DNA from: a virus
Lineage: Duplodnaviria; Caudoviricetes
Virus record (IMG/VR): IMGVR_UViG_3300048853_000118
Coordinates: 1-52,832 of that record
DNA: 52,832 nucleotides
Direction: 5' to 3' (one strand)
The notes beneath the pieces are model-generated. The model had not been told where the DNA came from, ran no database searches, and worked only from the letters and a program-made list of their open reading frames with translations. Made by a program: the position numbers and the translations under genes. Positions 1-52,832 of the stretch are shown piece after piece; position 1 is the first letter of the stretch; every line of letters begins with the position of its first letter.

Positions 1-1116
1 CTACTTTGTCGGGGTTACCAGCTTCCCCTTTCGGTGCCGAACATAGTGCTTCGTCATCGTTGCAGTTGAATGCCCGAGCTGATCCTGGGCCGCAGTAATC
101 CCGTGCGCTTCTTCTTTATCAGTGGCAGCTTTCGCCCGTAGATCCCGGAACTGGAATTGCTTGATCTTCGCCGCAAGGGCAGGGTGCGCAGCGGACGCGG
201 CGGCCCGGGCGCGATCGAGAGCGCCGCGAAGTTCTGACCGGCTCATCGGCGTGCCGTCCGGCATATTGACCAAACCCATCCCCATCACTTTCCTGCTGCT
301 AATCCGTTCTAGCAGTGCGGCCAATTCCCCTTCCACTGCAATGCGTAGTTTCGCACCGGTCTTGTTCTGCCGGATCCCGATCGCGCCCTCTTTGATGTCC
401 GCCCGCGTCAGCTTGAGTACGTCTGCCGGGCGCTGCCCCGTCAGGTACGCCAAGTCCATGGCATCGCGCAGCGGTGCTTCTGCGGCGTCGTGCACAGCCC
501 TGTAGACATCGTCCTCGACGTAGACGTCGCGCCCCTTCTCTGAGTACCCCTTGATGCCAGCGCACGGGTTCGCCGCGCTGGTGATGCCTTTCGAGCGAGC
601 GAAGTTCCAGATGTGCGAGAACAGCGCCTTCTCTCGGTTCGCTCTGACGCTTCCCTCATCCTTGGCGACGGGGAGCGTGGGCTTTCCAGCAGCGGCGCGC
701 ACGACGTTGGCGGCCAGCTTGATCTTTATCGTTTCCTGCACGCGCCAGTCCATATATTGGCGGACATGGACCGGCTGAATCTCGTCCATCGCCACTGGCG
801 GGTCATCGAAAAACCTGAGCAGCCAAGCTAACTCACGGATATTTACCTCCTGCGTGGCGCGCGCCTTCGTCGGCAGCACTTCGCGCTGGTACCGCTCGGC
901 CGCCACTCGGAAGGTCATGGCGTTGCTCACGTCCGTGTCGCCAGCCGTTAGGTCCGCCCATTTTCGAATAGCTTCGATGTAGTCGGTGCCCAAGGCGATT
1001 TCCTTGCGCTTTCCATTCACGAAGCCAGCATCGAGGTAATAATACGTCCCGTACTTGCGGCGCCGCACCCGCATGCCAGCGGGAAGGTTCAGGTTCTTTG
1101 TCGGCTTGCGGCCCAT
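1..1116 (-). CDS. int: Tyrosine recombinase / phage integrase
   Basis: LTGQRPADV (catalytic R), FRDLRAKA (HxxR variant), LGHS...TKHY (H, Y); N-terminal arm-binding region. Confidence 0.95.
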   Translation of the reverse strand: MGRKPTKNLNLPAGMRVRRRKYGTYYYLDAGFVNGKRKEIALGTDYIEAIRKWADLTAGDTDVSNAMTFRVAAERYQREVLPTKARATQEVNIRELAWLLRFFDDPPVAMDEIQPVHVRQYMDWRVQETIKIKLAANVVRAAAGKPTLPVAKDEGSVRANREKALFSHIWNFARSKGITSAANPCAGIKGYSEKGRDVYVEDDVYRAVHDAAEAPLRDAMDLAYLTGQRPADVLKLTRADIKEGAIGIRQNKTGAKLRIAVEGELAALLERISSRKVMGMGLVNMPDGTPMSRSELRGALDRARAAASAAHPALAAKIKQFQFRDLRAKAATDKEEAHGITAAQDQLGHSTATMTKHYVRHRKGKLVTPTK

Positions 1117-1119
1117 TAT

Positions 1120-1338
1120 TTATCCCGTTTTCAATACGCGGGGCGTCCAGCCCTTCTTCTGAGAGGTCGGCGCCGCGCCACGCCCCTCTACTGCCGACCT
1201 GGTCACGACCGGCCGGCCAATCCCGTTGACGAAGAACGGTAGGCCCATTTTCGACAGCGCTTCGATCTGCAGCTTAATGTAGCTGCGCCCGGTGAGCTGC
1301 TTGATTTCGTCTGAGCTCAAAAATGTGTTGGACATCAT
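1120..1338 (-). CDS. Excisionase-like protein (DUF4224 type)
   Basis: MMSNTFLSSDEIKQLTGR...QIEALSKMGLPF...GRPVV directly upstream of int; ATGA overlap with previous gene. Confidence 0.8.
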   Translation of the reverse strand: MMSNTFLSSDEIKQLTGRSYIKLQIEALSKMGLPFFVNGIGRPVVTRSAVEGRGAAPTSQKKGWTPRVLKTG

Positions 1339-1526
1339 CGCCCTCCTTTCTCTGCTGCCGCGGTTAAGCGGACGTAGCACTTGCTGTGAAACGCACGCTT
1401 CGCCGCGCGGCCGCCACCTGGCACCTGGGCGCGCACGTACCGCTCGCCGGTGTGCACGGTCAGGCCGCAGCAGGCGCACTGGTGCTGGCGCCGCGCGGTG
1501 TGCGTGATGCTGTCGAGGATCACCAT
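1335..1526 (-). CDS. Small Zn-finger-like phage protein
   Basis: MVILDS...HQCACCG...GERY...FHSKC; overlaps both neighbours. Confidence 0.65.
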   Translation of the reverse strand: MVILDSITHTARRQHQCACCGLTVHTGERYVRAQVPGGGRAAKRAFHSKCYVRLTAAAEKGGR

Positions 1527-1870
1527 CCATCCTCCGGCGCGCCGCCGACGATCACGGTGCCGACGCCGTTTCCCGTCAGCGCCTGGCCGAGAACTTTCGC
1601 GCCGCAGTCCGCGCACCACGCGCCGGCCTCGCCGATTCGCGTCAGCGTGACGACGTGGCGGCATCCTGGCGCCGCGTGCGCATCACCGTCGATCGCCATC
1701 AGCATGCTTGGCGGCACGTACCATTCCGGCGACTCGACCGGACAGGGGTGGCGCGGGAACATGGCGCCGTAGTCCTCGCCGTCGAACGGCTCCACGATTT
1801 CGCCAACTGCGCCCATCGGCGGCATATAGCCGTCGGTGCCGACCAGCATAACGAGCTGACCGACCTTCAT
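1520..1870 (-). CDS. Hypothetical phage protein
   Basis: MKVGQLVMLVG...WCADCG; ATGA overlap with upstream gene. Confidence 0.6.
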   Translation of the reverse strand: MKVGQLVMLVGTDGYMPPMGAVGEIVEPFDGEDYGAMFPRHPCPVESPEWYVPPSMLMAIDGDAHAAPGCRHVVTLTRIGEAGAWCADCGAKVLGQALTGNGVGTVIVGGAPEDGW

Positions 1871-2400
1871 GGCTGGCTCCCGCGCCGCGCCCGATCCGCC
1901 GCCACCGCATCGCGCTGGCCCTGGCGGTACTGCTCGGCGGTGTATCCATCTACCGTAGCCCATTCGCCGTTCTCGCCAAAGTGACCTTCCATCGCATGGC
2001 CTTCGGGTAAAGCAGGCAGCCCTTCGGCGTCCACCTCAGCAGGGCGAGAAGCAAGGGCTGCGCGGCGTCCTGCGCTGTGTCCAGCGAAGAAGATGCGCTC
2101 CGGTACCGCGCCGGCGCCGAGCGCCCCGCGCCGCTCCATCCAGTCGGAAAAGTCCTTCTCTGGATCAGCCTCGGGCGCGGTGCTGGGCGATGGCGGGGTG
2201 GCGACCGGGAGTACGGTGCGGACTCCGTTCTCACCGAGCGGCGAAACGATGCCGGCGCGCTCCATGGCGTCGAACAGGCGTGCTGCGCGGTTGTAGCCGA
2301 TCAAGAAGGTGCGCTGCACCATCGACGTACAGGCGCGGTTTCGCGCGCGCACTAGCATCACCGCTTTCTCGTACAGCTCGTCAGGGGAGGTGTCAGCCAT
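1867..2400 (-). CDS. FtsK gamma-domain (winged helix) protein
   Basis: DELYEKAV...TSMVQRTFLIGYNRAARLFDAMERAGIVSP matches FtsK-gamma signature. Confidence 0.85.
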   Translation of the reverse strand: MADTSPDELYEKAVMLVRARNRACTSMVQRTFLIGYNRAARLFDAMERAGIVSPLGENGVRTVLPVATPPSPSTAPEADPEKDFSDWMERRGALGAGAVPERIFFAGHSAGRRAALASRPAEVDAEGLPALPEGHAMEGHFGENGEWATVDGYTAEQYRQGQRDAVAADRARRGSQP

Positions 2401-2590
2401 GGTCGGCTCCTTTCAGGTGCGCGTCGAGCACACGGTTGATCTGCTTCAGCGCGCGCAGCAGTGCGGCGGCGCAGTCATCCATCTGGCGCACCAGCGAGCG
2501 GTGGCGGCTGTCGTCGCGGCGAGCGGCGCGGCGGTCATTCGCGATCAGCTCGCACGCGCGGCGGAACATGCGGGCGCGATTACTCCACAT
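2393..2590 (-). CDS. Hypothetical phage protein
   Basis: MWSNRARMF...; tiles operon with overlaps. Confidence 0.5.
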   Translation of the reverse strand: MWSNRARMFRRACELIANDRRAARRDDSRHRSLVRQMDDCAAALLRALKQINRVLDAHLKGADHG

Positions 2591-2804
2591 GGCCGGCTCC
2601 CTCTCCCTGGCCGCCGTCGAGCTGGGCGGCGCGCGCACACCTGCGGCAGTAATCTTTGCCTTTGATGTGCGTCCATCCTTCGCGCGGCGCATGCTCCGCT
2701 CGGGCCTGCGCTTTCGTAGGCGGCCTGGTGGCGCTTACGCCCTGGACCCACAGGCTGCAATCATCGCCATCGCAGAACACGTCGGCGGTATATACGATGC
2801 TCAC
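2580..2804 (-). CDS. Small Cys-rich phage protein
   Basis: GTG start overlapping upstream TGA; FCDGDDC...GW...YCRRC. Confidence 0.6.
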   Translation of the reverse strand: MSIVYTADVFCDGDDCSLWVQGVSATRPPTKAQARAEHAPREGWTHIKGKDYCRRCARAAQLDGGQGEGAGHVE

Positions 2805-4177
2805 GCTGCGTCTCCTTTCCTCAATGCTGGATGGCTCGCATCGACCACAAAGTCGATAGGAACGGTGATCTGCGAACCGCAATTCGGGCAATCAGCCAGC
2901 TCAACCGTTTTGATGACGGCCGGCGCTTCCGGTGTGCCGGGGGCGCGTTCCAAGAACGCATCGACCTTGCCGCCCAATTCAGACCCCAGCCCGCAATCGT
3001 CGCGGGCGGTGCGCAGAAGGGCGCACGCCTCGGCCAGTGCCGGTGTGCCGGGGGCGCTAGGGGCGCTAGGGGCGAAGTCCGACACCTTGTACACCGGCTC
3101 GGCCGGATCCAGTTCAGCCGCCAGATAGGCCGAGCCAGGTGCTGCGGCTTGTTGGGCGCGCTTGAGGTCGGCCATCAAGTCCCATGCGTGGTGCTTTGAT
3201 AGGAATTCGCTCAACGGCTTGTAAAACGGCGCTTGCTCGACCAACAGCATTTCGCGCTTGGCTTCGTCCGACCGGCCCATCGCCTCCCAATAGGCGGCCT
3301 CCGCGCGCCCGAATGCATCGTGCCTGGCATCACCGATGTGCAGCAGCTTGCGCAGCTCGTCTTCCTTCCAATACGTGCCGCCTTCATCCTCCGGCGCGCC
3401 GGACTTGCTCCAGCCGATGCAATCCGAGAACGGGTCTTCGGAGCTTTGGCCGAGGATCACGGCAAGCGCCTCCTCACGGCCCTGCGCCCGGTAGTCGAGC
3501 GGGGTCAGTGCCGGCACTTCGGCCTTCGCGGCAAGAGCGGCCTCCAGCTCCTCGTTGTCGAGTTGCGCCCAGCGGCGGCCAGTCTCGTCGCAGGAGGTGC
3601 AGTTCTCGCGCCGACCTCGCTCGCCATTACAGGCGGTGCAGCTTCCGGAATCTGCCTGTGCGCCTTGGGACTGAGCGGCGAGGGCTGCGTTGCGTGGCGG
3701 GTTCTCGCGGTTCAGTAGATCGACGCACCGTTGGAATACATCGTCGTCCAGCTTGAAGGCCATTCCGAGGTAGCCGGCGTTGCTCTCAGGATCTTCGTAG
3801 CAGTCAATTCCGTTTTCCCATGCATCGAAGACAGCGGCCAGCAACTCGACCGCTTCATCGCCCGCAGGTCCTGACAGCGCAATTACCGGCACGACAGGCC
3901 GCCCGTACTGTTTAGAGACCGGCTCTACCTGGCCTCGATTTTTCGACCAGATGATCACGTTGCCGTTCTCGGCCAATACCGCCCATGCGAAAGCCTCAGC
4001 TTGCGGCGCTTCGCCCTCTGGCTTGGCGCGGCGAGCGAACGCAGCGTGAATAACCTTGCGAACGTCATCAAGGTGGTTGGCTTGGCCAGATGCGTTGGCG
4101 CGCGCTTCGTCGGCAAATTCATCAAGCAGGCGGTCAAGGTCCGGCAGTTCAGGGGATGCGGTAGGGGTGGTGGTCAT
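2801..4177 (-). CDS. Mosaic early-left hypothetical protein, 458 aa
   Basis: Long ORF, Ala/Pro linkers, CTAC...CTSC; typical patchwork early gene. Confidence 0.75.
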   Translation of the reverse strand: MTTTPTASPELPDLDRLLDEFADEARANASGQANHLDDVRKVIHAAFARRAKPEGEAPQAEAFAWAVLAENGNVIIWSKNRGQVEPVSKQYGRPVVPVIALSGPAGDEAVELLAAVFDAWENGIDCYEDPESNAGYLGMAFKLDDDVFQRCVDLLNRENPPRNAALAAQSQGAQADSGSCTACNGERGRRENCTSCDETGRRWAQLDNEELEAALAAKAEVPALTPLDYRAQGREEALAVILGQSSEDPFSDCIGWSKSGAPEDEGGTYWKEDELRKLLHIGDARHDAFGRAEAAYWEAMGRSDEAKREMLLVEQAPFYKPLSEFLSKHHAWDLMADLKRAQQAAAPGSAYLAAELDPAEPVYKVSDFAPSAPSAPGTPALAEACALLRTARDDCGLGSELGGKVDAFLERAPGTPEAPAVIKTVELADCPNCGSQITVPIDFVVDASHPALRKGDAA

Positions 4178-4422
4178 GCTGCTGCTCCGTTATTCTTTTC
4201 GGGGTTCTCGGCCAGGCCGCGCCACAGCACGCGCTGGTACATCGACTTTCGATCGCGGATCAGGTGCGCGTTGAATGCGCTGTACGCGTAGGCGCCCCAG
4301 CGCTCGCCGTCCCAGTGCTGCATCGCGCCGGCGCCTTTCCCACATACGCTCGTCTCGTACACACCAGGGATCTCCGGTTTCTGTGCGGGGTGAAACCAGT
4401 CGGATAACCTTGGTCGCTTCAT
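4174..4422 (-). CDS. Hypothetical phage protein
   Basis: DWF...KPEIPGVY...WDGERW...WRGL; ATGA overlaps. Confidence 0.7.
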   Translation of the reverse strand: MKRPRLSDWFHPAQKPEIPGVYETSVCGKGAGAMQHWDGERWGAYAYSAFNAHLIRDRKSMYQRVLWRGLAENPEKNNGAAA

Positions 4423-5465
4423 TTCTGCTGCTCCTGGCGCACGTCTGGTGTAGATGCCTGGGCGATGATGTGCTCGATCAGGCTGTCGATGGTCGGGTCG
4501 CTGCCTTTGAGATCGTCGATCCAGCGAGGCAAGGCGGCGCGCGCGGCGCAGCGCTCATTCTCACGCGCCATACGAGCCTCGCTCCAGTCGCGATCCTTCT
4601 TCTCGGCCGTACGCTTCCAGGCCATCATCCCGCCGTAGTAGCGCTCGATTTCATCCGCCGCTGCGGTCAGCAGCGGCTTCCAGCCCGGCTGCTGGTCGGC
4701 CGTTTCGCGCAAGCGGTGCGACAAGTCGGTAGGCGCCCGCTCTGCCTGTGCTGGCGCCTGCTGTGCCACTGCTGGCGCAGAGGGAGCAGCGAGGTGCTCG
4801 ACGGCCATGTCGTAAATGCGCTTGATGGTGTCCCATCCGACCGCTACACGCTCCTCAACCGTTCCTTCGCCCTTGCACTCGCCGCATTCGCAATCAACAT
4901 CGACTTCGCCGGCGCCATCGCAAGATGGACAAGTAACCGAGCACGACTCGGCGAACTCGCCAGACAGCAGACCCTTGGCGCCGTTCTCGGCGGTCAGGCG
5001 GCGCGGCATCAGCACGAATCCTTCCGGCACCGCTACCTGACCGGCCTCGACACCAGCAGCCAGATCAGCCGCGGCGTGGCGCGCGTCGCGGTGGCCTTCC
5101 TTGTACGCCATCATCTCGGACTTGCTGGAGAACATCGAGCGCGTGGCATCGCATGACAGGCGCATGATCGCGTCGTGTAGATCGGCCGGCGCTACCTTAC
5201 CGGCTTGTGCCGCGCCGAGCGCCATCTGCTTGTACTTCTCGCCCAGCTCGGCCTCGGCCTTCCATGCGTTCATCACGCGCAGGACCGACATCGCTTCGCC
5301 GGCAGCCGGGTCGTACTGGTCACCCAGTGCAGCGCGGATCGCAACGAGGGCTTGCGTTTGTGCCGCGACAGGGGCGGCGACCAGTGCCGCGCCGATCGCC
5401 GGCAGGGATACGCCGCGCGCATTCGCCATTGCCTGGTCGTATGCTGGGTTGCTCTGGTTTTTCAT
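4419..5465 (-). CDS. Mosaic early-left hypothetical protein with CxxC pair
   Basis: Start MKNQSN with GAGGAG RBS; MPRRLTAENGAKGLLSGEF...CPSC...CGEC...WDTIKRIY module. Confidence 0.7.
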   Translation of the reverse strand: MKNQSNPAYDQAMANARGVSLPAIGAALVAAPVAAQTQALVAIRAALGDQYDPAAGEAMSVLRVMNAWKAEAELGEKYKQMALGAAQAGKVAPADLHDAIMRLSCDATRSMFSSKSEMMAYKEGHRDARHAAADLAAGVEAGQVAVPEGFVLMPRRLTAENGAKGLLSGEFAESCSVTCPSCDGAGEVDVDCECGECKGEGTVEERVAVGWDTIKRIYDMAVEHLAAPSAPAVAQQAPAQAERAPTDLSHRLRETADQQPGWKPLLTAAADEIERYYGGMMAWKRTAEKKDRDWSEARMARENERCAARAALPRWIDDLKGSDPTIDSLIEHIIAQASTPDVRQEQQK

Positions 5466-5650
5466 CACTTCTCCTCGTCTTGTCGGTATGTGCGGCGCGG
5501 CGCTGCGGCCGCCGCCAGTTTGTTTTCGGCCTTGGCGCGGAGGGCTTGCTCCATCGTGTGCAGCGCCTGGCAGGCGGCCAGCTGCGCGAACAGGTCGCGC
5601 GCCATCTGTTCCGGGCACTGGTAGGTGGCCCGCAGTTCTTCGAAGGTCAC
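5465..5650 (-). CDS. Hypothetical phage protein
   Basis: GTG start, (M)TFEELRATYQCPEQMAR; tiles operon. Confidence 0.55.
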   Translation of the reverse strand: MTFEELRATYQCPEQMARDLFAQLAACQALHTMEQALRAKAENKLAAAAAPRRTYRQDEEK

Positions 5651-5775
5651 GGCCGCGCTCCGTAGAAAGTCGCCGCCGCGCGCGCTGCATCCGCGTCTTC
5701 GGCGCGCTGCACTTCGGCCACGATGATCAGGAAGGCCAGCACGAACACCAGCGCCTGGGCGATGCGGCGGATCAT
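5647..5775 (-). CDS. Small membrane protein
   Basis: MIRRIAQALVFVLAFLIIVAEV, one TM helix; ATGA overlap. Confidence 0.55.
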   Translation of the reverse strand: MIRRIAQALVFVLAFLIIVAEVQRAEDADAARAAATFYGARP

Positions 5776-5873
5776 TGCGGCAGCCCGGTGACGATGGCGG
5801 TGGTGCACGCGGCGACCCACGCAAGGACCCAGGCGGCATGGCACCCGGCGTCGCGCATCTGGCGCCCGCTCAT
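5772..5873 (-). CDS. 33-aa hydrophobic peptide
   Basis: MSGRQMRDAGCHAAWVLAWVAACTTAIVTGLPQ; ATGA overlaps at both ends. Confidence 0.5.
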   Translation of the reverse strand: MSGRQMRDAGCHAAWVLAWVAACTTAIVTGLPQ

Positions 5874-6259
5874 GGCAGCGCCTTGAGCTCGCAGGCGACA
5901 GCGCGCATGTTGGCGATGGCGGCGCCGGCGGCGCGCTGGATGGTGTCCAGCCGCGTGCGCGCCATGGCCACGTGCGCGATCGGCGCGCGCGCCAGATCGT
6001 CAACCGGGACGGTGAACAGGATCCGCAGCTCGTAGCGCGTGGCATCGGCCTGGACGTCGAGCAGGTGCTCCTTCGTCCGAATCTCGTGCCAGCGCACCGG
6101 CAGCGCATTGCGGAAGCGGCAGAAATACACCACGCTGGAGCCATCGAAAGGCGTGCCCTCATCGCCCCAGTCCAGCGGGCGGCCGGGCAGGGCGAGGTCA
6201 TCGAAGCGGCGCTGCGGAACTTCCGGCGCCGGTGCTTGCGTGCTGGCGGTCATGTTCAT
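5870..6259 (-). CDS. Hypothetical phage protein
   Basis: 129-aa ORF tiling the operon. Confidence 0.6.
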   Translation of the reverse strand: MNMTASTQAPAPEVPQRRFDDLALPGRPLDWGDEGTPFDGSSVVYFCRFRNALPVRWHEIRTKEHLLDVQADATRYELRILFTVPVDDLARAPIAHVAMARTRLDTIQRAAGAAIANMRAVACELKALP

Positions 6260-6438
6260 TTTTTCGTGTCGTCCGGTTGGGTGGATGGGGTCTTGTCGTC
6301 GATCGCTTTCAGGTCGCGGAAGTAGCGCGCCGAGCCGCGGTTGCCTCGGTAGTTGCGGACGGCCTGGCGGTCCTGCTCCGCCAGGCTCTGGTCGTCGGTG
6401 CTGGGCGCGCGCCAGGCGCGTCGTGCGTTGCGTGCCAT
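6256..6438 (-). CDS. Small basic hypothetical protein
   Basis: 60 aa, ATGA overlap. Confidence 0.55.
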   Translation of the reverse strand: MARNARRAWRAPSTDDQSLAEQDRQAVRNYRGNRGSARYFRDLKAIDDKTPSTQPDDTKK

Positions 6439-6443
6439 GGTGC

Positions 6444-6581
6444 TCAGCCCTCGAGGATCACCGACACGCCCTGGGCGCCGTCGTCGTACGCTGCGTCCTG
6501 CAGCTGGTCGCGGTTGCCGATGGCGGTGTACGTGATCGGCGTGGCGCCGGGTGCGGTAACAATGGTGATGCGGTATCGCAT
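6444..6581 (-). CDS. 45-aa hypothetical protein
   Basis: MRYRITIVTAPGATPITYTAIG...GVSVILEG with GAGGA RBS (not in ORF track). Confidence 0.6.
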   Translation of the reverse strand: MRYRITIVTAPGATPITYTAIGNRDQLQDAAYDDGAQGVSVILEG

Positions 6582-6588
6582 GTCGTCC

Positions 6589-7062
6589 TCACTCTTTCGT
6601 TTTTGCCCGGGCGCGGGGCTGGCGGCTCGACTTCGAGCGGGTAGGGTTGAGCGCGGCCAGCTCGTCGCGGCGCTCGGTCAGCATCTGGATCGCGGCGCGG
6701 CAAATCGCTGCCATCGTTGCGGCATCGCGATCCGGGTGCGCACCGTAGAACTCGGTGACGCTGCGCCGGCCGGCGCCGTAGCCGACCGAAACGCTGTATT
6801 CGTCCTCGTCGTGCCGGATGTTCAGCGCATGCTTGATCGCCAGCGCGCCGGCCGCGCGCGGCTCGCGCCGCCACTTCGGCAGCACCTCGCTCGAGCGCAG
6901 GCCGCTGATGCCGCCACCGCCCGGGCCCGTGGCCAGGTAGACGTTGGAATCGCGGTACACGCCAGCAGGCTTGGTGGCGCGCTTGTCCAAGTCAAGGCGC
7001 GCCAGAGCGATCTCTTCGACGATGGCTTGGCTGATGTATTCGTTGTCCCACTGCTTGCTCAT
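6589..7062 (-). CDS. First gene of PL operon, hypothetical
   Basis: Start MSKQWDNE preceded by GGAGAG; LPKWRRE...LAIKH...AICRAAI. Confidence 0.65.
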   Translation of the reverse strand: MSKQWDNEYISQAIVEEIALARLDLDKRATKPAGVYRDSNVYLATGPGGGGISGLRSSEVLPKWRREPRAAGALAIKHALNIRHDEDEYSVSVGYGAGRRSVTEFYGAHPDRDAATMAAICRAAIQMLTERRDELAALNPTRSKSSRQPRARAKTKE

Positions 7063-7115
7063 GTAGCTCTCCAGAACAGCGGCTCGGTCTGTGCTGAGCT
7101 CGCTCAATGGATTTG

Positions 7116-7143
7116 ATTATAGCGATTCGCTAAATTAAGTAAA
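7116..7143 (-). promoter_or_regulatory. PL-like sigma70 promoter
   Basis: Minus strand TTTACT-N16-TATAAT, overlapped by operator 7120-7132. Confidence 0.7.
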
Positions 7144-7166
7144 GCGAAAAATATAGCGGCGCGCTA
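7120..7166. promoter_or_regulatory. OL operators (TAGC-N5-GCTA)
   Basis: TAGCGATTCGCTA at 7120-7132 identical to 13482-13494; TAGCGGCGCGCTA at 7154-7166. Confidence 0.85.
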
Positions 7167-7184
7167 ATTTCGCGCTATACTTCG

Positions 7185-7545
7185 GTCTTTGGTCGAGTTT
7201 GACTGGATGCGGGCCGCTTGATGTGGCCCAAGATCCGAGCTGACGGCATCAGCCGCTTCACTCGTCGGGAACCGCCGGCAGGGGTGAGGGGATAGGCGTA
7301 CTGTGGGAATGGTCTGAGATACGCACGCGGGCAGCGAAGTTAGCACCTGCGGACCGGAAAGGCTGACGAGTCGTAGTAGACGGCGTACCGATCTAATACG
7401 TAAAGGCTCCGCGTTCGACAGGAAAGCTGAGTCTTCGTCCCAGCCCCCGATAGTACGAAACCCAGACTGGGGTTGAAGTTAGAGGATGAGCAGATACAGC
7501 ATCAAGCAGTACCTCTATTCGGTGTTGTTAGTACCTATACAAGGT
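7185..7545 (+). ncRNA. Candidate structured non-coding RNA / leader
   Basis: No credible ORF; TATACT at 7176-7181; serial hairpins at 7211-7229, 7239-7253, 7256-7289, 7296-7324, 7441-7475, 7480-7517. Confidence 0.5.
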
Positions 7546-7567
7546 GCGAAAAGAAAAAAGGCCGCGA

Positions 7568-7933
7568 ATGGCGAAAAAAATGACCCTGTCGGGCTACCTG
7601 GCGCAGAGGGGAACGAAGGCGAAGGCGCTGACACGAGGCGAGGCCGCGCTGCTGGGCATTCCGTACCCGCTGCAGGCTGGCTGGCCAAGGCGGTACGGCG
7701 CGGTGGAAATCGACGACGATTTGTTGCTGAGGCTCGCAGCATGCGCCGAGTTGGCGCGCCAAGCAGCCGAAGAAAGGGCGATCCGCGCTCGCGAGAAGAG
7801 TACGGGCTCATCGGCGGCGCTGCAGCAATTGACGCTGATGCCGAGCGCGCCTGTTACGATGAAGGTCGTTGCGGGATTCGTGCTGCGCCGGGCTCGCCGA
7901 TACTGTACACGCAAGCCAGCACCTTGGACGTAA
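7568..7933 (+). CDS. Hypothetical protein downstream of the structured tract
   Basis: MAKKMTLSGYL...LTRGEAALLGIPYPLQAGW; ends at terminator hairpin. Confidence 0.6.
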   Translation: MAKKMTLSGYLAQRGTKAKALTRGEAALLGIPYPLQAGWPRRYGAVEIDDDLLLRLAACAELARQAAEERAIRAREKSTGSSAALQQLTLMPSAPVTMKVVAGFVLRRARRYCTRKPAPWT

Positions 7934-7955
7934 AAAAGCCCGCTTAAGACGGGCT
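7932..7955. terminator. Intrinsic terminator between convergent genes
   Basis: A6-GCCCG cttaaga CGGGCT; U-tract on minus strand. Confidence 0.7.
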
Positions 7956-7977
7956 GGTGTTTCGCGATCGAAGGGAG

Positions 7978-8805
7978 TTATCTAGGCGGCGCCTGTTGAG
8001 GGGCGGTGGGCGGCACTGGTGAACCGGCTGTGCGGCCGGCCTCGAACGCAGAAATCGTAGAGCTGACAATGCTGAGATTCGACGCTTGGGTACCGAAGTA
8101 GGCAGCTAGAGCAATACCTAGAACCGAAAGGATTGTCGTTATTGATGTAATCCAAAGCGTCTGCTTCAAATTGCCCGCGCTTTCTGCCGCAGCCACAGCC
8201 CGCTCGGCCAGCAGGCTCATAGCTCGCTCGCTGCCGCTGACCTGGGCTGCAAGAGCGTCCATCTTTCCTTCAATTGATGAGAGGCGGCCGTCCATGCGCA
8301 GCTGCATGTTCTCTATCTTAAGGTCAATTTCGCTTTGGCTCGGTGTACTCATAGGTGCATGATCTTCTGTAGACGCAGGGCTGTCAACTCGATTGGTATC
8401 GCGCGCCTGTATGGTGCTGTTGATTTCGGCTGTACGGCGATTCGCAGCGGATACAAACTTCTTTGAGAGTTCATCGATGATTTTGTTCACAGCCCCGGCG
8501 TTTGTCCGCGGCATTGACAGACTATCAATCGATGCGCCCGCCTCTAGGGCTTGGGCCGTCGCCAGCATTTGCTCGGTGACCCTACGAGTGATTCCATGCA
8601 AAAGCCTTTGCACCTCGGTATAAAGCGCGGTCAGCTTATCGCCATCAATGCGCGGGGCCTCTACCTCAACCAGCATTTCTTCGAGAGCGTTGATTATCAT
8701 ATGATAATCTGCAGATGTTCGGCGCTCGAAAGAGTCAGCATTTGCCGGCTCTTTGACGGCCTCTCGTAAACTGGCGATTGCGCGCCTCGCTTCTAACACT
8801 TCCAC
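7978..8805 (-). CDS. Coiled-coil protein with C-terminal TM helix (accessory)
   Basis: EIDLKIENMQLRMDGRLSSIEGKMD heptads then WITSITTILSVLGIALAAYF; GGAGG RBS. Confidence 0.7.
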   Translation of the reverse strand: MEVLEARRAIASLREAVKEPANADSFERRTSADYHMIINALEEMLVEVEAPRIDGDKLTALYTEVQRLLHGITRRVTEQMLATAQALEAGASIDSLSMPRTNAGAVNKIIDELSKKFVSAANRRTAEINSTIQARDTNRVDSPASTEDHAPMSTPSQSEIDLKIENMQLRMDGRLSSIEGKMDALAAQVSGSERAMSLLAERAVAAAESAGNLKQTLWITSITTILSVLGIALAAYFGTQASNLSIVSSTISAFEAGRTAGSPVPPTAPQQAPPR

Positions 8806-8969
8806 TTCGCCTCCAGAATCAGAGCATTCAGCTAAACATCGCGACGCGCAAAAACGTCACCGATGCAGGTCGCACATCACGGCCGAAGTTGGTGCGCTTG
8901 TCGGTACTTCGCAATCCATCCCTGTTTCAACGCCCACCGCACCTCAGTGCGCCAGGTAATGTGCCGCCC

Positions 8970-9308
8970 TTAACAAGCGATGTTCAGGTGTTTTTTAGCT
9001 GCGGTGCAGTTCAGCGCAAGCTCAACGGTGCGGCCCTCCTTTGGGTTGAAGACCGTGAAGACCAGGAAGCTTGTACCATTACACTTCGCGCTAATCGATC
9101 CATCAGCTCGCCGTGTGGCGCCTGACACCTTTTTACAGGTTGGATGATTTTCTTTGATAATCTTGGACGCTACGGCTTGGGCCTCGCCCTTTGGGGCTGC
9201 TCCAACGCTGATGCCGGCAGCCTCTAAGGCGGCTGGAACCAATAACGCGCTCGCAAGAATTGCGGCAACGGCAAAGTTTCTCTGCATTTTCGATTTCGAG
9301 TCCGGCAT
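8970..9308 (-). CDS. Small exported protein, 4 Cys
   Basis: Signal peptide RNFAVAAILASALLVPAALEA; start could be the second Met. Confidence 0.75.
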   Translation of the reverse strand: MPDSKSKMQRNFAVAAILASALLVPAALEAAGISVGAAPKGEAQAVASKIIKENHPTCKKVSGATRRADGSISAKCNGTSFLVFTVFNPKEGRTVELALNCTAAKKHLNIAC

Positions 9309-9376
9309 CTCAGCGTGCCGTTTCGCTCACGCGAGTATAGCTACGCAGCTGGCCTTGAAATCTAGCCAATAGTCAC
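9303..9376. repeat. 74-bp direct repeat, copy 1
   Basis: 63/74 identical by manual alignment to 11700-11773; contains minus-strand TTTCAA...TATACT. Confidence 0.9.
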
Positions 9377-9710
9377 TGAGTCGCCAGCCGTATCGCTTCT
9401 TCCGCCTTTAGCTGCCAATTAGTGCATGTGCTGGACATGCGCGGCAGGGAGGGGGTAAGGATTTGTTGCAGGCGATGCTAACTGAGCACAGCAGTCGGGT
9501 GAGAATGTCCTTGCGTACCCGCCCTGCCAACATGATCGCAGAGTCTGGCTGCAACTGATATTCGGACTGATTGGAGCGGCATTTGCTGAAATTCAGGATC
9601 AAGACGGCAGGCATCCGCGCAATAAGCTAAGCCGAAACGAAACGTGGAGAGATTAAACGGAGTTCTCCCCACGGTTCGTGTGCTATAAACTTTTAAATGC
9701 AATGTGGCGG

Positions 9711-10610
9711 TTAAGCCTTTCCGAGACAGTCTTTCGCTTGCATGCAGTCATTCACGCATTCAAAATATGGTATTCCATCCTTCTTCGGCGCCGTAGGTAG
9801 CGTTTTGTCTGAACAATCGCGTATGCAAATCGCTTTTACCGCGCGGCAACGGGACTGCTCATCTCCAGGGGAGGGGCCGCTGCCGCCGCCTGAGGACGAG
9901 CAACCTGTGCCGTAGTTGATGCACCACCATGAAGGTGGAACAGAGGGGGTATGTGGATCCTGAATAGGTGGAGGAGGTTTAGGCCCAGTGATGATAACCG
10001 GAGGTGGGGGCTCTCCACTGCCAGCTCCGCTACTTGCTTCGCCTGGACCGCTATCACTTGGAACGTCGCAGTCTTCACATACGGCAAGCGGGGAAACGGG
10101 CTCATCAACATTTCCAAGTAAAAATTGATCGCGCAATCTTTTTCTAGCTGTTTCAAAACTCTTCGTAATGCTCACCGCCTTTTTATTTGATATAGAGCTT
10201 AAAAAGGTCCAAGTGAGTGTGCCATCGCACGCTTGCTCAATCTTAAAGTTGAGTTTAGGAACATCGTCGGCCACTAATGTACAGTTAACCTCAGGGCCGG
10301 TGCGTGCTAACGAGCATAGGGCTACCGAAGACTTTGTAATCGCAAACCATGACAGTGGAGAATCTTCGATGAAAGCGCCAAAAATTATCCTTCTAACGTC
10401 GACAATCTTATTCGGCATCTTTACCGCGAGGCACCTGCCGCCGGCTGTGCTACAGACCTGTACATCAGCTCCACCCGCCCAGTTTCCAACGAGCTGCGGC
10501 GCAGCTTCCGCTGCTGCCACTCCTGTTGAAAACAGAACAAAAAATGCACTTACTGCAGAGGAGCAAATAAAATTTCTTAAACTTTGCTGAATCATTGGTT
10601 CTCCGATCAA
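9711..10610 (-). CDS. Secreted Cys-rich protein, candidate polymorphic toxin/bacteriocin
   Basis: Signal peptide ending GVAAA, Pro/Gly/Ser linkers, C-terminal Cx6Cx3C-x18-Cx3Cx5C domain; AT-rich. Confidence 0.6.
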   Translation of the reverse strand: MIGEPMIQQSLRNFICSSAVSAFFVLFSTGVAAAEAAPQLVGNWAGGADVQVCSTAGGRCLAVKMPNKIVDVRRIIFGAFIEDSPLSWFAITKSSVALCSLARTGPEVNCTLVADDVPKLNFKIEQACDGTLTWTFLSSISNKKAVSITKSFETARKRLRDQFLLGNVDEPVSPLAVCEDCDVPSDSGPGEASSGAGSGEPPPPVIITGPKPPPPIQDPHTPSVPPSWWCINYGTGCSSSGGGSGPSPGDEQSRCRAVKAICIRDCSDKTLPTAPKKDGIPYFECVNDCMQAKDCLGKA

Positions 10611-10666
10611 TATGGCGAAATGCCAAATAAATTCTCGGAGATCTACTCTTTCCTTGTCAATATTTA

Positions 10667-10897
10667 TTAACTAGCGGGGGGTATTTTATGCTTATTGACT
10701 GGGTTTAAATCTGGATACTGCATGCCTATCGGGTATATTAGCTCTAAGTAGAGTTCACCCATCGTTTTTCCCACTCCCTGCATCAACTTCGATCGGTCAG
10801 GTTCGCTAATCTTATCGACGCTTTCAGATAGTTCCGCAAGTGAGCGAGAGATGATGGTTATTTGGTCCATCAGATTTTTTGCTGTTTCATAGTCCAT
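10667..10897 (-). CDS. Small helical protein, candidate immunity protein
   Basis: MDYETAKNLM...GVGKTMGELYLELIYPIGMQYPDLNP; GGAG RBS; adjacent to the Cys-rich protein. Confidence 0.6.
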   Translation of the reverse strand: MDYETAKNLMDQITIISRSLAELSESVDKISEPDRSKLMQGVGKTMGELYLELIYPIGMQYPDLNPVNKHKIPPAS

Positions 10898-11202
10898 TTT
10901 AAAGCTCCAGTGTGAATGAATGAGAAAACGCCTTTAATCCTAGATTGAATTTTCTTTTTCAATAGCGTAATTTACCTACCGGTACAATGGATCATGACAC
11001 AAAAAATCGCCGGCGGTTTTACAGCGATTAGTGTAAGCATTTTAGCCTTCTAACTCAAATTAATTAATTGGCTCCTAAAATGGCTCCACAATTTACCGCT
11101 CGTTAAATGTTGTTGAGCCTCATGTCGCAAGCGGTTAATTTTCCGACCCAATTTGCATTGATTGGATCCAACTGGCGACGTGCCGTCTTATCAGGCGTGC
11201 CA

Positions 11203-11682
11203 TCATATTGCCTTCGGCCCGCACGCTTGCTGCCAGCGCGCCAGAAACATCTCTTCTTCAATCAATTCGTCTAATCGAGAATCGGAAGGCGGTGAAATAT
11301 CTGTGCCATCTTCTCGAATGCTGATGTACGCCCGTAGCCGAGCATTCTTGCGCTCGAGTCGCTCGATGAGGTCCTGGGTAGTGGACTCGCCGAGGCGTCC
11401 GCTGCCTTCAATGAAGTTGTTCTCTGGACCGTACGAGATGTACTTCTTGAATCCGACGTAGCCGCCCATGCTGTTCTTGGCGTTCACTTCTCCGCAGAGC
11501 ACGCCGGCCTTCGTGATGCGTTCATTGCGAGTCTGGGCGCTCGCCGGATCCTTGAGCAGGCTGATCATCGGTTCGCGGGCCTTCGGGATGGCGACCCAAT
11601 CGGCGTACTTCTTGAAGAACACTGCAGCAGCGAGGGCGACAAGGATGACCAGGCCGAGAAGGGCGGTTTTGGCTCGATTCAT
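11203..11682 (-). CDS. Membrane-anchored exported protein
   Basis: N-terminal TM; LKDPASAQ...LCGEVNAKNSMGGYVGF motif common in prophage accessory genes. Confidence 0.8.
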   Translation of the reverse strand: MNRAKTALLGLVILVALAAAVFFKKYADWVAIPKAREPMISLLKDPASAQTRNERITKAGVLCGEVNAKNSMGGYVGFKKYISYGPENNFIEGSGRLGESTTQDLIERLERKNARLRAYISIREDGTDISPPSDSRLDELIEEEMFLARWQQACGPKAI

Positions 11683-11699
11683 GTTCTGCGACTACCGGG

Positions 11700-11773
11700 C
11701 GGCATCTAAGCGTGCCGTTTCGCTGGCGCGAGTATAGCTGTGGGGCAGGTGTTGAAATCTAGCTAATAGTCAC
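11700..11773. repeat. 74-bp direct repeat, copy 2
   Basis: Matches 9303-9376; includes the stop codon of 11770-12345. Confidence 0.9.
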
Positions 11774-12345
11774 GGCGCGATGGGTCGCGCAGCATTTCTC
11801 TTCACGACTTCTTGAATCCGTCTGCGCTCGGCGGTCGCCGCTTCGGCGGACAGGAATTTCGTGTAGCACTTGCTGTTCAGATCGCACAGGATGCTGATGC
11901 TTATCTCTGGGCGATCCCAGCTCGCATAGCTACGATACGAAGCTGATGGTTTAGACATCTTGGGAGGCCCGAACCTGGCTGAGATCGAATCGACGATCTG
12001 CTCGAATGGGTGATTATTGCTGGACTCAACGGTGAACTGCTGCAAAGTGCCGTCTTTGGCGATGCTGCCTTCAAACGCCGCAAATGCTGCCCACTTTGGC
12101 CGTGCATCCTCCCCAGGAACGTGTAGCGCGCCGTTGGTCGTGCCAGCGCCTCCTGGTCGAGAGTAGATCCAGCAAAGCGGAGCGCTGTCCTTCGGCGGCG
12201 CATCTTTGCATTTCCGGACTGGCGTCTGCAGTTTTGCACCCAGCGGCAGGCCGAGTACAGTGATCGACTCAGCTGCGCTAGCGGGCCTGGCAGTGGTGAC
12301 GAGTTGGCCGGCGGCGATGATGAGCAATGCGGCAATTTGTCTCAC
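11770..12345 (-). CDS. Exported protein, 4 Cys
   Basis: Signal peptide ending PASA; GTGA overlap with upstream gene. Confidence 0.75.
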   Translation of the reverse strand: MRQIAALLIIAAGQLVTTARPASAAESITVLGLPLGAKLQTPVRKCKDAPPKDSAPLCWIYSRPGGAGTTNGALHVPGEDARPKWAAFAAFEGSIAKDGTLQQFTVESSNNHPFEQIVDSISARFGPPKMSKPSASYRSYASWDRPEISISILCDLNSKCYTKFLSAEAATAERRRIQEVVKRNAARPIAP

Positions 12346-12620
12346 GTGAGCGTCCTTACGTCTATGACTGGCATTTCATCCCACTCGATATGTTCTGCCG
12401 CGGCGATTAGCTCGAAAAGTGGACGCTCCGCGTCGAAGTTTGCGTACGCTCGAGCCGTCCGCCAGCTTGCGTCGTCGCGAGCTACCAGCATCGTTGGCAA
12501 ATCGAACTGATCTTGGATTTGTTCGACAAGGCTTGGTGCATGTCGGCCGCCCAACTGCCATCGTTCAACAAGTACTACTATCGTGCGCTCCCCGCGCAGG
12601 CGCACAACCGAATACAGCAT
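12342..12620 (-). CDS. Hypothetical protein translationally coupled to cI
   Basis: TAATG overlap with the cI stop. Confidence 0.7.
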   Translation of the reverse strand: MLYSVVRLRGERTIVVLVERWQLGGRHAPSLVEQIQDQFDLPTMLVARDDASWRTARAYANFDAERPLFELIAAAEHIEWDEMPVIDVRTLT

Positions 12621-13420
12621 TACAGCCTTTCGCTTTCTCTCCGGACCACGCGGCCCACGATGATGCAGTCCTTGCCGTTACAGACGCGGCGGTAGTATTT
12701 GCGCTGGTCGAGGTGGTCCGACGTCAGCCACCACTGGCCAGCGTCGCGCGTGAGGCGCTTGACCACTGGCTCTCCCTCGTAGTTGATGGCGTAGACGCCG
12801 CCGTCAACCGGGCGGATGTCGGCCAAATTGACTACGACTAAGTCGTCCTCGTAGAGCGTGGGCTCCATGCTTTCGCCCTTCACTCGGATCGCTATCAGCT
12901 GCTCACGGTTGTAGCTGTTCCGGTGGATCCAGTCAGTAGGCACAGCTGTGGTCGACCCGTCGAACCGCTCAGGCTCTGTCTCAAAACCCGCGATCCCCGC
13001 CGATAGGCGAAGTTTTACCTTCGGTATATGTGTGAGAGCGGGATCGTCATTGTCGACCACTCGAACAGGCATGGCCCCAGGCAGCAAGCGCCGCACCTCT
13101 TCGATCGAACGTTCCTTGCCGACGCCGTCAGCTGCCACGTCCGTCAAACCTGTGCTCGCCCATTCAGCGCAATGCTCGGTGTCCATCCAGCCTGTAGGCA
13201 GATTCAACGCTTCCTCAATTCGCCGGGCCATATCGTCACCCATGGCTTTTGGTGTACCGCTTTTACTGTCTGGAGTCTTGTTCTTGATCTGACTGAGATA
13301 GGCCGGCGCCGTGCCAATCCGGCCGGCCAGCTTTGCCTGCGTGCCTGCTCCCTTGGCGTCCGCACTCATAGGGATTGCCAGCAGGAGGTTCAAGCGCCGC
13401 GTTTCGTCATTCGTTTTCAT
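12620..13420 (-). CDS. cI: CI-like repressor (HTH + S24 autopeptidase)
   Basis: TQAKLAGRIGTAPAYLSQI HTH; LSAG cleavage site; VKGESMEP (Ser) and VKRL (Lys). Confidence 0.95.
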   Translation of the reverse strand: MKTNDETRRLNLLLAIPMSADAKGAGTQAKLAGRIGTAPAYLSQIKNKTPDSKSGTPKAMGDDMARRIEEALNLPTGWMDTEHCAEWASTGLTDVAADGVGKERSIEEVRRLLPGAMPVRVVDNDDPALTHIPKVKLRLSAGIAGFETEPERFDGSTTAVPTDWIHRNSYNREQLIAIRVKGESMEPTLYEDDLVVVNLADIRPVDGGVYAINYEGEPVVKRLTRDAGQWWLTSDHLDQRKYYRRVCNGKDCIIVGRVVRRESERL

Positions 13421-13433
13421 AGGCAAGATTAAA

Positions 13434-13498
13434 TAGCAAAACGCTAAAGTAAGGAATGTGCGATTCGCTATTGCAAAACTTTAGCGATTCGCTATACT
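13434..13498. promoter_or_regulatory. OR: three 13-bp operators with divergent PR/PRM
   Basis: TAGCAAAACGCTA 13434, GTGCGATTCGCTA 13458, TAGCGATTCGCTA 13482 (24-bp period); PR TTGCAA(13471)-N16-TATACT(13493). Confidence 0.88.
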
Positions 13499-13505
13499 TG
13501 TGCCC

Positions 13506-13826
13506 ATGGACCTTAAAACCTACCTCACTCAAGGCCGTGGTCGTGGCGCCGCTTTGGCGAAAGCAATCGGCGCACACCCCCCGGACGTCAGCCGCTGGGC
13601 AGACGGCACACGCCCGGTTCCTGTCCACTTCGGAGCGCCGATCGAGAAGGCAACTGACTGCGCGGTGACCCGCAAAGACCTGTTCCCGAACGACTGGGCG
13701 ACTATCTGGCCCGAGCTGGTCCACGAGAATCGGCGCGCTACGGATCCCGTTGCCGAACCCGGCCGCGCAGGTCGCAGTCCACCGAGCGCCGAGAGACTAC
13801 TCAGTCTCGCTGAACCGCCTGAGTGA
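13506..13826 (+). CDS. cro: Cro/YdaS-like regulator
   Basis: GRGAALAKAIGAHPPDVSRW...IEKAT...VTRKDL; divergent from cI. Confidence 0.88.
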   Translation: MDLKTYLTQGRGRGAALAKAIGAHPPDVSRWADGTRPVPVHFGAPIEKATDCAVTRKDLFPNDWATIWPELVHENRRATDPVAEPGRAGRSPPSAERLLSLAEPPE

Positions 13827-13884
13827 GCCGTCTAAGTCATCGTGTTTCGCACTTTCCTGTAACCCGCATCACTAGGAGAAAACC

Positions 13885-14169
13885 ATGAATAACCCGAACG
13901 CCAAAACCATTCCCGTCAAGGGCTACCTCTCGCCGGACGCCTACCTGGCACTGAAAGGCGTGTTCGAACCGATCGGTCTGTCGATGAGCGCCGCGATCGG
14001 CCTGAGTCTGCAGCAACTGTCGGCATCGATCCGCGAACTCGACCCGGCACATCGTACCCGGAGGAGCGTGGGCGGGCATATGCCTAAACCGGGCCTACAG
14101 CGCGGCTGGCCAGTGCCTGGTGCGCGCCGGATCCGCGGTGGCGCCCCAAAGCCTTTCATGCGGGTTTAA
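13885..14169 (+). CDS. Small regulator at the CII position (possibly ribbon-helix-helix)
   Basis: AGGAG RBS; IPVKGYLSPDAYLALK...GLSMSAAI beta-alpha-alpha pattern. Confidence 0.55.
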   Translation: MNNPNAKTIPVKGYLSPDAYLALKGVFEPIGLSMSAAIGLSLQQLSASIRELDPAHRTRRSVGGHMPKPGLQRGWPVPGARRIRGGAPKPFMRV

Positions 14170-14220
14170 GGGGTTTCGGATCTTGGGTGTGTCGGAAAGC
14201 GAATAAGAAAAGAGGGCTAC

Positions 14221-14412
14221 ATGGACGATCAGAAAGATAAGGACAAGGTGGTGGCGAAGGCGCGCAACTGGGCGTCGAGCCGGCGCGCAAAGGCAGCTGC
14301 GACCGGCCCGGCCCGGGAGCGCGCGCAGTCGCGCCACCGGCAGGACGGGAACGAGCTGGCTGAAGCAGTGGAGAAGCTTGAGAAGGGCTTCCTCCAGCAC
14401 AGGTCGACGTAG
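14221..14412 (+). CDS. Small basic hypothetical protein
   Basis: 63 aa, GAGG RBS. Confidence 0.55.
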   Translation: MDDQKDKDKVVAKARNWASSRRAKAAATGPARERAQSRHRQDGNELAEAVEKLEKGFLQHRST

Positions 14413-14467
14413 GCAGCACCCAGGCGGCGGGAAGGCGCCGCCACCAATTCACCAGGAGAAGGACCAG

Positions 14468-14668
14468 ATGTGCAACGCAACCCTGCTCGACGAACTGCGC
14501 CGGCGCTTCGACATCAAGAGCGACTCGGCGCTGGCCGACGAGCTGGACATCCAGCCGAGCCAGATCAGCAAGCTGCGCGGCGGGAAGCGGCTGACGTCAG
14601 GGGTGATCTTGGCGATTCACGAATACCTGGGCGTGCCGGTAAAGGAAATCCGCGAGCTGGCGAGGTAA
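14468..14668 (+). CDS. Small HTH protein
   Basis: KSDSALADELDIQPSQISKLRGG; AAGGA RBS. Confidence 0.8.
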   Translation: MCNATLLDELRRRFDIKSDSALADELDIQPSQISKLRGGKRLTSGVILAIHEYLGVPVKEIRELAR

Positions 14669-14743
14669 AGCCCGCTCCCCACGAATACCACGATACCCCG
14701 GCACCAGTCCGCATACCTGCGCCGGATCACATAAGGAGAGTAG

Positions 14744-14860
14744 ATGGATCAACCCGAGACGAACGACACCGCGGCGGCGCCGCCGATCGAGCCAGGCCAC
14801 GTGATGAGCCCCGAAGCGTGGGCACGCATCCAGGCGGAAATGGCTGAAAGCCAGAAGTGA
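14744..14860 (+). CDS. 38-aa acidic peptide
   Basis: AAGGAGAG RBS; MDQPETNDT...MSPEAWARIQAEMAESQK. Confidence 0.55.
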   Translation: MDQPETNDTAAAPPIEPGHVMSPEAWARIQAEMAESQK

Positions 14861-14884
14861 AAAAGCCCGGCTGCAACCGGGCTT
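14861..14884. terminator. Hairpin, terminator-like on minus strand
   Basis: AAAAGCCCGG ctgcaa CCGGGCTT. Confidence 0.5.
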
Positions 14885-14913
14885 AGTGAAGCGAATCCTT
14901 GAGAGGAAGCCAA

Positions 14914-15177
14914 ATGTTAGCACAATCAAATGCACCGGCGGTGCACGCCGGAGAAAATCAGTCTTCGCCAGCGACCAGCGCACCAGGCCAATACTGGTAC
15001 ACCACCCACCCCGAATACGAGGCGAAGTCCGTCGCCGACCTGGTGGCGAACAACCACCGCGGCGGCTTCGAGATGCGCGTTGGCGACGCAGTCTACGTGG
15101 CCGAGATCCGCCGCCACGTGCTGACCGATGCAGACCTGAATGCGGCCGCCCGCGCCGTGATCGGCGGTGCCGCATGA
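14914..15177 (+). CDS. Hypothetical phage protein
   Basis: GAGGA RBS; ATGA overlap with next gene. Confidence 0.6.
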   Translation: MLAQSNAPAVHAGENQSSPATSAPGQYWYTTHPEYEAKSVADLVANNHRGGFEMRVGDAVYVAEIRRHVLTDADLNAAARAVIGGAA

Positions 15178-15896
15178 CCGCGTTGACCCCTAAACGCTTC
15201 CTCCGCGACGTCGCCGGCCACCAGATGACTGTCGTCCGCGACGATGGCATCTACCGCCACCTGCGCTTCAAGAAGCCTGACACCATCTGCATGCACTTCG
15301 ACCTGATCACCTGGCCGGGCTACCTCTGCTACACCGGCGACATGGGCACTTACGTGTTCACCCGTCTGCGCGACATGTTCGATTTCTTCCGTCGCACCAA
15401 GTCGAAAGACCTGTTCGCGCTCGACCACCACTACTGGGCCGAGAAGGTCGAGGCCGGCGGCCGCGCGAGTCGCGGCAATGGTGTGACCCAGTTCAGCAAG
15501 GCGAAGTTCGATGCCGCAGTGCGCCAGTGGGTGGAAGACTTCGCCAAAAGCGAACGCGAAGAGACGGGTGAACTGAAGGAACTGGAGCTGTGCCAGCGCG
15601 CGCTTGACGATCTGCGCGCCGCGGTCGAGCGCGAGGTGATTGGCGCCGACGATAACGATATCCGCTGTTTCGATGCCGCGAACGATTTCCGATTTGGCGC
15701 CGACGATAGCGAGGCCTGGAGCGCCTACTTCGGCGCTGAGAAGTCGTTCGAGTTCACGGACTTCTGGGAGGTCGATCACGACGAATACACCCACCGTTTC
15801 CAGTGGTGCTGTTTCGCGCTGGTCTGGGGCATTAAGCAGTACGACGAAGTGCGCGCGACAGTGGCGCCAGCTGCGACCGGCGAGGTGTCAGCATGA
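15174..15896 (+). CDS. Conserved phage hypothetical protein
   Basis: RDDGIYRHLRF...FDLITWPGYLCYTGDMGTYVF...YWAEK. Confidence 0.8.
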   Translation: MTALTPKRFLRDVAGHQMTVVRDDGIYRHLRFKKPDTICMHFDLITWPGYLCYTGDMGTYVFTRLRDMFDFFRRTKSKDLFALDHHYWAEKVEAGGRASRGNGVTQFSKAKFDAAVRQWVEDFAKSEREETGELKELELCQRALDDLRAAVEREVIGADDNDIRCFDAANDFRFGADDSEAWSAYFGAEKSFEFTDFWEVDHDEYTHRFQWCCFALVWGIKQYDEVRATVAPAATGEVSA

Positions 15897-16342
15897 CTCG
15901 CGCCCGCTACGTCACCCCTGGCCAGACCGCGGAGCGCATCGAGAAGACGCGCCGCCTGGTCGCTGCTCTGCTGGTCGGCCCACTGTCGCGCGCCGAGATC
16001 GGCAACCTGCTCGAGATGGGCCCGTCGGGCGTGCGCAAGTACCTCGCTGACCTGGGCGAGCGCGTCACGTCGGCTCGCGGCGCCGAAGGACTGATGTGCT
16101 ACCTGGCCGTTACGCCGGAGCAGGCCCAGGCCTACCTGGCTCAGCTCGCCGACGCGCCGGTGTCGCGCCCGACCGGCGTGCCAAAGAGCCCGAAGAAAAT
16201 GGGCTCGCTCGGCCCAGGCCGCCACATCCACATCATGCAGGACGACGAGCACTACTCGGTGCGGCTGCACTCGGCGCCGGCGGCGCGCGATCCGCTGGTG
16301 GCTGCGCTGTTCGGTGCCCGTGCGCCGGAGGCGCGAGCATGA
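15893..16342 (+). CDS. Winged-HTH protein
   Basis: GPLSRAEIGNLLEMGPSGVRKYLADL; C-terminal RDPLVAALFG. Confidence 0.7.
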   Translation: MTRARYVTPGQTAERIEKTRRLVAALLVGPLSRAEIGNLLEMGPSGVRKYLADLGERVTSARGAEGLMCYLAVTPEQAQAYLAQLADAPVSRPTGVPKSPKKMGSLGPGRHIHIMQDDEHYSVRLHSAPAARDPLVAALFGARAPEARA

Positions 16343-18396
16343 AGCGCGACCTCATCACCATGCAGTTGGACCTGGGCCACGAGCTCATCATCGACAACTT
16401 CGCCGGCGGCGGCGGGACCAGCACCGGCCTGGAGGCTGCCTTCGGCCGCCCGGTCGACATAGCGATCAACCACGATCCCGAGGCGCTGGCCATGCACGCT
16501 ATCAACCACCCGCACACGAAGCACCTGTGCGAGAGCGTGTGGGACATCGATCCGATCGAGGTGACCGGCAACCAGCCGGTGGCCCTGGTCTGGCTGTCGC
16601 CCGACTGCAAGCACTTCAGCAAGGCCAAGGGCGGCAAGCCGGTCGAGAAGAAGATTCGCGGCTTGGCCTGGGTGACGCTGCGCTGGGCGGCGAAGTGCAA
16701 GCCGCGCGTGATCATGCTCGAAAACGTGGAAGAGTTCAAAACGTGGGGCCCTCTGATCCAGGACGAGCACGGCCACTGGAAACCGGATCCGGCGAAGCGC
16801 GGGAAGACGTTCGAATCGTTTGTGCGCCAGCTGGAGGCCCACGGCTACAAGGTCGACCACCGCGAGCTGCGCGCTAGCGACTACGACACGCCGACGATCC
16901 GGAAGCGCTTCTTCCTGGTCGCGCGCCGTGACGGGCTGCCGATCATCTGGCCGCAGCCGACCAACGGAGCGCCGGATTCGCCGGCCGTCCGCGCGGGGAA
17001 GCTGCAGCCGTACCGCACCGCGGCGGAATGCATCGACTGGGCGCTGCCGTGCCCGAGCATTTTCGGCCGCAAGAAGCCGCTGGCCGAGGCCACGCTGCGC
17101 CGCATCGCGAAGGGCATCATGCGCTACGTGGTTGACGCGGCCGAGCCGTTCATCGTGGGGCAGGGCGGCCCGATCTACGCCGGCAAGCCGGTGACCGCGA
17201 ACCAGCCGTTTGGCACGCTGACCACAGAGAACCACCGCGCGGTGGTCGTGCCGAGCATCGTCCCGGTCACGCATCAGGGTGGCGACCGCAGCGAATCGGT
17301 GCACGAGCCGTTCCGCACGATTACCGGCGCGCAGCGCGGCGAGAAGGCGCTGGCCAGCGCGTATCTGGCGCCGTACTACAGCGACAAGCGCCCGGCGGCC
17401 GCCCGCGGCACGCAGCCGGACGAGCCGGTCCTGACGATCACCACCGAGAATAGGCACGCCCTGGTGACCGCCTTCCTGAACGAGCACGCCAACGCGAGCA
17501 ACCAGCGCGTGATGCCGGCAGACGCGCCGCTGCGCACCGTCTGCGCCCAGGTGAAGGGCGGGCATTTCGGTCTGGTGTCGGCGGCGCTGGTCGGCGTCGG
17601 CGGGCCCGCCGGCGACAGCCGCCCGCGCGGCGTCGCAGAACCGACGGCCACGATCACGGCCAAGGGTGATACTGCGGTCGCCACGGCGTTCTTGGCGAAG
17701 CACTACACCGGCGTGGTCGGCTCGGATCTCGATGACCCGATCGGCACGGTCACGAGCTCGGACCACCACAGCCTGGTCACGGCCCACCTGACGAAGTTCC
17801 GCACTGGCTCGACCGGCAGCGACCTGGCTGAGCCAGTGCCGACCATCACCGCCGGTCCGAAGGAAAACCCGGCTGGCGCGCCGCACGCGCTGGGGATGGT
17901 GTCGAGCCACCTGGTTAAGCTGCGCGGCACTAGCACCGCGGCCGGCGCTGACGAGCCGCTGCACACGATCAGCGCCGGCGGCCAGCATCATGCCGAGGTC
18001 CGTGCGTTCCTGCTCAAGTATTACGGCACCGACCAGGATCCGCGACTGAGCGAGCCTCTGCATACGGTGACAACGAAGGACCGTTATGGCCTGGTGACCA
18101 TCCAAGGCCAGGACTACGAGATTGTGGACATCGGCTTGCGCATGCTGGCGCCGCACGAGCTGTACCGCGCGCAGGGCTTCCCGGCCGACTACGTCATCAA
18201 CGAGATTCCGGACCCGGAACTGCTGTTCGTGGGCGGCGAGCAGGTGGACGGTGACCCGCTGTCGCTCCCGCGCATCCCGCTGACGAAGTCGGCCCAGGTT
18301 CGCATGTGCGGCAACAGCGTCTGCCCGCCGCTCTCCGAGGCGCTCATCCGCGCGAACTTCGCGCACGAACGACAGATTGCCGAGAGGGCAGCATGA
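16339..18396 (+). CDS. C5-cytosine DNA methyltransferase (phage type, repeat-expanded)
   Basis: DNFAGGGG (I), SPDC (IV), MLENV (VI), TIRKRFF (VIII), RAQGF (IX), GNSV (X). Confidence 0.93.
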   Translation: MKRDLITMQLDLGHELIIDNFAGGGGTSTGLEAAFGRPVDIAINHDPEALAMHAINHPHTKHLCESVWDIDPIEVTGNQPVALVWLSPDCKHFSKAKGGKPVEKKIRGLAWVTLRWAAKCKPRVIMLENVEEFKTWGPLIQDEHGHWKPDPAKRGKTFESFVRQLEAHGYKVDHRELRASDYDTPTIRKRFFLVARRDGLPIIWPQPTNGAPDSPAVRAGKLQPYRTAAECIDWALPCPSIFGRKKPLAEATLRRIAKGIMRYVVDAAEPFIVGQGGPIYAGKPVTANQPFGTLTTENHRAVVVPSIVPVTHQGGDRSESVHEPFRTITGAQRGEKALASAYLAPYYSDKRPAAARGTQPDEPVLTITTENRHALVTAFLNEHANASNQRVMPADAPLRTVCAQVKGGHFGLVSAALVGVGGPAGDSRPRGVAEPTATITAKGDTAVATAFLAKHYTGVVGSDLDDPIGTVTSSDHHSLVTAHLTKFRTGSTGSDLAEPVPTITAGPKENPAGAPHALGMVSSHLVKLRGTSTAAGADEPLHTISAGGQHHAEVRAFLLKYYGTDQDPRLSEPLHTVTTKDRYGLVTIQGQDYEIVDIGLRMLAPHELYRAQGFPADYVINEIPDPELLFVGGEQVDGDPLSLPRIPLTKSAQVRMCGNSVCPPLSEALIRANFAHERQIAERAA

Positions 18397-18518
18397 CCTA
18401 CATCCGCCACTCCGCGCCGCGCTGCGTCGCCTGCGGCCGCCCGCAAGGGCGCGCCTACCGCGCCGACTGCCGCCTAGCTCAATTCACTACTCGGAGGGCC
18501 GACCATGGCCAGCAATAA
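18393..18518 (+). CDS. Small CxxC peptide
   Basis: MTYIRHSAPRCVACG; ATGA overlap. Confidence 0.45.
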   Translation: MTYIRHSAPRCVACGRPQGRAYRADCRLAQFTTRRADHGQQ

Positions 18519-18918
18519 CACCACCGGCCGCGCCAAGCGTGGCACTGCTTCCTACGCCGCCGGCGAATACCTGCACAAGCACGGTCCGGTGAGCCCGCAT
18601 GCGCTGTTCGCTGTGGTCGACATGGGCCACAAGGTCGGGCACCAGGAAGACACGCTGCAGCGCGGCATCCGCAGCGGCTGGCTGGTGCAGCAGGACGACG
18701 GGAAGATCGGCATTAGCAATTTCGCACGCGCGCATTACGACCAGCTGGAGGGGGAGAAGGTCCGCCCGGTTGGCCAAGTGGCAGCGATGCGCGAGCCGGT
18801 GAGCGTGTTTACGCGCCCGGCGCTGAGCAAGAAGCACATCCCGAACCCGTGCGGCCTGCGCCAGGACATCCCTGTGTGGTCGATTCGCACTGGTGCGTCT
18901 TTTCACACAAAGTCTTGA
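18505..18918 (+). CDS. Hypothetical protein
   Basis: GGAGG RBS, 137 aa. Confidence 0.65.
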   Translation: MASNNTTGRAKRGTASYAAGEYLHKHGPVSPHALFAVVDMGHKVGHQEDTLQRGIRSGWLVQQDDGKIGISNFARAHYDQLEGEKVRPVGQVAAMREPVSVFTRPALSKKHIPNPCGLRQDIPVWSIRTGASFHTKS

Positions 18919-18937
18919 GATGCTCAGCATGAAACAT

Positions 18938-19615
18938 TCAATAAGCCTCCAGCATCGGCAAAAGTGTGTCGGTGGCGAGATTCATCTTCTTGTAGGTGCC
19001 GCACAGCACTTGTGTGTAGCCAACCAACTCAGCCTTCAAGATTCGGATACGCGAACTCGTATTCTGCGTCGGGCCAAGCTCGTGCTCAATTTGAGCCGTC
19101 TCCAGGTTTTCTACCAAGGCGTTGTGGTAGCGGAGAGTCAGAACAAATCCTTTGGCAAGGCTGTAAGTGCGAACAATCTGAGCGCGCAATTCCGGATCAC
19201 GAATCAATCCAAGTTTTGGGAGCGCCGCGTTATAGATGTCGAAGGGGTCCTCACTGATAGGCATTATTCCATTGAAGTGCGTGCCAGGAGACAAGGTCAG
19301 CAGGTGCTTCCCAATCGCGTCGTGCGCATTTGCCGAATTTGTTTCGATCTCCGTTTTGATGGCGCTGATCAGTCCGTGGAGCTCGTCTTCGGCATTTTGC
19401 GCTTCTCGCCTTTGCTGGCTATCGGCCTGCTGCCACGACACCCATACTGCGACAAGTATTGCGAGAACCGAGCCAACCGCTTGGACCCATCCTGGCCACT
19501 GATTTCGATCCAGATTGAAGTGCCATCCAAGGAGGCAGGTAGCAATTGTCACCCCGGCAGTAATTACCAAAATGAACCGTGGGCTTGCAGAGATCAGCGA
19601 GATTTTGGTTGTCAT
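18938..19615 (-). CDS. Moron: two-TM membrane protein with helical domain
   Basis: Opposite strand, AT-richer; WVQAVGSVLAILVAVWV. Confidence 0.75.
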   Translation of the reverse strand: MTTKISLISASPRFILVITAGVTIATCLLGWHFNLDRNQWPGWVQAVGSVLAILVAVWVSWQQADSQQRREAQNAEDELHGLISAIKTEIETNSANAHDAIGKHLLTLSPGTHFNGIMPISEDPFDIYNAALPKLGLIRDPELRAQIVRTYSLAKGFVLTLRYHNALVENLETAQIEHELGPTQNTSSRIRILKAELVGYTQVLCGTYKKMNLATDTLLPMLEAY

Positions 19616-19629
19616 ATTGGAATCTTAGC

Positions 19630-20148
19630 ATGATGCGCCGCTCACCCCTCAAGCAGGGTAAGCCCCTGCGGCGCAGGACGCCGATGGCGCGCGGTACCGG
19701 CTTCAAAGCCCCGACGGCCGGCGCCGGCCTACTGCGCGTCGCCGCGGTGCAGGCCCGGGCCCGCGAGCCGAAGCCGGCCAAGCTGCCGAAGCCGATGAAG
19801 TCGCGCGGCATGAAAGGCCGCCCGCCAACCGCCGGCGAAGCGCGTTTCATGGACGCGATCGCGAGCCTGGGCTGCATTGCCTGCCTCAAGGACGGCCGCC
19901 ACGAGCCGGTCGTGAGCATCCACCATATCGACGGACGGACGAAGCCCGGCGCGCACTTCCTGGTGCTGCCCCTGTGCGGCCCGCACCACCAGCAGGACGA
20001 CACGGACCTGCGCGGGCGCATCAGTGTGCACGGCATGAAGGCCACGTTCCAGGCGCGCTATGGCACGCAGCAGGAGCTGCTGGCCGAGTGTGTCGAGATG
20101 CTAACAAGGCGCTGCGCCACCGGCGAACAAGAATTGGAGATTGCATGA
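19630..20148 (+). CDS. Ref-like (RecA-dependent) HNH nuclease
   Basis: Basic N-terminus; LGCIAC...IHH...LPLCGPHH. Confidence 0.78.
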   Translation: MMRRSPLKQGKPLRRRTPMARGTGFKAPTAGAGLLRVAAVQARAREPKPAKLPKPMKSRGMKGRPPTAGEARFMDAIASLGCIACLKDGRHEPVVSIHHIDGRTKPGAHFLVLPLCGPHHQQDDTDLRGRISVHGMKATFQARYGTQQELLAECVEMLTRRCATGEQELEIA

Positions 20149-20393
20149 ATATCTATACCCGCCAGTTTGTGGCCGACTGCCCGAACAACGGCCAGCCTAT
20201 CATCTACAACCTGAGGATCGAGACCGCTGACCGGATGATCCAGGTCGAGCACATTGTCACCGCTACGACCCTGATCGCGCGCGGCTACCACGAAGAGATC
20301 GCCGATGAGCTTCATCGCCGCTTTGGCGGCCGCCAAGTGCTGCGCGCGCATCACCACGGCGTCGACATCGAGACGATCCGGGAGGAGGCATGA
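20145..20393 (+). CDS. QueF-like T-fold protein
   Basis: FVADCPNNGQP (QueF CPxxGQP), VE, YHEE motifs; ATGA-coupled to next gene. Confidence 0.65.
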   Translation: MNIYTRQFVADCPNNGQPIIYNLRIETADRMIQVEHIVTATTLIARGYHEEIADELHRRFGGRQVLRAHHHGVDIETIREEA

Positions 20394-21094
20394 CGCTGCA
20401 CTATCACGGCACGCCAATCACACCGCACAAGGTGCGGGTCGAGCTGGCCGGGCGCAACTTCTGCACCTCGTTCTGGCGGCCCGACGATGTGGAGTGGTGT
20501 CACCAGTACGGCCAGAGCAACATGCTGGACAACGGGGCATGGTCGGCATTTATGGAGGCCATGCGCCGCGGCGCCACACCGGCGATCGACTGGAAGGCCT
20601 TCTACGCCTGGTGCGAGCGGTGGCTGGAATACCGCACCACCTGGGCAGTAATCCCCGACGTCATCATGGGCGACGCTGCAGCAAACGATGAGCTGGTGCG
20701 CGAGTGGCCATACGGCCAGCGAGGCGCGCCGGTGTGGCACATGCACGAGCCGGTCGAGCGCCTGATGCGCCTGTGCGACGAGTGGGAGCGCGTCTGAATT
20801 GGGTCGTCGGCACAGTACCGCGTGGTTGGGTCAGATATCTGGCACTCGCGCATGACCCTGGCAATGAATGCGATCTGCAAGACCGGGCGCGTGCCGACCT
20901 GGTTGCACATGCTGCGGGGGATGAACGCCGCGCGCTGGGGCTACCCGTTCGCCAGCGTGGATAGCACAGACATCGCCCGGAACCACAACCGCAAGAACAA
21001 TCCGCGCGAGATGGCCGACAACTGGGACGCCATCCAGTGCGCGCCAAGCTGGAAGCGGAAGTACGTTCAGTCCGACCTGCTGGAGGCCGCCTGA
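20390..21094 (+). pseudogene. TGT/DpdA-like transglycosylase interrupted by an in-frame TGA at 20795-20797
   Basis: ORFs 20390-20797 and 20822-21094 share a frame; LDNGAWS, IPDVI, PVWH, RV*IGSS, HMLRG, SVDST. Confidence 0.75.
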
Positions 21095-21123
21095 CGCGGC
21101 GCGAACGATAGAAAGGAAACAAC

Positions 21124-21858
21124 ATGGGAAGCATGCTCACACTGCAAACCACCGGCGGTGCCGACGTCACCATGTCGAGCCGAGAGATCGCCGACCTGGT
21201 TGAGAAGCGGCACGACAACGTTGTGCGCACGATCGAAAGCCTGCTGGCGCGCGGGACAATCGCACTTCCTCAATTTGAGGAAGTCCCGAACGATGGCCCG
21301 GGCCCGAAGACCATCCGACAGTACCGTGTCGGCAAACGCGATTCGTACGTGATCGTGGCGCAGCTGTCGCCGGAGTTCACCGCGCGCCTGGTAGACCGCT
21401 GGCAAGAGCTGGAGGCGAGCGCGCCGCCGTCGGCGCCGGCGGTCCCCCAGTCGTTCGCCGCGGCGCTGCGCCTAGCTGCCGAGCAGCAGGACCTGATTGA
21501 CGCCCAGGCTGCCCAGCTCGCCGCCGCGGCGCCGGCCGTGGAGTTTGTCGAGCGTTACGCCGACTCAACCGGCACAAAGGGTTTCCGCGAGGTAGCCAAG
21601 CTGCTGGGCGCGAACGAGGGCGCGTTCCGCGAGTTCCTGCTCGACCAGAAGATCATGTACCGGCTGAACGGTGCGCTGACGCCGCACGCCCAGCACCAGG
21701 CCGCCGGCCGCTTCTGCGTGAAGGCCGGTACCGCCCAGAACAACCACGCCTTCAACTCGGCACGCTTCACCCCGAAGGGCGTGACCTGGATTGCAGGCGA
21801 ATGGGCGAAGCACCAGGTGGCGCGCCGCCAGCGGCAGGGGGAGGTGGCCCATGCGTGA
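21124..21858 (+). CDS. Antirepressor (Rha-like N-terminus + ANT/KilAC C-terminus)
   Basis: MSSREIADLVEKRHDNV; PQSFAAALRLAA; APAVEF; FTPKG. Confidence 0.88.
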   Translation: MGSMLTLQTTGGADVTMSSREIADLVEKRHDNVVRTIESLLARGTIALPQFEEVPNDGPGPKTIRQYRVGKRDSYVIVAQLSPEFTARLVDRWQELEASAPPSAPAVPQSFAAALRLAAEQQDLIDAQAAQLAAAAPAVEFVERYADSTGTKGFREVAKLLGANEGAFREFLLDQKIMYRLNGALTPHAQHQAAGRFCVKAGTAQNNHAFNSARFTPKGVTWIAGEWAKHQVARRQRQGEVAHA

Positions 21859-22537
21859 CTACTCCCCGCTGCGCGGCCTGGCCGCCGCCAACCCGACCGT
21901 GCACCTGAAGTCGACGACAGTTGTCGAGCTGCTGGACGAACTGGACCGCCTGCGCGCCTCCGCGGCGCCGGCCAAGGTGAAGCGCAACGACTATCCGGCG
22001 GACTTCGAAGCGGTCTGGGAGGTCTACCCCGCACGTCCTGGCGACAGCAAGAAAGCAGCGCACAAAGCCTGGGCCGCGCGGCTGGCCGCCGGCGCCACAG
22101 TGGCCGAGATGCTCGCCGGCGCGCAGGCATACGCCGCCTTCGTAAAGGCCATGAAGATTGAGTCGATGTACATCCTGCAGTCCGCCACCTTCTTCGGGCC
22201 CAGCGAGCGGTATGCGGCCGACTGGACCCCGCCCGAGGTGCAGAAGAAGCCTGCGGGTGCCGGCAGCGCTTGGTGGGCGAGCGACGCGACGATCCTGGCC
22301 AAGGGCGCCGAGCTGGGGCTGTCGCCGCGGTCCGGCGAGTACATGGGCCAGTTTAAGGCGCGCATCGAGGCCGCGATGGATCCTGCTCTCGTGCCGCCGG
22401 CCGCCGCGTCGCCGATCCGTCCGGTGATCGCCCTGCCGGCGCCGGCAGAACCTGAGCAGCGCGCACGCAAGCCCGAGGGAATCGGATCGCTGAAAGACCT
22501 GGTGCGTCGCGAGCCCCCGCCGGCAAAGGCAGCATGA
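21851..22537 (+). CDS. Protein with replication-initiator C-terminal-like domain only
   Basis: FEAVWEVYP...SKKAAHKAW...ATFFGP; only ~45 aa precede it, no evident N-terminal wHTH. Confidence 0.65.
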   Translation: MRDYSPLRGLAAANPTVHLKSTTVVELLDELDRLRASAAPAKVKRNDYPADFEAVWEVYPARPGDSKKAAHKAWAARLAAGATVAEMLAGAQAYAAFVKAMKIESMYILQSATFFGPSERYAADWTPPEVQKKPAGAGSAWWASDATILAKGAELGLSPRSGEYMGQFKARIEAAMDPALVPPAAASPIRPVIALPAPAEPEQRARKPEGIGSLKDLVRREPPPAKAA

Positions 22538-22791
22538 GCAACGAAACCTGCGCCCTGTGCGGCCACTTCAAGATGAAGGAATACCCGGAGCACGCGAAGG
22601 TGGGCCTGGGGCGCTGCGCAGGGCGCGGCATCGGCCCGATTAACGAAATCAAGCCCTTCCTGCCCTGGAGTAGGCCGGCGTGCGAGCGGTACACGCCGGC
22701 GCTGAACCTGGCCGACCGTGAGGCGTGGATCGAGAAGCGTCGCGCGCTGGATCAGAAAAATAATGCAGCACAACCCGAAACGAAAGGATGA
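22534..22791 (+). CDS. Small Cys-containing protein
   Basis: CALCGHF...GRC...AC; ATGA overlap. Confidence 0.6.
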   Translation: MSNETCALCGHFKMKEYPEHAKVGLGRCAGRGIGPINEIKPFLPWSRPACERYTPALNLADREAWIEKRRALDQKNNAAQPETKG

Positions 22792-22792
22792 A

Positions 22793-23173
22793 ATGCCAAC
22801 CTCAGAACTAATCGTGACGCTTCCATTTCCAGACCGTCGCCTCAATCCCAACAACTCGAAAGGGCGGCACTGGGGCTCAGGCGTAGCTCTCAGAAAGGCT
22901 GCACGCGTAAACGCCGCGCATCTGACCGCATTAGCCAGCACAGGGGTTCGGTTCGAGCAGGCGCATGAACTCGCATTGGTCATCACGTTTGTCCAACCAG
23001 ACCGTCGCGCCCGTGACCGCGACAATCTCCTGGCCGCATGCAAGTCAATGCTCGACGGCGTCGCGGACGCGCTCGGCGTTAACGACAGTCAGTTCGAGCC
23101 AGTGACGATCCGACGCAAATATGGGATGAAGCCAGGTGCTGTCGTGATCGAGATAGGCAGCGTGGGTAATTAA
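22793..23173 (+). CDS. rusA: RusA-like Holliday junction resolvase
   Basis: PDRRARDRDNLLAACKSMLDGVADALGVNDS. Confidence 0.8.
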   Translation: MPTSELIVTLPFPDRRLNPNNSKGRHWGSGVALRKAARVNAAHLTALASTGVRFEQAHELALVITFVQPDRRARDRDNLLAACKSMLDGVADALGVNDSQFEPVTIRRKYGMKPGAVVIEIGSVGN

Positions 23174-23271
23174 CGATAGCAATCCCCCCACTTCTGTGGA
23201 CAAGCGGCCGGAATCAAGGTGGCTTCCGGTGCTCAGCATGATCAGACTGCACCGTGTACATCTGGCGCGGG

Positions 23272-23453
23272 CTAGAGGTGCATCAATCGGCGTGTATTTC
23301 CTGAGAGGACGCGTGATATGACACTTTCTGGATGTGCATCTCATTGAGAAAAGCACGGGCGTAATCCAGATCATGTGCACGTGCAAGGACGACTCCAACG
23401 TCGACAAGCATTTGACTATGAGTGTCTTGACGGTCGTCATCGTAAATTTGCAT
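23272..23453 (-). pseudogene. Small gene with probable 1-nt frameshift
   Basis: MQIYDDDRQD...YARAFLNEMHI continues as SVISRVLSGNTRR in the adjacent frame. Confidence 0.4.
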
Positions 23454-23455
23454 AG

Positions 23456-23812
23456 CTAATGCAGCTTCCGCAAGACTGCTATCAGTGCTTCGCCGAGTGA
23501 TTCGAGCAAGAATGGCTTGGCGACGAAAGCATCCACTAAAGATGAGCGGTGCTGGGGCAGAGCTCCAGTAGAAAATAGGACTACTTTAATGCCCGACTGC
23601 AACGTCATTGCCTCTGCAGCGTAGGTCAGCTCGATTCCCACAGGTGTGCGAGCAGTCACGATCAAAGTATCGAATCCAATACCGCTCATCAACCGCCGCG
23701 CCCGCTCGTAAGAGCCGACCCCGAGGGCACGATATTCCATCGCTTCCAGCATGTCGCAAATTGTTCTGCGAGTTTGGCGGTCTTCTTCCACCAGCAGGAT
23801 CAGGGCTCGCAT
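23456..23812 (-). CDS. Stand-alone CheY-like receiver domain, atypical
   Basis: ILLVEED, FDTLIVT (Thr at the phospho-Asp position), VVLFS, FVAKPF. Confidence 0.8.
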   Translation of the reverse strand: MRALILLVEEDRQTRRTICDMLEAMEYRALGVGSYERARRLMSGIGFDTLIVTARTPVGIELTYAAEAMTLQSGIKVVLFSTGALPQHRSSLVDAFVAKPFLLESLGEALIAVLRKLH

Positions 23813-24279
23813 TCGACGGCTTTAGGCAGGTTAGTTCGTCAAGCTTACGCTGATGCAGACCGCCACACGGCTCAACTCATAAATACATCTCGGGAATGCA
23901 CATTTTGGCGTGGCTGGAATGCCCCAAAGTGCAATCTGCTCTCGAGTAAAGACCGGCACCATGATCAAGACGAAGGCCGCCTACGCCGCGACCCTTAATG
24001 CGCGGCGCGACGCTGGCGAGGTGGCCTAGTTCAAGGTCGAACGGATAAGCTGCGGCTGGCCGATAAAACTCTCTACACTTCGGACTTCGCGGTAATGCTG
24101 ACCGACGTATCCTTGAAATCCATGAGGTAAAAGATTCTGGCGAAACGACGCGCGATTAAAAATCGAAATTTCTGTCGACATATACGCGATGCGCTTTCTT
24201 GCCATCACAACGCGACTTAAGAGAAAACGCGGCGGCTGGCAAAGTGAAATATTCTAAATCCTCAGCCTGAATTTGCTGA

Positions 24280-24705
24280 TTAGTTAGAACGTCTTAATGC
24301 GAAACCAATTGCTTGCACTAGAGCGGAATCTGAATTTTCGATCATATCGAGGAAGTAACGGCCTAACTCATATTTATTTGGAATTTCTGCCTCAGCAAAG
24401 ATGGTCTTTGTACCCTTTGCGATAGGCCCACGTTGTATAGGGTAGCCTTTAGAGGTAATTCGCAAATAAGCAATGTCGACGATTTCAGCATTTAAGTCAG
24501 ATAGGTTGGTGTCAAGGAAAACTCTAAAGCTTGTACCCTTCATGTCAGAGGAGATCTCATCTAATCCTATTGCAAATTGCTCCCCAGCAATTGTTGATAC
24601 GGCTTGAGCGAGTGAAGTAATTATCTCATTCAAATCTTCTCGTGATTTCTGGTAGCCTTCATTTACACTGCTGAGTGAGCGTCGAAGAGCGAATTCGAAG
24701 TCCAT
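24280..24705 (-). CDS. Hypothetical partner of the EEP nuclease
   Basis: 141 aa, AAGGA RBS, 9 bp downstream of EEP gene, AT-rich. Confidence 0.75.
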   Translation of the reverse strand: MDFEFALRRSLSSVNEGYQKSREDLNEIITSLAQAVSTIAGEQFAIGLDEISSDMKGTSFRVFLDTNLSDLNAEIVDIAYLRITSKGYPIQRGPIAKGTKTIFAEAEIPNKYELGRYFLDMIENSDSALVQAIGFALRRSN

Positions 24706-24714
24706 GATGTATCC

Positions 24715-25728
24715 TTAAATTGAGATTGTTGCAGTAATTGGAAGGTGATCGGATAGGCCTGAATACCCAGTTTTAGTTTTGTGAAATTTTAATGGTAGCC
24801 CTTTGCTTAGGAACTTTTCGCTAGAGACAATGTGTATCTCATCTTCATCCACATATGGCGTTTCACCTTTCAATAGATTACCACTGATGATGAGATGATC
24901 AAAGTGAAGCCACTTTTTTTCTTGCTCATTGTAATAAGTTCCGGCTGCATCCTTCAGCTCTTTTATTCTGATGTCTACCATGTGACTATGCTTCTCGCCC
25001 ATCAACCTCCACGATGTATTATATAAATGCAAGCGCTTCACATAATGATCAGCCCAGTGCATCGGAGAAATTGCACGAGTTCGGTGTCGATGAGTATTTA
25101 GCCTTTCTAAGCTAGTGTCAAAAGGCTCATCATTAAAGTCGCCTAAGATTAAGACATGGTGGTTATTGGGGTCTTTTTCGATAAAGTCGTAACAATACAT
25201 TCCGAGGTGATCTCCTGCACGCTCGCGTAGCGTTTCCGATGCCTTACTCATCCTAGCTGTCCAATGACATGATATTATTCGGATGATTTTCGATTCATAT
25301 TTAATGTCCAGAACGCCCATCGATCTCGAGTCTTTAGAGAGATTTGGCACGATGATTGGCATGGATTCCTCAAATTCAAAAAAGCCATTATTTTTAGGGA
25401 AAAACATTGCGATGTGCAAGTCTTTCCCTAATACATCTAGAGATGCCACAAAATGGTTGGGGAGAATTCTTCTGCCTAAATCAACTGCTGCGGCTTTCGT
25501 TAGCTCACACATGCAAAGAATGTCGATTTCTCCCACAATAGTAAAAGCTTCAAGAAGAGCATCACTGATGCGTTTCAATTTTTCCTCGTATTCGATTGGC
25601 GTGGCAGGCCATCTTGAGGAATTGATCTTTGAACTTAGTATTTGAGAAGGATCATAGTGAAAGAAATCGAAGCAGTTCCACCACGCTATTCTAAGTTTCT
25701 TTAAGGGGCGTGGCGCTTGAGTGTTCAT
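24715..25728 (-). CDS. Endonuclease/exonuclease/phosphatase (EEP, DNase I fold) protein
   Basis: WWNC, LCMCE, SCHW, LGDFND, FDH, SDHLPI. Confidence 0.9.
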   Translation of the reverse strand: MNTQAPRPLKKLRIAWWNCFDFFHYDPSQILSSKINSSRWPATPIEYEEKLKRISDALLEAFTIVGEIDILCMCELTKAAAVDLGRRILPNHFVASLDVLGKDLHIAMFFPKNNGFFEFEESMPIIVPNLSKDSRSMGVLDIKYESKIIRIISCHWTARMSKASETLRERAGDHLGMYCYDFIEKDPNNHHVLILGDFNDEPFDTSLERLNTHRHRTRAISPMHWADHYVKRLHLYNTSWRLMGEKHSHMVDIRIKELKDAAGTYYNEQEKKWLHFDHLIISGNLLKGETPYVDEDEIHIVSSEKFLSKGLPLKFHKTKTGYSGLSDHLPITATISI

Positions 25729-25987
25729 TATTGGAAAATTGAATGGAATCTCTAGTTAGTAGCAAATTGGCAATTTTCATTGATCAAAGTGCATTGTATT
25801 CTATCAAAATCTGGTCGCACCTAAGAAGGTTTATCAGTCAGGACACATGTTGCATGGTAGTAGACAAATTTGTTTCGTCGCGTCATAGGGTGTGCTTCTA
25901 CAGGGCAGATTGTAATTTGGAAAATCCCGGACGTTCCTTGATCGTCACGCTTTGCTGGTAACCTCCTAGAAATTCCACGGAGAAACC

Positions 25988-26557
25988 ATGTTCGCAGAGC
26001 GCTATCTTAATGCATTAAGCACTTCCAACCTGCAGGACGACGACCAGCACCACCAGACCGAGCCGCTCGTGGCGGCGGCGCTGGCCGACTTGTCCGGCGG
26101 CTCGGGCGAGCTGTTCGGTACCATGCTTCTGCGCGCGAAGATCGCCGGCGTCCCGCGCCAGGCCATCGAGAGCAATGCGCACGACCTGGGTGTGCTGCTG
26201 CGCATTTGGACCCGCGACGTGGCGCACAAGGGCTTCACACGCAAGTGGATCAACATCAAGCACGAGTGGGACATCGGCGCGGCGTACGGCATCTACAAGA
26301 AGATCGCTGTCCATTCGCTGGCGCACTGGCTCGGCGGCGAGTGCTCTGCCTGCAACGGCACGAAGATTATGGAAAGTCGCGCGTGCACGCACTGCGCCGG
26401 CACCGGCCGCGAGCCGATTCAGGGAGGCACACTGGAGCGCGAGCACATCGCTGACATGGTGTCCGAGCTGGAAGGCATGTACCAGGCGCACAGCGCGCGC
26501 GCCGGCGCCAAGATGCGCAGGGAAGTGCGAACCAGTCAGGTCGCAGCCTGCGCCTGA
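25988..26557 (+). CDS. Q-like late antiterminator
   Basis: CSACNG...CTHCAGTG Zn motif; position immediately before late genes. Confidence 0.65.
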   Translation: MFAERYLNALSTSNLQDDDQHHQTEPLVAAALADLSGGSGELFGTMLLRAKIAGVPRQAIESNAHDLGVLLRIWTRDVAHKGFTRKWINIKHEWDIGAAYGIYKKIAVHSLAHWLGGECSACNGTKIMESRACTHCAGTGREPIQGGTLEREHIADMVSELEGMYQAHSARAGAKMRREVRTSQVAACA

Positions 26558-26569
26558 CTGGGCTGCGGG

Positions 26570-26746
26570 TTACTTTTTTAGTCGTTCACGAACCGCTGCT
26601 GCGCTATGGCCGACTTCGGCTACCAGGCGCTCCAGCTCTTCCTTCGTGACGCCGAGCGCGTCGGTCCAGTAGCTGACTTCGTGTGGCTCCTTCAAGCTGA
26701 TGAGGTTTCGATCGGGCGTGCCGCGCTTAGTTGGATCGTCTGACAT
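26570..26746 (-). CDS. DUF3606-like small protein
   Basis: MSDDPTKRGTPDRNLISLKEPHEVSYWT...VG...AVR; GGAGG RBS (not in ORF track). Confidence 0.8.
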   Translation of the reverse strand: MSDDPTKRGTPDRNLISLKEPHEVSYWTDALGVTKEELERLVAEVGHSAAAVRERLKK

Positions 26747-26843
26747 ATGGCCTCCTATAAAAACCTCAGCATGAGCGCGGCATCATTGATGGTCAGTGCG
26801 TAAATTCACTTTTCGCAACAGGAAGATGACATTTGAAATACTG

Positions 26844-26872
26844 TTGTGTTGTGCAGAAAACGGGCGTAAACT
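26844..26872 (+). promoter_or_regulatory. Candidate late promoter pR'
   Basis: TTGTGT-N17-TAAACT downstream of the Q-like gene, followed by a terminator. Confidence 0.45.
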
Positions 26873-26978
26873 ACATTCTTCACATATCCCTCGATCCACG
26901 TAATGCGCGCTTAGGCGCCAACGTCACCCGAGGCAGTCGAGCAGTCCGGCCAGCAGTAAAGCCGGCGCTCGCCTTGAG

Positions 26979-27007
26979 AAAAGCCCACCTTTCGAGTGGG
27001 CTTTTTT
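26979..27007. terminator. Bidirectional intrinsic terminator (tR'-like)
   Basis: AAAAGCCCAC ctttcga GTGGGCTTTTTT. Confidence 0.85.
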
Positions 27008-27055
27008 GTTTGTGAACTCAGTAAGTGTTCGCTTTTACTGCCCCCGAATAGCCGG

Positions 27056-27370
27056 TCAGCTTGCTTGGGCAAAACCAAGGCTTGCGCTCAAAGAGTATGG
27101 ATACTTAACCTCTCCCCGTGAGGCCCACTCTTGATCCGATAGACTGATCACGACCATTTGGTCCTGCGACGCATCGAATTCACTCCCGAAATAGATTTGA
27201 TCGCAGACTGATCGTGCAGTTCCGTCGGCAACTAGTGCATAAAACGAGGACGTTTCCTGCCAGATGCTGCCACCTGCACTGATGTCAGCTACCGCGGCGA
27301 CGAAAGAGTTGTAGCGGCTTTGGTACCTGTTATCTGCCGCAATTCGAAATGTGATGATGAAGGTTGACAT
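27056..27370 (-). CDS. Moron, possible ferredoxin-like (Cas2/VapD-like) fold
   Basis: MSTFIITFRI...RYNSFVAAV...WQETSSFY; AT-richer, reverse strand. Confidence 0.6.
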   Translation of the reverse strand: MSTFIITFRIAADNRYQSRYNSFVAAVADISAGGSIWQETSSFYALVADGTARSVCDQIYFGSEFDASQDQMVVISLSDQEWASRGEVKYPYSLSASLGFAQAS

Positions 27371-27539
27371 ATTTCTAATCGTGTTGTTTAAAAAGAAACA
27401 GTAGCATGTTGCTTCGCCGGTTTCAATCCGCATTGCATACTGTGTTTTACTGACAACATTTACCTGGCGCAGTGCGTCGACTTTAGGCGCCGCCTTTCGC
27501 AGCAATGCGCTGGCGGCTTTTCTATATGTGAGGTGCGCC

Positions 27540-27626
27540 ATGCGCATGACCGTTGAGGAAGAGCTGGCATGGCTGCGCTACACGGTCGAGCGCCAGCGCG
27601 CCGCCAGTACGCAGGCAGCAGCATGA
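27540..27626 (+). CDS. 28-aa peptide
   Basis: GAGGT RBS; MRMTVEEELAWLRY; ATGA overlap. Confidence 0.45.
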   Translation: MRMTVEEELAWLRYTVERQRAASTQAAA

Positions 27627-27973
27627 ACAACATTGCACGCATCTACCGCGCCGAGATCCTGCGCGCCGCCCTCGGGCCTTGCGCCGCACCGGCGCAAGCG
27701 GCCGACCTGGGCCGCCTCAACCAGATTGCCGAGCGCCTCGCTGAGTGCGAGGGCGTGCATGGCATCTTGCGCGCGAAAGGCTATGGTGCCGCCGGCGTAT
27801 CGCTGACGCAGATCGCACGCGATGTGCCCGGCAATACTCCGCAGGTATTAAAAGAGTTGTTCCAGCCGATCTGGCAGTCACAGCCTGCACCATTCGCTGA
27901 ATGGCAGACGTTCAGTACCGAGCAAATCGCGCGTTACTTCGGGGTGCCGGCTGATGCGCTGGGCGGCGAATGA
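27623..27973 (+). CDS. Hypothetical late protein
   Basis: MNNIARIYRAE...; ATGA overlaps. Confidence 0.6.
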   Translation: MNNIARIYRAEILRAALGPCAAPAQAADLGRLNQIAERLAECEGVHGILRAKGYGAAGVSLTQIARDVPGNTPQVLKELFQPIWQSQPAPFAEWQTFSTEQIARYFGVPADALGGE

Positions 27974-28287
27974 AGCTGCAACAGCTCAAGTCGAGCCTGC
28001 AGCCAGCACGGGCGCGGGTGACCATGATGCCCGACCGTCGGCCCGACACCATCGAGCGCAAGCGCGGATCGGCTGGAGTGCGGGACCGCGAACGTATCCG
28101 TGCGCGTGACTGCGGTCTGTGCCAGGAGTGCAAGCGCCGCGGCAAAACTGTGCTGGGCGCCGCGGTCGACCACATCACCCCGCTTTGGAAGGGCGGCAGC
28201 GACGAAGACGACAACAAGGAACTGCTGTGCGTTCCGTGCCACGACGCCAAGACGGCGCGCGAGGCTGCGGAGCGGGCGCGAGGATAG
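27970..28287 (+). CDS. HNH endonuclease (terminase accessory, HK97 gp74-like)
   Basis: RD.GLCQEC...VDHITPL.KGG...N...LCVPCH; upstream of terS. Confidence 0.9.
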   Translation: MKLQQLKSSLQPARARVTMMPDRRPDTIERKRGSAGVRDRERIRARDCGLCQECKRRGKTVLGAAVDHITPLWKGGSDEDDNKELLCVPCHDAKTAREAAERARG

Positions 28288-28293
28288 AACGAA

Positions 28294-28557
28294 ATGCGAA
28301 TCCTGATTACCCAGAAGCGCGCCCTGTTCGCGCACCCGAGCAAGTCCATCACGCACCCACACCATGGGCCGAGCGCTTGGCCATGGTGGCGGCTGCTGGC
28401 CATCAAGGCGTATCGCGCTAACCCGGACATTCCGTTCAAACAGGCCCCAGTCCATCACTGGCTGGTGTGGTTCTACACCAGATGGGGCGCAACCTACTGT
28501 CACGTCGGGCTGGATTGCCGGACGCCCGCGCAGCGCGGTGTCGGCGGCCACGACTGA
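28294..28557 (+). CDS. Hypothetical Trp-rich protein
   Basis: 87-aa ORF filling the gap before terS. Confidence 0.45.
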   Translation: MRILITQKRALFAHPSKSITHPHHGPSAWPWWRLLAIKAYRANPDIPFKQAPVHHWLVWFYTRWGATYCHVGLDCRTPAQRGVGGHD

Positions 28558-28569
28558 GCGGCCGGCGAT

Positions 28570-28650
28570 CCGAAGGGGAGGGGGTATCCCATCCCTGCCG
28601 CCCCTAAGGCCCGGACACCGACTAGCAACTCACGCGCAGAAAAAAGTCCC
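28570..28650. other. Probable cos region
   Basis: G-run GGGGAGGGGG, then GGACACCG...CTCACGCGCAGA, between HNH and terS as in HK97-like phages; exact cut site not determinable. Confidence 0.5.
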
Positions 28651-28667
28651 CCTGGAGGAAATTGTTA

Positions 28668-29123
28668 ATGGCTTTAACAGGCAAAAAGCGAGCCTTCGCC
28701 GATGCCGTTTTGGCTGGGTTCTCCAATAAGGAAGCGGCGATTCGCGCTGGTTTCAGTGAAAAAACGGCATCGGCTGCTGGGTCACGAAATGTTAAAGACC
28801 CGGATGTTAAAGCCTACCTCGATGAGCGGCGCGTCGGCGGAGGTGCTGCGGGCACTGGCGCGAAGATCGGCCCGGCTCCGACGCCGCCCGACAATCTGGT
28901 CGACATCCCGTCGACGACCGATCCGATGGAATTCCTGACGAACCTCATGAACGAGCCGACGGCCGACATCCGCATCCGTGCGGACGTGGCGAAGGCGATG
29001 TTGCCGTTCAAGCACCAGAAACTGGGCGAGGGTGGAAAGAAGGATCAGAAGAACGAAAACGCCAAGAAGGTAGCCAGCCGGTTTGCAGCAGCGGCGCCGC
29101 CTCAGCTCAAGGCAGTGAAGTAA
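28668..29123 (+). CDS. terS: Terminase small subunit
   Basis: LTGKKRAFA...EAAIRAGFSEKTA HTH; GGAGG RBS. Confidence 0.9.
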   Translation: MALTGKKRAFADAVLAGFSNKEAAIRAGFSEKTASAAGSRNVKDPDVKAYLDERRVGGGAAGTGAKIGPAPTPPDNLVDIPSTTDPMEFLTNLMNEPTADIRIRADVAKAMLPFKHQKLGEGGKKDQKNENAKKVASRFAAAAPPQLKAVK

Positions 29124-29133
29124 GGATGACAAC

Positions 29134-30849
29134 ATGGAATGGTCCACCGCCTGTCCGGATTGGGAAGACAGGCTGAAGGACAAACTGTCGATCATCCCGC
29201 CACCCATCTTCCCCGACCAGGCCGAGCAGGCGCTGAGGATTTTCAAGCAGCTCCGGGTTTGCGATCTCCCGAAATCGATCTGGGACGAAAGCCTGGGCGA
29301 GCAGGGCGATTACCGGAGCCCGAACTTCGGCGAGTGTAGCGAGCAGTGGGTGTTCGACTTCGTCGCCGCCATCTTCGGCGGATACGACGCGGAAACCGGG
29401 CAGCAGCTGATTCGCGAGTATTACCTGCTAATTAGCAAAAAGAACACGAAATCCACTATCGCTGCCGGCATCATGCTGACGGCTGTAATTCTCTGTTGGC
29501 GAAGCGAGGAAGAACACCTGATCTTGGCTCCGACCAAGGAGGTGGCCGATAACAGCTTCAAGCCGGCCGCCGCCATGGTGCGCGCTGACGACGAACTCAT
29601 GGCGCTGTTTCACGTGCAGGATCACGTGCGCACCATCACGCATCTGGTCTCGAAGGCATCGCTGAAGGTGGTCGCCGCCGACACCGACACGGTCTCCGGG
29701 AAAAAGTCCGGAAAGGTTCTCGTCGACGAACACTGGCTGTTCGGCAAGCGCGCGAACGCCGAGGCGATGTTCATGGAGGCGCTTGGTGGCCAGGTGTCGC
29801 GAGATGAGGGATGGGTCATTTTCCTGACCACCCAGAGCGACGAGCCGCCGGCGGGCGTATTCAAGGAAAAGCTCAACTACTACCGCGACGTCCGCGACGG
29901 GAAGATCGACGATCCAAAATCGCTGGGCGTCCTGTACGAATATCCGGCGGCCATGGTGAAGGCGAAAGCCTACCTGGACCCGTCGACCTACTACCTCACC
30001 AACCCGAACATCGACCGCTCAGTCAGCGCGGCATGGCTTGCAGATCAGCTCAAGAAGCTGCTGCACAAAACGGATGGGACGCTCCAGATCTTCCTGGCGA
30101 AGCACCTGAACGTGCAGATCGGGATGAATTTGCGGGCCGACCGATGGGCTGGCGCCGACTTTTGGGAGCGCCAGGCGAAAGTCCCGGGCATCACGCTCCA
30201 CGAATTACTCGCGCGCTGCGAGGTGGTCACTGCCGGCATTGACGGCGGCGGTCTGGACGACCTGCTTGGACTGGCTTTCGTAGGCCGCGAGCGCGGCACC
30301 GGCAAATGGCTCGCTTGGACGCGCGCGTGGGCACACCCGATCGCAATGGAGCGCCGCAAGAGCGAAGAGAGTAAGTACGACGACTTCCAGGAGCAGGGCG
30401 ACTTGGTGATCATCGAAGAGCTGCCGGGCGACGTCGCCCAGGTGGCCGCGGTGGTCAAGGAAGTCAACGAGTCTGGGCTGCTCGCCTCGGTCGGCCTGGA
30501 CCCGGAAAAGACCCACAAGGTCATGTTCCAGGCGCTGGTCGACGCGGAGATCGACGAGAAGAAGTGCTTCGGCGTGTCGCAGGGCTGGAAACTGATCGGA
30601 GCGATCAGCGTCACCGAGCGGAAGCTGGCTGAGGGAGTGCTCCTGCATGGCGGACAGGCGCTCATGAACTGGTGCGTCAGCAACGCCAAAATCGAGCCAC
30701 GCGGGAATGCCGCCCTTATCACCAAGCAGGCGTCCGGTACCGGAAAGATCGATCCGCTGATGGCGCTATTCAACGCCGTCCAGCTGATGGCACTGAATCC
30801 AGCGCCCGCGCAAACCACATCAATCTACGACGAGGGCGTAACGATATGA
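29134..30849 (+). CDS. terL: Terminase large subunit
   Basis: ISKKNTKS (Walker A variant), LVDE (Walker B), GIDGG..DD, KIDPLMA. Confidence 0.95.
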   Translation: MEWSTACPDWEDRLKDKLSIIPPPIFPDQAEQALRIFKQLRVCDLPKSIWDESLGEQGDYRSPNFGECSEQWVFDFVAAIFGGYDAETGQQLIREYYLLISKKNTKSTIAAGIMLTAVILCWRSEEEHLILAPTKEVADNSFKPAAAMVRADDELMALFHVQDHVRTITHLVSKASLKVVAADTDTVSGKKSGKVLVDEHWLFGKRANAEAMFMEALGGQVSRDEGWVIFLTTQSDEPPAGVFKEKLNYYRDVRDGKIDDPKSLGVLYEYPAAMVKAKAYLDPSTYYLTNPNIDRSVSAAWLADQLKKLLHKTDGTLQIFLAKHLNVQIGMNLRADRWAGADFWERQAKVPGITLHELLARCEVVTAGIDGGGLDDLLGLAFVGRERGTGKWLAWTRAWAHPIAMERRKSEESKYDDFQEQGDLVIIEELPGDVAQVAAVVKEVNESGLLASVGLDPEKTHKVMFQALVDAEIDEKKCFGVSQGWKLIGAISVTERKLAEGVLLHGGQALMNWCVSNAKIEPRGNAALITKQASGTGKIDPLMALFNAVQLMALNPAPAQTTSIYDEGVTI

Positions 30850-31016
30850 GCTTCATCGACTGGGCGACCCTCGTCGCCGGAATTCTCGGCCTGACGTCTG
30901 TCACGATCGGCGCCGGCATGATCTTCCTGCCGGCCGGCTTCATCGTCGCCGGCACTGGTCTGCTGTCCTGGTCGTACATCGTCGCTCGAGCGCTCGCGCG
31001 CGGCGGCAAGGGGTAA
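30846..31016 (+). CDS. Small two-TM protein between terL and portal
   Basis: Hydrophobic 56 aa, ATGA overlap. Confidence 0.7.
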   Translation: MSFIDWATLVAGILGLTSVTIGAGMIFLPAGFIVAGTGLLSWSYIVARALARGGKG

Positions 31017-31019
31017 CGG

Positions 31020-32264
31020 ATGTTCGCCAAACAGTTTTTCAGCCCGCAGATCGCCACCGGCAACGGTGGCTGGCTGTCCGGCCTGGGCGGCGCAAGGTCC
31101 GATGCAGGGCCACTGGTGACCGTAGAGTCGGCGCTGGCACTGACCGCGGTGCAGGCTTGCGTCACCCTGATTGCGGAGAGCATTGCGCAGCTACCTCGGG
31201 AAATCTTCCGGCGCACGGAAGACGGGCAGCGCGAAGTCGCGCGTGACCACCCGCTGCATCGAATCTTGGCGCACGCCCCGAACGAATGGCAGACGCCGCT
31301 TGAGTTCCTGGAGGGCAGTCAGCTGGCCGCCGGCACCAGGGGGAACTCCTACAGTATCATCGGCCGCGATCCGGATGGCATGGTCACCGGCTTGTACCCG
31401 GTGTCGCCTGATTGCGTGCAGGTGATGAAGGGCTCCGACCTGCGTCCCTACTACCGGATAGACGGGCAAGACCCCATCCCGCAGCGCATGGTGCACCACG
31501 TACGCTGGTGGAGCCTGAACGGCTACGTTGGCGTCTCGCCGATTATGCTGCACGCGAACTCCATCGGCTATGCCCAGGCTCTCCAGCAGTACGCAGGAAA
31601 GTCGTTCCTGAACGGTACGGCGCTGTCTGGCGTAATCGAGCGCCCGAAGGACTCGGCGCCGATCAAAGATCAGGGTGTCATTGATCGGATCACCGACAAA
31701 TGGCAGCAGATGTACGGCGGCAGCGGCAATGCGAAGCGCGTGGCCATGCTGCAGGAGGGCATGACCTTCAAGCCGCTGTCGATGACGAACGTGGACGCGG
31801 AGCTGATCCCGGCCCTCAAGTTGATGGCGCTGGATATCGCGCGCATCTACAAGGTCCCTCCGCACATGATCGGAGAGCTGGACAAGGCGACGTTCTCGAA
31901 CATCGAGCACCAGGCCATCCAGTTCGTCATCTACACGCTGCTGCCGTGGATCAAGCGGCACGAGCAAGCCATGATGCGCGATCTGCTGCTCCCGAGTGAG
32001 CGGGACGAGTATTACATCGAGTTCAACGTCTCCGGGCTGCTGCGCGGCGATCAAAAATCGCGCTACGAGTCGTATGCGATCGCGCGCCAGTGGGGCTGGC
32101 TGTCGGTGAACGACATCCGGCGCCTTGAAAACCTGCCTCCCGTGAAGGGCGGCGACACCTACCTGCAGCCGCTCAACATGGTCGACGCGGCCAAGCCATT
32201 GCCAGCGCAGATGCCAAAGGCCGACCCGGAGGCGGTGGCTGAAATCGAAGGAATCCTCGCATGA
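31020..32264 (+). CDS. Portal protein (HK97 family)
   Basis: AVQACVTLIAESIAQLP, GVSPI, IARIYKVPPHMIG, FSNIEHQ. Confidence 0.95.
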   Translation: MFAKQFFSPQIATGNGGWLSGLGGARSDAGPLVTVESALALTAVQACVTLIAESIAQLPREIFRRTEDGQREVARDHPLHRILAHAPNEWQTPLEFLEGSQLAAGTRGNSYSIIGRDPDGMVTGLYPVSPDCVQVMKGSDLRPYYRIDGQDPIPQRMVHHVRWWSLNGYVGVSPIMLHANSIGYAQALQQYAGKSFLNGTALSGVIERPKDSAPIKDQGVIDRITDKWQQMYGGSGNAKRVAMLQEGMTFKPLSMTNVDAELIPALKLMALDIARIYKVPPHMIGELDKATFSNIEHQAIQFVIYTLLPWIKRHEQAMMRDLLLPSERDEYYIEFNVSGLLRGDQKSRYESYAIARQWGWLSVNDIRRLENLPPVKGGDTYLQPLNMVDAAKPLPAQMPKADPEAVAEIEGILA

Positions 32265-33223
32265 AAAACCGTTTCCGCATCGCCGGCATGATCTTCAATC
32301 AGCCGCTGATGGTGACCGAGGCAATGCTGGACCAGGCTGCGGCCTGGGCTAACCAGCAGATGAGCCTGAACATCGTCAACCTGAGCGTCAATGGCGCCCA
32401 GCCGCAGATGATGGAAGACGATGACGATCGGGCGTATGAAACGGCTGCGATGCGCGCCGAATCGGCCCGACGCCAGCAAATCGCCGACACCGGCGTGGCG
32501 ATCATCCCCGTGCATGGCGTCCTGGTGAGCCGCAGCATGCAGATGAATCCCTGCGAAACCATGACCAGCTACGAGCAGCTGCGCGGCCAGGTGGTCGCGG
32601 CACTCGCGGATCCTGCTGTCGAGCAGATCGCCTTCGACATCGACAGCCCTGGCGGCAGCACCGTCGGTGCCTTCGAACTGGCCGACTTCCTGTTCGAAGC
32701 GCGTAGCGTAAAGCCGATGAGCGCGATCACCCATTACAGCGCCTACTCGGCCGGCTACCTGCTGGCGTCCGCGATCGGCAACGTGTCGATGTCGCGCACC
32801 TCCGGTGTCGGATCGGTCGGCGTGATCGCCAAGCACCTGGATGTGTCGACCCGGAATGAGCAGATGGGCTTGAAGGTGACAACCGTGTTCGCCGGCGCGC
32901 ACAAGAACGACCTGAGCCCGCACGAGCCGCTGTCCGACCAGTCGCTCAAGTTCCTCAACGACATGGTGCAGGGCTACTACAGCCAGTTCGTCGATGCGGT
33001 CGCACGGTACCGCGGAACCAGCGCCGACGCTGTGCGAGGCACCGAGGCCGGAGTGTTCATGGGGCAGCAGGGCGTCGATATCGGCTTCGCCGATCGTATC
33101 GAGACTCCACAAACTGCCATTGACCGCATTGCCGCCCAGGCGCGCGAGGCGCGGGTCGCCCGCAGTACCAAACAATCCATCAGCGCCCGCGCGAAAGCGA
33201 TGGCGATACAAACCCAGATTTGA
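32261..33223 (+). CDS. S49 family prohead protease
   Basis: DIDSPGG, AYSAGY, GSVGV, GAHK. Confidence 0.92.
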   Translation: MKNRFRIAGMIFNQPLMVTEAMLDQAAAWANQQMSLNIVNLSVNGAQPQMMEDDDDRAYETAAMRAESARRQQIADTGVAIIPVHGVLVSRSMQMNPCETMTSYEQLRGQVVAALADPAVEQIAFDIDSPGGSTVGAFELADFLFEARSVKPMSAITHYSAYSAGYLLASAIGNVSMSRTSGVGSVGVIAKHLDVSTRNEQMGLKVTTVFAGAHKNDLSPHEPLSDQSLKFLNDMVQGYYSQFVDAVARYRGTSADAVRGTEAGVFMGQQGVDIGFADRIETPQTAIDRIAAQAREARVARSTKQSISARAKAMAIQTQI

Positions 33224-33246
33224 CCGCGTTCGCGGGACAAGCAACC

Positions 33247-33270
33247 AAGCCGCCTTCGAGGCGGCTTTTT
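33247..33270 (+). terminator. Hairpin/terminator before the capsid gene
   Basis: AAGCCGCC ttcga GGCGGCTTTTT. Confidence 0.65.
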
Positions 33271-33289
33271 CCATTTTAGGAGAGGCAAT

Positions 33290-34621
33290 ATGCCAACCAT
33301 CAACGAACTCCGCAGCGAACGCGCCAAGGTCAACGCCAGCGTCCAAGCTCTGGCCCTGATCGAAGCCGGCGGCGGCCAACTGACCGCCGAGCAGCTGCAG
33401 GAATTCACTGACCTGCAGGCCACCTTCGCCAACCTGACCGCGCAGATCACGCGCATGGAGGCGGCAGAAAGCATTGCCGCCGCCGCCGCGGTACCGGTCG
33501 ACCGCGCACTGGGCGCCGCACACCAGCCGGCCGCGCCGCCTGCAGCAGCTGCACCAGCCAGCCTGCCGGCGCGTCCGCGCGAACCAGAGATCCCGGGTCT
33601 CGGCATGTCGCGAATGGTCCGCGCCCTGGTCGCGGCTCAAGGCAATCAGCAGGCTGCTGCCAAATTCGCCGCAGACAATCACTTCGGCGATGACGTCGCG
33701 ATGGCTCTGAGCACCCTGACCCCTGGCGCCGGTGGTGTCCTGGTCCCCGCGAACATGGCTCGCGACGTCATCGAGCTGTGGCGTCCGAAGTCGGTCGTGC
33801 GCACCCTCGGCGCGCGCCCGATGCCGCTCGTCAACGGCAACCTGACCATGCCTCGCCTGAAGGGCGGTGCAGTCGTCGGCTACATCGGCACCGAAACCGA
33901 TATCCCGACCACTGGTCCGCAGTTCGATGACCTGAAGCTGACGAGCAAGAAGCTCGCCGGCCTGGTTCCGATCTCGAACGACCTGCTGTCGTACACCGGC
34001 ACGAACCAGAACGTTGACAAGATCGTCGTGGACGACCTGGCAACCGCCATGGGCGCGCGCGAAGACAAGGGCTTCATCCGTGACGACGGCAACAACAACA
34101 CCCCGAAGGGCCTGCTGCACTGGGCGCTGGCCGGATTCAAGTTCGTCGCTTCCGCCGGCGACACCATTCAAAAGATCGAAACCGATCTGAATAAGCTGAT
34201 TCTGGCGCTCGAAGGAGTCGATGCGAACCTGGGTCGCCCTGGCTGGATCATGTCGCCGCGTACCTTCCGCTTCCTGGAAGGTCTGCGTGACGGCAACGGC
34301 AATAAGGTGTTCCCGGAAATGAAGGACGGCATGTTGAAAGGTTACCCGGTCGGCAAGACCACCCAGGTGCCGAACAACCTGGGCGCCGGTTCGAACGCTT
34401 CGGAGCTGTATTTCGTCGATTTCAACGACTGTTTCATCGGCGAAGACGAAAGCCTGCTGATCGACTATTCCAAGGAAGCGGCCTACAAGGACGGCAACGG
34501 TGACATGGTCAGCGCCTTCCAGCGTGATCAGACGTTGGTGCGTGTGATCGCGAAGCACGACTTCGGCCCGCGTCACGTGGAATCGGTCTCGATCCTGACC
34601 GGCATCACCTGGGGCGCGTAA
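33290..34621 (+). CDS. Major capsid protein (HK97 fold, N-terminal delta-like domain)
   Basis: GGVLVP, KKLAGLVPISNDLL, FIRDDG..PKGL, SAFQRDQTLVR. Confidence 0.95.
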   Translation: MPTINELRSERAKVNASVQALALIEAGGGQLTAEQLQEFTDLQATFANLTAQITRMEAAESIAAAAAVPVDRALGAAHQPAAPPAAAAPASLPARPREPEIPGLGMSRMVRALVAAQGNQQAAAKFAADNHFGDDVAMALSTLTPGAGGVLVPANMARDVIELWRPKSVVRTLGARPMPLVNGNLTMPRLKGGAVVGYIGTETDIPTTGPQFDDLKLTSKKLAGLVPISNDLLSYTGTNQNVDKIVVDDLATAMGAREDKGFIRDDGNNNTPKGLLHWALAGFKFVASAGDTIQKIETDLNKLILALEGVDANLGRPGWIMSPRTFRFLEGLRDGNGNKVFPEMKDGMLKGYPVGKTTQVPNNLGAGSNASELYFVDFNDCFIGEDESLLIDYSKEAAYKDGNGDMVSAFQRDQTLVRVIAKHDFGPRHVESVSILTGITWGA

Positions 34622-34682
34622 CGCGACCTGAGCACCGGCCCGCTGCGGCGGGTCGGCTTCACCCCTTCAATAGGAACTGAAC

Positions 34683-34832
34683 ATGCAATCGGTCGAATTC
34701 ATCAAGCCCTGGAAAATCTACAGCCCCGGCGATGTCGCCGGCTTCGACGCCGAGCAAGCCAAACGCTTGGTCGACGGCGGCGTCGCCAAGGAAGTCAAGG
34801 CGGAAGAGAAGACCGCCAAGTCGGCCAAGTAA
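34683..34832 (+). CDS. Small head-associated protein (49 aa)
   Basis: MQSVEFIKPW..YSPGDVAGF...AKRLV..GVA; AGGA RBS. Confidence 0.7.
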   Translation: MQSVEFIKPWKIYSPGDVAGFDAEQAKRLVDGGVAKEVKAEEKTAKSAK

Positions 34833-34921
34833 GCCATGCGCCCGGATACCGCCGCCTGGCTCGCCGACGTGCGCGCCGAGGCGGCGGTTCCCGCTCGAAC
34901 GAACCGAAGTCGGAGATCAGC

Positions 34922-35176
34922 ATGATCCACCTGACGATGACCCCGCAAACGTCGGCAATCCGTGCCTACGACCAGTCGGGCGGCTACGAAAACCGGCGTC
35001 CCTACCTGGCCATCGTCACGGTGACGCACCTGACCGACAAGATCGTCTACCTACACGGCGCCGTCGGCACAGTCGACCGGGAGACGTGGGAAAAGACGCT
35101 CGACCTGCTGCGTGATCGCGGCGTCACCACCGTGATGCTCGAGCGGCACGGCCGGATGAAAACCATTTTGCTATAG
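34922..35176 (+). CDS. Hypothetical protein
   Basis: 84 aa, GGAG RBS. Confidence 0.65.
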   Translation: MIHLTMTPQTSAIRAYDQSGGYENRRPYLAIVTVTHLTDKIVYLHGAVGTVDRETWEKTLDLLRDRGVTTVMLERHGRMKTILL

Positions 35177-35258
35177 CGCTGCCGTCGGCAAGTCCGACGA
35201 GGAGCTGCTGGCGTTCGTGCGCGAGCGCCTTTTGAACCCCTGACCGGTAGGCCGCTAC

Positions 35259-38200
35259 ATGATTGATCTCGAACGCGCCGCCAGCACGCAGCAGTCTGTC
35301 AGCACGCCGGATAACGTCTTGCTGACGATTCCAGCAGCCAAGCCCTGGTGGCTTCTGTTCACTGTTCGCTATGACGGGCTGGTGACTGGCGACGCGCCGC
35401 AATACTTCATCTCGACAGGTAATTTCGGCGTTGCTGGCTCGCTGAACATCGCGTTCTACACGCTCGGCGCGACCACCTCGTCCGGACACCAGGGGCGCAT
35501 CCTGGTGTTCGCCGACACCATCACGGCCACGGCCGATACGCCCATCGTTTCGGCAACCAAGCTGAGCACGGGTGCGCACACATATGCGCTGATCAGCGAC
35601 GGCGAGACAGTGCGGCTGTACCGCGTCCCCATTGTGGACGGGGTGGTTGCTACCGAAGCAAATGTCGTATTGGAGGGTTCCAGTACCAGCCCGTTCCTGC
35701 TCAAGGAGCTGAACGGGTCGGCCTTCGTGATCGGTGGGCGCGCCGACGGCGCCGCGAATCGCCGGAGCGACCAGTCGCACGGCCGCACCGCCTTCGGTCT
35801 CGGCAGCATCACGCTGGCCGAAATCGCGCGCCTGGCCAACGGCGAAGACTTGGTCACCGATCTCAACAAGACGCCGGTTGTCTACGTTCGCTTGTCGAGC
35901 GTCACCGACATCGCAGACGCGGGCCCGAACAAACTGCCGTTCACCTTGAGCGGCAGCCCGGCCACCAGCGCGGAGCCAGCCTACAACTTCAGGGGCGCGC
36001 CCGTCGAGCCAGAGCCGCAGCCGGAAAACGCGATCACGCTGGTCATGCCTACCGCTGAGCGCATTTACCAGCGCGTCAACGGCGAGGCTCTCGTCAAGAT
36101 CGCGGGCGCTACTGCCGGTGCGGCGCCCGCATCTGTCGAGCGCCGCCTATACAAAGCAGACGGCGCCGAGGTTGCGGCGCCGTACGCTGGCGCAGGCGCT
36201 ACTTTCGGGACGAACACCTGGGAGGCGAACACCGCTGTCCCGGCAGGCCCGGGCAAGCGGCGCGCGCAGGTGCGCAGCAAGAACGCCAGCGGCACGGTGC
36301 TGGCCGAATCCGCCATCAGCACCGAGCGTTTCGGCGTGGGCGACATCCAGGCGTGCATCGGCTCGAGCGGCGCCGAGCGGCTGTTCCTGAGTACGTCCGG
36401 CGCCGGCCTGGTCCCGCGCGACGACATCAGCTGGCACGACGGCACGGAATGGAAGTCGTTCGGCACGGTCGGCGCCGCGATCGTGACGGCCAACAGCCTG
36501 GCGGAGCAGGCCGGCGTGCCGATCGGCATGCTGGATGCTGGCCGGGGCGGCAGCACGCTGGAGGACTGGATCAGCTCGGGCTATTCCGGGTGGACCGCGT
36601 TCGCCGCCGATGTTGCATCCATCGGTGGCAAACTGGCCAGCTGCTACGTCACGGTCGGATCAAACTCTGCCGCGGAGGGCCTGGTCATCAGCCAAGCCGC
36701 GCACGAGGCGAACCTGCGCACGTTGTTCGCGCGCGTTCGCGCACTGACGGGCCAGCCGGACCTGCTGATCATCCTCGGCGGGATGAATCGCCGGACGAAG
36801 CACACCACGGCATCGCAAGCCATCTTCGACCAGCAGTCGAACTGGGTGCGTATGGCCGAAAAGGCGGTTGGCCGCGACCCGAATGTCGTGCATGTCCAAA
36901 ACCTGGACTTCACGCTGAATACCGACGGCATCCATCTGGCCGCCTCGGCAAACGGCTACCCCGCAAGCGCTGCGCGCGCCGCCTACCAAGGCGGTGCTGC
37001 AGCTTACGGCGGCGCGGATCTGTGCGGTCCGGAAATCTTCAAGATGACCGCCTCCGGCAATGATGTGCTGGTCGATATCGTGCATCGCGGGTCGACAGAC
37101 ATCACGCCGGCCAGCGGCATCACCGGCTTTGCCGGCACCGGCATGGACGACTTGCCGCTGACGATCGGGAATGTGGTCCGCGTCAGCGCGACCCGCATCC
37201 GCGTTCCGTGCGACCGCCCGGCGAAGACGATGCAGTATCTGGCCGGAAGCGCGCCGGCGGTGGGGACGCCGGTCTACGGCAACACGGCCCAGCCGCTGCC
37301 GATGACAGCCGAGACGGAAATGGCGCTCACCGCTGCCAGCGAAGAGGTGCCAGATACCACTGCACCGGTGATGAGCGGTGCGATCAGCATCACCAACGTC
37401 ACCACCTCCGGCGCGACTCTGGCGTTCCAGGCCGCGACGGACAATGTGGGGGTGGTCGGCTACGAATACAGCATCAACGGTGGCGCGAGCTACGTGAATG
37501 CCGGGCTGTCGCGGTCGCTCGCTGTGTCGGCGCTGACCGCGTCGACGACGTACCAGGTGCGCGTGCGCGCCTACGATGCGGCCGGCAACCGCTCGGCGCC
37601 GCTGCCGGAGAGCTTCACCACCATGGCCAACGAGCCGCCGGTGGAGATTGTCATCGACGCCAGCAAGATCCCGGCCAGCCGCAAGGTTGTGTTCCCGGGC
37701 GGCACGCGCGTCGTTCCGTTCGGCACTAAGCCAAGCACGGTGGTGCCGGGCGCGCCGTATTACCGAGACGGGAAGTGGTGGAGCGACAAGGTTCCGGACG
37801 ACGAGCGCTACTTCGTCGCCGACCTTCGAATCGACCTGGCCGAGGCCGGCACTACCGCGGTGAAGGCCGAGGCGATTCCCGGCGGCGTGAAGGTGCTCGA
37901 GCAGCCGGTTGTCCAGGGCTCGCTGATCCCTGTGAAGCTGGGCGGCTTCGACGAGCTGCGAGGCGCGCTCAACTTCTGCACCTTCCGCGTAACCCTGGCG
38001 AATGGCGAGCAGATCGACCGCACGCTGTGGTTCAGCAAGGTCGAGGTGCAGTGGGTGTTGGAGAAGGATCCGGAAGACAAGCGCTACTACGTGGTCGATG
38101 TCAGCAAGGATCTGATCGACAGCAACACCACCGTCACAGCGGTTTCGGCGGTCGCCGTCGGCGTGGCCGAGCTGGTCAAGCCGCAGATGCAGGGGCGGCT

Positions 38201-38327
38201 GGCGGTGGTCAAGCTGGGCGGCCTGGACACCTCGGCCGATCCGCTGAATTACTGCAAGCTGCGCTTCGACTGCGCGAACGGCGAACGCTTCTTCCGGACC
38301 ATTCACTTCAAGAGGATGGACAACTGA
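35259..38327 (+). CDS. Multidomain virion protein: lectin-like N-terminus, SGNH esterase, FN3, two C-terminal adaptor repeats; probable head fibre
   Basis: IGSSG / GGS / GSN / DGIH SGNH blocks; ATDNVGVVGY...YQVRVRAYDAAGNRS FN3; KVPDDERYF and KDPEDKRYY repeats. Confidence 0.75.
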   Translation: MIDLERAASTQQSVSTPDNVLLTIPAAKPWWLLFTVRYDGLVTGDAPQYFISTGNFGVAGSLNIAFYTLGATTSSGHQGRILVFADTITATADTPIVSATKLSTGAHTYALISDGETVRLYRVPIVDGVVATEANVVLEGSSTSPFLLKELNGSAFVIGGRADGAANRRSDQSHGRTAFGLGSITLAEIARLANGEDLVTDLNKTPVVYVRLSSVTDIADAGPNKLPFTLSGSPATSAEPAYNFRGAPVEPEPQPENAITLVMPTAERIYQRVNGEALVKIAGATAGAAPASVERRLYKADGAEVAAPYAGAGATFGTNTWEANTAVPAGPGKRRAQVRSKNASGTVLAESAISTERFGVGDIQACIGSSGAERLFLSTSGAGLVPRDDISWHDGTEWKSFGTVGAAIVTANSLAEQAGVPIGMLDAGRGGSTLEDWISSGYSGWTAFAADVASIGGKLASCYVTVGSNSAAEGLVISQAAHEANLRTLFARVRALTGQPDLLIILGGMNRRTKHTTASQAIFDQQSNWVRMAEKAVGRDPNVVHVQNLDFTLNTDGIHLAASANGYPASAARAAYQGGAAAYGGADLCGPEIFKMTASGNDVLVDIVHRGSTDITPASGITGFAGTGMDDLPLTIGNVVRVSATRIRVPCDRPAKTMQYLAGSAPAVGTPVYGNTAQPLPMTAETEMALTAASEEVPDTTAPVMSGAISITNVTTSGATLAFQAATDNVGVVGYEYSINGGASYVNAGLSRSLAVSALTASTTYQVRVRAYDAAGNRSAPLPESFTTMANEPPVEIVIDASKIPASRKVVFPGGTRVVPFGTKPSTVVPGAPYYRDGKWWSDKVPDDERYFVADLRIDLAEAGTTAVKAEAIPGGVKVLEQPVVQGSLIPVKLGGFDELRGALNFCTFRVTLANGEQIDRTLWFSKVEVQWVLEKDPEDKRYYVVDVSKDLIDSNTTVTAVSAVAVGVAELVKPQMQGRLAVVKLGGLDTSADPLNYCKLRFDCANGERFFRTIHFKRMDN

Positions 38328-38476
38328 TGATCGACGCATCGCAAATGCCGCGCGTGCCGAGCGAAGTGCTGCAGCAGGAGCAGGAGCAGGCCGCCGGGTA
38401 CGTGCGGGCGCCGGCGGCGCCGGGAGGAACTTCCGGTCCGCTTCGCCCAGCGGAAACAAATAGGACCACACGATGA
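38327..38476 (+). CDS. 49-aa low-complexity protein
   Basis: TGATG and ATGA overlaps. Confidence 0.45.
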   Translation: MIDASQMPRVPSEVLQQEQEQAAGYVRAPAAPGGTSGPLRPAETNRTTR

Positions 38477-39036
38477 GCTGGAAACTTATCATTCCGCCGA
38501 CCGCGCTGGCCGTTTCGATGGATGAGGCGCGCGTGGCGGCCCGCGTTGACGTCGACGAAGACGGCACCTCGGCGCTCGATGCCGAGATCCGGCGAGCGAT
38601 CCTCACTTACACCGCTGAGGCGGAAGGCGAAACCAACCGGGCAATCATGCAGCAGACGTGGCGCTTGACGCTCGACGCCTTTCCGGAAAAGTTCGAACTG
38701 CGCCGGCCGCCGCTGCTGCAGGTCGACCATATCAAATTCATCGACGTCGCCGGCGTGCAGCAGACGCTGCATCCAGAGGACTACCAGGTCGATGGCGAAC
38801 GTGAGCCGGGGGAGATCATCCTGGAGCCGGGGCGCGCCTGGCCGACGCCGGCGCGCCGGATCAACGCCGTCCAAGTGCAGATCACGTGCGGTTACGGCAA
38901 TGATGCAGCCATAGTGCCGGCCGCGATCAGCGGCTTTATCCTGGCGCGTCTGAACGAGCACTTCCAGACTGGCGGCCAGCCCAAGAACGAGCACGTGAAG
39001 CGGCTGCTGTGGCCGGAGGTGGTGTACGGATGCTAA
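38473..39036 (+). CDS. Head-tail connector (gp6-like)
   Basis: AE.ETNRAIMQQTW..LDAFP...GYG...VP. Confidence 0.88.
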   Translation: MSWKLIIPPTALAVSMDEARVAARVDVDEDGTSALDAEIRRAILTYTAEAEGETNRAIMQQTWRLTLDAFPEKFELRRPPLLQVDHIKFIDVAGVQQTLHPEDYQVDGEREPGEIILEPGRAWPTPARRINAVQVQITCGYGNDAAIVPAAISGFILARLNEHFQTGGQPKNEHVKRLLWPEVVYGC

Positions 39037-39335
39037 ATCACCGAATCGAACTGCTGAAGCGCGCCGCCGGCCGCGATGGTGCTGGCCAGCGCACCAAAGG
39101 CTGGGAAGTCGCTCGATCGCTGTGGGCAGACGTGCTGTTCCAGACCGGCGCCGAAGTGATGCGCGCGGACGCCGGCGTGTCGATCGTGAAGTGCTCGATC
39201 AGGATCCGGGCGCGGCGCGACGTCGACGCGTCGATGGGCGCGCGTTATCTGGGTGTCGACTACGACATCAAGGCAGTGCTGCCGGACTCGAAGGATCGCG
39301 ACTACATGTTCCTGGTCTGTGAGAGCGCCAAATGA
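39030..39335 (+). CDS. Head closure / stopper protein
   Basis: LNHRIEL...RDGAGQ...WA...IRIR...YDIKAVLPD. Confidence 0.85.
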   Translation: MLNHRIELLKRAAGRDGAGQRTKGWEVARSLWADVLFQTGAEVMRADAGVSIVKCSIRIRARRDVDASMGARYLGVDYDIKAVLPDSKDRDYMFLVCESAK

Positions 39336-39847
39336 TCGACTTCGATCCGGCTGGACTCATCGAGGCCGTGCAGGAGACCGCAGAGCAGGTCATCGACTCG
39401 GTTGGCGAGTCGACACTGCGCGCGGTGGCGTACGCTGGCGCCGATCTCTTCCGCGATCAGGCGAAACAGAACGCACTGGCGAACAAGAAGACCGGCGTGC
39501 TATTCGACAGCATCATCGTGAAGCGTCTGGAGGAAGAGTCCAGCGGCGGCGCGAAGCAGGTCTACCTGGTGACCGTTCGTAAAGGCCCATACGGCGGCGG
39601 CGACGCCTTCTACTGGCGATGGGTTGAGAACGGCCACAAGTTCGTGCCACCCAACAGAAACGTCAGCGCGCGCACCGGCCGTACGATTGGCTGGGCCGCG
39701 CACCGGCGCGCGGCCGAGCTGGAGTACGGCACGAAGCGCACGCGCGCATATCCGTTCATGCGACCTGCCTATGAGACCAAGAAGCACGAGGCGGTCGACC
39801 TGATGACGCAGACGCTGGCCGAGCAACTGGCAAGGAACGCACGATGA
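39332..39847 (+). CDS. HK97 gp10-like tail completion protein
   Basis: TGVLFDSI, AFYWRWVE.G, PFMRPAY. Confidence 0.85.
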   Translation: MIDFDPAGLIEAVQETAEQVIDSVGESTLRAVAYAGADLFRDQAKQNALANKKTGVLFDSIIVKRLEEESSGGAKQVYLVTVRKGPYGGGDAFYWRWVENGHKFVPPNRNVSARTGRTIGWAAHRRAAELEYGTKRTRAYPFMRPAYETKKHEAVDLMTQTLAEQLARNAR

Positions 39848-40194
39848 CACCGCATGAACAAATATTCGCGGCCATTGGTGAGCTGGCCGGCGGCCGCGTG
39901 TTCGCGGGGATCGCGGACGAAGGCACGCCGACACCGTATGTCACGTTTTACATCGTTGGCGGCTCTCTGCTGGACTTCATCAGCGGCGATAGGTCGGCGA
40001 AGCGCTTCGTCCGTGTCCAAGTCAATACATGGGCGGGCACCTCGATCGAAGCGTTTCAAGTAGCGGCTCAGGTGGAGGATGCGCTGCACGCTGCCGTGCA
40101 CCTGCAGACTGAAACGCTAGACGCCGCACGAGACGATTACGACGAAGTCACCAAAGACTACGGCACCGTTCAGGAATTCATGCTGTTCTGCTGA
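39844..40194 (+). CDS. Tail terminator (DUF3168-like)
   Basis: GRVF...TPYVTF...RVQVNTW. Confidence 0.8.
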   Translation: MTPHEQIFAAIGELAGGRVFAGIADEGTPTPYVTFYIVGGSLLDFISGDRSAKRFVRVQVNTWAGTSIEAFQVAAQVEDALHAAVHLQTETLDAARDDYDEVTKDYGTVQEFMLFC

Positions 40195-40212
40195 CCCGAC
40201 AACCCTTTTTCC

Positions 40213-40247
40213 AAGCCGCCCCGAGCGATCCGGGCGGCTTCTTTTTT
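40213..40247 (+). terminator. Intrinsic terminator-like hairpin
   Basis: AAGCCGCCC...GGGCGGCTT CTTTTTT. Confidence 0.7.
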
Positions 40248-40309
40248 GCCCGAAACGGGCGCGCAACGGCCCGGACTCCGGGATTTCTCACTTTCGAAAG
40301 GCCCTTACC

Positions 40310-40957
40310 ATGGCTGTATCCGTCCCCAATAACAGCACCTTCTCGGTCGCTGACACCTACGGCTCATCGATCGCCGTATCCGCCGCCAGCAATGCGCTGG
40401 AGTGCGTGCTGACCACCGCCGCCAACACCTTCGCCGTTGGCGACATCGTCGAGTTCGCCAGCAGCTGGGTGAAGGCGAACCTGCGCCTGTTCCGCGTGAA
40501 AGCGGCCACGTCGACCAGCGTCACGCTGGAAGGCTTCAACACCAGCTCGACCAAGGCGTTCCCGACCGGCAACGGCGCCGGTTCGCTCCGCAAAATCACG
40601 AGCTGGACCGTCATGCCGTTCATGAAGGAATTCACCGTGTCCGGCGGCGATCCGAAGTACAACACCGAAGAATTCCTGGACGTCGAAGACGAGATCCAGA
40701 TGTTCAACGGCTTCTCGGCCTCCTCGATCGCGATGAGCATTGCCGACGACCCATCGCTGCCGCACAACGCAGTGCTGCAGGCTGCAACCGATGCCCAGGC
40801 GGTGACCGCGGTCCGCGTGGTACTGCCGTCGGGCGCGCCGCTGTTCTACAACGGCGTGATGGGTTACAACCCGAGTCCGTCGCTGGTCAAGGGCCAGGGC
40901 ATGGTCGTTAAGTGCGGCGTCGCCCTGCGCAGCCGCGTCAACCGCTACGCCGCGTAA
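40310..40957 (+). CDS. Major tail tube protein
   Basis: Position and size; SGGDPKY..EFL, IADDP. Confidence 0.85.
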   Translation: MAVSVPNNSTFSVADTYGSSIAVSAASNALECVLTTAANTFAVGDIVEFASSWVKANLRLFRVKAATSTSVTLEGFNTSSTKAFPTGNGAGSLRKITSWTVMPFMKEFTVSGGDPKYNTEEFLDVEDEIQMFNGFSASSIAMSIADDPSLPHNAVLQAATDAQAVTAVRVVLPSGAPLFYNGVMGYNPSPSLVKGQGMVVKCGVALRSRVNRYAA

Positions 40958-41000
40958 CAGTTTTGCCAGCTGGCGCCGAACGGTCGGCGCTGGCCTTCTC

Positions 41001-41029
41001 GCCGCGGGGTCGCACCTCGCGGTTTTTTT
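41001..41029 (+). terminator. Intrinsic terminator after the tail tube gene
   Basis: GCCGCGGGG tcgca CCTCGCGGT TTTTTT. Confidence 0.75.
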
Positions 41030-41059
41030 ATTCCCGCACCACTTTGAAAGACAAAAATC

Positions 41060-41515
41060 ATGGCAACCAATAAAGCGACCAAAATCGTCCTGGGCAAGCG
41101 TCCGGAGAGCTTCAAGAAAACCGTGCAGGCCACCATGCTGGACGGCTCGACCGGCTGCATGGAAGTCGAATTCAAGTACCGCAGCCGCACCGAGCTGGCC
41201 GAACTGACCGACGAGATGCAGGCCAAGCTGAAGGACGACGCCAACGCCGAGATCGAGCGCTTCAACGCCGCAGTCGAGAAGGCCAAGCAGTCCGGCGCCG
41301 CAATCCCGGAATTCACCATGACCCAGACAGAGATTGTGAAGCGTCAAACTGATGTGGCGGTCAAGTACATCCAGGCCATCGTGGTCGGCTGGAACCTGGA
41401 CGCCGACTTCGACAAGGAAGGCATCGCCGAGCTGGTCGACACGCTGCCGGCGATGGCCGACGCGATCAAGGACGACTACCGCGCCGCAATCAACGAAGGC
41501 CGCCTGGGAAACTGA
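41060..41515 (+). CDS. Tail assembly chaperone (G-like)
   Basis: Ends G GGA AAC TGA slippery site; GW.LD..F motif. Confidence 0.88.
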   Translation: MATNKATKIVLGKRPESFKKTVQATMLDGSTGCMEVEFKYRSRTELAELTDEMQAKLKDDANAEIERFNAAVEKAKQSGAAIPEFTMTQTEIVKRQTDVAVKYIQAIVVGWNLDADFDKEGIAELVDTLPAMADAIKDDYRAAINEGRLGN

Positions 41516-41838
41516 AGGCCATCGCCGAGGCCATGTATCGGCCACCGCTGACGAAAAAGCAGCTGGCCGAAATGGAGACAGCCGGCTTAACGCTGGAGGA
41601 TCTCGGCGATGATGCAGTCGAGGTGTGGCCGGAGAATTGGCCGGCATACGCGCTGTTCGCGTACATGCGGACGCAGTGGCGAGTCGGCATGGCTGGAGCG
41701 ACAGGGCTCGACTACGGCCCGCTGCATCGCAAGATGGATCGGATGGAGCTCGCGCCCGACGATTACGACGATCTCGAGGCGGACATCCAGACCATGGAGT
41801 TCGCAGCGCTCGGCATCATGAATGACCGAGACGAGTAG
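41506..41838 (+). CDS. Tail chaperone T-like part (DUF1799-like) reached by -1 frameshift
   Basis: -1 frame GKLKAIAEAMYRP...EVWPENW...TQWRVG..GATGLDY. Confidence 0.85.
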   Translation, partial: GKLKAIAEAMYRPPLTKKQLAEMETAGLTLEDLGDDAVEVWPENWPAYALFAYMRTQWRVGMAGATGLDYGPLHRKMDRMELAPDDYDDLEADIQTMEFAALGIMNDRDE

Positions 41839-41850
41839 AAAGCACGACCC

Positions 41851-41881
41851 AAAGCCCTGAGCCAGCGCGCCAGGGCTTTTT
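41851..41881 (+). terminator. Hairpin before the tape measure gene
   Basis: AAAGCCCTG...CAGGGCTTTTT. Confidence 0.55.
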
Positions 41882-41898
41882 CATTCAAGGGCAAAGCC

Positions 41899-44800
41899 AT
41901 GACCGATATTGTCAACAACGCAACAATCAAGGTTACGGCAGACGCCACTGGTGTCGAGGCTGGCTTGCGCCCAGCTGTCGACGCCGCGCAACGCGCCGGA
42001 CAGGCGATCACCCAAACCGGCACGCGCGCCGCTGGCGCTGCGCGCGCGGTCGAAGGCGCGCAGCGTAACATCATCGCGTCGATCCAACGCACGACTGCGG
42101 CCATGGAGGCAGGTGGGCGTACCACGGCGGCCTATTATGAGACGATGGCGACTCGGAAAGGAGTCGATCCGGCTTCGCTGACGCCATACCTGAACCAACT
42201 GCGCGCGGTCGAGGCGGCGCAGGGGCAAGCCGCAGAATCGGCGCGCGCCCAAGCGGCCGCTGCGCGCGATCTGGCACAGGCGCAGACCAACAAAGAGTCG
42301 TTCATTGCCGGCCTGCGCGAGCAGATGGCGCTGTTCGGCAAGACGGCTGACGAAGTCCTGCGGTACCGCGCCGCGCAAGCGGGCGCATCGCAAGAATCCG
42401 CAATGCTGATTCTCCAGCTGCAAAACATGCGTGCTGCCCACGAGCAGGTTGCGGCCGCTGCGCGCGCGCAGGTCGCAGCGGACCGCGAGGCGGCGCAGCT
42501 GCAGGCGAATAAGGAATCGTTCCTGTCCGGCCTGCGCGAGCAAGTTGCCCTTTTCGGCAAATCGGCGGACGAGGTCTTGCGTTACCGCGCTGCGCAGGCC
42601 GGCGCAACTCAGGAGGCGGCGCAGCTGATCGCGCAGCTGCAGAGCATGCGTTCGGCTCAAGAGCAGGTCGAGGCGGCCGCACGCGCCGCCGCAACGGCGC
42701 AGCGTGAAGCGGCGCAGCTTCAAGCGAACAAGGAATCGTTCTTGTCCGGCCTGCGAGAGCAGGTGACTCTGTTCGGAAAATCGGCCGACGAAGTTCTGCG
42801 CTACCGCGCGGCGCAAGCTGGCGCGTCGCAGGAGGCTGCACAGCTGATCCTGCAGCTGCAAAACATGCGTGTCGTCCAAGAGCAGGTGGAAGCCGCGGCG
42901 CGCGCCACCGCGGCTGCGCAACGCGAAGCAGTGCAGGCCCAAGCCAACAAGGATTCGTTCCTGGCAGGCCTGCGCGAGCAAGTGAGTTTGTTTGGCAAAT
43001 CCGCCGACGAGGTGCTGCGTTACCGTGCTGCGCAAGCTGGTGCATCCCAAGAGGCTGCCCAGTTGATCCTCCAGCTGCAAAACATGCGGGCGGCACAGGA
43101 GCAAGTAGAAACAGCTGCGCGCGCCGCCGCAACCGCCCAGCGCGACGCCGCGCACGCTGATGCGTCACGCAATGCCTTCCTGCAGGGCCTGCGGGACCAG
43201 ATCGCGCTCTTCGGGCTATCAACCGACGAGGTGCTCCGGTACCGCGCGGCGCAGAATGGTGCGGCAACCGCGGCCGATCCGCTGATTGCGAAGCTTCGGG
43301 ATCTGCGCCTGGCGCAAGAGCAGGCTACCTACGGCGAGCGGATGCTGGCGCAGGCACAACGTGAAGCCGCCCAGACACGCAACGGCCAAGATTCCTTCGT
43401 TAAGGGGCTGGAGCAGCAAGCCGCGGCGATCGGGAAAACGCGAATCGAACTGCTTGAGTTACAGGCGGCACAGTTGGGCGTAACGAATCGAGCCAAGCCC
43501 TTCATCGACCAACTGCGCGCTGCGGATCATGCAATGCAAGGCGGGGGCATGTCTGCGGCTGCGATGAATGCGGCGCTGCGTGGCGTGCCGGCGCAGATGA
43601 CGGACATCATCGTCAGCTTGCAGGGCGGCCAGGCGCCGCTGACCGTTTTCCTCCAGCAAGGCGGTCAGTTGAAGGACATGTTCGGCGGCATCGTGCCGGC
43701 TGCGAAAGCCCTGGGCGGCGCCGTCCTCAACCTCATCAACCCATTTACTGTGACCATCGCGGCGGTGGCCACCGGCGCCCTTGCCTTTAAGGCAGGTCAC
43801 GATGAAACGCTGCGGTACTCGCGAGCCCTGGCGATGACCGGGAATTTCGCTGGCACGACCTCGCTACAAATGGCCGACATGGCGAACAACATCGGGGAGG
43901 TTAGCGGCTCCCAGCGAGTGGCTGCTGCAGCCTTGACCATTTTGGCTGGCACCGGTGCGATTGCTTCCCAAAACCTAGAGTGGTTCGGTACTGTGGCCGT
44001 GGATGCGCAGCATGTACTCGGCAAGAGTGTCGAAGACACAGCGAAGGAATTTGCTGACCTGGGCAAGTCGCCGCTCACTGCCCTGCAAGCCATCGCCGAC
44101 AAATATCACTTTGTCACCGCCGAAACCTACGCACAGGTGAAGGCACTCCAAGAGCAGGGTCGGTCGCTCGAGGCGGCCAATGTCGCGCAGCGTGCCTATG
44201 CGGACGGGGTCAATGGCCAGCGTCAAAAGGTGTTGGACAGCCTATCGGATTGGGAGCGCGGCTGGCTTCGTATCAAAAAGGCAGTGTCTGGGGCGGTTGA
44301 TTCGACCATCGACTTTTTCGGCGGCCGGGAAGAGGGCAATCAGCAGAAGATTACCGCCCTTCTGAAGCAGCGCGAAGAAATGGAAGAACGTATTGCACGC
44401 CTCCGCGCGTCCGGGCAGCGGCGCGACGGCGACAACTACGACGAATCCAAGGACCGCGATCTACAAGCGACTCGAGCACTACTTACCGTCAACGAGCGTG
44501 AGATCAACAGCATTCGCAGTAAGGCTCAGGCATCGAAAGATGCCGGCGCTGCTGAAGCTGCAGCCGTCCGCGCTGATGAGTTGAGGAACAAATGGCTCGA
44601 TGAAGCCAATACCTTACTGACACGCCGTCAGCTCTTGGAGCGTGATCTCAAGGCCGCGCGAAAGGAAGGTGCTGACAACGGCCTGGATGAGGCCGAGATC
44701 CAGGGTCGTCTTGAAGTAATTCGCCGTAAATATAATGATGTCTTCGTCGCCGGCATCGACTCCAGCATGACGGCTCTGCGAAAGCGGGGTGAGCTGGAGG

Positions 44801-47800
44801 ATGTTTTGTCGCAGCGCGCGCTGGCCCAAGTTCAGGCTCAGCGTGATGCAGGAGACATCACGGAGGACGACGCACTACGACGTACGGCCGCACTCCAGTT
44901 GGCGCAGATTGATGCCGCCAAGCGCGGCTTGCAGGAGCAGCTCGGTCTGACCCGCGCCAAGATCAACAGCGAGCGGGAACAGCTTGACCTTCAAGGTCAG
45001 ATTGCAAAGCTGGGCGAGGAGCGCATCAGCCGTGAAAAGCAATTGGAAGACGATCTCGCAGCGGCCCAGCGCAATCGCTCACAAGCCAGCCTGGATCTCT
45101 ACATGCAGGGCGTGGAAGCTGCTAACGCCGAGGTGATCAGTCTCGAGGAACAGGTCAAGGCCCAGCGCTTGACCAACGAAGAGATCGGGCTGAGCAAAGA
45201 GGCTGTCGCAGTGCTGCGCGCTGAGCGCATGATTGCGATCGCGGTTTTGAAAGAGCAAACCGCTGCAGAGATCGAGGCGATGGACGCAGGAAGTGCGACG
45301 GCTGAGGCTTATCGCCGGCAAGCCGTCGAGCTACGCAATCTGGCGCTGGCCAAGCAGCAGGGCGTGGTCAACGAAGGCATCGACGACGCCAACAAGAAGG
45401 CGCAGGAGAGTCTGAAGGAATTCCTCGACCCAACCCGGGCCCAGACCTTCGGCGAGGCGCTGCGCGAATCGTTCGGGGTCGCTAATGATTCGATCACCAA
45501 GATGACCAGCTCGCTGGATTCTTTCGGTCGGCGCCAAGCGAAGATTGCCGCGGAGCGTGCCAATGCAGAAATGCTGCACCGGAACGGTAAGAAAACCGAA
45601 GTCGAATACCTGGAGATTGTCGACCAGCTGAATCGGGAAAGCACCAAGAACCACCTGGCCAGCTACGGCAGCATGACGAGTGCGGCCGCCGGCTTCTTCG
45701 GCGAGCAGAGCCGCGGCTACAAGGCGCTGCAGGCTGCATCGCAGGTATTCCACGCGGCCGAGCTAGCGATGACGCTGGCCGAGCTGGTGCCGAAGGGGAT
45801 CGCGGCCGTGCTCAACCAGGGTAACGGTGATCCGTACTCGGCGCCGGTGCGCATGGCGGCTATGGCGGCCATCGTGACCGGATTGGGCGTGGCCATCGGC
45901 GGCATCGGTGGCGGCGGGCCGAATCTGACGGAAGAGAGGCAGAAGGTTCAGGGCACCGGCTCGGTGCTGGGTTCGGATGCTAAGTCGGAGTCGATCACAC
46001 GCTCGCTCGACGCCATTGAGGGCGCGACGCTGCAGGGCCTGGGCATCAGCAACGGCATGCTGACCTCGCTGCGCAACATCGAGGCCGGCATCGAGCAATT
46101 CGCCTCGCTGCTGGTGCGCACCACCGGCGTGACGGGCGACTTCGGCTCGGACATGAGCAAGAACGTGTTCGACTCGAAGGCGATCGGCATCGGTGGCGCT
46201 GCTGGCGGCGCGGTGCTGGGCGCCATGGGCGGCGCGTACTTGGGCATGGGTACCAGCCAGATCGGACTCATGCTCGGCGGGCCGGTGGGGATGGCGCTGG
46301 GCGCCGCGCTCGGCGCGGTGATCGGCAAGACCTTTATCGGCAAGGCGCTGGGCAGCGTCTTTGGCGGCAAGCAGACGGTGGAAGACACCGGCTTTACTGT
46401 CGGCAAGACGGACTTCGCGAGCATCTTCGGCGGCGGCCTGAACGCCATGCAGTACGCCGACATCAAGAAGGACGGCGGCTGGTTCCGCAGCGACAAGTAC
46501 AGCACGAAGACCGAAGGCTTGGGAGAAGAGGGCAACCGCCAAATCTCCAGCGTCCTGATGTCGCTGTACGACACCGTATTCGAAGCCGGCCAGATGATCG
46601 GTATCGGCGCCGACGGCTTCGCCGCGCAGCTCAACGGCTTCGTGGTGGACATCGGCAAGGTCAGCCTGAAAGGGCTGACCGACGACGAGATCCAGAAGGA
46701 GCTGGAGGCGGTGTTCTCCAAGGTCGGCGACGACCTGGCCAAGTTCGGTGTGGGCGGCCTGGAGCAGTTCCAGAAGGTGGGCGAGGGCTACCTCGAAACC
46801 CTGGCGCGCGTGGCCACCAACTACCAGGCGGTGACCGTCGTCACAGATTCGATGGGGATGACGTTCGGCGCCTTGGGCGTGGCGTCGATCGGCGCGCGCG
46901 AGCGGCTGATCGACCTGGTCGGGGGCCTGGACGAATTCACCTCGGGCGCCGACCAGTTCCTGGCGGACTTCTACACCGACCAGGAGCGCGCCAACTCGCT
47001 GCATGCGCGCATCACTCCAACGCTGGACCAGTTCGGGATCAAGACCGGCGCCGAGGACTCGCTGCAGCAGTTCCGCGGCGTGGTCACCGGCCTGGACCTG
47101 ACCACCGAGGCCGGCGCGCGTGCGTACGCGACGCTGATCCAGATCGCGCCGGCGTTCAAGCAGATCGCCGACGTCGACGCCAAGATCTTCGAAGAGCGGG
47201 CTGACCTGCAGAAGGAGCTCGACCAGCTCACGCTGACCGAGACCCAGCTGCTGGCGCAGCAGCGTGCGGCGCTGGACGAGAGCAACCGCTCCCTGTTCGA
47301 CCAGATTCAGGCCATCAAGGCCCAGAAGACGGCGGCGGAGCAGGCGGCCGAGGCGATCGAGAAGGCAAACCAGCAGGCGAAGGACACCGCAGCGGCGCTG
47401 CTCAGCAGCGTTGACGGCCAGTTCGGCGTGCTGCAGCGCGTGGTCGACCGCCAGAAGAAGGCGCTGCAGGAAGACATCCAGATGCGCACCGAGGCGGTCG
47501 GCAAGCTGAAAAGCATGTCGGACGCACTGCGCAGCACGCTCGACGGAATGCGCACTCCAGAACAGCAGGAGGCGGACCGCGCGGGCGCGCAGGCGGAGAT
47601 TCGCGCGGCGCTGGCCATCGCACGCGCCGGCGGCCCGCTGCCGGACAGCGAGAAGCTGCAGCGCGCGCTGGCGGCGGTCGGCAATGGCCCATCCACGGAT
47701 GGCTACGCCACGCTGCTGGACTACCAGCGCGACCTGTTCGGCACCCAGGGCGACCTGGCCGAGCTGGCCAAGCTGACCGACGGAGCCCTGACGGTCGAAG

Positions 47801-48582
47801 AGAAAAGCCTGAAATCGCTGGAGGACCAGGTCAAGCAGTACGACCTGATGCTCGAGCGGTACCAGGAGCAGATCGACGTCCTGAAGGGCATCAGCGTGAC
47901 GGGCCTGTCGATCGAGCAGGCAATCTTCGGCCTGCAGGGCGCGCTCGAGGCGGCGAAAGCCAACCCGGTCGTATCGGCCACATCGGCGATCAGCGACGCC
48001 TACAAGTCGTCGCTGGGCCGCGCGCCGGACGCCGCCGGCATGGACTTCTGGAAGGACAAGGCCGCCAGCGGGGTGTCGACCGGCGCCATCGTGGGAGCCA
48101 TCAAGGGTTCGCCCGAGGCGCAACTGCAGGCGCTGTACCGCGAGCTGTTCGGCCGCGCGGCCGACGCCGGCGGCCTGCAGTTCTACCTCACCCAGATGGG
48201 AAAAGGAACGTCGCTCGCAGAGGTGCGGGAGGCGCTCCTGTCCAGCGACGAAGCGAAGAAGAAACTTCGAGGCTTCGCGGTGGGCACCAACTACGTGCCG
48301 GTCGACATGCCTGCCCAGATTCACCAGGGCGAGCGGATCATTCCAGCGGCTGACAACCGCGAGCTGATGCGCCGGCTGGCCAGCCCACCGGAGAACAACG
48401 AGGTGCTGGCGGCGGCCGTGGATCGCCTCACCGCGACGGTGGAGCGCCAGGAGCGGACGATCGCCGACCTGCAGGTGGCGCTCGACAAGACGCAGGGCAA
48501 CACCAAGCGCCTTGCCGACGGCATGGAAATCGTTACCGATGGCTGGAATGCGGCCCGCGTTAAACAGGAGGCAACTGCATGA
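41899..48582 (+). CDS. Tape measure protein, 2227 aa
   Basis: PAQMTDIIVSLQGGQAPLTVFLQQGGQLKDMFGG lambda-TMP motif; C-terminal FAVGTNYVP...IHQGERI. Confidence 0.95.
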   Translation: MTDIVNNATIKVTADATGVEAGLRPAVDAAQRAGQAITQTGTRAAGAARAVEGAQRNIIASIQRTTAAMEAGGRTTAAYYETMATRKGVDPASLTPYLNQLRAVEAAQGQAAESARAQAAAARDLAQAQTNKESFIAGLREQMALFGKTADEVLRYRAAQAGASQESAMLILQLQNMRAAHEQVAAAARAQVAADREAAQLQANKESFLSGLREQVALFGKSADEVLRYRAAQAGATQEAAQLIAQLQSMRSAQEQVEAAARAAATAQREAAQLQANKESFLSGLREQVTLFGKSADEVLRYRAAQAGASQEAAQLILQLQNMRVVQEQVEAAARATAAAQREAVQAQANKDSFLAGLREQVSLFGKSADEVLRYRAAQAGASQEAAQLILQLQNMRAAQEQVETAARAAATAQRDAAHADASRNAFLQGLRDQIALFGLSTDEVLRYRAAQNGAATAADPLIAKLRDLRLAQEQATYGERMLAQAQREAAQTRNGQDSFVKGLEQQAAAIGKTRIELLELQAAQLGVTNRAKPFIDQLRAADHAMQGGGMSAAAMNAALRGVPAQMTDIIVSLQGGQAPLTVFLQQGGQLKDMFGGIVPAAKALGGAVLNLINPFTVTIAAVATGALAFKAGHDETLRYSRALAMTGNFAGTTSLQMADMANNIGEVSGSQRVAAAALTILAGTGAIASQNLEWFGTVAVDAQHVLGKSVEDTAKEFADLGKSPLTALQAIADKYHFVTAETYAQVKALQEQGRSLEAANVAQRAYADGVNGQRQKVLDSLSDWERGWLRIKKAVSGAVDSTIDFFGGREEGNQQKITALLKQREEMEERIARLRASGQRRDGDNYDESKDRDLQATRALLTVNEREINSIRSKAQASKDAGAAEAAAVRADELRNKWLDEANTLLTRRQLLERDLKAARKEGADNGLDEAEIQGRLEVIRRKYNDVFVAGIDSSMTALRKRGELEDVLSQRALAQVQAQRDAGDITEDDALRRTAALQLAQIDAAKRGLQEQLGLTRAKINSEREQLDLQGQIAKLGEERISREKQLEDDLAAAQRNRSQASLDLYMQGVEAANAEVISLEEQVKAQRLTNEEIGLSKEAVAVLRAERMIAIAVLKEQTAAEIEAMDAGSATAEAYRRQAVELRNLALAKQQGVVNEGIDDANKKAQESLKEFLDPTRAQTFGEALRESFGVANDSITKMTSSLDSFGRRQAKIAAERANAEMLHRNGKKTEVEYLEIVDQLNRESTKNHLASYGSMTSAAAGFFGEQSRGYKALQAASQVFHAAELAMTLAELVPKGIAAVLNQGNGDPYSAPVRMAAMAAIVTGLGVAIGGIGGGGPNLTEERQKVQGTGSVLGSDAKSESITRSLDAIEGATLQGLGISNGMLTSLRNIEAGIEQFASLLVRTTGVTGDFGSDMSKNVFDSKAIGIGGAAGGAVLGAMGGAYLGMGTSQIGLMLGGPVGMALGAALGAVIGKTFIGKALGSVFGGKQTVEDTGFTVGKTDFASIFGGGLNAMQYADIKKDGGWFRSDKYSTKTEGLGEEGNRQISSVLMSLYDTVFEAGQMIGIGADGFAAQLNGFVVDIGKVSLKGLTDDEIQKELEAVFSKVGDDLAKFGVGGLEQFQKVGEGYLETLARVATNYQAVTVVTDSMGMTFGALGVASIGARERLIDLVGGLDEFTSGADQFLADFYTDQERANSLHARITPTLDQFGIKTGAEDSLQQFRGVVTGLDLTTEAGARAYATLIQIAPAFKQIADVDAKIFEERADLQKELDQLTLTETQLLAQQRAALDESNRSLFDQIQAIKAQKTAAEQAAEAIEKANQQAKDTAAALLSSVDGQFGVLQRVVDRQKKALQEDIQMRTEAVGKLKSMSDALRSTLDGMRTPEQQEADRAGAQAEIRAALAIARAGGPLPDSEKLQRALAAVGNGPSTDGYATLLDYQRDLFGTQGDLAELAKLTDGALTVEEKSLKSLEDQVKQYDLMLERYQEQIDVLKGISVTGLSIEQAIFGLQGALEAAKANPVVSATSAISDAYKSSLGRAPDAAGMDFWKDKAASGVSTGAIVGAIKGSPEAQLQALYRELFGRAADAGGLQFYLTQMGKGTSLAEVREALLSSDEAKKKLRGFAVGTNYVPVDMPAQIHQGERIIPAADNRELMRRLASPPENNEVLAAAVDRLTATVERQERTIADLQVALDKTQGNTKRLADGMEIVTDGWNAARVKQEATA
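42289..43500 (+). repeat. 219-bp (73-aa) tandem repeats in the tape measure gene
   Basis: Units anchored at 42289, 42508, 42727, 42946 (near identical), 43165 and 43384 (degenerate). Confidence 0.92.
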
Positions 48583-49454
48583 ATTCGTCCGACTTCCGCA
48601 TCGTCCGGCTGATCCCGATCACCGGCGCGGCGCTGGTGTCGTCGAACGTTCCGATCACCGAGCCGCTGTGGGTGTCTGGCACCTACGCGCTCGGTGCGAA
48701 GGTGCGGGATGCGGCGAACCTGACGTATGAATCGCTGGCGGCCAGCAACACCACGCCGCTGACGGACAAGACGAAGTGGCTCCCCTTGGGGGCTACCAAC
48801 CGCTGGAAGGCGTTCGACAAGGCGGTGAACAGCCAGACCTCGGCGCCAGGCTCGCTTACTTTCGAGGTGAAGCCCGGCGTCGTCGTCAATACGGTGATGC
48901 TGCTCAACGTCGAGGGCGCATCAGTCACTATCACCCAGTCGGAAAGTGGGTACACCCGAACGAAGCAGCTGATACGGCACGACGTGCTGAGTTGGTACGA
49001 CTTCTATTACGAGGAGCCGATTCGCGCAGGTGACGCCGTTTTCGATGACGTTCCGCCGTACCCAGCTTCTACGCTGACATTCACAGTAGATAACGGCAGC
49101 GCCGACGCCAAGATGGGCGCTTGCCTGATCGGGAAGTCCAGAACCCTGGGCAAGGTCACGGCCACTATGTCGGGCGGGGTGCTGAGCTACTCAACACGGA
49201 TTGAGGACGCTTTCGGCAACGTGACGATGCAGAAGCGCAGTAACGCCAAGCGCCTGAACTTCAACGTGCTCATTCCGGCCGGATTCGAAGATGAAGCCTA
49301 CCGGATCCTGTCGGCCTACACCGATACAGAGATTGGAATTATTGCCGGCGACCGCTATGCCATGGGCATCGGCTACGGCTTCCTGGGTCAATGGGATGTC
49401 CCGAAAAGCGGCAGCGGCCGCACTGCACCAATTGAATTTAAAGGACTCGTATGA
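48579..49454 (+). CDS. Tail tip protein (distal-tail-like position)
   Basis: First gene after TMP; W..GATNRWKAFD, YS...DAFGN. Confidence 0.7.
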   Translation: MNSSDFRIVRLIPITGAALVSSNVPITEPLWVSGTYALGAKVRDAANLTYESLAASNTTPLTDKTKWLPLGATNRWKAFDKAVNSQTSAPGSLTFEVKPGVVVNTVMLLNVEGASVTITQSESGYTRTKQLIRHDVLSWYDFYYEEPIRAGDAVFDDVPPYPASTLTFTVDNGSADAKMGACLIGKSRTLGKVTATMSGGVLSYSTRIEDAFGNVTMQKRSNAKRLNFNVLIPAGFEDEAYRILSAYTDTEIGIIAGDRYAMGIGYGFLGQWDVPKSGSGRTAPIEFKGLV

Positions 49455-50446
49455 TTGTCGACGAACTACCGCCAGCGCCGGACCCAGCAACCGATTCGCC
49501 CTCTGAGTTCAGCGCAAAAGCCGCAGCGAGCGTGCTGGCCCAAAAGGCGATGGTGCCGCAGATTAATGCAGCGCTGGGGGCGATGAGTATGTTCGCTGCT
49601 GGCGGCGCGTACGCGTTTCAATACGCTTTCGATTCGTCTACCGCCAATAGCGACCCCGGCACCGGCAAGCTGCGCTTGAGCAGCGCTACGCAAAATTCTG
49701 CCACTTCGCTGCGGATCGACAACGCTATGTCTGGCGGCGCGGACCTGTCGCAAGTGTGGTCCGACCTGCTTGCGGTTACGGGTTCTGTAAAGGGCGCTCT
49801 CCGAATCGTAAAAGCGAGCGACGTTTCCAAGTGGATGGTGCTCGATATTACTGGCTCGACAGCTGCAACCGGCTACAGCAACTTTTCCGTCAGTGTGCGT
49901 GCGTCCAGTGCTGCGAATCCGTTTTCGAACGGCGACGCGTTGATGGTCTACGTGCAGCGCGCCGGCGATGTGAGCTCCGGTGCGCAAATCAAATTGGCCG
50001 AGGCCACAATTACTTCGACCGTATCGTTGATCAATTTTCTGGAAATCTTTCGGCCAGACTGCAATAAATATGTCATTGAATGCGAAGGGATAACTCCTTC
50101 GGCAAGCGAAACTCTTTTTCTCCGTTTGGCATTCGGCGGTGTGGTTGCTACTGGCTCATTTTATTTCAGTGGTCCAGCCGGGTCCACAATGACAGCCAGT
50201 GGCGGATTCGTCGTTACAGGGAGCATTAATGCGACCACAGGCAAAGGCAGTGCAATAACTATCGAGATACGCGGCGTAAATGCCGCCGCTAATAAGACTA
50301 TTAGCGCCCGAGGAAGCGTTGGGGCGACGAACGGCGGGATTGCGCAAGAGGGATATTTCAGCTCTACGGCCGTTGCATCAGGTTTTCAATTATCTGCAGG
50401 CAATATGACTGCTGGCACTGTTCGTGTATATGGGATCCTCAATTAA
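49451..50446 (+). CDS. Tail fibre / receptor-binding protein candidate
   Basis: LPPAP...PSEF...A N-terminus; DPGTGKLRL; Gly/Ser/Thr-rich, ends GTVRVYGI. Confidence 0.65.
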   Translation: MIVDELPPAPDPATDSPSEFSAKAAASVLAQKAMVPQINAALGAMSMFAAGGAYAFQYAFDSSTANSDPGTGKLRLSSATQNSATSLRIDNAMSGGADLSQVWSDLLAVTGSVKGALRIVKASDVSKWMVLDITGSTAATGYSNFSVSVRASSAANPFSNGDALMVYVQRAGDVSSGAQIKLAEATITSTVSLINFLEIFRPDCNKYVIECEGITPSASETLFLRLAFGGVVATGSFYFSGPAGSTMTASGGFVVTGSINATTGKGSAITIEIRGVNAAANKTISARGSVGATNGGIAQEGYFSSTAVASGFQLSAGNMTAGTVRVYGILN

Positions 50447-50839
50447 ATGACTACGCCTAAAGTTTTGGAGAACGGTGTGGCGCGCGACGCCACCCCAGAA
50501 GAGATCGCCGGGATGGAATCGCTCGTGAGTGTGCAACCGGCAGCAGGGCGGCACATGACCGTGCTCGCGTTCCGCAACCGATTCACCCGATCGGAAAAGG
50601 TGCGCATCGAATTGGCGGCGATCGACGACCCAGCCGCCGGCCAAGCGCAGCGCGAGCGTGCGGCAACGGTGCGGATTGGCCAAGCCGACTTGGCCGCCGC
50701 AACCTACGTCGACGTCGACCGCGCGGATACGCGCGAGGACGTGCTGGCATTCGAAGCCATGGGCCTACTCGACGCCGCCGGCCGCGCGCTGGAAATTCTC
50801 GACGATCCGATCCAGGCGCACGAGCGCTACACCGGCTGA
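50447..50839 (+). CDS. Tail fibre assembly-like protein
   Basis: RDATPEEIA; LAFRNRFT..EK...AATYVD. Confidence 0.6.
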   Translation: MTTPKVLENGVARDATPEEIAGMESLVSVQPAAGRHMTVLAFRNRFTRSEKVRIELAAIDDPAAGQAQRERAATVRIGQADLAAATYVDVDRADTREDVLAFEAMGLLDAAGRALEILDDPIQAHERYTG

Positions 50840-50850
50840 AAGGAAATCCC

Positions 50851-51255
50851 ATGAAAGCAGCGTTCTACAAGGGCACGCGCCCGGGCCTGGCCGGCATCTA
50901 CAGCCGCGTGGTGCGGTGGTGGACGAAGTCCAACTACTCGCACGTGGAGCTGGTGCTCTCGACCGGCCGCGCCTGGTCGTCGTCGTTCGAAGACGGCGGC
51001 GTGCGCTCCAAGCTGATCGACTTCGATCCGGCGCGCTGGGATCTGGTCGACCTGCCGCCGGAGCTCGGGCGCGCGGCCGAGGCCTGGTTCGAGGCGCACC
51101 GCGGCGCCGGCTATGACCTGGTCGGCAATCTGCAGTTCGTGATCTCGCCGATCCCGCACAGCCGGCGCCGCTGGTTCTGCTCCGAAGCCGTCGCCGCGGC
51201 GCTCGGCATTCCGGACCCCTGGCGATACTCGCCTGCACGCTGGCCAGCGCACTGA
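50851..51255 (+). CDS. Permuted papain-like (NlpC/P60, YiiX-type) protein
   Basis: YSHVELV, GAGYD, WFCSE (His before Cys). Confidence 0.75.
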   Translation: MKAAFYKGTRPGLAGIYSRVVRWWTKSNYSHVELVLSTGRAWSSSFEDGGVRSKLIDFDPARWDLVDLPPELGRAAEAWFEAHRGAGYDLVGNLQFVISPIPHSRRRWFCSEAVAAALGIPDPWRYSPARWPAH

Positions 51256-51263
51256 CCCTCCTG

Positions 51264-51293
51264 AAACCCGCCACCTCGGCGGGTTTTTCTTTT
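51264..51293 (+). terminator. Intrinsic terminator
   Basis: AAACCCGCC acctc GGCGGGTTTTTCTTTT. Confidence 0.75.
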
Positions 51294-51325
51294 CCTGCAG
51301 CACCTACCCCATGAAGGTATCCCCA

Positions 51326-51706
51326 ATGAGTGAACCAATTTCCGGCGCCGCCGCCGGCGCTTTCGGCTGGAAGATGCTGGGCGGCTTGGCCGGCATCGGC
51401 GCGATCGGCGCCGGCCTGGCGTCGGTGGTGGTGATGTGCGCCATGACGCCGCGCAGCCCGAAGGAGTGGGCAGTCGGCCTGATCTCCACGATCGTGTTCT
51501 CGATCGGCGGCGGCGCATTCGTGATCCAGCACTACGGCCTCGAGGCATGGGCGCACAAGCCAATCGGTCTGGTGGCGATGCTGGGCCTGGTGTTCGCCTG
51601 CGGGCTGCCGGGCTGGGCCATCGTGCGCTGGCTGTTCAACTACATCGAGGCGAAGCGGAATGCGACGCTCGCCGACGTGGTCCGCGAAGTGCGAGGCCAG
51701 CGATGA
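51326..51706 (+). CDS. Holin candidate (three TM segments)
   Basis: Three hydrophobic helices, charged tail, directly upstream of endolysin. Confidence 0.7.
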   Translation: MSEPISGAAAGAFGWKMLGGLAGIGAIGAGLASVVVMCAMTPRSPKEWAVGLISTIVFSIGGGAFVIQHYGLEAWAHKPIGLVAMLGLVFACGLPGWAIVRWLFNYIEAKRNATLADVVREVRGQR

Positions 51707-52368
51707 TCGTCACCGCCTCGATCATCCGCCACGTGGCGCCGCAGTGTGGCGCCAATGCGGCCGCCGTCGCCGTGGCGCTGCAGCCGGCGCTCGACCGCTT
51801 CGGCATCACCACGCGACGGCGCCTGGCGCACTTTCTCGCCCAGGTGGCGCACGAGAGCGGCGGTTTCGTGCGCAAGCGCGAGAGCCTGAACTACACGCCG
51901 GCGGCGATCCTGTCGACGTTCAACACCCGGGCGATCCAGCGCTTCACGCTGGCGCAGGCCGAGCAGCTCGGCCGCACTAGCGCGCACGCCGCGGACCAGC
52001 AGGCCATCGCCAATATCGCCTACGCGAACCGCATGGAAAACCGCGGCCCGGAGAGCTGCGACGGCTGGCGCACGCGCGGTGCCGGCTGGATCCAGCTGAC
52101 CGGAACCACGAACCACCACGCCTGCGCCGACTTCTTCAGCATCCCGCGCGACACCATCGGGGCCTGGCTGGCCACCGATGCCGGCGCCGCGCTGTCGGCC
52201 GGCTGGTTCTGGCAGCTGAACAACCTGAACCGCTTCGCCGACGTCGACGACATCGACGGCGTGTCGGACTGCGTGAACATGGGGCGCAAGACGGAGCGGA
52301 TCGGCGACGCCATCGGCTACCAGGAGCGCCGCTTTCTGACCATCGAAGCCCTGAAGGTGATTCCGTGA
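51703..52368 (+). CDS. Endolysin, glycoside hydrolase family 19
   Basis: FLAQVAHESGGF, ESLNY, RGAGWIQLTG, SAGWFW. Confidence 0.92.
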   Translation: MIVTASIIRHVAPQCGANAAAVAVALQPALDRFGITTRRRLAHFLAQVAHESGGFVRKRESLNYTPAAILSTFNTRAIQRFTLAQAEQLGRTSAHAADQQAIANIAYANRMENRGPESCDGWRTRGAGWIQLTGTTNHHACADFFSIPRDTIGAWLATDAGAALSAGWFWQLNNLNRFADVDDIDGVSDCVNMGRKTERIGDAIGYQERRFLTIEALKVIP

Positions 52369-52832
52369 TCCCCGCTCAATACCGCGCAGCGTTTGCGGTC
52401 GGCGCTGCCCTCGTCGGCATGCTGCTGGCCGGCGGCGCGGGCTGGGCCGCCAACGGCTGGCGCCTCGACGCGGCACACCGCGCCGACATCGCTGTGCGCG
52501 ATGCCCAGCTCGCCGCCGCAAAGGATCTCGCGCGCCTGCGCGAGCAAGATTGGGCCACTCAACGCAACCAAGCTATCGAAAATGCAAACTCCCGTGATCA
52601 GGTTATCCGCACTCTGGCTGCTGGCTCTGCCGGCGCTTCTCTCAGCCTGCGCGACACCCTTGCCGCCATCGGCCGTGGCGTGCCCGACGCTTCCGTCGAA
52701 GCCCTCCGCCACTCAACCACCACCCTCGCAGGCGTACTCCAAGACTGCCAAAGCGAATATCGAGAGTTGGCAGAGAAGGCTGACCGACACGCCAGTGACA
52801 CGGTGACGCTCGAGCAGGCCTGGCCGAAGTAA
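52365..52832 (+). CDS. Rz: Inner-membrane spanin
   Basis: N-terminal TM + GW..NGWR + coiled coil, ends AWPK. Confidence 0.85.
   Translation: MIPAQYRAAFAVGAALVGMLLAGGAGWAANGWRLDAAHRADIAVRDAQLAAAKDLARLREQDWATQRNQAIENANSRDQVIRTLAAGSAGASLSLRDTLAAIGRGVPDASVEALRHSTTTLAGVLQDCQSEYRELAEKADRHASDTVTLEQAWPK
52582..52806 (+). CDS. Rz1: Outer-membrane lipoprotein spanin embedded in Rz (+1 frame)
   Basis: Lipobox LLSAC, Pro-rich mature part. Confidence 0.85.
   Translation: MQTPVIRLSALWLLALPALLSACATPLPPSAVACPTLPSKPSATQPPPSQAYSKTAKANIESWQRRLTDTPVTR

Follow-up and report, generated by a model that had tools for sequence, protein, structure and literature searches.

A pseudoknotted RF02932 RNA in a putative repressor-controlled early leader of a temperate phage

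The stretch of viral DNA analysed here, a 52,832-nucleotide IMG/VR provirus that we refer to as the window, carries in a non-coding tract of its plus strand an RNA core that belongs to the Rfam family RF02932, the Betaproteobacteria-1 RNA, an assignment that we regard as practically certain. Positions 7254–7371(+) match the full span of the model (positions 1–120 of 120) with 84.1 bits and E = 4.2e-14, the gathering score being 49.4; repeat searches agree, and the related loci tested lie above the RF02932 cut-off in 11 of 11 cases. Nothing excludes membership, and the full-length match above the curated cut-off is accompanied by three shared hairpins with covariation support: the consensus hairpins of the family, P1/P1a, P2 and P3, are kept by compensatory changes in our alignment A7, and a MAFFT alignment gives a similar result. 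Other Rfam families gave chance-level rows only across 6900–8100 (E 4.6–8).

The motif stems from a survey of 224 RNA motifs (Weinberg et al., 2017; PMC5737381), the main text of which contains 0 occurrences of 'Betaproteobacteria', and a literature search on the name found, within the texts it reached, no paper about the Betaproteobacteria-1 RNA. RF02932 is an orphan RNA, catalogued, but with its function, size limits and expression conditions absent from the texts searched, and the locus described here gives it a concrete, testable setting. Relatives occur in a Massilia genome and in the Acidovorax phage AP1, and of the 151 genomes sampled from the order to which the Massilia relative belongs, 2 contain the motif. 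The range of the family may be wider than the Betaproteobacteria, some RNA-bearing viral contigs (L022) being AT-rich. That the core belongs to RF02932, and so was already catalogued, lay beyond the knowledge of the first-pass annotation of this DNA.

The first-pass annotation had pointed to a long gap without a credible ORF, and the gap is indeed there: between the minus-strand gene end at 7062/7107 and the ATG at 7568, the listed ORFs are limited to short ones of 36 and 60 amino acids and an out-of-frame one of 153. GC content is 0.54–0.57 across the non-coding tract versus 0.66–0.73 upstream. The region from about 7188 to 7567 is most likely the 5′ untranslated region of a short prophage unit that is transcribed early, and this unit would run from an operator-overlapped promoter through the structured RNA and a conserved 121-amino-acid ORF (7568–7933) to a hairpin at 7937–7955. 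This GC-rich hairpin, which closes the cassette, has a terminator score on the minus strand only, its plus-strand U-tail being weak, and a terminator scan of the window found no plus-strand terminator between the RNA and the ORF. The divergently oriented neighbour at 6589–7062 resembles unnamed phage clusters only, a blastn search with 7100–7960 against 50,697 phage records gave no match, and ARAGORN detected 0 tRNA or tmRNA genes in the window.

Two operator palindromes lie immediately upstream, at 7118–7134 and 7152–7168 (0 and 1 mismatch in a pattern search), and matching operators stand in the cI/cro intergenic region at 13480–13496 and 13432–13448 (0 and 2 mismatches), beside the genes for a CI-like repressor (12620–13426) and a Cro-like protein (13506–13823). 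The same palindrome, TATAGCG-N3-CGCTAAA, is found near the RNA leader and by the repressor gene, so that the earlier description of the tract as operator-adjacent is borne out. A promoter-like site on the minus strand, TTTACT-16-TATAAT at 7116–7143, would serve the leftward early operon (from 7062 towards int) and was flagged by the consensus scan only. For the rightward promoter we read a putative −10 hexamer, TATACT, at 7176–7181(+); its context, ...GCTATACTT, is the same as at 13488–13499, and in 20 aligned relatives, as in the close relatives, a TAnAAT hexamer occupies the equivalent place, 11–12 nt 5′ of the first hairpin. The consensus scan did not flag this promoter because its −35 is poor. 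Transcription would start at about 7187–7190.

Since the putative promoter carries the operators of the cI/cro switch, the RNA is most likely transcribed in the early (lytic) phase under the control of the repressor; we consider early and repressor-controlled transcription probable, and the earlier proposal of a lytic-phase RNA very likely, given that the overlapping operators are identical to those of the switch. Sitting behind such a promoter, the RNA would probably appear the moment the phage leaves dormancy, once CI repression is lifted, and induction of a lysogen should therefore turn it on.

Comparison with 24 related loci indicates that the conserved RNA is longer than its catalogue entry, at about 195 nt versus the 120 nt of the Rfam model. 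Our own model, R1, of 199 positions, matches the 24 loci and, weakly, L016, and in the window it covers 7250–7453(+), with the core at about 7250–7445. As read from the alignments, the core is composed of five covarying helices, namely P1/P1a (7256–7263/7282–7289 and 7264–7268/7275–7279), P2 (7296–7300/7320–7324), P3 (7339–7344/7362–7367), P4 (7372–7380/7392–7400) and P5 (7404–7412/7426–7434), together with two pseudoknot or loop–loop pairings, PK1 (7327–7331/7346–7350) and PK2 (7311–7314/7352–7355), all on the plus strand. A third pseudoknot pairing probably joins the 3′ tail (7438–7442, +) to the invariant P2 loop (7304–7308), as judged by eye. Relative to the Rfam consensus line this adds a 3′ domain of about 75 nt (P4, P5 and the tail), two pseudoknot pairings and the operator-controlled early context, part of which the original description of RF02932, in the supplements of PMC5737381, may already show. 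Redefining the molecule in this way, with two or three pseudoknots in about 195 nt, matters for structural and biochemical work.

Covariation was assessed by counting pairs, with shuffled and shifted partners as controls, in alignments of 21–25 distinct sequences, one of them A7 (25 distinct rows) and another made by MAFFT only. In A7, 82.6% of 1099 cells are paired versus 69.6% in shuffles, the observed value being attained by 0 of 500 shuffles, and 36–45% are paired when partners are shifted by 1–3 columns; both-side changes occur in 31 of 50 pairs, and the outcome is similar in the MAFFT-only alignment. P1/P1a (CTTCACTC/GGGTGAGG with GTCGG/CCGGC) is paired in 79–80% of cells with 6–7 of 13 pairs changed on both sides, and PK1 (GCGGG/CCTGC) in 95–97% with 3 of 5 pairs so changed. 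For P2 (GCGTA/TACGC) the A7 value is 95%, with 2 pairs changed on both sides, and for P3 it is 100%, with 3; P5 reaches 85.5% in A7, and the CGTA/TACG part of P4 71–76%.

The stems listed by the first-pass annotation can all be read in the sequence, and most are real. Covariation supports P1/P1a, P2, PK1 and the CGTA/TACG stem, whereas GGGCCGC/GTGGCCC, GCTGA/TCAGC, CAGCCCC/GGGGTTG and TAGAGG/CCTCTA are conserved in close relatives with variation too small for covariation, and the GTC/GAC stem is absent from the supported model. The G-rich run noted there is present as the 3′ strand of P1, but other lineages do not keep it as G-tracts.

PK2 joins the loops of P2 and P3, whose segments are complementary over 4–6 nt in 15 of 15 distinct loop pairs. 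By lineage the helices are GGUC:GACC, GCUC:GAGC, GCUC:GGGC, GAUGCU:AGCAUC, GCGCU:AGCGC, GCCC:GGGC and GCGCA:UGCGC, and GGGGC:GCCCC as read from the sequence of phage AP1. The control is a weak one, since 84 of 210 non-cognate loop pairs attain the lowest cognate score, and because the loops are misaligned only 30% of cells are paired by fixed alignment columns, so that the support for PK2 is that of the per-sequence test. This pairing replaced our initial idea, which joined the P3 loop to the 3′ tail and was paired in 63% of cases. A structure computed by RNAalifold on the raw MAFFT alignment was muddled, with long-range 5′/3′ pairing competing with P1, and was not adopted.

The earlier claim that the RNA is read from the plus strand holds, as the covariation and the G-U pairs are strand-specific; such pairs are many, with UG in 16–18 rows of A7 at three pairs. 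Taken alone, the folding energy stands out only modestly (z = −2.2; 2 of 100 shuffles match it). The core is non-coding, given that lineages differ within it by indels of 1 and 2 nt. A conserved minus-strand ORF was considered, one frame being open in 6 of 10 lineages, and was rejected in view of these indels and the paucity of stop codons on that strand.

Around the core lie further leader elements. On the 5′ side the MFE fold gives HP1 (7191–7204), HP2 (7211–7229, closed by 7205–7208/7233–7236) and a hairpin at 7239–7253, and on the 3′ side hairpins at 7441–7475 and 7480–7517, conserved among close relatives, are followed by a conserved block, AGTACCTATACAAGGTGCG, at 7530–7548, all on the plus strand. 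In sister phages the same slot before the same ORF is filled by a different RNA of about 300 nt, uncatalogued in Rfam, which we call type B; HP1, HP2 and the 3′ block are common to the type-B leaders, where HP1 shows compensatory changes. A likeness of the type-B RNA to a reduced RNase P RNA was not significant (p 0.2–0.99).

The RNA is not tied to the ORF that follows it. Among four phages the RNA is 95–98% identical and the ORF products 62–75% identical; relative to the Massilia prophage the RNA is about 85% identical over 480 nt, and the ORF product 39% identical; and in one relative (L004) the ORF is frameshifted and the RNA 98% identical. Where relatives are close, high nucleotide identity may be due to recent exchange and not to selection. 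The RNA follows a cro-like gene in L022 and in phage AP1 comes after the primase, with replication genes on one side and a series of small nin-like ORFs on the other, while in other lineages it precedes ParB-like, O-like or RecE-like genes; O-like or ParB-like genes lie near it in L023 and L025, and a primase in AP1 and MW202545. The downstream genes are mutually unrelated (the PYPLQAGW ORF of the window, an 83-amino-acid Cys-rich ORF, O-like, ParB-like and others), and in every lineage a same-strand ORF starts 0–165 nt 3′ of the RNA, which has no terminator of its own. In L025 and L046 a ribosome-binding site and ATG follow about 10 nt after the conserved 3′ tail, and a hairpin with a U-run lies directly 5′ of the RNA in L021, L022, L025, L030 and L042. 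By this gene order the RNA is a portable module of early operons in diverse temperate phages, not a leader specific to the ORF at 7568.

The ORF itself (+, ribosome-binding site AAGG at 7558–7561) has relatives in 54 clusters, none of them named and none with a Pfam family, and a profile search of genome contigs with it gave 2 loci only. The structure model of its product (pLDDT 73) has no Foldseek match at E ≤ 0.001, the best rows being MerR/RacA-like and IF2 N-terminal-like at E > 1.

Transcript data touch the RNA at one point. A root metatranscriptome holds a 904-nt contig of a relative that covers the equivalent of 7235–7544 together with about 594 nt of dissimilar sequence upstream; being assembled, it shows neither ends nor strand nor level. 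As to the four sets of assembled contigs consulted, X17 yielded nothing, X12 and X1 were probably DNA, and X18 held one contig of a relative.

We tentatively suggest that the RNA is a self-contained, compact domain of early lytic transcripts that binds a conserved cellular partner. The domain would stay embedded in those transcripts or be cut out of them, and the postulated partner, a protein complex or small ligand, would be contacted through the invariant unpaired nucleotides CUGUGGGRA, CUGAGAUAC and GGCGAAG. The role would be of the host-takeover or counter-defence type, with the RNA acting in its own right and presumably in trans. As a best guess we rank such a domain above a base-pairing small RNA, a regulator dedicated to the ORF at 7568 and a replication primer. 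Across 12 sequences, core-to-downstream complementarity has no recurrent target shared between lineages; a single 7-nt match (GUACUGU with CAGUAC) is repeated within the lineage to which the window belongs. Mimicry of rRNA was also considered and found unconvincing: for 4 of 7 lineages the top-scoring local alignment lands in one shared stretch of a host 16S gene (about 716–759; p 0.005–0.27), and the RNA of the window is not aligned there (p 0.74, mononucleotide shuffles).

A bolder form of the partner-binding proposal, which we hold to be rather doubtful, treats RF02932 and the type-B RNA as interchangeable cargo of a repressor-controlled immediate-early cassette made up of promoter, RNA module and small conserved protein. 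Each RNA would neutralise or hijack a conserved host component at the onset of lytic growth, be it the sensor or signal of a defence system, a nuclease, or a component of the machinery for transcription or translation. If this were true, the cargo RNAs would parallel, as RNA, the anti-defence loci that encode proteins and carry variable cargo upstream of a conserved small regulator. A portable RNA and an unrelated type-B RNA in the same slot point to a class of early phage RNAs.

The constant presence of a same-strand ORF within 0–165 nt, with no terminator of the RNA's own, fits a cis-acting leader equally well. Such a leader would control the downstream genes through translation start, mRNA stability or Rho access, perhaps through ligand sensing in the manner of a riboswitch, and we regard it as possible, if on balance unlikely. 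The close spacing of ribosome-binding site and ATG to the 3′ tail in L025 and L046 favours it, a pseudoknotted fold whose unpaired bases are invariant resembles an aptamer, and the type-B RNA before the same ORF in sister phages resembles the case of alternative riboswitch classes serving one gene family. However, a same-strand downstream ORF is expected anyway in gene-dense phage operons, the downstream genes are unrelated, the start codon lies anywhere from about 10 to 165 nt away with no shared expression platform found, no Rfam riboswitch matches, and the window lacks a plus-strand terminator before the ORF. The first-pass annotation's 'leader for ORF 7568' is physically correct, in that the RNA lies in the 5′ untranslated region of the ORF, but the family also precedes unrelated genes, and the RNA stays conserved even beside a frameshifted copy of the ORF.

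A processive antitermination element, in which the nascent RNA would modify RNA polymerase to read through terminators, is in our view improbable. Its position directly behind an operator-controlled early promoter would suit such a role, as would the lack of a recognised N-like protein and the location in phage AP1 ahead of the nin-like ORFs. The targets would include the 7937–7955 hairpin, whose plus-strand face is a weak terminator, with convergent transcription into the cI operon as the outcome. Against this, the window holds a single copy, outside both main early operons; the hairpin and U-run of the five lineages named above precede rather than follow the RNA; and downstream of the RNA neither the 7 kb scanned in L022 nor the 7.3 kb scanned in L023 holds a same-strand intrinsic terminator-like site, so that the RNA does not stand upstream of suppressible terminators there. 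The put RNA, about 70 nt of two neighbouring stem-loops, occurs once behind each early promoter, and the present RNA does not have that two-stem form; a put-like element, as the first-pass annotation had proposed, is accordingly disfavoured.

Small ribozymes are common in phage DNA, and a self-cleaving or catalytic RNA that processes the early transcript at the module boundary would be compatible with the double or triple pseudoknot, its invariant junction nucleotides and the sharp 5′ boundary directly after the upstream elements, but no Rfam ribozyme family matches at E ≤ 10 and we judge this reading very improbable. Least probable of all is the replication primer or origin that had been put forward earlier, in which an R-loop formed by the transcript would serve to prime DNA synthesis as with ColE1 RNA II, whose G-rich segment forms a persistent hybrid at the origin under an antisense regulator: early transcription, the plus-strand G-rich segment, the positive GC skew over 7100–8150 and the proximity to replication genes in AP1, MW202545, L023 and L025 are set against a replication-initiator/helicase-loader-like gene at 21791–22534, a G-run that is unconserved and pairs within the RNA as a strand of a covarying helix, selection on RNA pairing including G-U rather than on DNA repeats, a position relative to replication genes that varies, an absence of visible iterons or other DNA-level origin features, and no minus-strand promoter-like site inside 7185–7545.

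The RNA of the window can be compared with several known RNAs. With the HK022 put sites and the Bacillus EAR element it shares a place just behind an early promoter and the use of an RNA element rather than a protein, but it differs from them in being a single-copy, multi-helix, pseudoknotted RNA of about 195 nt with a terminator-like hairpin upstream in five lineages; our search of the literature on HK022, put and prophage leader RNAs, as far as the texts retrieved extend, found nothing relevant. ROOL and GOLLD are described in the 2017 survey as phage-borne, highly structured RNAs without explained function that lie among phage genes (PMC5737381). The RNA reported here is likewise phage-borne, highly structured and embedded among phage genes, whereas GOLLD and ROOL, ornate RNAs frequent in prophages, are several times larger and often lie by tRNA genes; neither matches here, and the window has no tRNA gene. 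The c4 RNAs of P1 and P7 and the CI RNA of P4 are structured RNAs in a phage operon leader before a small gene, as in the present case. A c4-like antisense RNA found no support, there being no Rfam c4 match and no recurrent core-to-downstream complementarity across the 12 sequences, and c4 and P4 CI RNAs are made in the lysogen, whereas the putative promoter here would be repressor-controlled. The tail that ends the RNA in most lineages, ...CACCA, recalls the RNase P-dependent processing of the c4 and P4 CI RNAs.

The non-coding tract at 7185-7545 carries a member of an already catalogued orphan RNA family. The comparison with Rfam suggested in the first-pass annotation gave, with Rfam 15 and the whole window as query, a sole match over the curated cut-off, RF02932 (Betaproteobacteria-1 RNA) at 7254-7371(+), which covers the full model and scores 84.1 bits against a cut-off of 49.4 (E = 4.2e-14). 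A permissive Rfam scan of 6900-8100 added chance-level rows only, and ARAGORN found no tRNA or tmRNA in the window. RF02932 originates from a survey of 224 motifs (PMC5737381) whose main text does not mention it; as the motif description sits in the supplements, the RNA size and pseudoknots described here are new relative to the Rfam consensus line only. A literature search returned the term Betaproteobacteria-1 in no paper concerned with this RNA. The size, the fold and the regulatory setting of RF02932 become better defined with this tract.

The 52,832-base window is recorded in IMG/VR as a provirus, and its left arm holds integrase, excisionase and a series of minus-strand early genes that ends at 7062/7107. 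The ORF listing of the window holds no credible ORF between 7108 and the ATG at 7568. The tract has a GC content of 0.54-0.57, compared with 0.66-0.73 upstream, and by folding energy alone is mildly unusual (z = -2.2; 2 of 100 shuffles fold equally well). The earlier observation of a structured non-coding tract was confirmed, and each of the stems then listed is present in the sequence.

A palindrome, TATAGCG-N3-CGCTAAA, has an exact copy at 7118-7134 and a copy with one mismatch at 7152-7168, and its best copies elsewhere in the window, at 13480-13496 (exact) and 13432-13448, sit between the genes for a CI-like repressor (12620-13426) and a Cro-like protein (13506-13823). The hexamer TATACT at 7176-7181 has a context (...GCTATACTT) identical to that at the cI/cro switch, and relatives have a TAnAAT hexamer at the equivalent position, 11-12 nt ahead of the first hairpin. 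Together, the shared palindromes, the hexamer context and the hexamers in relatives suggest an OL-type control region at 7110-7185 from which two promoters diverge, the leftward one flagged by a promoter scan and the rightward one predicted to start near 7188. The RNA would then be an immediate-early, repressor-controlled transcript, and the operators common to the tract and the cI/cro region make the lytic-phase expression proposed earlier probable. One assembled metatranscriptome contig of a relative spans 7235-7544, its ends and strand not being readable from it.

The immunity region (7108-13500) is unusually long. The OL-type operators (7118-7168) and OR (13432-13496) enclose the cassette of the RNA and the ORF behind it (+) and six minus-strand genes without a PHROG function, and a block of low GC (0.40-0.49) at 9.5-11 kb lies among these genes; the rightward cassette and the cI operon point towards each other. 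The rightward early region carries a large DNA methyltransferase (16096-18396), a queuine tRNA-ribosyltransferase-like gene (20390-20794) and an Ant-type anti-repressor (21124-21855).

Conservation of the RNA reaches about 75 nt past the Rfam model. In a model-based alignment of 25 distinct rows, 82.6% of 1099 cells are paired, compared with 69.6% when columns are shuffled (none of 500 shuffles as high as observed) and 36-45% with slid partners, and 31 of 50 pairs have changed on both sides, bearing out the structured-RNA claim by covariation in homologues; a plain MAFFT alignment gives the same structural picture. Paired cells amount to 80% in P1/P1a (7256-7289), 95% in P2 (7296-7324), 100% in P3 (7339-7367), 76% in P4 (7372-7400) and 85.5% in P5 (7404-7434). 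GCGGG/CCTGC (7327-7350), listed earlier as a simple stem, is a pseudoknot, PK1 (95% paired), with its 3' strand within the P3 loop. A second tertiary pairing, PK2 (7311-7314/7352-7355), links the P3 loop with the variable segment of the P2 loop, with 4-6 nt of complementarity in 15 of 15 distinct loop pairs and at least seven different helix sequences, Acidovorax phage AP1 supplying an eighth; the control is weak, in that 84 of 210 non-cognate pairs score at least as high as the lowest cognate pair, and PK2 fails when scored by fixed alignment columns owing to misalignment of the loops. The 3' tail (UCCCA in the window; CUCAC, UCCAC, UUCAC or UCCGC elsewhere) is a candidate partner for the invariant GUGGGA of the P2 loop, a pairing always possible by eye. 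Since G-U pairs are frequent, the fold is specific to the plus strand, and since lineages differ by indels of 1-2 nt within the RNA, there is no conserved reading frame. The blocks CUGUGGGRA, CUGAGAUAC and GGCGAAG are invariant and unpaired. A likeness of the core (GGCGAAG..AGC.CCC, 7334-7350) to host 16S at about 716-759 (L076) is probably chance (p 0.005-0.27); the best local 16S alignments of four of seven lineages share one stretch, where the window copy does not align.

The conserved P2-loop pattern found 30 loci in viral contigs, 21 of them matched full-length or nearly by our covariance model R1 (199 positions); across all 69 sources R1 gave 24 strong loci and one weak genomic match (L016). 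All 11 related loci tested against Rfam exceed the RF02932 cut-off. The RNA always has the same orientation as the downstream genes, and its neighbours vary by lineage. Two GenBank phage records hold it: in AP1 (OM049504.1 11852-12059; L079 4972-5179) it occupies an unannotated 293-nt gap right behind the primase gene, and in an uncultured siphovirus (MW202545.1 5652-6109; L080 3807-4264) it follows a primase-like gene, from which a small ORF and a gap separate it, and two 'hypothetical protein' CDS are annotated across it. Elsewhere it stands behind a cro-like gene (L022, L044) or ahead of an O-like gene (L023), a ParB-like gene (L025), small ORFs and a RecE-like exonuclease (L021 lineage) or an 88-aa ORF and a large ATPase-like protein (L016, L075). 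The next start codon is about 10 to 165 nt downstream. With such differing neighbours and variable distances, the RNA is a portable early-operon module, not a device tied to the ORF at 7568.

Directly 5' of the RNA, five lineages have a structured stretch of 110-190 nt that resembles an attenuator or else a small RNA of its own. Seen in L021, L030, L039, L025, L022 and L042, it ends in a long hairpin and a U-run, and, by eye, two helices that cross in a pseudoknot topology can be drawn for L021 and L030. No terminator of the RNA's own was seen 3' of it in the examined lineages.

Homologues of the 121-aa, PYPLQAGW-family ORF that follows the tract (7568-7933(+)) occur in 10 viral contigs, a Massilia genome and 54 protein clusters, none of these clusters being named or having a Pfam domain. 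The AlphaFold model of the ORF product (pLDDT 73) shows three helices in a small N-terminal domain, a single long helix and a tail that is disordered and basic; Foldseek gave no match at E <= 0.001, the best rows (E > 1) being MerR/RacA-like and IF2 N-terminal-like. RF02932 precedes the ORF in three of the 10 viral loci (L002, L003, L004), 312-314 nt ahead of the ATG as in the window, and in Massilia at 315 nt; two of 151 sampled genomes of the Massilia genome's order have the motif. Between the window and L002-L004 the identity is 95-98% for the RNA (over 372-412 nt) and 62-75% for the ORF products, and the promoter region has diverged; the RNA is conserved far above its surroundings in these phages. 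The Massilia RNA is about 85% identical over 480 nt, and the ORF product 39%. In L004 the ORF (3001-3138) is frameshifted to 45 aa, which could reflect a genuine pseudogene or an assembly error, and the RNA upstream is 98% identical to the window's.

Seven ORF loci lack RF02932, and six of them (L005-L010, about 2560-3000) hold a different conserved sequence of ~300 nt, type B, in the same space. A shared 5' hairpin pattern found 29 loci: 23 of type B, two with the RF02932 leader (type A) and four unrelated. In 15 of the 23, 327-337 nt separate this pattern from the start of the ORF. Conserved blocks are seen in type B, and its hairpins show compensatory changes (alignment A9; L047-L074); neither any Rfam family, at E <= 10, nor R1 matches it, and its likeness to host RNase P RNA is insignificant. 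Both leaders have the promoter position, the first two hairpins, a 3' block and the downstream ORF in common. The block, AGTACCTATAnAGGGTGCG (window 7530-7548), lies about 20 nt ahead of the ORF's RBS and is non-coding, given an in-frame stop after it in L005; it holds a Shine-Dalgarno-like AAGGTG, too distant from the ATG to serve the ORF.

We tentatively suggest, at a little short of an even chance, that this is a self-contained RNA which, with a putative partner, would have a role of its own early in lytic growth; the partner is the weakest link. We favour it because the RNA is portable, conserved where the ORF is broken, and swapped for another large RNA in the same slot of sister phages. 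A cis-acting leader is possible though rather unlikely: physically the RNA does lead the ORF at 7568, as had been proposed, but the specificity falls away, since the family precedes other genes elsewhere. Antitermination is improbable, as terminator-like hairpins lie upstream of the RNA, not downstream, and a count of same-strand terminator-like sites downstream, with Rho-dependent sites outside its scope, gave none in 7 kb (L022) and none in 7.3 kb (L023). A ribozyme is very improbable, and least probable of all is the replication primer or origin favoured in the first-pass annotation, for which the sole point is that the RNA lies near replication genes in some phages: the rightward early region has a replication-initiator or helicase-loader-like gene (21791-22534), the G-run, which forms one side of a covarying helix, is not kept as G-tracts, and selection acts on RNA pairing. 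Of that annotation's interpretation, the structured, probably lytic-phase RNA stands and the primer or origin mechanism is not supported.

A c4-like antisense logic finds no support, since a comparison of 12 sequences showed no recurrent match by which the core could pair with the sequence downstream. The predicted anatomy, a compact multi-pseudoknot fold with invariant unpaired bases, resembles that of RNAs binding something specific and does not resemble a base-pairing sRNA. It also departs from the put likeness raised earlier: HK022-type put RNAs occur once per early operon, whereas the RNA of the window is a single copy with a different fold.
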